Part shown: piece after piece, positions 1-17,533 of the stretch
How the letters are laid out: each line of letters begins with the position of its first letter
Numbering within the stretch: position 1 is the first letter of the stretch
Assembly (NCBI GenBank): GCA_038042445.1
Contig: JBBTED010000162.1
Coordinates: 1-17,533, forward strand
From: Candidatus Firestoneibacteriota bacterium
GTDB lineage: Bacteria > Oederibacteriota > D2-FULL-39-29 > JBBTED01
Length of the DNA: 17,533 bases
Direction of reading: 5' to 3'
The notes under the pieces: generated by a model
The model's input: only the letters and a program-made list of their open reading frames with translations
The model's database searches: none
What the model was told of the DNA's origin: nothing
Made by a program: the position numbers and the translations under genes

Positions 1-1071
1 GTATTTCCTAAATATAATTTTCCTTTTGATGGTTGTATTGCAAGGTATGGCAGGTTTGCAAATTTTGCACATAGTGAACCGTTACAACTTGCTGCTGAAA
101 CAGGTATTTTAGGTATATTATGTATAATATGGATTTTTATGCTGTTCGGAAAAAACATAATATCTCAGGTAGCTGCAGGCTTTAGCCTGCGGTATTTCAC
201 TTTGTTTGGTTTCTTATCTGTGTTTGCAGGAATTTTTACGCAAAGCATAGTAGATTTTAATTTGCATTTACCATCAATTGCATTACTATTTATTTTGTCA
301 ATGGGATTGTTATCAAAAGATATAAAAACAATTCATATCCCTGATTTAAATGAAAAAAAGTGGTGGCAATCTTCGGCAGGCAGATTGAAAGCATATTTTT
401 CATTTTTTATTTTAGTTTTATTTTTAATGACTTTGCAAAATTATTTTGCAGGTGTTTTTAGTCTGAAAGCAGAAAAATATATTGTCCATGGAGATTTTAA
501 TAAATCTATTTCTATGTATCGCAATGCTATTTTGCTTGATCCTCTTAATCCAAAATACCATGATGAACTTGGAAAACTTTATGCAAATGATTTTTATAAA
601 AGCAGAAACGATTTATCCTTTAAATATTCTGAAAAAGAGTTTTTAAAAGCAATAAAATTCAATAGGGCAGATGGATTTTACAGAAAGCATTTGGCAAATT
701 TATATGCAAATACAAGTTTATTAGTTAATAATAAGGATTTAGAAGATGCTGCTATTGAATCTTATAAAGAGGCAATTGAGTTGCGTCCGTATGACCCTTT
801 TATAATATTTGAACTTGCAAGTTTTTATGAGGCAAACAAAAAATATTTAGATGCAATAGTTTTATATAAACAGGCAGTAGCTATTGAACCAAACTATATT
901 CTTGCACATTATAATTTGAGTGGACTATATAAAAAATCAGGCAATAAAAAAGATGCTATTGCAGAGTATGAAACAGTAGCCAAACTACGTCAAAAATATT
1001 CCACAAAAGATGCTATTTCCAATTACGAAAAACGTCTAATAGATTCCTATTTTTCAGTAAAAATAAAGTAA
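1..1071 (+). CDS. O-antigen ligase/Wzy-like membrane protein with C-terminal TPR repeats (5' end outside window)
   Basis: Frame is open from base 1 (VFPKYNFPFDGCIARYGRFANFAHSEPLQLAAETGILG...), so ATG 139 is internal. AHSEPLQLAAETGILG and QSIVDFNLHLP resemble O-antigen ligase motifs; hydrophobic segments are followed by TPR-like repeats (AILLDPLNPKYHDELGKLY, AIELRPYDP, AVAIEPNYILAHYNL). Confidence 0.8.
   Translation, partial: VFPKYNFPFDGCIARYGRFANFAHSEPLQLAAETGILGILCIIWIFMLFGKNIISQVAAGFSLRYFTLFGFLSVFAGIFTQSIVDFNLHLPSIALLFILSMGLLSKDIKTIHIPDLNEKKWWQSSAGRLKAYFSFFILVLFLMTLQNYFAGVFSLKAEKYIVHGDFNKSISMYRNAILLDPLNPKYHDELGKLYANDFYKSRNDLSFKYSEKEFLKAIKFNRADGFYRKHLANLYANTSLLVNNKDLEDAAIESYKEAIELRPYDPFIIFELASFYEANKKYLDAIVLYKQAVAIEPNYILAHYNLSGLYKKSGNKKDAIAEYETVAKLRQKYSTKDAISNYEKRLIDSYFSVKIK
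169..191 (+). repeat. GTAG-type REP-like palindrome inside a CDS
   Basis: GTAGCTGCAGGCTTTAGCCTGCG, 22/23 identical to the intergenic copy at 6597-6619; hairpin GCAGGC-TTTA-GCCTGC. Confidence 0.85.
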
Positions 1072-1093
1072 TAGTTACAAAATAAAACAATAA

Positions 1094-1120
1094 GCAGGAA
1101 CATTCATGCCTGTTTTCTGC
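1094..1120 (+). terminator. Imperfect hairpin after the ligase/TPR gene (terminator or degenerate repeat)
   Basis: GCAGGAACA...TGTTTTCTGC inverted arms about 22 nt after the stop; no U-tract follows. Confidence 0.3.
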
Positions 1121-1140
1121 AAATCCTCATTGTTGACCTG

Positions 1141-1178
1141 AAATGTCAAAAAATTGAACTTTCAAACCATTGACATTT
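1141..1178. promoter_or_regulatory. 38-bp dyad overlapping a TTGACA hexamer, candidate operator
   Basis: AAATGTCAA-N4-TTGAA-CT-TTCAA-N4-TTGACATTT is symmetric about 1159/1160; TTGACA at 1170-1175. Confidence 0.4.
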
Positions 1179-1239
1179 TATGGAAATTGGACAATATTAG
1201 TAAGTATATATGAACCTGTATTTTTTCCGGTATTATAAT

Positions 1240-3345
1240 ATGAATAAAATACTAAAAACAGGATTAGTTATTTTTGGATTTGTTATTATTTTTATGCCAC
1301 TGGGTGCGCAGGGAGTTACACCTGCAGAAGTTTTAGTTTTGATAGATAGTAACTCAAGTATATCAAGGAGAGTAGGGGAATATTATGCATTAAAGCGTAG
1401 AATTCCAGGTGATAATATATTATATCTTTCTCCACCTTCAAATGTTGTATTTTCATATTCCCTATCAGAGTATAAAACTACAATAGAACAGCCTGTTATG
1501 AATTATATACAAAGTAGAAATCCATCAATAAAATACATCGTATTGTCCTGGGGTTTTGGATATAAAGTTGAGGTAGATAGTTTAAGAGATGGAAGTTCAG
1601 TAGAAGGTTTGTTAGGTTATTTACCTGTATCACAGGCAAAGGATGATATGAAAGCTACAATACCTACGTATTATAATAGTGGGAAACATATAGAAGAGTA
1701 TGCGACTTTACCTGTTTACATAGTAGGACGAATAGATGGATATACAGAAGAGATAGCGAAAAGAATAATAGACGATGCAATATCAGCAGAGCAAACAGGA
1801 GTAGTAGGTAAATCATATCTGCTACCTGGTGGTGATGTTATTGCAGATAGAGTCGTTGCACTTCACGAAAAGATGAAAGTACTATTAGGTGAAGCAAATG
1901 CAAAAATTGATAAATATGAACTAGAAACTGATCCTATGTATACTGAAATGGGTTTAAAATACAGGGGAATCAATGCGAATATTGGAGATTGGAATTCATT
2001 ATTTAAAGGAGGTGCTGCTGATTGTTTGTTTTACTATGGTGGCGATGCTAATGGACGAGCAGAATATTATGATGTATTTGATTGGGTTAAAGGGTCATTA
2101 TCAATTGATTTGAGATTAGGTGAGACAGCAGCTTCAAGATATAGCAGGATTACAGCATGGGCAGGACCATATATAGCAATAGAAGATTCATCAATAAGCC
2201 ATAAAGGGAATCACTGTGTTTTATTTGACAATAGTGATGGTTTATTAAAAGACTGGTATGTTTGGCAAGCTACATTTACCAGAAATGGTAATGGTGCTTC
2301 TTCTGATGGTTATGTATATTTATGTCAGACTACAGCAAAGCCAATAATACTTAGTGGATGGAATAAAACGGAAAATGTAGGAGGAACATCAGACAACAAT
2401 TTTGGAATAGAAGCAAAAGTAAAGATGTATGATACAGATAATCCAGGTTCTGGAGATGCAAGTGCAACAAAATCAGCAACAGTATATGTTCCATTTAATG
2501 TAGGCACACATAGTTGGGAAGAAACATCAAAGACATGGACACCAAGTTATCCTATAAAATATATAGATTTCAAGGTGATATTTAAAGGGCATACTGGTAA
2601 GGCGTGGATAGATGATTTATCAATAGTAGAAGCAGACAACACAACGCAAAATTTTTTGATGGCAGATAAGTATAATGTGTATAAACCAGGTGAGAATTAT
2701 ACAATACCTACAACACCACAAAGACATTTTCCGGATTTTGAAATATGGGATTCAAGTTATCCTGGTTGGGATGCAAGTGAGAATGCCTGGCTTTCGGGAA
2801 ATAATGTTTTCGCAAAGCAATTTGCATTAGAATCAATAGTCCAAGGAGCAACAGGAGCAATGGGAAAAACAGGACATGGGAACTATTGGAGAGGTTGGGA
2901 TGGAGCTGAAGATTATAAATTATTAGAATGGTTTGTGAAAGGATATTCATTTGGAGAAGCATTATGGATGACAGCGTATAAGGTGCCAAATACATTCGTA
3001 TATATAGGAGACCCATTATATAATCCATATGGAGCAAAAACAGGGATATATGGTTCTGTAGTAACAAATAGTTCTGTGCCAGTGAATGTGTATCCACAGC
3101 CATTTAAAGCAAGTGTAGGGCATACAGTGATACATTTTACAAAGTTGACTGGACATACAAGAATACAGATATTCAATGTAGCAGGAGAATTAGTATATGA
3201 TGAAGAGAAAGACACACCAACTGGAGATATGGAATGGAATGTAGTAAATAGCAGAGGTGAGAAAGTATCAAGCGGGATATATTTTTATGTAGCCCTTGAC
3301 GAGAATAAAAATCTAAAAAAAGGCAAATTAGCAATATTGAGATAG
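1240..3345 (+). CDS. Secreted TIGR03790-family protein with inserted carbohydrate-binding-like domain and C-terminal FlgD-Ig/T9SS-type-A-like tail
   Basis: Signal peptide from ATG 1240 (MNKILKTGLVIFGFVIIFMPLGA; the track start of 1210 is an alternative). Family-like motifs VLVLIDSNSSISRRVGEYYALKRRIP, KYIVL, YIVGRIDG, GYSFGEA, YIGDPLYNP. Tail VYPQPFK...IQIFNVAGELV...WNVVNSRGEKVSSGIYFY. Confidence 0.75.
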   Translation: MNKILKTGLVIFGFVIIFMPLGAQGVTPAEVLVLIDSNSSISRRVGEYYALKRRIPGDNILYLSPPSNVVFSYSLSEYKTTIEQPVMNYIQSRNPSIKYIVLSWGFGYKVEVDSLRDGSSVEGLLGYLPVSQAKDDMKATIPTYYNSGKHIEEYATLPVYIVGRIDGYTEEIAKRIIDDAISAEQTGVVGKSYLLPGGDVIADRVVALHEKMKVLLGEANAKIDKYELETDPMYTEMGLKYRGINANIGDWNSLFKGGAADCLFYYGGDANGRAEYYDVFDWVKGSLSIDLRLGETAASRYSRITAWAGPYIAIEDSSISHKGNHCVLFDNSDGLLKDWYVWQATFTRNGNGASSDGYVYLCQTTAKPIILSGWNKTENVGGTSDNNFGIEAKVKMYDTDNPGSGDASATKSATVYVPFNVGTHSWEETSKTWTPSYPIKYIDFKVIFKGHTGKAWIDDLSIVEADNTTQNFLMADKYNVYKPGENYTIPTTPQRHFPDFEIWDSSYPGWDASENAWLSGNNVFAKQFALESIVQGATGAMGKTGHGNYWRGWDGAEDYKLLEWFVKGYSFGEALWMTAYKVPNTFVYIGDPLYNPYGAKTGIYGSVVTNSSVPVNVYPQPFKASVGHTVIHFTKLTGHTRIQIFNVAGELVYDEEKDTPTGDMEWNVVNSRGEKVSSGIYFYVALDENKNLKKGKLAILR

Positions 3346-3358
3346 TTAATTATATATA

Positions 3359-4825
3359 TTAGTGCGAGAGAGCGTAGACTATTGAATTTATTCCGAGTTT
3401 TATGCTATCTTCAGGCTGATAGGTTTTTGTGTAAGGTCTTATTTGCTGGTCCCAGGCCATACCATATTTACTATATAAAACCATCGCATAGTCTTTTGCC
3501 ATTATACCTTCAAGGTATGGTTCTTTATTTCCTGCTCTTGACTGGCTTGCTTTTTGTGTGTATTCTACCTGGTCAATTGTATAAAACGAGTTAAATACAG
3601 GATGTGTTGGAGGTAATTCAGTTAAATCATTGTTTGGAAATATTTTTTTTAGTTCTCGTCTGAATGCTAAGTCAAATTCACTTGATCCACAACAACAATT
3701 AACTAACAGAAAGCCTCCGTTATATAGATACTTAGTCAATTTTGCAGCATCTGTTTGGGAAAATTGAAAGTCAGTATGGCCAGTCATATAAATAAAAGGA
3801 TGATTTGTTAAATCGTCCTTTGTAAGATGGACACTGATTCTATTATATTGGACATTACTCATTGTTGTGGCTCCGAGTTTCTTTAGAAATTGTGTTATTG
3901 CTCCTGGGTGTGGATCCCAATCGCCATTATGCACTACTTGTGCAAATGTAAATTCTCCGCCACTGCTTTTGTCATTGGTTTCATATACAGATTCTTTAGC
4001 CAGGTTTTTTCCTACTTTATGAAATGCCAGAACATAAGCTACAATATTTGCTCCAATTTTTAATGCATCATTGGTTTGTATTGTTTCTCTTGCTGTTGGA
4101 ACTGGGACATTATCCCAGCCACTGCTTAAATCTGCAGTAGATAAAATAACTGCTAATCTGCATCCTAAATTTACACCTTCAAGACGTGGTGTTTCACTTG
4201 ATTTAGTCTGTCCAGAGCGTATGTAATTTATCTTTTCAACTTTAAAAAATGAAGAGTATATCGGATGTGAAGATGAAATAATTTGAAAAGAACGTTGTGG
4301 AAGTATATTTTCAAATTCTTTTCTAAAAGATTCTGTAAAGACAGTATTGCCACAACAGGCATTACCTAGTATTGTGCCACCGTCAACTAAATATTTATAT
4401 ATTTTTTTCTTTTGTTCGTCTGTAAAAACTATTTTTTTGTGACCAGTGAAATATATTATTGGAATGGCATTTGCATCAAAAGAAAACTGGTCTAATATTA
4501 CTTCGTTATTTGTGTATGATATCCCAAGTTGTGGGCTTGCCCAATCAAGCATTTGTTTTACGTCAGAGATGTGACCTCTCCATCCTTCTCCTGTTACATA
4601 TTTTATTTTTGAAATTAATGCTAAAGGTTGTGGTGGTCTTTTTTGCTCTGTTCGTCTTAATGGAACTACAGGCAATGGAAGTGGAGGAAATCCTTCAGCA
4701 CCGGATATTCTCTGTGGTTTTGCTCCCGGAGGTGAACCATGAATTATATCCTGTTCTTGTTGTGCTAAAGATATTGAGCAAAGGAGCAATAATTGAATTA
4801 TTATAGTAATTACTAATTTTAACAT
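3359..4825 (-). CDS. Exported protein with two tandem DUF4159-like domains
   Basis: Signal peptide and Pro-rich N-terminus, then two homologous halves (PIIYFTGH...KYLVDGGTILGNACCG...F..E...ILP...HPIY vs PFIYMTGH...KYLYNGGFLLVNCCCG...F..E...IFP...HPVF), each ending ALKIGANIVAY / SIKLGINSIVY. Confidence 0.8.
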   Translation of the reverse strand: MLKLVITIIIQLLLLCSISLAQQEQDIIHGSPPGAKPQRISGAEGFPPLPLPVVPLRRTEQKRPPQPLALISKIKYVTGEGWRGHISDVKQMLDWASPQLGISYTNNEVILDQFSFDANAIPIIYFTGHKKIVFTDEQKKKIYKYLVDGGTILGNACCGNTVFTESFRKEFENILPQRSFQIISSSHPIYSSFFKVEKINYIRSGQTKSSETPRLEGVNLGCRLAVILSTADLSSGWDNVPVPTARETIQTNDALKIGANIVAYVLAFHKVGKNLAKESVYETNDKSSGGEFTFAQVVHNGDWDPHPGAITQFLKKLGATTMSNVQYNRISVHLTKDDLTNHPFIYMTGHTDFQFSQTDAAKLTKYLYNGGFLLVNCCCGSSEFDLAFRRELKKIFPNNDLTELPPTHPVFNSFYTIDQVEYTQKASQSRAGNKEPYLEGIMAKDYAMVLYSKYGMAWDQQIRPYTKTYQPEDSIKLGINSIVYALSH

Positions 4826-4843
4826 AATTTTCTTCTTTCTGTT

Positions 4844-4904
4844 TTGTCATGCTGAATTTATTTCAGCATCTCTTTTAGACCCTGAAACAAGTTCAGGGTG
4901 ACAA
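4844..4904. repeat. TGTC/CGTC-type REP-like paired palindrome
   Basis: TTGTCATGCTGAATTTATTTCAGCATCT-cttt-TAGACCCTGAAACAAGTTCAGGGTGACAA: two hairpins in inverted orientation bounded by TTGTC...GACAA. Confidence 0.8.
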
Positions 4905-4909
4905 TACCT

Positions 4910-4939
4910 AATATATGCACTTTTCTTAAGAAAAGTCAA
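4910..4939 (-). promoter_or_regulatory. Putative sigma70 promoter for the DUF4159 gene with an 18-bp palindrome in the spacer
   Basis: Minus strand TTGACT (4939-4934)-N18-TATATT (4915-4910); perfect palindrome ACTTTTCTTAAGAAAAGT at 4919-4936. Confidence 0.45.
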
Positions 4940-4986
4940 ATTTTTTGATGCTAATTTATTATTTTGTATGATACAATCAATTATAT

Positions 4987-5060
4987 GGCGCGTTCGTCTA
5001 TTTGGTTAGGACGCCGCCCTCTCAAGGCGGAGATGACGGGTTCGAGTCCCGTACGCGCTA
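4987..5060 (+). tRNA. tRNA-Glu, anticodon CTC; CCA not encoded
   Basis: Acceptor GGCGCGT/ACGCGCT plus discriminator A; D-arm GTCT...GGAC; anticodon arm CCGCC-CT-CTC-AA-GGCGG; T-arm ACGGG-TTCGAGT-CCCGT. Followed by CTT rather than CCA. Extended -10 TGaTACAAT at 4969-4977. Confidence 0.95.
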
Positions 5061-5090
5061 CTTCAAATTAACCCTTTTTTATGCGACTCC

Positions 5091-5128
5091 AATATGTTAG
5101 TTTTTTAACGTTAAAAAATTAACATATT
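5091..5128. other. 38-bp near-perfect loopless palindrome
   Basis: AATATGTTAGTTTTTTAAC|GTTAAAAAATTAACATATT, with a single G/T mismatch (5100/5119). Confidence 0.7.
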
Positions 5129-5244
5129 AAAAACTTGCCAAAATTCCAAAAAAATGAAAAAACTGACATAGAGAAATGTAGTAATAAAAAAATACTATGT
5201 ATGTGTTAATAATGCACTACAATAGTATATGGAGGAATGGTGAT

Positions 5245-6069
5245 ATGGGTAAATATAAAAACGCAGTAGGCGGAGCTATGTGTCTTGTTTTGGTATTTGC
5301 ACTTGCCGGGTGTAATATCTTTTCATGGGCGCATAACGAAGGATCAAGTGATAATGCTGAAATCAGGGTTGCTGATGGTAATACTTCTTTAGCAAATGGT
5401 GATTATGTTAAAGCATTAGATAGTTATCAGGCAGCAATTACTGCCAATCCGCAAAACAGTGAAGCCCGGTATGGTTATATAAAAGCGTATATCAAAGATA
5501 TGGGACTTGACATAGCAGAAATGGCAAAAACATATAGTGATGAGAATAAGAGTATAGCTTATACAGTTATTGCATTTTCAGGACAAGCAAGTGTAAAAGC
5601 AGAGCTAATTGACCCGGACAAGTTTTTACCTGCTAAAATTGGTGGAGTGAAAAAACTTGAAGAATTGGGAGATAAATTAGTGGAAATGCTTGAGCCAATA
5701 GCAGAAGGCAGATGCGATGGAAAAATTTCAAATAAAAATCCTGAAGTGAATTTAAATCTTGCGCTTGGGTATCTTTTGAAGGCAATATTTAACATTGCGG
5801 ATAACAATCATGATTATGTGTTAGATTACAAAGTAAGACGAGAAGATAATGGAACTATAACAGTAATAGATATTGCCGGAAATGTAATTACAGATGGTTC
5901 AAAAATTCTTAGAGAAAAAGCTGCAACAGTGGATTATATGACAAAAGCAGTGAATAAGATTCAGGTTGCAATAGATAATAACAAAGGTGGACTCACGATT
6001 TGGAATAAAATAAAAGATGTATTAGTTGATGTCCAAGCTAAAATAGAAAAATACGAAGAGAAAGCATAA
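5245..6069 (+). CDS. Lipoprotein with N-terminal TPR, function unknown
   Basis: GGAGG at 5231-5235 favours ATG 5245 over 5197. Lipobox LAGC; TPR-like DGNTSLANGDYVKALDSYQAAITANPQNSEARYG. Confidence 0.75.
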   Translation: MGKYKNAVGGAMCLVLVFALAGCNIFSWAHNEGSSDNAEIRVADGNTSLANGDYVKALDSYQAAITANPQNSEARYGYIKAYIKDMGLDIAEMAKTYSDENKSIAYTVIAFSGQASVKAELIDPDKFLPAKIGGVKKLEELGDKLVEMLEPIAEGRCDGKISNKNPEVNLNLALGYLLKAIFNIADNNHDYVLDYKVRREDNGTITVIDIAGNVITDGSKILREKAATVDYMTKAVNKIQVAIDNNKGGLTIWNKIKDVLVDVQAKIEKYEEKA

Positions 6070-6105
6070 ACGTAAGAAATAGATAGAGGAGTTTTTCTGA
6101 AATTT

Positions 6106-6155
6106 AAAAATCCCCCTATTTCCCTCTTTGACAAAGGGGATTAAAGGGGGTTTTT
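6106..6155 (+). repeat. CCCCC/GGGGG-tract palindromic repeat, likely also the terminator of the lipoprotein gene
   Basis: AAAAATCCCCCTATTTCCCTCTTTGACAAAGGGGATTAAAGGGGGTTTTT hairpin ending in a T-run. Confidence 0.75.
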
Positions 6156-6190
6156 TTATTAATACACCCCAAAAGTATGCCTATACATAT

Positions 6191-6219
6191 TTGACTTTTA
6201 GATAATATTAGTATATAAT
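6191..6219 (+). promoter_or_regulatory. Sigma70-type promoter
   Basis: TTGACT (6191-6196)-N17-TATAAT (6214-6219), 10 nt before ATG 6230. Confidence 0.7.
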
Positions 6220-6229
6220 TATATATAAG

Positions 6230-6550
6230 ATGAAAACCTTAGATTTATATTTAATAACAGCTGGAATAATTATGTTGGCGATTTTTATTTTTGGGGTTTA
6301 TACCCGATGTCCTGTTTGTAAAAGACTATGGGCAAGAAAATCTAAAGGTAAAGAAGAAGTTAGTAAAAAAGGTGGTTATAGATTAGGAATACAATATGAT
6401 ATTAAACGTGATGCAAATGGAAAAGAGATTAGCAAAGTTAAAAAGCAGGAACTCGTTCACGTTATTCAGGCTACTTATCAAAATTATTGGCAATGCAAAC
6501 ATTGTCAACGTATCTGGACAACACTATCTAATTCAGTATATGAAGGGTGA
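6230..6550 (+). CDS. Small membrane-anchored Zn-ribbon-like hypothetical protein
   Basis: N-terminal hydrophobic helix, then CPVC and CKHC pairs separated by about 58 aa; has its own promoter. Confidence 0.7.
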   Translation: MKTLDLYLITAGIIMLAIFIFGVYTRCPVCKRLWARKSKGKEEVSKKGGYRLGIQYDIKRDANGKEISKVKKQELVHVIQATYQNYWQCKHCQRIWTTLSNSVYEG

Positions 6551-6595
6551 AATAAAAATTACTTAATGAATTACGTTATTTGGACAATGTATGAA

Positions 6596-6652
6596 GGTAG
6601 CCGCAGGCTTTAGCCTGCGATTAAAAAACGCAAGCTAAAGCTTGCGACTACC
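6596..6652. repeat. GTAG-type REP doublet (REPIN-like)
   Basis: GTAGCCGCAGGCTTTAGCCTGCG (6597-6619) and inverted CGCAAGCTAAAGCTTGCGACTAC (6629-6651), with a compensatory G-C to A-T stem change. Confidence 0.9.
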
Positions 6653-6741
6653 ACTACTAAAATATTTGCTAACGGTGTTCAATGGGGATTTGCAAAATTA
6701 CTACCTAAAAGTCAATCATTAAAATAAATACCTTTGGATTG

Positions 6742-6780
6742 TTTACCTTTTTAATGAAAGCATTTATAATGCTTTCATTA
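6742..6780 (+). promoter_or_regulatory. Promoter with overlapping 13-bp inverted-repeat operator upstream of the XRE gene
   Basis: TTTACC (6742-6747)-N17-TATAAT (6765-6770); TAATGAAAGCATT-TAT-AATGCTTTCATTA at 6752-6780. Confidence 0.7.
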
Positions 6781-7133
6781 TGTCTGATATATACGAAATT
6801 GTTGGAAAAGCTGTTAAATCTTATAGGGAGAATAGCAGTATAACACAGGCAAAATTGGCAGAACTTACAGATTTAAGTCCTAATTTTATTGGAGAAATTG
6901 AAAGAGGAAATAAAAAGGCAAGTCTTGAGACAATCAAAAAAATAGCAGATGCTTTGCAAATTTCTACAGGGAAATTATTAGACGGTGTATTAGAAGGTAG
7001 TTTGAATGAAAGCAAAAGCAAAAAAGTATTAGATTATAAAATGGCTAAAGCAATTAAAAATATTTTAAATGACAAAAAGGCTGTTTATTCAATAGGAAAA
7101 ACGATTCTTAAAAATATAGACTTAGAAAAATAA
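6780..7133 (+). CDS. XRE/Cro-C1 family HTH transcriptional regulator
   Basis: VGKAVKSYRENSSITQAKLAELTDLSPNFIGEIERGNKKASLETIKKIADAL is a canonical HTH_3 pattern. Confidence 0.9.
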   Translation: MSDIYEIVGKAVKSYRENSSITQAKLAELTDLSPNFIGEIERGNKKASLETIKKIADALQISTGKLLDGVLEGSLNESKSKKVLDYKMAKAIKNILNDKKAVYSIGKTILKNIDLEK

Positions 7134-7144
7134 ATCCTGTTTTA

Positions 7145-7221
7145 AATTCCCCCCTACCCCCTTTAATAAAGGGGGTACCACTTCTACGCCCCCTTTATTA
7201 AAGGGGGATTAAGGGGGAATT
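7145..7221. repeat. CCCCC/GGGGG-tract repeat doublet
   Basis: Outer AATTCCCCC...GGGGGAATT; inner hairpins TACCCCCTTTA-A-TAAAGGGGGTA (7155-7177) and CCCCCTTTA-T-TAAAGGGGG (7189-7207). Confidence 0.85.
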
Positions 7222-7243
7222 GGTTTTCATTCCAAAATTAAAC

Positions 7244-7273
7244 TTGAATTCATAGAAAATTATCTGCTATAAT
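7244..7273 (+). promoter_or_regulatory. Promoter of the dapB operon
   Basis: TTGAAT (7244-7249)-N18-TATAAT (7268-7273) with extended -10 TG at 7265-7266; AGGTGA SD-like sequence before ATG 7292. Confidence 0.65.
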
Positions 7274-7291
7274 TTCATTAGGTGATATAAG

Positions 7292-8098
7292 ATGATAAAA
7301 ATAATAGTTGCAGGTGCTGTAGGGAAAATGGGGTCTGCTATAATTAAAGTTATTTCTTCTGATTATAATTTTAAATTGGTTGGTGCAACTGAGCAATCTT
7401 CTAATAAATTATTAAATCAAGATGCCGGAGAAATTGCAGGTATCGGCAATATAGGTGTTAAAATAATTTCTGATTTGACGCAGATAATTTCTGAATGTGA
7501 TGTTGTAATAGATTTTACTTCGCCAAAATCCAGTTTGGAAAATATAAAAATTGCAAGCACTGCAAATAAGGCAATGGTTATAGGAACAACAGGGTTATCT
7601 TCTGAAGATAAAAAAGAAATAGAAAAATTTACGAAAAATATTCCTTGTGTTATGTCTCCTAATATGAGTATAGGTGTGAATATTTTATTTAAACTTGCAA
7701 AGGATGTAGCTGCTATTTTGGGAGAAGATTTTGATACAGAAATAATTGAGGCACATCATAGGTTTAAAAAAGATGCCCCAAGTGGAACTGCTGTGCATCT
7801 TGCTGAAATTATTGCACAGGCAAAAGGTGTTAATATTGAAGAATCCGGTGTGTATGGGAGAAAAGGTATAACAGGTGAAAGAGATAGCAAATCAATTGGT
7901 GTGTTGGCAGTGAGAGCTGGTGATATTGTTGGTGACCATACAGTTATGTTTGGAGGAATTGGTGAAAGGTTAGAACTAATTCACAGGGCACATAGCCGTG
8001 AGACTTTTGCAAGAGGAGCTTTAAGAGCTGCGAAATATGTTGTTAATGCAAAACCAGGTTTGTATGATATGCAGGATGTATTAAATATCAAAAGTTAA
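7292..8098 (+). CDS. dapB: 4-hydroxy-tetrahydrodipicolinate reductase
   Basis: GAVGKMG, DVVIDFT, VIGTTG, SPNMSIGVN, EIIEAHHRFKKDAPSGTA, RAGDIVGDH. Confidence 0.97.
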   Translation: MIKIIVAGAVGKMGSAIIKVISSDYNFKLVGATEQSSNKLLNQDAGEIAGIGNIGVKIISDLTQIISECDVVIDFTSPKSSLENIKIASTANKAMVIGTTGLSSEDKKEIEKFTKNIPCVMSPNMSIGVNILFKLAKDVAAILGEDFDTEIIEAHHRFKKDAPSGTAVHLAEIIAQAKGVNIEESGVYGRKGITGERDSKSIGVLAVRAGDIVGDHTVMFGGIGERLELIHRAHSRETFARGALRAAKYVVNAKPGLYDMQDVLNIKS

Positions 8099-8124
8099 AA
8101 TGCAAAGTGCAAAATGTAAAATTA
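8083..8124 (+). repeat. Six degenerate tandem heptamers spanning the dapB stop
   Basis: AAATATC-AAAAGTT-AAAATGC-AAAGTGC-AAAATGT-AAAATTA. Confidence 0.5.
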
Positions 8125-8137
8125 CAGAAAGGATTAT

Positions 8138-9316
8138 ATGAAACATAATTTTTCAAAAAGACTTGATTGTTTGCCACCTTATTTATTTATTGAAATTGAT
8201 AAGATGAAAAAAAAGGCTTTGGCAGAGGGTAAAAATCTTATTGATTTGGGAATTGGTGATCCTGATTTACCTACACCAAAACCAATTATTGAAGAATTAA
8301 AAAAAACGTGTGAGGATGCTAAATATCACAGGTATCCACTGGGAACAGGTCTTATACAATTTCGTGAGGCAGTGGCAAATTGGTATAAAAGACGGTTTGA
8401 TGTTGAGCTTGAACCGAAATCTGAAGTGGTGACACTTATTGGTTCAAAAGAAGGTATTGGTCATATTCCACTTGCATTTGTTAATCCGGGAGATGTTGTT
8501 CTTGTGCCAAATCCTGGGTATCCTGTATATAATGCAAGCACTGTATTTGCAGGCGGAAAACCTTTTATGATGCCTATTACAGAAAAAAATAACTGGGTTC
8601 CGGATTTGAATAGCATACCAAAAAATTTACTTAAAAAAACAAAATTGATGTTTTTAAATTATCCGAATAATCCTACATCTGCTGTTGCTACAAGAGAATT
8701 TTTTGAAGAAGTTGTGAGATTTGCAAAAAAACACAATATAATTGTTTGTCATGATGCTGCGTATTCTGAAATTTATTTTGGCAATGAAAAACCTTTGAGT
8801 TTTCTTCAGGTAAACGGTGCTAAGGATGTAGGTATAGAATTTCATTCTTTATCAAAAACTTTTAATATGACTGGCTGGCGTATAGGATTTGCAGTTGGAA
8901 ATAAAGAAATTGTTCGTGGTCTTGCAAAAGTGAAGGAAAATCTTGATTCCGGAGTTTTTGAAGCAATACAGATGGCGGGTATTAAAGCTTTAAATTTACC
9001 GGATGCTAATACTGAAAATATAAGAAAAGAATACGAGAAACGCAGGAATATTTTATTAACTGGTTTAAAAGAAATTGGTTTAGAAGTGGGTGAAACAAAA
9101 GCTACTTTCTATGTATGGATAAAAGTACCTCAAGTATATAAAAAAACAAAATCACCTTCTTCTGAATTTGTTGCCTTTTTATTGCAACAATGTGGTATTA
9201 TTAGTACGCCTGGTGTTGGGTTTGGAAAATATGGTGAGGGTTATATCAGAATGACACTTTGTGCTAGTAGTGCTAAATTAGAAGAAGCAATTTTCAGAAT
9301 GAAACAGAATTTGTGA
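8138..9316 (+). CDS. dapL: LL-diaminopimelate aminotransferase (class I PLP aminotransferase)
   Basis: LPPYLF, DLGIGDPDLPTP, LIGSKEGIGH, LNYPNNPT, HDAAYSE, EFHSLSKTFNMTGWRIG, TPGVGFGKYGEGYIR; directly follows dapB. Confidence 0.88.
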   Translation: MKHNFSKRLDCLPPYLFIEIDKMKKKALAEGKNLIDLGIGDPDLPTPKPIIEELKKTCEDAKYHRYPLGTGLIQFREAVANWYKRRFDVELEPKSEVVTLIGSKEGIGHIPLAFVNPGDVVLVPNPGYPVYNASTVFAGGKPFMMPITEKNNWVPDLNSIPKNLLKKTKLMFLNYPNNPTSAVATREFFEEVVRFAKKHNIIVCHDAAYSEIYFGNEKPLSFLQVNGAKDVGIEFHSLSKTFNMTGWRIGFAVGNKEIVRGLAKVKENLDSGVFEAIQMAGIKALNLPDANTENIRKEYEKRRNILLTGLKEIGLEVGETKATFYVWIKVPQVYKKTKSPSSEFVAFLLQQCGIISTPGVGFGKYGEGYIRMTLCASSAKLEEAIFRMKQNL

Positions 9317-9729
9317 AATTAGAGCATATAGCATATATAGGTTTGGGTTCTAATTTAGGAAATAGGGTAAGTAATATAAAAAAGGCGGTAAAACTGCTTA
9401 AAATAAAACAAGAAATTAGAGTAGAGAAAACTTCTTCGCTTTATGAAACTGAACCTGAGGGTTATAAAAATCAACCTAAATTTATAAATGCTGTAACAAG
9501 GATAAAAACAATTTTAAAACCACATAAATTACTTAGTAAATGTAAAGATATTGAAAAAAAATTAAAAAGAAAAAGAACAAAACGGTGGGGACCAAGAATA
9601 ATAGATTTAGATATTCTTATGTATGATAGCATAAAAGTGAAGTCAAAAAGACTTGTTCTTCCACATCCAAGAATGAATAAGCGAAAATTTGTTCTTGAGC
9701 CATTGAAGGAAGTGTTGAAAGATAAATGA
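9313..9729 (+). CDS. folK: 2-amino-4-hydroxy-6-hydroxymethyldihydropteridine diphosphokinase
   Basis: AYIGLGSNLG, SSLYETEP, FINAV, RWGPRIIDLDIL, LPHPRM.RKFVLEPL; GTG start overlaps the dapL stop (GTGA). Confidence 0.97.
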   Translation: MKLEHIAYIGLGSNLGNRVSNIKKAVKLLKIKQEIRVEKTSSLYETEPEGYKNQPKFINAVTRIKTILKPHKLLSKCKDIEKKLKRKRTKRWGPRIIDLDILMYDSIKVKSKRLVLPHPRMNKRKFVLEPLKEVLKDK

Positions 9730-10361
9730 AACATAAATTTATAATAGTAGAAGGTCCTATAGGTGTTGGAAAAACAACTTTAGTTGACTTATTGGGTAAA
9801 GAATTAAATGCACAGATAATGTATGAGGAAGGGAATGAAAACCCTTTTTTGGAAAAATTTTACACAGACAAAAAAGCGTATGCATTTCAGACGCAAATTT
9901 ATTTTTTGGTAAGCAGATATAAACAGCATCAGCAATTGATACAACCAGAGCTTTTTAAAAAGGTTACTATATGTGACTATATGTTTGCCAAAGATAAAAT
10001 TTTTGCATACCTGAATTTAGATGAAAAAGAACTTGTATTGTACGAAAAACTTTATGCAATGCTAAAATCATCAGCTCCTGTGCCTGATTTGGTGATATAT
10101 CTGCAGGCAGATGTCCATACGTTAATTCATAGAATACGACAAAGAGGTAAGCAATATGAGCAAAAAATGTCAATAGAATATCTTGAAGAATTAATCAAAG
10201 CATATAACCATTTCTTTTTCAATTATAACGAATCTCCATTGCTTGTTGTGAATACCAATAATGTAGATTTTGTGCATAAACCTGGAGATTTTCATAATCT
10301 ACTTGACCAGATAAAAAATATGTCAGTTATGACAAAATATTACACTCCTGTAGGCGTTTAA
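9726..10361 (+). CDS. Deoxynucleoside kinase (dCK/dGK family)
   Basis: IVEGPIGVGKTT P-loop, NPFLEKFY, AFQTQIYFL.SRY, PDLVIYLQA, RIRQRGKQYE. Confidence 0.92.
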   Translation: MKHKFIIVEGPIGVGKTTLVDLLGKELNAQIMYEEGNENPFLEKFYTDKKAYAFQTQIYFLVSRYKQHQQLIQPELFKKVTICDYMFAKDKIFAYLNLDEKELVLYEKLYAMLKSSAPVPDLVIYLQADVHTLIHRIRQRGKQYEQKMSIEYLEELIKAYNHFFFNYNESPLLVVNTNNVDFVHKPGDFHNLLDQIKNMSVMTKYYTPVGV

Positions 10362-10382
10362 ATATTAATCCGTAGACATAAA

Positions 10383-10435
10383 TTGTAGTTGCCGATTTAT
10401 CGGCGTTTTTTTTGCTGATAAATCAGCGACTACAA
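10383..10435. repeat. GTAG-type REP doublet (second subfamily)
   Basis: GTAGTTGCCGATTTATCGGCG (10385-10405) and inverted GCTGATAAATCAGCGACTAC (10414-10433); TTTA loops and a compensatory stem change. Confidence 0.85.
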
Positions 10436-10455
10436 ATAAAAAAATAATTGTATTT

Positions 10456-11343
10456 ATGAAAATTATAAAAAGTATAAAAGAAATGCAGAAATGGTCTGAC
10501 AAAATCCATAAAACAGGTAAAACTATTGGGTTTGTTCCGACTATGGGGTATTTTCATAAAGGGCATTTAAGTTTGATGGAAAATGCAAAAAAAAATTGTG
10601 ATTTTGTAATAATAAGCATTTTTGTAAATCCAACACAATTTGTGGCTGGTGAAGATTATGAAGCATATCCACGTGATATCAAGAAAGATACTGAATTAGC
10701 ACAAAAAGCCGGAGTAGATATAATATTTTTACCAAGTGTCCAAGGAATGTATCCTGATAAATATTCTACTTATGTGAATGTCCAAGGAAATTTAACTTCA
10801 GCACTTTGTGGAAAATTCAGACCAGGTCATTTTAAAGGAGTTACTACAATTGTGGCTAAACTTTTTAATATTGTAAAACCAGATAAAGCGTATTTTGGCC
10901 AAAAAGATGCTCAGCAGTGTGTAGTTATAAAACGTATGGTTAAAGATTTGAATTTTGATTTAGATGTGGTTGTGTTACCGACATATAGAGAAAAAAATGG
11001 TTTGGCTTTAAGTTCCAGAAATGTATATCTTAGTGAAGAAGAGAAAAACAAGGCATCTATTTTATATAAAGTTTTGAAATATGCTAAAGCTAAAATTAAA
11101 TCCGGCGAGCAAAATGCAAATAAAATTATATCGGAAATGAAAAGGAAAATAATAGCTGTTGAGAATAATGCCAAAATAGATTATATCTCAATAGTTGACC
11201 CTGAAACACTTGAGGATATTAAAATAATAAATAAAAATGTGCTTATAGCACTTGCTGTGAAAATCGGTAAAGCCCGTTTAATTGATAATATTACGGTAAA
11301 AATACCCCCTCTTTGGAAAAGAGGGGTAGGGGAGATTTCATAA
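10456..11343 (+). CDS. panC: Pantoate--beta-alanine ligase
   Basis: GFVPTMGYFHKGH, SIFVNPTQF, RPGHFKGV, YFGQKDAQQ, GLALSSRN, RLIDN. Confidence 0.97.
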   Translation: MKIIKSIKEMQKWSDKIHKTGKTIGFVPTMGYFHKGHLSLMENAKKNCDFVIISIFVNPTQFVAGEDYEAYPRDIKKDTELAQKAGVDIIFLPSVQGMYPDKYSTYVNVQGNLTSALCGKFRPGHFKGVTTIVAKLFNIVKPDKAYFGQKDAQQCVVIKRMVKDLNFDLDVVVLPTYREKNGLALSSRNVYLSEEEKNKASILYKVLKYAKAKIKSGEQNANKIISEMKRKIIAVENNAKIDYISIVDPETLEDIKIINKNVLIALAVKIGKARLIDNITVKIPPLWKRGVGEIS

Positions 11344-11402
11344 ACTATAAGTAAACCCATATTTTTTAAAATCCCCCTTAATCCCCCTTTTTCAAAGGGG
11401 GA
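11303..11402. repeat. CCCCC/GGGGG-tract repeat pair between convergent panC and araC; first unit lies inside panC
   Basis: TACCCCCTCTTTGGAAAAGAGGGGTAGGGGAGATTT (11303-11338) and inverted AAAATCCCCCTTAATCCCCCTTTTTCAAAGGGGGA (11368-11402). Confidence 0.85.
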
Positions 11403-11409
11403 AATATTT

Positions 11410-12294
11410 TTACTTGCTTGAGAATTGATTGATGTATTCTTGCGGGGTTTTTAAAAAGAATTTTTTGAATAAATGGTGGAAATGGCTGTTATCATAAAAT
11501 CCCCAGCGGGTAGCAATTGTTTCCATTTTATCTTTTCCTAATATAATATCACGTATAGCCATATGTAATTTGATTTGCATATGAAATTTAAAAAAACTTG
11601 TTCCCATCGTTTTTTTAAAAATCTCATTAAATCTTGGTTTGCTTAAATTAGATATATCAGCAGCATTATGAAGATGCATATCATTTTGTGAATATTTGTA
11701 AATAGTTTTGAGGGCTGGTTCTATTTTTTTAAAATTGTTATAGCTGTTTAATGGAGAATGTGTTTTTATACCTTTGCACTGATTTAAAAGTTCTATTAAT
11801 ATCCTTTTTAGATTCAGCCGTATAGAATTTTCCCAGTTATTTGGCCGTTTGGTATGTAAGTGCAAAATATCATCTGCCAATGATAACACATTAAGTTTTG
11901 TTGAGTGTGGATTAAATGATTTCGGTCTGTTTTTTGAAAATCGTGATATAAATGGAATAAGTAGTTTTATATCATCTGGCTCCTGCAAAATAAATTCAGG
12001 TAAAAATATAATAACTAATAATTTAGTGAATGGCTCTAAATTTTTTCCGCCATGTGGTTCCCAGATTCCTTCATAATAGAATTCTCCTTTTTTTATAATA
12101 TGCATACTTTTTTCATAAATCTGCAGAAATTTTCCTTCTAAAACTATTACAAGGCAACATATAGGATGTATATTAAATTCTGTTTTGGTAATGGTATTAT
12201 AATTATGAAGTAAAACATCAAATGGTTTTTTTGAAGTTAAATTACCCTCAAATAATTGAGGTTGTCTGGTAATATTTGTTACATTTTTTTGCAT
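11410..12294 (-). CDS. AraC-family transcriptional regulator with N-terminal cupin-like domain
   Basis: HP...LVIVLEG...PHG cupin pattern; C-terminal AADISNLSKPRFNEIFKKTMGTSF and IATRWGFYDNSHFHHLFKKFFLKTPQEY double HTH; divergent from the catabolic operon. Confidence 0.92.
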   Translation of the reverse strand: MQKNVTNITRQPQLFEGNLTSKKPFDVLLHNYNTITKTEFNIHPICCLVIVLEGKFLQIYEKSMHIIKKGEFYYEGIWEPHGGKNLEPFTKLLVIIFLPEFILQEPDDIKLLIPFISRFSKNRPKSFNPHSTKLNVLSLADDILHLHTKRPNNWENSIRLNLKRILIELLNQCKGIKTHSPLNSYNNFKKIEPALKTIYKYSQNDMHLHNAADISNLSKPRFNEIFKKTMGTSFFKFHMQIKLHMAIRDIILGKDKMETIATRWGFYDNSHFHHLFKKFFLKTPQEYINQFSSK

Positions 12295-12468
12295 AATTAA
12301 TTATATCATTGGGCAAAATAAAAATACAATAAAATCATCATTTTTTACACACGATACTATTTGCAATTTCATAAAATAACGACATATATTATAATAAAAG
12401 GAGAAATTTTTGTGGAAAAAGTTATTACTAATAGATGTTTAATTTGCTGTAATAGGTAAGTGGTTTTA

Positions 12469-12543
12469 TGTAGGGCAAGGCTTTAGCCTTGCTTAATATA
12501 AGCACGACCCACTAAAGTGGGTGCTCCGAAGGTTTGCCCTACA
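12469..12543. repeat. GTAG-type REP doublet with a nested GGAG-type hairpin
   Basis: GTAGGGCAAGGCTTTAGCCTTGC (12470-12492) ... GAAGGTTTGCCCTAC (12528-12542); between them ACCCAC-TAAA-GTGGGT-GCTCC (12507-12527). Confidence 0.8.
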
Positions 12544-12587
12544 GTATAAAACTTTTTACATTACCGTTTTAAAAAAGGGGGAATAAA

Positions 12588-13598
12588 ATGTTAGAAAATC
12601 CGACAGTTATTTTTAAAAAACCTTTAGATGTTGTTCTTGAGAATACATCTATGCCGTCTATAGGATATGGTGAAGTTTTAATTCAAACGAGCAGAACATT
12701 GATAAGTACTGGTACAGAATTAACTATTTTAAGTGGTGAATTTCCTAAAGAATCTGCTTGGGCAGAATATGGGAAATATCCATTTTTAGCCGGATATTCC
12801 AATATTGGAGTTGTTGTAGAAATTGGAGAAGGAGTAGATGCATCATGGAAAAATCAGCGAGTAGCAAGTTTTAGTGGACATTCTAAATATGTAAAAAGTC
12901 CGGTAGAATCTGCAAAAAAAGTCTCAGATGGAATTTCAGATGAGCAAGCAGCATTTTTTACAATAGCTGAAGTTGTTATGAATGGTGTGCGTCGTGGACA
13001 AATTCAGTTTGGAGAATCTGTTGTAATTTACGGATTAGGGCTTTTAGGACAATTGACTGCACAGTTTTCAGGTATTTGCGGTGCCAAGCCGGTAATTGGT
13101 ATTGATGTAGCACAAACCAGACTTGATTTACTTCCAAAAAAACCTTCTATTATAGGAGTGAATTCACAAAATTGTGACATTATAGAAAAAGTAAAAGAAT
13201 TAACTAAAGGCAGAATGGCAGATGTAATATTTGAATTAACAGGAAATCAGAATTTAATTCCAAAAGAATTTGCATTGTTAAAAAAGAAGTTAGGAAGATT
13301 TATTGTGCTAAGCAGTCCGCGTGGAGCAGTGTTATTTGATTTTCATGATTTGTGCAATAGACCAAGTTTTACAATTATTGGTATTCATCATAATTCACAT
13401 CCGGAATATGAAACATCAGGTAACCCTTGGACACAAAGTAGGCATACAGAATTATTTTTTGATTATGTAAAAGATGGTGAAATAAAATTAGATAATTTGA
13501 TCAGTCATCGTGCGAAATTTTCTCAGGCTCCTGAGTTATACAAAATGTTACTTAAAGACAGAGCACAAGCAATGGGAGTAATTTTAGAATGGGAATAA
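12588..13598 (+). CDS. MDR-superfamily dehydrogenase, ISxGTE subgroup (BchC-like), probably acting on a sugar/polyol
   Basis: LISTGTEL, YPFLAGYSNIGVV, Rossmann VVIYGLGLLGQL, DVIFELTG, LISHR; no four-Cys structural Zn lobe. Confidence 0.85.
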   Translation: MLENPTVIFKKPLDVVLENTSMPSIGYGEVLIQTSRTLISTGTELTILSGEFPKESAWAEYGKYPFLAGYSNIGVVVEIGEGVDASWKNQRVASFSGHSKYVKSPVESAKKVSDGISDEQAAFFTIAEVVMNGVRRGQIQFGESVVIYGLGLLGQLTAQFSGICGAKPVIGIDVAQTRLDLLPKKPSIIGVNSQNCDIIEKVKELTKGRMADVIFELTGNQNLIPKEFALLKKKLGRFIVLSSPRGAVLFDFHDLCNRPSFTIIGIHHNSHPEYETSGNPWTQSRHTELFFDYVKDGEIKLDNLISHRAKFSQAPELYKMLLKDRAQAMGVILEWE

Positions 13599-13606
13599 TG
13601 GAGGGT

Positions 13607-13650
13607 TTTCCCCCTTTGAAAAAGGGGGATGAAGGGGGATTTAAGGGGGT
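13607..13650 (+). repeat. CCCCC/GGGGG-tract repeat inside the operon, overlapping the SD of the next gene
   Basis: TTTCCCCCTTTGAAAAAGGGGGATGAAGGGGGATTTAAGGGGGT ends 6 nt before ATG 13657. Confidence 0.8.
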
Positions 13651-13656
13651 ATAACT

Positions 13657-14757
13657 ATGACTAAAAACGGTAAAGTAAAAGTTGGAATTATCGGGTCCCA
13701 ATTTCAGGCTGATATTCATATAGCGTCTATACAAATGGGTGAGATAGCTGAAGTTGTTGCTGTAGCATCACCAACTCCGGGGAATGCTAATAAGTTAGCA
13801 AAGAAATATAATATCCCAAAAATTTTCCTGGATTACAGAGAGATGCTTAAAGAAAAAGACATTGAGATGGTGACTATTGCTGCTCCGAATAGGTTTCATT
13901 CGCAAATGACTATTGATATTGCTAATGCAGGTAAACACGTTGTGTGTGAAAAACCATTATGTATGACGCTCGAGGAAGCTGATGAAATGATAAATATTTG
14001 CAAACGAAAAGGTGTGTTGTTGATGTATGCAGAGGAGTTGTTTTTTACACCTAAATATGTTCGTGCAAAACAGTTAGCTGATGAAGGTGCATTTGGCAAA
14101 GTGTATCAGGTTAGGCAAAGTGAAAAACATTCAGGTCCGCACGCTAAATGGTTCTGGGATGTCCAAAAATCTGGTGGAGGAGTATTGATGGATATGGGGT
14201 GCCATGGTATAGCATTTGCTTATTGGTTTTATAACCGCGTTCCAATAAAAAATGTTCTATGTCAGATGGGAACTTATGTTCATAAAGCAATTACCAAAGG
14301 AGAAGATAATAGTATTTGTATTTTAGAATTTAAAGACGGTAGCACAGCGTTAATTGAGAATAGTTGGGCGAGACTTGGTGGAATGGATGATCGTATTGAA
14401 GTGTTTGGTTCAAAAGGATGCACTTATGCTAATTTGCATATGGGTAATGCATTGAATACTTATAGTGAATGTGGTTACGGATATGTTGTTGAAAAAGCAG
14501 CTACTACAAAAGGTTGGACATTTACTACTTATGAAGAATTATGGAACTATGGATTTCCTCAGGAGATGGCTCATTTTGCTCGTTGTGTTCGTGGTAAGGA
14601 TGTTTCTCAGTCTACTGGTGAAGATGGCCGTGTTGTTCAGGAAGTGTTGTATGCTGCATATAAATCAGCAGGAAAAGGTGCAAAAGTAGAATTACCATTT
14701 CGTCCCAAAGGTATTAAAAGACCAATTGATTTATGGTTAAAGTCAACAGGGAGGTAA
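13657..14757 (+). CDS. Gfo/Idh/MocA-family NAD(P)-dependent oxidoreductase
   Basis: KVGIIGS, DYREML, PNRFH, AGKHVVCEKPL, SGGGVLMDMGCH. Confidence 0.93.
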   Translation: MTKNGKVKVGIIGSQFQADIHIASIQMGEIAEVVAVASPTPGNANKLAKKYNIPKIFLDYREMLKEKDIEMVTIAAPNRFHSQMTIDIANAGKHVVCEKPLCMTLEEADEMINICKRKGVLLMYAEELFFTPKYVRAKQLADEGAFGKVYQVRQSEKHSGPHAKWFWDVQKSGGGVLMDMGCHGIAFAYWFYNRVPIKNVLCQMGTYVHKAITKGEDNSICILEFKDGSTALIENSWARLGGMDDRIEVFGSKGCTYANLHMGNALNTYSECGYGYVVEKAATTKGWTFTTYEELWNYGFPQEMAHFARCVRGKDVSQSTGEDGRVVQEVLYAAYKSAGKGAKVELPFRPKGIKRPIDLWLKSTGR

Positions 14758-14761
14758 TATT

Positions 14762-16189
14762 ATGATAAGCAAAATTATTACGGATGAACAGATAAATAAA
14801 ATTCACAAGTCTTCAGTGGAAATACTTGAACGTATAGGTGTTATTGTGCCTCATGAGGAAATGATAAATAAATTTATAGAAGCTGGGGCTATTGTAGATA
14901 GAAAAACACAATGTGTTAAGATTTCGGAAAAACTAATTATGAAATCGCTTGAACAATGTGGAAAACAATGGACAATTTATGGCCGTGATTTATCACAAAA
15001 GGCAAGTTTTGGTGTTGGCAAGCGAAACTATAATAGTAGTGCAGGTGAGGCATCATGGTTGGATGATATAGGCAAAAATCGTAGATATGCAACATTAAAT
15101 GATGTCCAAACTGCAACGCGTTTTTGTGATGCTTTGGATAATATAAATATTGTTGGTGCAATGGCAGACCCGCATGAATTTCCAATAGAATGGCGTAGCA
15201 TTGAAGTGGCAGCAACAATGATAAAAAATACAAATAAGCCAATAACTTTTTGGTTTCATAATCGTGTTGCTACAAAATATATAATAGAAATGTTAATTGC
15301 ATTGCGTGGTGATGTCCAAAAAGCAACTGAATATCCTTTGTGTTATCCATTTTTTGAACCTATTAGTCCTTTGCGATTTCCTTTTAATGGAATAGATTTA
15401 TTATTTGAGACAGCAAGAATTAATTTGCCGGTGCCAATTGGTCCTATGGCACAAATGGGTTTATCAGCTCCAGGGACAATTGCAGGAACACTTGTGCAGG
15501 AAAATGCAGAAATTCTTGCAGGTATTTGTATTACACAATTAATACGTCAGGGAATGCCTGTTTGTTATGGCGGGGTTTGTCATGCATTTGATATGTCTGC
15601 TACACAGATAATTTTTGCAGGTCCTGAACAGGCAATTCTTGGGGTTGCAATGACGCAAATGGGAAAATATTATGGGTTTCCTGTATATATTAATGTAGGA
15701 CTAACTGATTCAAAACGACTTGATGCACAAGCTGGTTTAGAAATTGCTTCTACTTTGGTTTTAGTCGCAGCAGCAGGAGCAGATATATTCGGGCATATGG
15801 GAATTTGTGGAGCGGATCAGACATCTTCATTAGATATTCTTGTTTTACAAAATGAAATAATTTCTTATATAGAAAGCGTGAATAGAGAAATTGATTTTAG
15901 TGACGAAGCAATTGGAATTAACGAAATTGCAGAGGTTAGATGCGGTGGTTCATTTATTGATAGAATGCATACAGCTTTGCATTTTAGAAAAGAGTTGTGG
16001 TTTCCGAAACTTCTAGATAGAAATTATTATCAAGTTTGGCTTGATAATGGAGCAAAAAGTATGGAAGAACGTTGTCGTCAACGCAAAGAAGAAATATTAG
16101 TTACACATTCTGTAGAACCAATTGCAAAAGATTTAGAAAAAAAATTAGATGATATTGTAGCTCACGCAAGACAGGAATTATACGAGTAA
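14762..16189 (+). CDS. Trimethylamine methyltransferase (MttB)-superfamily protein, non-pyrrolysine
   Basis: IHKSSVEILERIGV, PISPLRF, APGTIAGTLVQENAEILAGICITQLIRQGMPVCYG, GLTDSKRLDAQAGLE, GGSFIDRMHT...FRKELWFPKLLDR; no in-frame TAG. Confidence 0.92.
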   Translation: MISKIITDEQINKIHKSSVEILERIGVIVPHEEMINKFIEAGAIVDRKTQCVKISEKLIMKSLEQCGKQWTIYGRDLSQKASFGVGKRNYNSSAGEASWLDDIGKNRRYATLNDVQTATRFCDALDNINIVGAMADPHEFPIEWRSIEVAATMIKNTNKPITFWFHNRVATKYIIEMLIALRGDVQKATEYPLCYPFFEPISPLRFPFNGIDLLFETARINLPVPIGPMAQMGLSAPGTIAGTLVQENAEILAGICITQLIRQGMPVCYGGVCHAFDMSATQIIFAGPEQAILGVAMTQMGKYYGFPVYINVGLTDSKRLDAQAGLEIASTLVLVAAAGADIFGHMGICGADQTSSLDILVLQNEIISYIESVNREIDFSDEAIGINEIAEVRCGGSFIDRMHTALHFRKELWFPKLLDRNYYQVWLDNGAKSMEERCRQRKEEILVTHSVEPIAKDLEKKLDDIVAHARQELYE

Positions 16190-16197
16190 TAAATCTG

Positions 16198-16227
16198 TTT
16201 ACAAACGTCATTATTCTTTCGTATAAT
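16198..16227 (+). promoter_or_regulatory. Possible internal promoter upstream of the SBP gene
   Basis: TTTACA (16198-16203)-N18-TATAAT (16222-16227). Confidence 0.4.
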
Positions 16228-16359
16228 CAGTGGGGTTTTAGAGAAATGGGGACAGAAAAGTATTTGAAGTGTGTTAAAGAGCTTGGGTTTGCTGGTGTGG
16301 AAATACATGTGGATTCAGATCCAAAAGAGGCGATAAATTCATTCTATGCGGAGGGATAA
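16207..16359 (+). pseudogene. N-terminal remnant of a sugar phosphate isomerase/epimerase (xylose-isomerase-like TIM barrel)
   Basis: Reads VIILSYNQWGFREMGTEKYLKCVKELGFAGVEIHVDSDPKEAINSFYAEG*; KELGFAGVEI matches the family's N-terminal LGFDGVEL motif; stops at 16357-16359 after about 50 codons. Confidence 0.65.
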
Positions 16360-16370
16360 AGGGGGATTTT
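16351..16370 (+). repeat. Half copy (G-rich arm only) of the CCCCC/GGGGG repeat
   Basis: GAGGGATAAAGGGGGATTTT compared with GGGGGATGAAGGGGGATTT in the 13607 copy and GGGGATTAAAGGGGGTTTT in the 6106 copy. Confidence 0.55.
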
Positions 16371-16373
16371 AAA

Positions 16374-17533
16374 GTGAAGAAGAAAAATATATTTGCTATA
16401 GGACTACTTGTTGTATTTGCAATATGTATTTTAAGTATATCCTGTACAAAAGATAGCAAAAGTTCTAAACGTGTGGTTTTAAAATATGCAGTTAGAGGAA
16501 GTGCCAGTGATTATAATACTGTTAAAGAGTTGGTAAAAGAATTTGAAAGACTTCATCCTGATATAGGATTAAGATTAATACCTATTACAGATTGGGCAAG
16601 ATATTTAGTAAAAGTTCAGACAATGGTTCTTTCAGGTGATTGTCCGGATATTATTGATATAGCAACAATGGAATATTATGTTTTAGCTGACAAAGATACA
16701 TTGTTAGATTTAACTGGTTTTATTAAAAATGATGCAGAATTTCAGGATAGAATGAAGAATGATTTTCATCCTAATCTTATGGAGGTTATTTTATTTAAAG
16801 GTAAATATGCTGCAATACCTGGGTGGTGTAATCCTATAATTATGTATTATAATAAAGATATATTTGACAAAGAAAAATTAAAATATCCGGATAGCACATG
16901 GGATTGGAATACATTTGTGAATAATTGCAAAAAATTGACTAAGGATTTTAATAATGACGGTAGAATTGATCAATATGGAACAATAATATTTGGTGGAGGT
17001 GGGGCACACTTAATTTTAAAAATGAATGGAATAGAATTTATAAGTTCTGATGGTAAAAAATGCAATTTAGATAAGCCTCTTGCTATAGATGCTGTGAGAG
17101 GGTGGTATGATTTGATAAACAAATATCATGTAGCACCATCATTAGGGCAGGTAACAGAAATGCAGCCAGTTCCATTATTTATGACAGGTAAAATCGCAAT
17201 GTTGTGGTCAAATATTTATGCAGCTAGTGAGCTAAAAGCTGTAAAAACTTTTAAATGGGATATAGCAGTACTTCCAAAAGCAAAGCAAAGAGCAACAGTA
17301 AATGGGTTTATATTATGGGCCATTCCTACACAGACAAAACATCCTGCAGAAGCTTGGGAATTTATAAAGTTTTTAAATGGGCCTATAGGTCAGACAATAA
17401 GATTTAAATACAATGGAGATTTGTCTGTATTGAAATCAGTTGTGAAAAAAGAAGTAATTGATACAAATATAATATCAAAAAATGGAGATGTTATTACTGA
17501 AAGTTTGAAGTATTCGTATGTGCCGTATGCAGG
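16374..17533 (+). CDS. Carbohydrate ABC transporter solute-binding lipoprotein (CUT1 type), 3' end outside window
   Basis: Not in the track. GTG 16374 after GGGGG SD; MKKKNIFAIGLLVVFAICILSIS-C lipoprotein signal; EFERLHPDI, SGDCPDI, MYYNKDIFD, YPDSTWDW, LTKDFNNDGRIDQYG, FMTGKIAM, WDIAVLP, KHPAEAWEFIKFL. Confidence 0.92.
   Translation, partial: MKKKNIFAIGLLVVFAICILSISCTKDSKSSKRVVLKYAVRGSASDYNTVKELVKEFERLHPDIGLRLIPITDWARYLVKVQTMVLSGDCPDIIDIATMEYYVLADKDTLLDLTGFIKNDAEFQDRMKNDFHPNLMEVILFKGKYAAIPGWCNPIIMYYNKDIFDKEKLKYPDSTWDWNTFVNNCKKLTKDFNNDGRIDQYGTIIFGGGGAHLILKMNGIEFISSDGKKCNLDKPLAIDAVRGWYDLINKYHVAPSLGQVTEMQPVPLFMTGKIAMLWSNIYAASELKAVKTFKWDIAVLPKAKQRATVNGFILWAIPTQTKHPAEAWEFIKFLNGPIGQTIRFKYNGDLSVLKSVVKKEVIDTNIISKNGDVITESLKYSYVPYA

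Follow-up and report, generated by a model that had tools for sequence, protein, structure and literature searches.

The question raised by this locus is whether an MttB-superfamily protein encoded among sugar-type genes acts on a quaternary amine or on another kind of substrate. Most genes of the superfamily have no known substrate, and metagenome studies routinely count them as quaternary-amine demethylases, as exemplified in PMC11291895. In the window, by which we mean the whole stretch of 17,533 nucleotides analysed, the locus is arranged as follows.

11410..12294, minus strand: AraC-family regulator (cupin + HTH_18; PF12833, Pfam)
12295..12587, no strand: divergent intergenic region of 293 nt, presumed control region (sequence)
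12588..13598, plus strand: MDR-family dehydrogenase (PF00107)
13657..14757, plus strand: Gfo/Idh/MocA oxidoreductase (PF01408)
14762..16189, plus strand: pyrrolysine-free MttB-superfamily protein, clade A (PF06253)
16180..16227, plus strand: segment copied from the C93 locus (45/48 nt identical to C93:2174-2221)
16230..16347, plus strand: remnant of a xylose-isomerase-like TIM-barrel gene (116/118 nt identical to C93:3707-3824)
16374..17533, plus strand: family-1 (sugar-type) solute-binding protein (SBP), cut by the contig end (PF01547)

Every part named in the original prediction was recovered at its place by Pfam and sequence, including the gap of 4 nt between the Gfo stop and the MttB start. 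That prediction had read the genes as one pathway which imports, oxidises and demethylates a methylated carbohydrate-like compound. Its carbohydrate link is supported, through GH4 or Gfo partners across phyla and a cognate type of AraC regulator, and so is its non-betaine substrate. Conservation does not extend to the whole five-gene pathway and is confined to a smaller core.

The MttB protein and its active site

The window's MttB matches PF06253 over residues 4-472 with 282 bits (cut-off 25), and this full-length profile match together with the TIM-barrel MttB fold places it in the MttB superfamily (PF06253 / COG5598). It belongs to a tight clade, here called clade A, with 52-72% identity and members in many phyla. 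It is the sole MttB match in the host genome, and no pattern match was obtained for viral copies (viral_contigs). In fold it resembles Methanosarcina barkeri MttB (7XCL, trimethylamine; 28% identity), but the reading frame is open with no in-frame amber codon, Leu314 aligns to the pyrrolysine position (X) of 7XCL, a Leu found in 77/78 clade-A sequences, and the score of 366 bits on TIGR02369, the model for the pyrrolysine trimethylamine methyltransferase, is under the cut-off of 525. The pyrrolysine-free members of the superfamily include MtpB, MtcB, MtyB and MthB of Eubacterium limosum and also MtgB of Desulfitobacterium hafniense, which acts on glycine betaine (2QNE, 9YCE; PMC13080624). The structure model (pLDDT 94.7) has a TM of 0.95 to 9YCE at only 26% identity, and the window's MttB, like MtgB, likely passes the methyl group to a corrinoid protein which RACo activates.

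The active site is quite different from that of MtgB. The betaine-binding residues Y97, R312, H348 and F356 of MtgB (PMC13080624) align to A94, Y309, H345 and D352 of the window's MttB, where only the His is kept (1/4), and the loss of the other three to Ala, Tyr and Asp supports the predicted non-betaine substrate. The Arg at R312, which binds the acid group of the substrate, is shared by every quaternary-amine member characterised, including MtpB, MtcB, MtyB and MthB (PMC13080624), whereas clades A and B have an invariant Tyr. The residues Y309, H345, D352, E199, H274 and N311 are identical in all 78 clade-A sequences and in all 25 Gfo-linked sequences, and most of them lie in or just past the predicted barrel strands of the structure model. 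The two MtgB cation-pi positions (Y97, F356) are non-aromatic in 78/78 clade-A sequences, with Ala, Gly or Ser at A94 and Asp throughout at D352. Other aromatic residues are conserved (W164 and Y309 in the clade, F276 in clade A), as are the acids E199 and D352.

It is also conceivable, if improbable, that the GH4 or oxidoreductase partner frees a choline-like or other carboxylate-free methylated amine from a glycoside, and that MttB then carries out its usual N-demethylation. According to PMC12155760, the six MttB substrates characterised so far are all methylamines, and MthB relies on a kinase acting before it to prepare the substrate, a reliance on a preparing enzyme which is similar to that proposed here, and W164, Y309, E199 and D352 could hold a cation without a carboxylate. 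However, the non-aromatic residues at both cation-pi positions speak against such a substrate, as do neighbours comprising sugar kinases, SIS proteins, and mutarotase-like and 3-keto-glycoside enzymes, and no betaine or choline transporter family was recognised among the subset of ORFs scanned.

Predicted sugar-oxidising partners of clades A and B

A GH4 glycosidase lies within 3.3 kb of the clade-A MttB in 29/80 loci, from 7 named lineages, compared to only 4/55 loci of other MttB paralogues in the same genomes (Fisher p 8e-5, where kin are not independent). In 19 clade-A loci the two genes nearly abut (GH4 within 200 bp). Motif-specificity rules exist for GH4 enzymes; in the main partner a CHGV motif is present, the best PDB match is alpha-galacturonidase LplD (3FEF) and the score on the alpha-galactosidase model is 316 (cut-off 486), which together do not fix the sugar, and naming its specificity was rejected.

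The window's own partner, the Gfo oxidoreductase, belongs to a conserved orthologous group (66-80% identity), and a co-oriented MttB is the next gene in 26/68 loci of these orthologues. The Gfo-linked MttB proteins form clade B, which is sister to clade A with an SH-aLRT of 99 in a tree made up only of uncharacterised homologues. In one locus (L240) the Gfo is paired with clade A, and in another (L237) with GH4. Neighbours in the Gfo-MttB loci include a sugar SBP, a ROK kinase, an SIS protein, a BT2158-like glycoside 3-dehydrogenase, DUF1080, a mutarotase-like Kelch protein and UroD-like proteins. The best PDB matches of the window's Gfo are the aminoglycoside 3''-dehydrogenases GenD2 (6NOR) and KanD2 (6JW6), followed by TM0414, and it reaches no NCBIfam cut-off. 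We predict that it is a dehydrogenase of a sugar C3 hydroxyl; this specificity is a prediction because identity to GenD2 and KanD2 is only 27-28%, and unlike these enzymes the window's Gfo stands in a catabolic anaerobic context. The partners of both clades belong to the NAD-dependent C3-oxidising glycoside enzymes (GH4, GH109, GH188, BT2158), and in the literature searched we did not find such enzymes, or those of the GenD2/KanD2 type, paired with a corrinoid methyltransferase.

An incidental sugar context, with MttB working on an unrelated methylamine and its gene sitting among carbohydrate genes because these genomes abound in them, is very improbable. Most clade-A loci do have varied neighbours, and GH4 is absent from 51/80 of them (from 32/50 of those with full flanks). 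Against it stand the low count in the paralogue control, the near-abutting pairs, an independent linkage of the sister clade to Gfo, and the cognate AraC.

Regulator, MDR dehydrogenase and tail of the locus

An AraC gene stands on the opposite strand in 12/80 clade-A loci, and a profile built from 11 of these 12 AraC proteins gives the window's AraC 158 bits, while the 13 other matches in the genome have 53 or less. By sequence, the window's AraC is of the cognate regulator type of clade-A MttB loci. The intergenic region which it shares with the MDR gene contains a genome-wide repeat near 12461-12493 (blastn).

The MDR dehydrogenase is 26% identical to E. coli YcjQ, a D-guloside 3-dehydrogenase. 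Neither it nor the SBP has a match at E<=1e-4 in the 80 clade-A loci, contrary to the predicted conserved context of MDR, Gfo, isomerase and SBP, and the MDR is likewise found in 0/80 Gfo loci. Closer MDR homologues in relatives (49-60%) show no MttB within roughly 1.5 kb of flanking sequence, as judged by eye from ORF starts. We read the MDR as a local addition, not found beside relatives of this MttB.

The isomerase and SBP had been taken for native parts of the pathway, but both are joined on from another locus of the same genome, on contig C93. The remnant, which includes a 37-codon ORF (16246-16359), has no Pfam match alone and is proven by its 98% identity to the start of an intact 272-aa PF01261 gene on C93. 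The copied segment in front of it overlaps the last MttB codons and the stop, and holds a candidate sigma-70-like site (TTTACA-18-TATAAT, 16198-16227; 11/12 consensus), the best of the 31 sites from a promoter scan which overall was not above shuffles (29.7 expected). The SBP, whose best PDB match is an arabino-oligosaccharide binding protein, has a C93 paralogue with an in-frame stop, to which it is 91% identical at the DNA level; of the codon changes between the two, 37 are synonymous and 51 are of other kinds, and the two contigs end in the same bases over at least 55 positions. Misassembly of the tail was considered and is unlikely, because Logan contigs X1-X3 (three runs, one study) cross both joints, that at 16347/16375, a deletion, without differences and that at 16227/16230 with 30 bases beyond it (threshold 31). 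In contig X6, from another study, the MttB end runs into an apparently continuing isomerase; this contig could represent a variant strain, or else a chimera formed over the 118 nt that both loci share. No RNA run was listed among those holding the locus, and runs with small shares were set aside. The remnant and the SBP are probably a secondary graft and not original parts of the pathway. The window's MttB also departs from the clade consensus at 17 well-conserved positions, and with the decayed tail the locus may therefore be degenerating.

These data make it quite improbable that MDR, Gfo, MttB, isomerase and SBP belong together as a single native pathway, possibly acting on an O-methyl cyclitol, comparable to the Thermotoga inositol genes or to E. 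coli ycjQRS. The same gene families do occur together in ycjNQRS, the order SBP-Gfo-MttB is seen in five clade-B loci, and X6 could be taken as an uninterrupted form of the locus. On the other hand the MDR and SBP are missing from the clade-A loci, the tail is derived from C93 with its own promoter-like site, and X6 is possibly chimeric. Identities to YcjQ, YcjS and YcjN are only 23-26% (26% for both MDR and Gfo), the epimerase is represented by a remnant, and even its intact C93 paralogue barely matches YcjR. The Thermotoga-type pathway comprises IolG, IolM, IolN and IolO; matches to these models and to TM0414 are weak, and all Iol scores are far under the cut-offs (IolG 172 < 355, IolM 46 < 450, IolO 61 < 300, and IolN 101 < 245 in a relative).

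Proposed reaction and methyl transfer

The loss of most betaine-binding residues and the adjoining genes for predicted sugar-oxidising enzymes make demethylation of a methylated sugar likely, and we consider it rather probable that the window's MttB removes, in a corrinoid-dependent reaction, the methyl group of a methylated sugar or cyclitol, a substrate which we infer. An O-methyl group is quite possible, though it falls short of an even chance, and an N-methyl amino sugar is rather unlikely. Demethylation of sugars is a reaction that we have not found described for the MttB family, and a literature search covering main texts, with few of the subscription papers, returned no report linking the two.

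In the proposed reaction a partner enzyme would oxidise C3 and so free or activate the sugar, a role that would fall to GH4 in most relatives and to the GenD2/KanD2-like Gfo in the window; this neighbouring NAD-dependent oxidoreductase likely prepares the MttB substrate. MttB would then remove the methyl group from the oxidised product and pass it to a B12 protein whose gene lies outside this locus. From this corrinoid protein it could proceed through tetrahydrofolate to acetyl-CoA synthesis, or to methionine in Asgard relatives with an adjoining homocysteine methyltransferase, and the demethylated sugar would enter ordinary catabolism.

Unlike that of MtgB, the window's operon has no corrinoid or MT2 gene. 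Outside the window, the host encodes a stand-alone corrinoid protein (contig C15), two RACo activases, two pterin-binding methyltransferases, corrinoid iron-sulfur protein subunits and acetyl-CoA synthase, while searches of its genome, which is 90% complete, turned up neither formyltetrahydrofolate synthetase nor a match to the homocysteine S-methyltransferase family. Corrinoid demethylation is tied to methionine synthesis in Ruegeria pomeroyi MtgBCD according to PMC12478193, which is similar to the Asgard clade-A loci, but the substrate there is glycine betaine and the window's host differs in its lack of a homocysteine S-methyltransferase match.

It is highly improbable that the clade has left methyl transfer for other sugar chemistry, e.g. 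a hydrolysis that depends on a metal, or the removal of an alkyl group other than methyl. The new invariant Glu/His/His/Asp set would fit such a change, as would the usual absence of a corrinoid gene nearby. However, the MttB fold is fully kept, and RACo is present in 49/50 clade-A hosts versus 1/14 controls, although RACo also occurs in 8/30 relatives without an MttB match. Furthermore, a corrinoid protein gene does adjoin clade A in four Asgard loci, the only ones where it was seen, together with a homocysteine methyltransferase, and a MetH activation-domain gene does so in two bacteria.

If a methylated sugar is the substrate, the existence of so widespread a clade, set apart by its active-site signature and its sugar-oxidising partners, would alter how MttB genes are counted, and would give a clue to the oxygen-free demethylation of methylated sugars. 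The residue signature, the two interchangeable partner enzymes and the cognate regulator make the substrate directly testable. A further reading, tentative and somewhat unlikely, is that clades A and B are the first enzymes to use B12 for the O-demethylation of aliphatic methyl ethers in sugars. Oxidation of C3 by GH4 or Gfo would then turn a neighbouring methoxy into an activated enol ether, which a putative Glu/His/His/Asp metal site would polarise while Co(I) takes the methyl group. If true, anaerobes ranging from groundwater bacteria to Asgard archaea would have in common a way to handle, without oxygen, the methylated sugars found in plant, algal and microbial glycans.

The window's host has two GH4 genes of its own (on C27 and C147), both outside the main partner clade, and these were rejected as an in-host partner. 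The hosts are also rich in sugar genes, which counts against the sugar reading.

Gene order and the grafted tail

The window is the entire contig C162 of the host genome G000 (2.8 Mb, 32% GC, 90% complete); the best-matching sequencing runs, where labelled, are labelled as groundwater metagenome. The original prediction was that an MDR dehydrogenase, a Gfo/Idh/MocA oxidoreductase, MttB, an isomerase and a binding protein form a five-gene route for sugar or cyclitol demethylation. AraC, MDR, Gfo/Idh/MocA, MttB and a family-1 binding protein were all confirmed at the locus, with 4 nt between Gfo and MttB. The run at 7292-11343, which resembles dapB, dapL, folK, a deoxynucleoside kinase and panC, presumably has housekeeping functions. 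Short palindromic repeats are abundant between genes (window 11301-11411, 13594-13645 and 12461-12493), and a simple pattern has 79 copies in the genome; the sequencing runs contain still more, in large number.

Features of the window and of the tail source locus
Window 1210-3345: TIGR03790-family protein, 711 aa, whose C-terminal domain is secretion-sorting-like; contig C93 carries a related TIGR03790 gene
Window 3359-4825, minus strand: protein with two DUF4159 domains
C93:1-5716 (locus L289): tail source locus, with a GH42-trimerisation-domain protein, a UroD-like protein, a TIGR03790 protein, an intact PF01261 isomerase and a paralogue of the binding protein stopped in-frame at codon 90

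The window tail, comprising the isomerase remnant and the binding protein, is a graft from a locus of the C93 type. Three separate parts of C93 match window 16180-16227 (94%), 16230-16347 (98%) and 16375-17533 (91%), and the same bases terminate both contigs. The first segment takes in the final MttB codons together with the stop, and carries the best sigma-70-like site within 6.2 kb, in a scan whose total count was not above that of shuffles. Both tail joints are crossed, and both copies present, in contigs of sequencing runs X1-X3, all from one study. In one contig of run X6 the end of MttB is followed by isomerase sequence that continues; this contig represents a strain variant or else a chimera. 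Because the tail was grafted, the remnant and the binding protein carry little information on the MttB substrate. The predicted conserved synteny also failed, since none of the 80 loci of clade A (the MttB proteins closest to the window's copy) has a match to the window MDR or binding protein, and the full five-gene route, which overlaps with the reading preferred below, seems improbable.

The MttB protein

The window MttB is the sole PF06253 match in the genome by profile search. Its model has the MttB fold (pLDDT 94.7; TM 0.95 to the MtgB structure 9YCE at 26% identity), and the residue at the pyrrolysine position is Leu. In genome contigs, 157 relatives were found; the top 80 (52-72% identity, clade A) are from records of Planctomycetota, Lentisphaerae, Armatimonadota, Verrucomicrobia, Kiritimatiellaeota, Poribacteria, Gemmatimonadales, Promethearchaeota and others; other MttB paralogues in these host genomes are at most 32% identical to the window's.

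According to Picking et al. (PMC13080624), glycine betaine is bound in MtgB, the glycine betaine:corrinoid methyltransferase, by Y97, F356, R312 and H348, and R312 is kept in MtpB, MtcB, MtyB and MthB. The four positions correspond to A94, D352, Y309 and H345 in the window MttB in two alignments, and Y309, H345, D352, E199, H274, N311, Q231 and N91 are invariant across 78 sequences (the window and 77 loci, after dropping two partial sequences and one with a stop). Since three of the four betaine-binding residues are replaced and other residues are invariant, we conclude that the window MttB is not an MtgB-type enzyme. In our own mapping, E199 appears to be the counterpart of an Asn predicted to contact betaine (PMC6855144). 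The Glu/His/His/Asp set (E199, H274, H345, D352) would suit a predicted Lewis-acid metal, by analogy with the zinc that serves methanol activation in MtaB (same source). MthB brought the number of family members whose substrate is known to six, and each of these substrates is a methylamine (PMC12155760). The conserved aromatics W164, F276 and Y309 could cage a cation, which speaks against a clean break; a released methylamine is judged unlikely as the MttB substrate.

Predicted sugar-oxidising partners of MttB

Glycosidases of family GH4 act by NAD-dependent oxidation at C3. In 29 of 80 loci (18 of the 50 having at least 3 kb on both sides), GH4 is encoded no more than 3.3 kb from the clade-A MttB, in 19 of them within 200 bp, and one well-supported group holds 17 of the clade-A-linked GH4 proteins. 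For comparison, 60 MttBs were hand-picked from 150 listed matches in 50 host genomes, with 3.5 kb flanks, some shortened by contig ends; five proved to be clade A, and GH4 was near 4 of the other 55, all in one other clade. That second, distant clade (25-27% to the window's) adjoins GH4 at loci L149, L150, L152 and L153. An opposite-strand AraC occurs in 12 of the 80 clade-A loci, and a profile from 11 of these scored the window AraC at 158 bits versus at most 53 for 13 other genome matches. Gfo proteins, all distant (21-31%), occur in 15 of the 80. Two Pfam runs covered 109 and 95 neighbouring ORFs, most of them picked from lists of 218 and 205. They showed numerous glycosidases, UroD-like proteins, sugar transporters, PIG-L deacetylases and GNAT proteins, a PfkB kinase with aldolase, and a rhamnose isomerase, together with many unrelated genes. 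A coincidental sugar context is judged very unlikely. In the host, C147:8173-13514 holds a UroD-family gene (one of 17 such matches genome-wide) with GH4, a PHP/CBM9 protein and an aminoglycoside-3-N-acetyltransferase-like gene, and locus L055 again combines GH4 with UroD-like and acetyltransferase-like genes.

The best 80 of 576 metagenome relatives of the window Gfo are 66-80% identical to it. A co-oriented MttB (37-45% to the window's) follows Gfo in 26 of the 68 loci with at least 1 kb downstream, a count that includes near-duplicates and does not represent 26 independent events. These MttBs (clade B) are sister to clade A in a quick 60-row tree (SH-aLRT support of 99 for A and B together and 100 for A), except L240, which belongs to clade A; all 25 full-length ones share W164, E199, H274, Y309, N311, H345 and D352. 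One group of loci has the order binding protein, Gfo, MttB, (creatininase-like), ROK kinase, UroD-like; a second is surrounded by BT2158-like dehydrogenases, Kelch mutarotase-like proteins and DUF1080; and where MttB is absent, SIS, ROK and LacI are frequent (Pfam scan of 116 of 191 ORFs). BT2158 and DUF1080 belong to a 3-keto-glycoside route (PMC8121099). At L237, Gfo is paired with a clade-A GH4, and a close Gfo orthologue (at least 54%) was found elsewhere in 10 of 50 clade-A host genomes when up to 40 candidates from each were scored. Three loci without MttB (L179, L185, L186) have a glucuronoyl-esterase-like gene upstream of the Gfo orthologue, identified by Pfam at L179 and L186; it hints faintly at 4-O-methylglucuronate.

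The best structural matches of the window Gfo are GenD2 and KanD2. GenD2 oxidises a sugar 3''-hydroxyl (PMC4340712). The GH109 and GH188 glycosidases, of related fold, work through NAD-dependent oxidation at C3, and PMC10755693 compares them with GH4. From the GH4 and Gfo linkages and AraC, the conserved unit is therefore AraC, MttB and a predicted NAD-dependent sugar-oxidising enzyme, a slot filled by either GH4 or Gfo.

Candidate methyl acceptors and the proposed route

The host encodes a 209-aa corrinoid protein, two corrinoid activases (RACo) and two methyltetrahydrofolate:corrinoid methyltransferases above the cut-off, as well as corrinoid iron-sulfur subunits, acetyl-CoA synthase and MTHFR; homocysteine methyltransferase and formyltetrahydrofolate synthetase had no match in the 90% complete genome. 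RACo was found in 49 of 50 clade-A hosts versus 1 of 14 controls, and among relatives in 9 of the 10 where MttB was matched versus 8 of the 30 where it was not. Four Asgard loci (L014, L018, L065, L071) combine a clade-A MttB with a corrinoid protein and homocysteine methyltransferase. A chemistry other than methyl transfer, which the altered residues might allow, is highly improbable beside these co-occurrences. Some of the Asgard loci also encode a second MttB or an MFS transporter of the sugar type.

In the reading we prefer, C3 oxidation would free or activate a methylated sugar, MttB would transfer the methyl group to a corrinoid protein, and the methyl would then enter acetyl-CoA or methionine synthesis. 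Judged from anatomy, residues and co-occurrence, C3 oxidation with corrinoid-dependent demethylation of a methylated sugar by MttB is reasonably probable. An O-methyl substrate is a tentative possibility and an N-methyl one is doubtful; an amino sugar remains a candidate because of the SIS, ROK, deacetylase and acetyltransferase neighbours. No report of a sugar-linked MttB was found in the open-access main texts searched. In the host, the stand-alone corrinoid protein gene (C15:11595-12224) lies directly after rpoC, far from any methyltransferase. The genome has 29 matches to the B12-binding domain, most within frames of 460-550 aa, and most are probably B12 radical-SAM proteins.
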